This document shows positions 1 through 11,717 of a stretch of DNA of 11,717 nt, in pieces (the first letter of the stretch is position 1; each line of letters opens with the position of its first letter). Source of the DNA: Prasinococcaceae sp. CCMP 1430 (taxonomy: Eukaryota; Plantae; Prasinodermophyta); assembly GCA_013416795.1 (NCBI GenBank), contig RQSC01000014.1:416612-428328 (forward strand). The letters are read 5' to 3'. The translations under genes and the position numbers were made by a program. Under the pieces are notes generated by a model. It did not search any database and was not told where the DNA came from. It saw nothing but the letters and a program-made list of their open reading frames with translations.

Positions 1-140
1 GGGGGGGAGGAGCCACAGGTCGCGCGTCGCGGCCGCTACGCTGCGCGGCCGCAGCGCTCGCGCGCACGCGCCCCGCGCGCGCTCGCAGGTTGCCGGGCAG
101 GGGCCGCTCGGTGCGCCTCCGCGCGGCGGGAGGTCTACAG

Positions 141-182
141 GGCGCCAACTTCAACGCGCGCAACGCCTTTATCGGCGGCTAG
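141..182 (+). CDS. Possible terminal coding exon of an upstream gene (GANFNARNAFIGG*)
   Basis: CTACAG acceptor-like site ends at 140. It is followed by 13 codons with almost all G/C third positions and TAG at 180-182, then AT-richer UTR-like sequence. GANFNARN resembles an ankyrin-repeat turn (GAxxNAxx), but it is too short to identify. A second acceptor-like site (GCTCGCAG) ends at 88. Confidence 0.3.
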   Translation, partial: GANFNARNAFIGG

Positions 183-446
183 TCGCTGGTGAATTTTGGC
201 GCGTCGCCGCGCTTTGACGTGCAAGCAGTGGCTCTAAACAACATGCTCAGCAAACTCAACCGCTGGCGCTAGACTTGCAAAAAAAGGCAAATACAAAAAC
301 ACTCATAACTCGCCGCTCCGGCGTCGTTTTTGTACTTTAAAAAGCGCTGTGGCCTCGCTGCAGCCTGCTTCATCCGCTGCTGTGCTCACAATGCGCAAAA
401 AAAGGCGGCGAGAACGCTCGCGGGTGGCCGCCGCGGCACGCCGCAA

Positions 447-482
447 AGCCTGAAAACCCTACCCTGAATTCAGGGTAGGGTT
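447..482. repeat. Palindromic module copy 1 (AGCCTGAAAACCCTACCCTGAATTCAGGGTAGGGTT); perfect 30-bp palindrome at 454-483 centred on GAATTC
   Basis: Direct base-by-base check: AAACCCTACCCTGAATTCAGGGTAGGGTTT is its own reverse complement. The same 36 nt recur at 547-582. Confidence 0.97.
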
Positions 483-548
483 TAGGGTTTAGGGTTTAGG
501 GTTTAGGGTTTAGGGTTTAGGGTTTAGGGTTTAGGGTTTAGGGTTTAG
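481..548 (+). repeat. Telomeric tract 1: (TTTAGGG)9 + TTTAG
   Basis: Nine perfect plant/green-algal telomere heptamers at 481-543, then a partial unit ending at the second module. Confidence 0.98.
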
Positions 549-582
549 CCTGAAAACCCTACCCTGAATTCAGGGTAGGGTT
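547..582. repeat. Palindromic module copy 2 (exact 36-nt repeat, offset 100 bp); 28-bp palindrome at 555-582
   Basis: Identical to 447-482. Confidence 0.97.
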
Positions 583-654
583 AGGGTTAATTAGGGTTAA
601 TAGGGTTTAGGGTTTAGGGTTTAGGGTTTAGGGTTTAGGGTTTAGGGTTTAGGG
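581..654 (+). repeat. Telomeric tract 2: variants TTAGGG, TTAATTAGGG, TTAATAGGG, then (TTTAGGG)7
   Basis: Variant units at 581-605 and seven perfect heptamers at 606-654. Unique GC-rich sequence resumes at 655. Confidence 0.97.
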
Positions 655-751
655 CGAGGCAGGCGTGGCACGGGCAGACGCGCGGGGGAAGGGCGGGCGC
701 GGGCGTGCGGCATGACGGCGACGATCCTTGCGCCTGCGCGTCGGAGCCTCT

Positions 752-825
752 CTGACGCCGTCGGTCCCTTATGCGCCCCCCCCGGCGGGGCTGCCTGGCG
801 GCGACCCGCGCGCTCGCAACCGCAG
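752..825 (+). other. Intron 3' end (branch point CTGAC 752-756, acceptor CCGCAG ending 825)
   Basis: The AG at 824-825 is the first AG downstream of CTGAC, and coding-like sequence (GTC GAC ATG TCG CTC GAC GAC) starts exactly at 826. The donor is uncertain: GTGCGG at 705, or GTGGCC at 424 upstream of the telomere array. Confidence 0.65.
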
Positions 826-1461
826 GTCGACATGTCGCTCGACGACATCGTGAAGGCCAAAAAGGAAGCGGCCAAGAAGAAGGCGCAGAAGGCGAAGGCA
901 GCCAAGACACCCAAGAGTAAGAAGGCCACGCCCAAGAAGGCCAAGGCTGCCAAGAAGGCAAAGGCCGCTAAGACCCCGAAGAGTGTCAAAAAGGCCGCCA
1001 AGGCGCCCAAGAAGGCGGCCAAGGCCGTGACGGTGAAGGGCGTGGCGAAGAAGGCCAGCGCGAAGCGGGAGGCGCAGCTCGCGGCCAAGCGCGGGCTGAA
1101 GAGCGCGCCCAAGCTGAAGGCTGCTGCGCAGAAGATGAAGGTCAAACCAGGCGGGATCTTCGGCAATCGCAGTGGTGGAAAGGCGCCCAAGGCGAAGAAG
1201 GCGAAGAAGGCGGCGAAGAAGGCCACGCCCGCCAAGGTGACGCCCCGCGACATCAAGATTACCATCAAGAACACAGGCGGTGCCAAGAAGGCAGGCGCAA
1301 AGCAGCAGAAGGGCGTGCGCATGCCGCTGGGCGACAACCCGCCCAAGAAGGCCGCGGCTGCTCTCAAGCCCAAGGCAGGCAAGGTCGGCAAGGGGAAGGC
1401 GACGCCCAAGAAGGGCAAGGCGACGCCCAAGAAGGGCAAGAAGGCGGGCAAGAAGAAGTGA
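826..1461 (+). CDS. Lys/Ala-rich basic nuclear protein with N-terminal UAP56-binding motif (VDMSLDDIVK); UIF/FYTTD1-like mRNA export adaptor candidate
   Basis: DMSLDDI(I/V)K is the UAP56-binding motif of ALY/REF and UIF/FYTTD1 proteins. There is no RRM, so it is not a canonical ALY. G/C third-position bias is strong from 826, with stop TGA at 1459-1461. First usable ATG is 832; the track ATG at 712 lies in intron-like sequence. Confidence 0.7.
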   Translation, partial: VDMSLDDIVKAKKEAAKKKAQKAKAAKTPKSKKATPKKAKAAKKAKAAKTPKSVKKAAKAPKKAAKAVTVKGVAKKASAKREAQLAAKRGLKSAPKLKAAAQKMKVKPGGIFGNRSGGKAPKAKKAKKAAKKATPAKVTPRDIKITIKNTGGAKKAGAKQQKGVRMPLGDNPPKKAAAALKPKAGKVGKGKATPKKGKATPKKGKKAGKKK

Positions 1462-1510
1462 GGACAGTGGCCTCTCACCCATTAGGACCACTAGCTCGTA
1501 GGAACCCACC

Positions 1511-1515
1511 TGTAA
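1511..1515 (+). terminator. TGTAA polyadenylation signal
   Basis: Chlorophyte UGUAA signal about 50 nt after the stop at 1461, in an AT-richer patch. Confidence 0.6.
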
Positions 1516-1600
1516 ATTCAAACTCAATTGTCTCACACGTGTATTACGACCGAGCGGTCGGCTCCAAGGGGGCGCTCGCGTGGTCCTCCGCGCGCGCCTC

Positions 1601-3637
1601 TCAGAAGTTGGCGAACGCACGCCGGGCCTCCGGCGTCGGGTGCGGCGGCGCCGGGTCGTCGACCCAGCCACTGATGCGCGACTTGTCCTTCTTGAGGCGC
1701 GAGGGCTCAAGGGGCGGCGCGAGCTTGCGCGAGCGCAGCTGCTCCCACGGGAAGTTGTGGAACCACGGGTGAGCCTTGATCCCCGCCACGCCCAGCGCCG
1801 AGTGGCCGAGGCGCTGACTGGGCTTGCGCTGCAGCAGGCCGCTGATGAACGACACGGCGTTCTTGGAGAGATACGAGGGGAAGTTCACCTCCCAGCTCGG
1901 GTTGATGATGCGACGCATGATCGCCATGGCGTCCTCCGATGGCCGGCCGAACGGCTGCTGCCCAGTGAGCAGCACGTACGAGAGCACGCCCAACGACCAC
2001 CAGTCCACCGACGTGTTGTAGCCGTTCGCGAGGATGTTCTCGGGCGCGACGTACCCGGGCGTGCCGCAGAAGGTGTACGTGCGGCCGTCCTCCGAGTTTA
2101 GCTCTTTCGCGAAGCCGAAGTCGGCCAACTTGATGTAGCCGTTCGAGTCGAGCATCACATTCTCCGGTTTCAGATCGCGGTACACGATGCCTTGCGAGTG
2201 AATGAACTCCAGCGCAAGCACGAGGCTTGCGACGTAGAACTTGGCCGTGTCATCGTTCATTCCCATGAGGACGCCGTCGTCCTTGCGGTTGCTCTTGACA
2301 CACTCGTGCCACTTGCGGGGGGTCTGGCGCACCTCCGCGACCAGGATCAGGGCGTCCATGAGGTCACCGCAGTCGACGTAGTCGAAGACGAAGTACAGGT
2401 ACGACTCGTCGTGGAACGTGGCGTACTGGCGCATGATGAAGGGGTGCTGCAAGGTGCGCGTGATCCTCTGCTCACAGAAGACGTGGTCGGAGCAGTGCGC
2501 CACGTCGTTCTTGCGCATGCGCTTCAGTGCGTACTCGCGCTTGGTGGACCTCTCGCGTACGAGGAACACCGCCGAGAAGGCGCCGAAGCCCAGCAGTTTG
2601 ATGCGCGCGAGGTTGTCCACATCCACCTCGAGCTGAGCGCCCTTTTCAAGCTCAACCAGACGCTGCTTGATGTTTTCGGACGACTTCTCGCGCTCCATGA
2701 TCGCTTGGAGGGGGCCCAGGACCTCGTCGAAGACGCAACGGTGCAGCACGAGCACCTCAAGAACGTCCGACACCGCGCGCACCGTGGCGTTGCGGGGCTC
2801 GTCCTTGAGCAACGCTCTCTCACCGAAGAAGTCCGCGCGAAATAGCTGGTTGACCGTCTTCTGCGCCTGGCCGTCGTCGATGGTTACGGTGGCCTCGCCG
2901 CTCTTGACGATGTAGAAGGCGTCGCCCATCTGCCCCTCACGCACGACGACGTCGCCCGCGCGAAATTGCTTCTCCTCCATCGCATCGACCAGGCGCAAGC
3001 GCTCGCGCGAAGTCAGGTTTTTCAGGAGCGGCACGCTGTTCAGGAACAGCTCTAGCTCGCTCGTGTCGGCCTGCACCGCCTTGCGCAGGTTGCGGCGGAA
3101 GGCCGCGCGCTCGACAACGAACACCTCGGCCTGCGTGACCGCCGCGACCGTAGCCGAACGCTTGGTGCGCATGAATAGCGCCACCTCGCCAAAGCATTCT
3201 CCTGGCCCCTTGGTGTTCACGCGGACCGAGACGCCATGCCGCCGCTCCAGCACCTCGAACTCGCCCTTCTTGACGATGTACATCTCGTCGGCCGCCTCGC
3301 CTTCCTCGTCCTCAACGATGAGCAGCTCGCCTGCGGGCACGGAGCGGATGTACACCGTCTCGACGACCTGTCGTTGCGCTGCCGGCTGTAGGCGCGCGAA
3401 CATCGGCACCTTGAGCGTCAGCGTGGCCGCGACGGTGTCCTCGTCTTTGGTTCCCGCGACCGAACCAATTTCGCCCGTGCGGCGCTTGGCCGGCGAGTAC
3501 TGCGCGTTGGCGCCGCCCGAATGCCCGGCGTGACCGGCCGTCACCGCCTTCTGGCCGCCGATGAGCGCGCCGAGCGAGCTCCTGCCCTGGTTGTCGGCGC
3601 CCACGCCGCCGCCGCCACACATACCCAGGAAACCCAT
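1601..3637 (-). CDS. Cyclic-nucleotide-dependent AGC protein kinase (PKG-like): two cNMP-binding domains plus kinase domain; 678 aa from ATG 3637
   Basis: cNMP cassettes FGEVALFMRTKRSAT and FGERALLKDEPRNAT. Kinase motifs GFGAFSAV, ALK, YRDLKPEN, DFG and TFCGTPGYVAPE, with C-terminal FxxF (FANF*). ATG 3637 (MGFLGMC) has context GCCGACATGG. The true 5' end is uncertain because the frame stays open to 4237. Confidence 0.92.
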   Translation of the reverse strand: MGFLGMCGGGGVGADNQGRSSLGALIGGQKAVTAGHAGHSGGANAQYSPAKRRTGEIGSVAGTKDEDTVAATLTLKVPMFARLQPAAQRQVVETVYIRSVPAGELLIVEDEEGEAADEMYIVKKGEFEVLERRHGVSVRVNTKGPGECFGEVALFMRTKRSATVAAVTQAEVFVVERAAFRRNLRKAVQADTSELELFLNSVPLLKNLTSRERLRLVDAMEEKQFRAGDVVVREGQMGDAFYIVKSGEATVTIDDGQAQKTVNQLFRADFFGERALLKDEPRNATVRAVSDVLEVLVLHRCVFDEVLGPLQAIMEREKSSENIKQRLVELEKGAQLEVDVDNLARIKLLGFGAFSAVFLVRERSTKREYALKRMRKNDVAHCSDHVFCEQRITRTLQHPFIMRQYATFHDESYLYFVFDYVDCGDLMDALILVAEVRQTPRKWHECVKSNRKDDGVLMGMNDDTAKFYVASLVLALEFIHSQGIVYRDLKPENVMLDSNGYIKLADFGFAKELNSEDGRTYTFCGTPGYVAPENILANGYNTSVDWWSLGVLSYVLLTGQQPFGRPSEDAMAIMRRIINPSWEVNFPSYLSKNAVSFISGLLQRKPSQRLGHSALGVAGIKAHPWFHNFPWEQLRSRKLAPPLEPSRLKKDKSRISGWVDDPAPPHPTPEARRAFANF

Positions 3638-3886
3638 GTCGGCCGCCTCTGGAGCCGCGCTCGCGCCTGGTGCGCCCGCGCCTGCTTCGGAGGCGCGAAA
3701 GAGCTCGGGCGGGAGCTCGTGCCCCTCGGTCTTCGAGAAGCAGCCCCAGTCGCTGCGCGAGCGCACGAGGTGCGCCCCGCTCACTGGCGCTGCGTCCGGC
3801 CGACCAGTCGACGGCTCCCGGGCCCAGCCGTGATCCGTCGCGGCCACGCGCGGAGGCGCGCTCGCGCCCCCGCCGCGCTGGCCGCG

Positions 3887-4237
3887 CTCGCAGCCCTGGA
3901 TGGCCAGGAAGCGGTAGGGCTCGTCCTTCTCGCGGATGCCATCGAAAAAGATGGGGAGGTAGTAGTGGTAGTCAAGCTTCGCCACGTCCGCCTTCCACTT
4001 GATGCCGTTCTTCGACGCCTTGTGGTCAACCGAGATGGGCAGGTCGCCGCGCTCGTAGTACCTTCTGAACTGCGTGTTGGCCGGGTTGGAACGCACGTCG
4101 AACGCGCCCGCCTTGGGCGGCGCAAGGGGCTTCGGCTCCGGCTTGAACTCGCCCGCCTTGATGCGCTCGCCGTCACCGCGCTTGAGGAAGCGCTTCGGGT
4201 CGGGCTTCTGCGTCTTCCAGCGCAGCGTGCCATCCAC
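3887..4237 (-). CDS. PACRG: PACRG N-terminal half only (flagellar inner-junction protein), in frame with the kinase
   Basis: PPKAGAF...NTQFRRYYERGDLPISVDHK...WKADVAKLDYHYYLPIFFDGIREKDEPYRFLAIQG matches recalled PACRG sequences closely. It includes the FLKRGDGE segment of chlorophyte PACRG. The C-terminal half (ILPVIPQLIIPIK...YMVPTYES) is absent from all ORFs in the window. Confidence 0.9.
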
Positions 4238-4240
4238 GCC

Positions 4241-4241
4241 N
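4241..4241. other. Ambiguous base N, possible collapsed assembly gap
   Basis: The only N in the window, 4 nt upstream of the PACRG ATG. Confidence 0.6.
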
Positions 4242-4331
4242 CCACCCCCGCCCGCCCCGAGCGCGCGCTCGTGTGTCTACGTGACGCCCGCGGTGCGCGC
4301 GTCGGGGAACGCAGCGTGTGCGCATGCGAAA

Positions 4332-4425
4332 CGCATGCGAAACCGCCATCAAAGCCGCGCTTTCGTTTCCGTTTCCGTCCGGGGGAACGCGCGCATGCGA
4401 AACCGCCATCGAAGCCGCGCTTTCG
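4332..4425 (+). repeat. Near-tandem direct repeat CGCATGCGAAACCGCCATC(A/G)AAGCCGCGCTTTCG at 4332-4365 and 4392-4425 (60-bp period)
   Basis: 33 of 34 bases are identical. The flanks (GGGGAACGC...CCGTCCGGGG) are also partly duplicated. CGCATGCG occurs three times (4321, 4332, 4392). Confidence 0.92.
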
Positions 4426-4838
4426 CGTTCGTTCGTCTCCGTCCGGGGCCGCGGGGAAACGCGTCAAAAAATGGTATCGCGAACTTTCATATGAAAGAAC
4501 GCGCGAAACGGCATCCTGCCGCGCACGCGCACGAATCAGATACGAACCCTGCCAAAAAATACCTAAACCCGCTCTGTGGCCTCGTGCGGACGCGGACGGC
4601 AAGGAAAGCTTGAAGGCGGCGTTTTTGGATTATATACAGTCTTACTTCTGTGCCACGAGCGCGCGTGTCTCCCCATGCAGGTGGAATATGTATCATTTCA
4701 TCGGTGTACGGCACGCCCGTACCCAAACCCACCGGCAACACCCCGCCCCCTTCGGGGCCGCCAGCTCAGCGCGGCGCCAGGCCGGCGCGCGCCGCGCGCG
4801 GCCGTTTTTCAATGCTTTGTGATATTTCAAACATGCGA

Positions 4839-4936
4839 ATGCGTTTTTGACATATGGAAAATGAAGCGATGCGTTTTGACTGAGACCACATGCACATCAC
4901 TTTCAAATTCATTTTATTGAGTGAATGCGTTTTGAC
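4839..4936 (+). promoter_or_regulatory. Triple ATGCGTTTT(T)GAC motif (4839-4851, 4869-4880, 4925-4936) upstream of the ABCD gene
   Basis: Three near-identical 12-13-mers within 100 bp of AT-rich sequence. The repeat is certain; the regulatory role is inferred. Confidence 0.55.
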
Positions 4937-5061
4937 GGTGCAGTCGCGCGCCACGCGTGGCTGGCAGCGAGCGGCGGCGCGCGCTCGGTGCGCGCGAGGG
5001 AGCGGGGTTGCGTGTGCACCCGGCGGCGGCGGGGGCGGGCGGCGGCGCGCGCGCGCGCGCA

Positions 5062-7236
5062 ACGGCGGGATTCCCGCTCTCGGTGGACGCGTTCATCGCC
5101 GCGCTGCAGCGGCGGTTCCCGAACGGCCCCGATGGGGGATGGATGGACATGCTCACGGACTTCCTCAGCAAGACGCTCACACAGCCGCGCGGCAAGGCGC
5201 TCCTGGCCGTGTGGCTGCTGTCGACGGGCACGGTGTTCGCCATCGGCGGCGCGCGGTACGCGCGCAGGGCGCAGGAAAAGGCCAGGCGGCGTGCAATGCG
5301 AAAGCTGGCCGGCGGCGGTGGCAGCACAGGGAAGGACGCGAGCGCAAACTCGTGCGCCGAGGGGAAGGACGGCGCCGCAGTGACGGTCGGCGAGGACGCG
5401 GGCAAGCGCTCAGGGCCGACGAAGCGGAGAAGGCGCAACGTGCACCTTATGCGCAACCTGCAGTACATCCTGAGGCGCGCGGTGCCCAACCCGCTCTGCA
5501 AAGAGACGGCACATCTGACGGCGTACAGCGCGCTGCTCGTCGTGCGCGTGTACATGACGATCAAGATAGCCGAACTGACGGGCGGCATCGGCAAGTTCGT
5601 GGGCGCGAGGCAGTGGGACGCCATCTACAAGCAGCAAGTCGACTTCGGCCTCATCTGCATACCGGCGGCCGTGGCAACCACCCTGCTTAAGCTCGAGGCG
5701 AACCAGCTCACCCTGTCGCTGCGAGAGACGCTCGCGCGCTACGTGCACGATCGCTACTACCGCGTCTTCTATCGCGCGTCGTGCGTGGGGCACACGCTTG
5801 ATACCCTGGACCAGCGCGCGACCGCTGACGTCGCGGAGCTCGCCGAGAAGGTCACCAAGCTGTATGGCAACGTGCTCAAGCCCACGCTCGAGGTGGCGCT
5901 GTACTCATACCGCCTGTCGAGAATGATCGGGCCTGCCGAGCTCTCGGTCTTCTTCCTGTACTTCGTCGCGAGCTCCTCGTGGCTGCAGCTCATCATGCCC
6001 CCCTTCGGCAAGCTCACCGCCGAACAGCAACGGCTCGAGGGTGAGCTGCGCGGCCATCACTCGCGCCTGCTCACGCACGCTGAGGAAATTGCCTTCTGCG
6101 GCGGCGGCGAGCGTGAGAAGGAGCTCGCCGACACAGCGCTCAAGAAGATCTCACGCCAGGCCAACGTGGTGCACCTGCTGCGCTCGTGCGTGGGCGTGCT
6201 CGACAGCTACTCCGTGAAGTACGGTGGTACCATGGCCGCGTTCAGTATGATGTTGCCGGCGGTCTACCTGAGCAACCGCAAGTCGACCAAGGGCAAGAAC
6301 ATGGTCGAAACAACCGGGTACTACCTGGTGGCCACGGCGCTCTTCAAGGCGCTCGGCGACGCGTGCAAGGAGCTCTACATGAGCTCGTACAAGGGCGTGT
6401 CCGAGGTGGCGGGCCTCACGCAGCGCGTGTACGAGCTGATGCATCACCTCGAGGAGCGTGGCGCGAGCGGCGGGCCCGACCGCGAGGAGGAGCGCATTCG
6501 CGCGCTCTGCCGCGCACACGAGCGCTGCACGCGCGTGCCGCCAAAGGTCACCATGCTCGAAGCGGACCCTGAAGTGTCCGGGGAAACGCCGCGTGTGAGC
6601 ATGCGACATGTCGACGTGTTCGCCCCCGACGGCCACCTCCTGGTATCAGACATCAACATCGAGGTGCACCAGGGCGCTTCGCTGATCATTGAGGGCCCTA
6701 ACGGTTCGGGCAAGAGCTCGCTGCTGCGCACGCTGTGCGGGCTGTGGCCGCTCGTGTCGGGCGAGGTCATGCGCCCCCGCCCCTCCGCCCAGACGTTCCT
6801 CTTCGTGCCGCAGCGGCCCTACCTCATGCCGGGCACGCTGCGCGCGCTGCTCGTGTATCCAGAGAAGGAACCGAAGGTGCCCGACGCGGCGCTCGACGCG
6901 CGGCTTGCAGAGGCCATGGAACAGGTCGGGCTGAGCTACCTCGCCCCGCGCGAGGGCGGCTGGGACGCGCACCGCGACGACTGGATCGACGTGCTTAGTG
7001 GCGGTGAGAAGCAGCGCGTGGCCATTGCTCGCCTGCTGTTCCATCGCCCGACCTTCGCTGCGCTCGACGAGGCCACCAGTGCGGTGAGCGCCGACATTGA
7101 AGGGAAGCTCGTCGCGCGGCTCATCGCTGCGGGCATCACGCTCATCAGCGTCAGCCACAGGCCCAACCTCAGGCGCTTCCACACGCGCGCGCTCACCCTG
7201 GAAGGCGACGGCGGCTGGAAGGTCAGGAGCATCTGA
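5062..7236 (+). CDS. Peroxisomal-type ABC subfamily D half-transporter (PMP70/PXA-like fatty acyl-CoA importer)
   Basis: TMD with DQR and the EAA-like motif EEIAFCGG. NBD has Walker A GPNGSGKSS, signature LSGGEKQR, Walker B AALDEATSAV and H-loop SVSHR. Stop TGA at 7234-7236. First in-frame ATG is 5143, but coding-like sequence starts at an ACG at 5062. Confidence 0.93.
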   Translation, partial: TAGFPLSVDAFIAALQRRFPNGPDGGWMDMLTDFLSKTLTQPRGKALLAVWLLSTGTVFAIGGARYARRAQEKARRRAMRKLAGGGGSTGKDASANSCAEGKDGAAVTVGEDAGKRSGPTKRRRRNVHLMRNLQYILRRAVPNPLCKETAHLTAYSALLVVRVYMTIKIAELTGGIGKFVGARQWDAIYKQQVDFGLICIPAAVATTLLKLEANQLTLSLRETLARYVHDRYYRVFYRASCVGHTLDTLDQRATADVAELAEKVTKLYGNVLKPTLEVALYSYRLSRMIGPAELSVFFLYFVASSSWLQLIMPPFGKLTAEQQRLEGELRGHHSRLLTHAEEIAFCGGGEREKELADTALKKISRQANVVHLLRSCVGVLDSYSVKYGGTMAAFSMMLPAVYLSNRKSTKGKNMVETTGYYLVATALFKALGDACKELYMSSYKGVSEVAGLTQRVYELMHHLEERGASGGPDREEERIRALCRAHERCTRVPPKVTMLEADPEVSGETPRVSMRHVDVFAPDGHLLVSDINIEVHQGASLIIEGPNGSGKSSLLRTLCGLWPLVSGEVMRPRPSAQTFLFVPQRPYLMPGTLRALLVYPEKEPKVPDAALDARLAEAMEQVGLSYLAPREGGWDAHRDDWIDVLSGGEKQRVAIARLLFHRPTFAALDEATSAVSADIEGKLVARLIAAGITLISVSHRPNLRRFHTRALTLEGDGGWKVRSI

Positions 7237-7589
7237 GACGCGCAGGAGCAGCACGCGGGAGCACCACGCAAACACACAACAGATACGCAAATGCACACTA
7301 CATGGCACTGTGCACGTGCCAAGCGCGGCCGGTCGGCCGCGGGTCTGACACAAGAAATCGCCGGCCAACTGTCCACAGGCCCTCCTCGCTAATACATGCA
7401 TATGGACACGCACACAGCGTCCCGCTGCTCGCACGCGCGCGGCGCGCGCGCCGTGGTGCGTAGCGTGGACAATGTATCGTACAGGGGGCTACCGCGCCGC
7501 GACCGTGCGTGGGCTGCCGCAGCCGGCGCGCCCGTGGCCTCGCGCGCTCGTCAACGAACTTTCTCTGGGCCGCCTCTTGCCACGGGGGC

Positions 7590-8517
7590 CTACCGCAAAC
7601 TCGTCGTCCACAAAAACTTCACCACCGAGAGCACGATGATCACAGGCACCCCGAGCACAAGGTAGGGAGAAAACGTGCCGACGACCTTCCCGACGGGTCC
7701 CAGCTTCTCGAGCAGTTCCTCTTGGTCCTGCAAATTCTCCTCGCTCTTGATGCCCGCCACCTGGTCCGCCATGCTGCGGTAAGGGCTCGCCTTGCGCCCC
7801 AGCACCGAGTCCTTCTCTTCCTCAGTCATCCTCGGGGTGTCGTCCTCGTCCACGAGCTCCTTCCACTCGAGCATCTGGCAAATGGGCGGCGGCGCGTCAG
7901 ACATGCGCGCGCGACTCGCGCGCGCGCACGGGCAGGGCACAGCGGGCGCGGGCGCGTCGCAGAGGGCTCGCAAACCGGGCTCTGGTCGCGAAGGCGCGCC
8001 TCACCTCCTCGGCCAGCACGCGCAGCGTCAGCAAGTCCTCCGGCAGGCGCTCCGCCATGATGTCCGCCAGCGCCTCGGAGAGCTCCTCGCGACTCACGCC
8101 GGACTCGTCCTCGATGCCGAACTGCTCACGGCGCTCGGCGACCGCGGGGTCCTCTGCGCGCGAGCCGGTTGGCGACAGCAGCAGCGATGCGTGGAAAAAT
8201 TAGCACGCGCGATGATGATGCATGCACGCACGCACGCACGCACGAGGGCGGTCTCTCTCTCTTGCGCGCGCGCACGCGCGCGTGCGCACGCGCGCGGGTC
8301 GCCCGCGGCAGGCACGCACGCGCCGAACGCACCGATGGCAAGCGTGAGGCGCAGCTCCTCCGGGTTGAGGTCGCGCTCCGCCTCGAGGTACTTCACGATG
8401 GCGTAGATGCCGTTGGCCAGCTTGACGCGCTCCTCGTCGTCGGCGCGTGCCGCGTCGCCGGCGGGCGCGCAGCGCGCCTCACGGGCGGGCCACGCGGGCC
8501 ACGCGCGCCGCAGCCAT
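7590..8517 (-). CDS. Y3IP1: Ycf3-interacting protein 1 homologue (thylakoid photosystem I assembly factor), spliced; exons ...-8333, 8153-8005, 7874-7590
   Basis: Spliced product reads KLANGIYAIVKYL...ELRLTLAI/EDPAVAERREQFGIEDE..SREELSEAL..I....PEDLLTLRVLAEE/MLEWKEL...YLVLGVPVIIVLSVVKFLWTTSLR*. This matches the recalled plant Y3IP1 pattern, including the C-terminal TM helix. Both introns preserve the frame. The start codon is unresolved (see findings). Confidence 0.85.
7875..8004 (-). other. Y3IP1 intron, 130 nt, phase 0
   Basis: GAG|GTGAGG donor, TCTGAC branch point, TGCCAG|ATG acceptor; joins LAEE to MLEW. Confidence 0.9.
8154..8332 (-). other. Y3IP1 intron, 179 nt, phase 1
   Basis: G|GTGCGT donor, GCTAAT branch point, GCGCAG acceptor; restores the EDP motif. 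Contains a (GTGC)5 microsatellite (8224-8243). Confidence 0.9.
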
Positions 8518-8640
8518 CGCCTCCCGCCGAGCGCACGCCCCGCAGCAGCGCGCGCGCCGAGTGGGTGTGGCACCCCACTCCCACCCCCAACGCGCTGCGC
8601 TGCAACGCGCGCGCCGCGTGGATCAGGTTCGCACGGATCT

Positions 8641-8945
8641 CACACAATTCACAAAAATTAATTCGCCCCGTCGAAATACGATAATCACCATATCTTAGCC
8701 CTCATGTGGGAGAGATATATTTCCGCAGCTTTCGCTGCCGCCGCCGCCCTCCCGGCGGGTGCGCGCGCAGCCGACGCGTTTTTTTTTTTTTTCGTTCCCT
8801 GCCGGTCCTCGTCCTCCCGCCGGCGGCTCATCCGCGGGCGTTGATAGGGATCTTCGCGCGACTCGAGCGTTATCCAATCCGGGATCGCGCACTGAATGAC
8901 GGGCCGTAGATGGGGATCGATTTTTTAAAATTAATTATTTTTCCC
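8641..8945. promoter_or_regulatory. Probable divergent promoter region between Y3IP1 (-) and the sORF/SET locus (+)
   Basis: AT-rich patches at 8641-8720 and 8920-8943, a long T run near 8780-8792 and CCAAT at 8874-8878, between two divergent genes. Confidence 0.5.
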
Positions 8946-9209
8946 GTCGTTCGTGCGTGCGTTCGTGGCAGTCCTCCTGCCGGCGGCTGGTGGAGGGAGC
9001 TGGCGACGTGACTGCGGCACAGTGCACCCCACCCCACCCCTACACACACACACACCGGCGCCCTCGCTCCCCTTCCGATCCGTCCCTCCTCTGCGCGAAG
9101 CCGTTGGTGCAGGCGCTCCGCGGCGCCGGGCAGTCGACGAAGGCGGGGCGGGCCGTCGACGAAGGCCGGCCGCGCGCGCGCGCGCGGCGCGGCGGCCCCT
9201 CGCGCGGGG

Positions 9210-9380
9210 ATGCACGAGGCGCACGAGCACCTGCTGCTCGACGAGCGCTGGGACGGCGCGACTGCGGAGCACTACGCCGTCGCGGCGCTGCTCGTGCTCG
9301 TGCTCGCCGTCGCCGGGGGGGCGATCGTCGCGTACCTGGTCGCGCTGTCGGCGGTGCGCAGGCAGAAGAAGGGCGAGTGA
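9210..9380 (+). CDS. Small single-pass membrane protein, 56 aa (MHEAHEHLLLDERWDGATAEHYAVAALLVLVLAVAGGAIVAYLVALSAVRRQKKGE); not in the ORF track
   Basis: It is the first ATG downstream of the AT-rich patch at 8920-8943. G/C third-position bias is nearly complete. It has an acidic/His N-terminus, a hydrophobic stretch of about 27 residues and a basic RRQKK stop-transfer tail. Confidence 0.7.
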   Translation: MHEAHEHLLLDERWDGATAEHYAVAALLVLVLAVAGGAIVAYLVALSAVRRQKKGE

Positions 9381-9385
9381 GCGCA

Positions 9386-10588
9386 ATGGCGGATGCGGTG
9401 CGCGCCGCCAGGTCCAAGTACGGCGTGGGTCTGTTCGCGCGGAGGGAGCTGCGGGCAGGCGAGGCGGCGTTGCGGGAACGGCCGCTGCTCTTCGTGGTCT
9501 GCGGCGGGCGCCGCCACACAGTGTGCGCCGTCTGCGGCGAGCAGGGAAGCCGGGTGCGGTGGGCGTGTGCGGGCGGATGCGGCGCGCACTACTGCTCGCG
9601 GGCCTGCCTGGAAGCAGACGGACACGGTGCGCATGCAGCCAGGCTGTGCCGTCGCCTTGGCCGAGCGCCGTCCGCGTGCAAGGCCGCTGGCGTCACGCAC
9701 CCCGACGGCGCCGACGCGGTACGCTGGGCGCTCCACGCGCTCTGGCTCCGTGAGAGCAGCCCGGACAGGTGGCACGCGCTGCGCAGGCTCGAGCCGCGAG
9801 ACGAGGATCCCCTTCCCGAGCGTGCGCACGAGGTCCTCGCTGTGCACACGGAGTGTGGCCCCCGCTCCGCGGATAAGCTCATCGATGCCATCTCCCTCGC
9901 CTACGCGGACGAGGGCGAGGGCGAGGGTGCGCGCCTCATCGGCAGCAGCGAGGCCGTCGCACACGCACCGCCTCTGCCGCTGCTCAGGCACCAGCCCCTG
10001 CTGCGCCTGCTGCTTCGCGACGCGCTCAACTCCACGTGCCTCACCGTGGACCCGACCAAGTTTGGCGGCTCGCCCACGGACGCGGCGATGCGCGAGCCCG
10101 CTGTCGTATGCACGTACGCCACGCTGTGCCTGGCCAACCACGATTGCGCGCCCACGTGCGCGCGCGTCGACTCGCGCCCTGCGATGCGCTACGGCGAGGT
10201 CGAGCTGCGCTGCATGATGGACGTGCCCGCCGGCGCCGAGGTCACCATGTCGTACCTTCCGATGGGCGCGACGCGTCACGAGCGGCGTGAGCGGCTCCTG
10301 AGCACGCACGCCTTCGAATGCGCGTGCGAGCGGTGTCAGTGCGAGGCCGCCGAGGAGAGAGATGGCGAGGGCACCACCGAGCACGCGTCTTACTTCTCCC
10401 TGGTGCAGCTGCGGCACGTGTGCCCGTCGTGCGAGGGCACGCTATACCCGCAGCCACGCGCTCGAAAGGGCGAGACTCGCTACGTGTGCAACAACTGGCC
10501 GTGCAACTACTCGCGCTCCGAGCAAGAGTTCTTCGAGCTGCTCGAGGAGGCCTTCGGCTACGGCGGCGGCGGCGACGAGTCGGAATGA
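9386..10588 (+). CDS. SET-MYND lysine methyltransferase, ASHR2/SDG39-like (400 aa from ATG 9386)
   Basis: N-SET strand GVGLFARREL and MYND cysteines (CAVC...CAGGCGAHYCSRAC...H...LC). Also NHDC, EVTMSY, post-SET CACERC and a C-terminal HASYF...CPSCEGTLYP...CNNWPC zinc module, like recalled plant ASHR2. The track extension to 8957 is non-coding-like. Confidence 0.88.
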   Translation: MADAVRAARSKYGVGLFARRELRAGEAALRERPLLFVVCGGRRHTVCAVCGEQGSRVRWACAGGCGAHYCSRACLEADGHGAHAARLCRRLGRAPSACKAAGVTHPDGADAVRWALHALWLRESSPDRWHALRRLEPRDEDPLPERAHEVLAVHTECGPRSADKLIDAISLAYADEGEGEGARLIGSSEAVAHAPPLPLLRHQPLLRLLLRDALNSTCLTVDPTKFGGSPTDAAMREPAVVCTYATLCLANHDCAPTCARVDSRPAMRYGEVELRCMMDVPAGAEVTMSYLPMGATRHERRERLLSTHAFECACERCQCEAAEERDGEGTTEHASYFSLVQLRHVCPSCEGTLYPQPRARKGETRYVCNNWPCNYSRSEQEFFELLEEAFGYGGGGDESE

Positions 10589-10609
10589 GAGGGCGTCTCG
10601 TGAATCGTC

Positions 10610-10614
10610 TGTAA
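10610..10614 (+). terminator. TGTAA polyadenylation signal
   Basis: UGUAA about 22 nt after the SET stop codon, in an AT-rich patch. Confidence 0.6.
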
Positions 10615-10754
10615 ATGTACCATATACTGTACTCATTTGCGCGCGCGTTGGCCTCTGCGCCAGCGTCAGCGCCCCATCGGCTTCGAGTCGTCGAGTCTTG
10701 GCGGTGGTCGTGCGCTCGCGGGCGGCCCCGGCTTCTGCGCACGCACTCGCGCTT

Positions 10755-11609
10755 TCAGCATCCCGCGTTGAGGCCTCGCCGCTGCGCCAGCGCTTGTCTC
10801 CTGGCTTCCTTCGTGCGCGCGAGCGCTGCGTTTATCCTGCGCTTGGGGTCGAAGGGCGCCTGCTTGACGCTGCCGCCCAGCACCTCGGACGCCTCCTTGC
10901 GCACGATGCCCGTCTGTGTGGAAAACAGTCCCGCGGCGACGTCGTTCTCCTTGTCGAACAACGCATCCTTGTCGGGCTTGTCGGCTGGCTCCGCCTCCTC
11001 GACAGTCGGCATGAGCGGCACAAATTTGGAAGTGATCTCAGCGGCCGCGCCAGCGTTGGCACCAGCGCCCTGAGACTTTGCCGGCGACGGCGAGATGAGC
11101 GATATGCTCGGCGCAGCGCGCGCGCGCCGAATGGCCGCCTCGTCGGCCGTGAAGCTCTCCGTGATGCAGCAATCGCTGTCGGGCGAGGCGGCCACGATTG
11201 CGCCCTGACCGAGGGTGCTGTGGGGCGCGACGGGCGGTGGCGTGGCGGCCTCGCCCTCGCGCAACGTGAAGAGCGCCGCCGCGCGACTCCTGCTCGCGCC
11301 ACCCGTGGCCGCTTTCGCGGCGGCCGTCCCCTCCTTCTTGACCATGACCGAGGCCGCGCCGCCGGCGGCCGGGCCGCCCGCGGCGGCCTGCCCCTTGCCC
11401 ATGCCGCCCTCGGCGCCTCCCTCAGCGGCGTCCGCGCGCTGGCCAGCCGCCACCACGGGCGTCTTGGGCGCGCTCAAGGCGCGCTCGTGCGCCTCGAGCA
11501 GCTCGATGAGCACCACGCTCTTCTGGTTGGCGTGGAAGCCGAGCTTCTTCGCGCGCCGCTGCAGCTCGCGGCGCGGCATCTCGGCGATGGGCCTCTTCCA
11601 CTTCCCCAT
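10755..11609 (-). CDS. 284-aa protein with N-terminal SAP/HeH-like motif, disordered middle, KEN box and basic C-terminal helix (NuSAP-like architecture)
   Basis: ATG 11609 (MGKWKRP). RRELQRRAKKLGFHANQKSVVLIELL is SAP-like. It also has DKEND, several SP/TP sites and a C-terminus TKEARRQALAQRRGL. Codon bias is coding-like; stop TGA at 10755-10757. Confidence 0.75.
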   Translation of the reverse strand: MGKWKRPIAEMPRRELQRRAKKLGFHANQKSVVLIELLEAHERALSAPKTPVVAAGQRADAAEGGAEGGMGKGQAAAGGPAAGGAASVMVKKEGTAAAKAATGGASRSRAAALFTLREGEAATPPPVAPHSTLGQGAIVAASPDSDCCITESFTADEAAIRRARAAPSISLISPSPAKSQGAGANAGAAAEITSKFVPLMPTVEEAEPADKPDKDALFDKENDVAAGLFSTQTGIVRKEASEVLGGSVKQAPFDPKRRINAALARTKEARRQALAQRRGLNAGC

Positions 11610-11717
11610 CGCGGCCCGCGCTCGCACCGCGCGCCGCCTCGTCGCGCCCCTGCCGGCGAGGACGCGCGCACAGACGGGCCTGCGTAGGGCGCCGGGCGCC
11701 GGCCGAGGCGCACCCGG

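Follow-up and report, generated by a model that had tools for sequence, protein, structure and literature searches.

A probable bicistronic, uORF-like locus encoding a species-restricted putative membrane microprotein upstream of a SMYD-like methyltransferase gene in Prasinococcaceae sp. CCMP 1430

Bicistronic mRNAs of green algae carry a small first ORF (ORF1) with a weak start context, which is followed, after a very short spacer and with few ATGs ahead of it, by the second (ORF2) (PMC7896298; PMC11892635), and leaky scanning at such loci has been shown in vivo (PMC11892635/PMC11291117; PMC7896298). The published median lengths are 291–357 nt for ORF1 and about 1100–1200 nt for ORF2; the spacer has a median of 40 nt in A. 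protothecoides, where some of the pairs overlap (PMC11892635/PMC11291117). In Chlamydomonas, obligate and partially polycistronic loci are equally common, and a continuum between uORFs and bicistrons has been described by the same authors (PMC7896298); in algae, the spacing between a uORF and its main ORF is statistically indistinguishable from that within bicistrons (PMC11892635/PMC11291117). Typical ORF1 products include the small membrane proteins OST4, TOM22 and Pkr1. An obligate Chlamydomonas bicistron, conserved in Volvox, pairs a Pkr1-family ER membrane protein (Cre03.g152505, 357 nt) with a SET protein (Cre03.g152500, 2169 nt) across a spacer of 70 nt. A literature search returned no paper linking Prasinoderma with polycistronic transcripts. 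Among uORFs, those known as CPuORFs are defined by conservation of the peptide between species, and ordinary uORFs show neither codon bias nor constraint.

Here, we analyzed a window of 11,717 nt from Prasinococcaceae sp. CCMP 1430, to which all coordinates refer. A preliminary description of this DNA had placed a 56-aa membrane ORF 5 nt ahead of the ATG of a SET gene, and the coordinates were confirmed. ORF1 (9210–9380, + strand; ATG at 9210, TGA stop at 9378–9380) is 171 nt long and has 56 codons for amino acids; the spacer (9381–9385, + strand) has the sequence GCGCA and is 5 nt long in this strain; and ORF2 (9386–10588, + strand; ATG at 9386, stop at 10586–10588; 1203 nt, 400 aa) is intronless and encodes a SET plus MYND-type (SMYD-like) lysine methyltransferase. 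The two ORFs are in separate frames, each with its own stop codon. Short repeats (CTCGTG, 2.5 copies, and CACGAG, two copies) cover about 25 nt inside the ORF1 stretch. Upstream lies a non-coding 5′ leader or promoter-proximal region (8950–9209, + strand), GC-rich and free of ATGs, which contains (CA)n and (GC)n tracts as well as a 22-nt tandem duplication and shows no codon periodicity; that it is transcribed as a 5′ UTR over this extent is presumed, no RNA contig mapping there.

The assignment of ORF2 to the SMYD type, made in the preliminary description, was borne out: the best solved-structure matches were SMYD3 (E = 5.5e-17, over two stretches) and then SMYD1, and the Pfam SET profile was matched with 27.5 bits (cut-off 22.4; residues 126–290, profile positions 43–104). 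The Pfam zf-MYND profile stayed below threshold in ORF2, which nonetheless shares with the SMYD family, including its plant ASHR1-like members, a SET domain interrupted by a MYND-like insert rich in cysteine (CAVCG...CGAHYCSRAC...H...C) and followed by a post-SET cluster of cysteines (CACERCQC). Animal SMYDs have a TPR-like C-terminal domain, whereas ORF2 ends in a short Cys-rich tail. The conserved motif GVGLF starts at residue 13, which makes the ATG at 9386 the sole workable start of ORF2.

With the green-algal bicistrons (Gallaher et al., 2021, PMC7896298; Duenas et al., 2025, PMC11892635) the locus has in common a short ORF1 (171 nt) and a longer ORF2 (1203 nt) in differing frames, a very short spacer, the absence of further ATGs ahead of ORF2, a start codon of ORF1 without a G at +4, and a tiny, here predicted, membrane 'pioneer' protein as the ORF1 product. 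It is thus a credible further example of a known green-algal type, and not a new mechanism. The published sets, however, rest on full-length transcripts, H3K4me3 promoter marks, Ribo-seq and peptides, the present locus on sequence and RNA contigs; moreover, many of the published pairs are kept across species, whereas ORF1 is species-restricted (see below). The pair had been proposed as undescribed, and searches indeed gave no homologue of the peptide outside the species, but the pairing of a membrane protein with a SET protein has a precedent in Cre03.g152505/Cre03.g152500, where a small ER-type membrane protein also precedes a SET-domain methyltransferase. This likeness may be coincidental; Pkr1 has a two-transmembrane-helix architecture, whereas the 56-aa ORF1 product has a single helix and no Pfam Pkr1 match at E ≤ 10. 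Like CPuORFs and ordinary uORFs, ORF1 is an AUG-initiated ORF located wholly in the 5′ leader, ending just before the main ORF and expected to lower its translation. It differs from CPuORFs in that no conservation of its peptide across species was found, and from ordinary uORFs by its codon bias and constraint.

The evidence leans, if slightly, towards ORF1 and the SMYD gene being two cistrons of one mRNA, translated by leaky scanning, the first of which specifies a 56-aa membrane microprotein. Transcription would start in the divergent intergenic region upstream, at about 8600–9200. Some scanning ribosomes would initiate at the ORF1 AUG (GGGG-AUG-C, without a G at +4) and make a single-pass microprotein with an N-out/C-in orientation; others would bypass it, encounter no AUG in any frame over the next 173 nt, and initiate at the SMYD AUG (GCA-AUG-G). 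ORF1 would thereby also set the level of SMYD translation.

The distribution of start codons is compatible with such a route. Between 8600 and 9600, ATGs occur on the + strand only at 8704, 8896, 8910, 9210, 9386, 9393 and 9577; the stretches 8911–9209 and 9213–9385 are free of them in all frames, which agrees with, and extends, the earlier observation that none is found at 8941–9209 or between the two starts. The single ATG at 8913–9385, that of ORF1 itself, compares with 3.5 expected from composition (P = 0.14), and the window-wide ATG density would predict about 4.9 upstream of ORF2 where one is observed; the ATG-free run before ORF2 is weakly unusual and, taken alone (P about 0.04–0.14, at a single locus), not significant. 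The start contexts, GGGG-ATG-C for ORF1 and CGCA-ATG-G for ORF2, had been quoted correctly, but both ATGs have a G at −3, and the weaker context ascribed to ORF1 comes down to the +4 base. That base is a G at all four main-ORF first ATGs in the window and a C at ORF1, a comparison with no genome-wide consensus behind it. Two other gene models for this stretch were rejected. In-frame extensions of ORF1 from upstream GTG or TTG codons, as proposed by prokaryotic gene callers (84–117 aa), are interrupted by upstream indels of 22, 3 and 1 nt that shift the frame between haplotypes; and an antisense gene over ORF1 (minus-strand ORFs 8931–9386 and 9040–9519) would lack an ATG, be of low complexity and cross the indel-rich leader.

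The ORF1 product has an acidic, His-rich N-terminus (residues 1–21, net charge −5), a predicted transmembrane segment (residues 22–49; 9273–9356, + strand; maximal Kyte–Doolittle hydropathy 2.76 in a 19-residue window) and a basic C-terminal tail, RRQKKGE. The hydropathy profile has room for one helix only, and the positive-inside rule predicts an external N-terminus and a cytosolic C-terminus. At the nucleotide level, the GC content by codon position is 0.81/0.40/0.965, a contrast that was reached by none of 20,000 shuffles in a permutation test. Coding periodicity sets in at about 9210 and changes its phase at 9386; G or C ends 55 of the 56 codons, and this pattern spans the full ORF and ceases at both ends. 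In its own frame, ORF1 has a codon log-odds score of 0.77 bits per codon, as compared with 0.57 ± 0.25 for true coding windows; in both other + frames the score is negative. By codon usage ORF1 ranks first among the window's 38 small ATG ORFs, exceeding the mean of true genes. The 3-base periodicity and codon usage are far beyond chance, and ORF1 looks protein-coding.

Variation within the species points in the same direction. Among 16 near-identical sequences the leader has 18 SNP sites and four indel events in 260 nt, including a 22-nt indel at 9136–9157, whereas ORF1 has one SNP (L32I) and no indel in 171 nt across 15 environmental contigs about 99% identical; the difference between ORF1 and leader is significant in a 12-sequence set (Fisher's test, p = 0.004). 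The synonymous-site diversity of ORF2 predicts about eight SNPs for a neutral stretch of 171 nt, as against the one seen in ORF1, a conservative change within the predicted helix. ORF1 is thus under within-species constraint and its frame is intact in wild relatives; with dS = 0 and a single substitution, constraint at the protein and at the nucleotide level are inseparable. A contig that had appeared to represent a divergent relative (P0005/L014 and P0007) proved to be a frameshift-riddled, 0.25x-coverage contig of the same species and was excluded from evolutionary use.

Beyond the species, the peptide was not found. When 1.84 billion protein representatives were searched exhaustively with HMMER, the homologues recovered, 90–100% identical, came from the same species only; a word-index search gave none outside the species, and a scan of JGI metagenomes confirmed nothing. 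An ESM-Atlas feature search reached 0.85 at best, with bacterial hypothetical proteins and below a useful level, and against Pfam at E ≤ 10 only sub-threshold generic transmembrane matches (DUF6338, LapA_dom) were obtained. Searches for SET orthologues suited to a test of synteny, with a single sequence and with a profile, yielded one distant relative (L001/L002; 50–56% identity), and a JGI scan with the SET alignment confirmed nothing. Upstream of its SET gene there is no ORF1-like ORF, and the leader is without coding periodicity; the relative is also not syntenic. The preliminary description had proposed, as checks, a search for the peptide and a test of conserved adjacency to the SET gene in other algae, and had named a lack of conservation of the peptide as grounds for refutation; beyond the species level, no such conservation was seen in the homologue searches, and the sole distant SET relative lacks ORF1. 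The microprotein is taxonomically restricted. Either it evolves fast or it is young, in which case a de novo birth in the GC-rich leader is possible. A more specific version, in which ORF1 arose recently in the GC-rich SMYD leader, is restricted to the species and has been kept by selection as an obligate upstream cistron, is a tentative proposal that we regard as doubtful.

The absence of the peptide from other species, and at the distant SET relative, is what would be expected if ORF1 were a regulatory uORF whose translation serves only to throttle that of SMYD and whose peptide has no function. The geometry of such a uORF would be identical to that of a bicistron, the two classes being indistinguishable by spacing in algae and forming a described continuum. 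A regulatory uORF requires an AUG and a stop codon only, however, and not a codon usage above that of the genome's own genes; it could equally do without a clean transmembrane helix whose flanking charges obey the positive-inside rule, and without near-zero polymorphism over 171 nt beside a highly polymorphic leader. We consider this explanation unlikely, though the likeliest of the rivals.

RNA contigs bear on the arrangement of the transcript. One of them (X1 record 2, 271 nt) matches 9240–9510 exactly and runs unspliced across the ORF1/ORF2 junction, covering 141 nt of ORF1 and 125 nt of ORF2. Run X1 is RNA, as it contains a contig spliced at 8153^8333 (minus strand, GT..AG ends), which is also present in the metatranscriptome X4. 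ORF2 is represented by further contigs (X1 record 4, 9525–10621; X4 record 13; X5 record 18), and the junction contig and the ORF2 contig have similar depths (10.7 and 15.8, respectively), although two separate contigs, 9240–9510 and 9525–10621, do not prove one molecule. At the 3′ end, a TGTAA at 10610, 22 nt past the ORF2 stop, lies at the approximate end of the transcript (10610–10621, + strand), X1 record 4 ending at 10621; the RNA contig of the convergent neighbour gene starts at 10610. The TGTAA described earlier as the only such signal is thus present after ORF2; the only other + strand copy in the window is at 1511. The motif is missing, however, at the 3′ ends of the minus-strand genes in the window, where it does not serve as a poly(A) mark in general, so that its presence after ORF2 is weak evidence. 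As for the bicistron itself, the proposal is supported in part by unspliced RNA across the junction, distinct ORFs 5–7 nt apart, the coding signature of ORF1 and its low polymorphism, whereas the ORF1 ATG falls outside the RNA contig, and its presence on the mRNA is presumed.

That last point leaves room for SMYD being made mainly from a monocistronic mRNA, with a transcription start site (TSS) in or just past the start of ORF1, and ORF1 being carried by a rarer long isoform or left untranslated. The sole RNA contig of ORF1 begins at 9240, 30 nt past the ATG, leaving 9210–9239 and the leader uncovered, so that a TSS at 9211–9240 would be consistent with the RNA contigs, and no RNA contig maps to 8868–9115; partially polycistronic loci are, as noted, as common as obligate ones in Chlamydomonas (PMC7896298). 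A hole of this kind, however, proves nothing, and the contig edge at 9240 is no mapped 5′ end but stems from the low depth (about 11x) and from breaks in the assembly close to the (GC)n tract. When the 5′ end was sought in RNA-derived contigs, exact-protein look-ups gave Tara metagenome DNA or multi-gene Logan contigs only. A TSS lying exclusively within 9300–9386, which the preliminary description had named as decisive against a bicistron, is excluded by the 9240–9510 contig, and a TSS inside ORF1 would leave unexplained both its constraint and a periodicity that holds from its first codon onward. A mainly monocistronic origin of SMYD therefore seems improbable to us.

Appreciably less probable is that ORF1 is a chance, non-coding frame in a GC-rich 5′ UTR, its periodicity stemming from triplet-like repeats and its conservation from a nucleotide element. 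Stop codons are rare in DNA of about 75% GC; 56 open codons are thus often to be expected, and the length of ORF1 is unsurprising; GC-rich frames also readily encode helices of Ala, Leu, Val and Gly, the CTCGTG and CACGAG repeats are present, and there are no homologues. The repeats take up about 25 nt only, however, whereas the periodicity and the G/C-ending codons extend over the entire ORF, whose codon score tops that of all the small ATG ORFs in the window. Indels, frequent in the leader, are absent from ORF1, and an Rfam search of 8500–9600 at E ≤ 1 returned no structured-RNA family.

The spacer, finally, varies: it is 7 nt long (GCGCGCA) in all 16 environmental contigs and 5 nt long in the strain, where its length is corroborated by the gap-free RNA contig. 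The relative frame of the two ORFs therefore differs between strain (−1) and wild contigs (+1), both ORFs being intact in either case, and since the frame relation is not conserved, a fusion by programmed frameshift or readthrough is ruled out. That ORF1 is an N-terminal membrane anchor of SMYD, either joined to it (through splicing, frameshifting or readthrough) or recently split off by mutation, as the 5–7 nt between the ORFs and a GTGAG overlapping the ORF1 stop might suggest, has hardly any likelihood, given also that genome and RNA contig are colinear over the junction and that the in-frame N-terminal extension of the distant relative has no transmembrane segment.

The locus is thus probably bicistronic and uORF-like, and encodes a species-restricted putative microprotein. 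If this is confirmed, the gene catalogue of a deep-branching, picoplanktonic green alga would gain an unannotated membrane microprotein, and the range of nuclear bicistronic expression would widen. The locus would also offer a clean natural case, with a spacer of 5–7 nt and no intervening AUG, for the transition from uORF to gene, and for how the strength of the ORF1 start tunes a chromatin or protein methyltransferase. For annotation, it is a caution that pipelines retaining the longest ORF per transcript overlook such cistrons. If the tentative reading of ORF1 as a recently arisen, obligate upstream cistron is true, and the genome is that of Prasinoderma (Prasinodermophyta), leaky-scanning polycistrony would occur outside the Chlorophyta and may predate the split between Chlorophyta and Streptophyta, and the continuum from uORF to cistron would be a cradle of new genes.

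Two open reading frames lie in tandem on the plus strand. ORF1 runs from an ATG at 9210 to a TGA at 9378-9380 and, as read from the sequence, specifies 56 amino acids; ORF2, an intronless frame of 400 amino acids that differs in phase from ORF1, runs from the ATG at 9386 to 10588, and the inter-ORF spacer is 5 nt long (GCGCA, 9381-9385), as the preliminary description had it. Between 8600 and 9600, plus-strand ATGs are found only at 8704, 8896, 8910, 9210, 9386, 9393 and 9577; thus none occurs in any frame from 8911 to 9209, or between the starts of ORF1 and ORF2, in agreement with the ATG-free stretches reported earlier. This ATG-poor run has one ATG, where composition predicts 3.5 (P = 0.14) and the ATG density of the window itself about 4.9. 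The TGTAA motif had been presented as a poly(A) signal found only after ORF2. A plus-strand copy does lie at 10610, 22 nt past the ORF2 stop, but a second is present at 1511, and no TGTAA occurs on the minus strand of the window despite at least three minus-strand genes; the motif is missing from all their 3' ends and is therefore no dependable or general poly(A) mark in this genome region.

In green algae, single mRNAs that are capped and polyadenylated serve two ORFs at hundreds of nuclear loci (PMC7896298). In the curated bicistrons, the median length of the first ORF is 291-357 nt, the median spacer is 40 nt in Auxenochlorella (some ORFs overlap), 5' UTRs are short, few ATGs precede the second ORF and the first ORF has a weak Kozak-like context; leaky scanning was demonstrated by in vivo mutagenesis, and tiny membrane proteins, e.g. 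OST4 and TOM22, are often the products of the first ORF (PMC11291117; PMC11892635). The present locus matches the geometry of these published bicistrons. The weaker start context claimed for ORF1 comes down to position +4, where its ATG is followed by C and the first ATGs of all four main ORFs in the window by G; at -3, ORF1 and ORF2 both have G. From what is established about reinitiation, this route to ORF2 is unlikely after an ORF of 57 codons with a spacer of 5-7 nt, and an IRES for ORF2 has no room within 5 nt; leaky scanning is thus the favoured route to ORF2. ORF1 would be translated as the upstream cistron of the SMYD mRNA, with ribosomes getting to ORF2 by this route.

Population variation was assessed in 16 environmental contigs retrieved by exact-protein look-ups, mostly from Tara Oceans metagenomes and about 99% identical to the window; 15 of these were aligned with the window (16 sequences), and for the remaining one, L019, the spacer only was inspected. 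The leader (8950-9209, 260 nt, plus strand) has 18 SNP sites and four indel events, ORF1 (171 nt) one SNP site and ORF2 (1203 nt) 27 SNP sites, with no indels in either ORF. Among the leader indels are a 22-nt tandem duplication and (CA)n/(GC)n length shifts. The direct duplication, at 9136-9157 (GTCGACGAAGGC...), is present or absent across wild haplotypes; the (CA)n tract around 9040 and the (GC)n tract around 9170-9191 vary in length as well. Since the upstream indels break any in-frame extension of ORF1, the ATG at 9210 is its start. The ORF2 SNPs comprise 15 synonymous and 11 non-synonymous changes in a 12-sequence set; the sole ORF1 SNP, at 9303, changes Leu32 to Ile within the predicted helix. 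ORF1 is less polymorphic than the leader (Fisher p = 0.004 in that set): about 8-9 SNPs would be expected in 171 neutral nt at a diversity of about 5%, as at synonymous sites or in the leader, and protein-level and nucleotide-level constraint on it are not formally separable because there is one substitution and dS = 0. That ORF1 is a uORF with a purely regulatory role is an account we regard as unlikely.

RNA contigs from the cultured strain (run X1) bear directly on co-transcription. X1 represents true RNA, as one contig lacks 8154-8332, a minus-strand intron with GT..AG borders in the upstream divergent gene, and the same junction is found in the marine metatranscriptome X4. This 179-nt intron belongs to the ORF at 8094-8573 (minus strand), by far the best represented gene of the window in X1 (depth of the spliced contig, 157). 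An unspliced X1 contig of 271 nt matches 9240-9510 without mismatches or gaps, its first 141 nt lying in ORF1 and its last 125 nt in ORF2, on either side of the 5-nt spacer; a second spans 9525-10621 and ends about 11 nt past the TGTAA, at a comparable depth (15.8 vs 10.7 for the first). Exact pieces of ORF2 were also found in the metatranscriptomes X4 and X5. At 10610-10621, the 3' ends of the RNA contigs from the convergent SET gene (plus strand) and a 290-aa gene (10755-11627, minus strand) share about 12 nt. Thus, most of ORF1 is co-transcribed with ORF2, and a start site within 9300-9386, which would have undermined the bicistron, is excluded as an exclusive site. An internal or alternative start site that leaves the SMYD mRNA mostly monocistronic would fit with the lack of an RNA contig over 9210-9239 or the leader, but contigs cannot map 5' ends and coverage holes prove nothing; we consider such a site rather improbable. 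The ORF1 AUG is probably present on the mRNA.

The intrinsic coding signals of ORF1 are strong. Its GC content by codon position is 0.81/0.40/0.965, and a 3-base periodicity sets in at about 9210, is kept to 9380 and then passes to the phase of ORF2, with a contrast reached in none of 20,000 shuffles. In a codon log-odds model that contrasts three confident genes of the window with their off-frames, the score of ORF1 is 0.77 bits per codon, compared with 0.57±0.25 for genuine coding windows of equal length; both remaining plus-strand frames score negative, and ORF1 heads the ranking of the window's 38 ATG ORFs between 40 and 150 aa. An open frame of 56 codons is in itself unremarkable, because stops are rare at about 75% GC, and to this extent ORF1 could be a non-coding chance ORF; its short repeats (CTCGTG x2.5, CACGAG x2), however, cover only a small part of it and cannot account for the periodicity and codon bias, so that we hold this reading to be quite improbable. 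Antisense ORFs across the region were discarded; they lack an ATG and extend into indel-rich sequence. The second-best codon score among small ORFs (0.56 bits per codon) belongs to a 104-aa ATG ORF at 7590-7904 (minus strand), which could represent a genuine small gene, or else an exon, between the ABC transporter and the intron-containing gene. A single assembly N, at 4241, lies just upstream of a long kinase ORF (1601-4237, minus strand). The ORF1 peptide begins with an acidic stretch rich in His (residues 1-21, net charge -5), continues with a hydrophobic helix of 27-28 residues (22-49; maximum Kyte-Doolittle 2.76 over 19 residues) and ends in a basic tail (RRQKKGE), a charge distribution that predicts a single-pass protein with the N-terminus outside and the C-terminus in the cytosol.

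In 16/16 environmental contigs the spacer measures 7 nt (GCGCGCA); this holds for L019 too, which encodes an identical SET protein. The cultured strain has 5 nt, as confirmed by its RNA contig, and this shorter form reflects a GC-dinucleotide slip peculiar to the cultured or reference strain. The frame of ORF2 relative to ORF1 is therefore -1 in the strain and +1 in the wild, which rules out frameshifting or readthrough and leaves an ORF1-ORF2 fusion protein scarcely credible. A further same-species contig, L014 (ena kelso, coverage 0.25), has many frameshifts, in ORF1 as well as in the SET gene, which are most likely due to errors in sequencing or assembly and do not mark a pseudogene; P0005 and P0007 derive from it and are misleading as relatives.

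ORF2 is a SMYD-type SET protein, as proposed: it scores 27.5 bits against Pfam SET (cut-off 22.4), its closest solved structures are SMYD3 (E = 5.5e-17) and SMYD1, and it contains a MYND-like insert rich in Cys and His as well as a post-SET cluster of Cys residues. Only the ATG at 9386 can serve as its start, since GVGLF, the motif at the N-terminal end of SET, already begins at residue 13 and no further in-frame Met occurs until far downstream. Conservation beyond the species is the weak point of the bicistron reading. A word-index search with ORF1 returned the same species alone, an exhaustive HMMER comparison with 1.84 billion cluster representatives gave only same-species matches (90-100% identical), a scan of JGI metagenomes confirmed nothing and an ESM-Atlas feature search was uninformative; no Pfam family was matched, Pkr1 included, beyond sub-threshold generic transmembrane matches. 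At this depth the peptide is not conserved, an outcome that the preliminary description had named as refuting its proposal, and ORF1 is a taxonomically restricted (orphan) ORF. SET orthologues are scarce, with one relative found at 50-56% identity (P0004; loci L001 and L002). Upstream of it we found neither a small hydrophobic ORF nor coding periodicity, and tblastn with ORF1 gave no match there (best E = 0.24, wrong strand); its neighbours are unrelated genes, and so distant and non-syntenic a comparison shows only that the ORF1-SET pairing is not ancient. In L001, a gene at 2-220 that ends, at its C-terminus, in a MYND-like zinc finger of its own (CTRCRQAFFCSQACLERSYERHKPDC) immediately precedes the SET/MYND gene (784-2004) in the same orientation; the leader of the SET/MYND gene has ATGs at 469, 567 and 586, one of them in-frame and 66 codons ahead of the start as aligned.

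Within the literature library searched, no paper connected Prasinoderma and polycistronic transcripts. The type of pair, taken as possibly undescribed in the preliminary description, has a precedent in Chlamydomonas, where Cre03.g152505, a Pkr1-family ER membrane protein (357 nt), precedes Cre03.g152500, a SET domain gene (2169 nt). The two form an obligate bicistron that is backed by Ribo-seq and kept in Volvox; its 5' UTR measures 95 nt and its spacer 70 nt (PMC11892635). There, likewise, a small membrane protein is paired with a SET methyltransferase; Pkr1, however, has two helices, whereas ORF1 has one and is not detectably Pkr1. The observation that started this analysis is confirmed and its interpretation partly supported: we put at about even the chance that the SMYD mRNA carries ORF1 as a translated upstream cistron for a single-pass membrane microprotein restricted to the species, and that leaky scanning gives access to ORF2.
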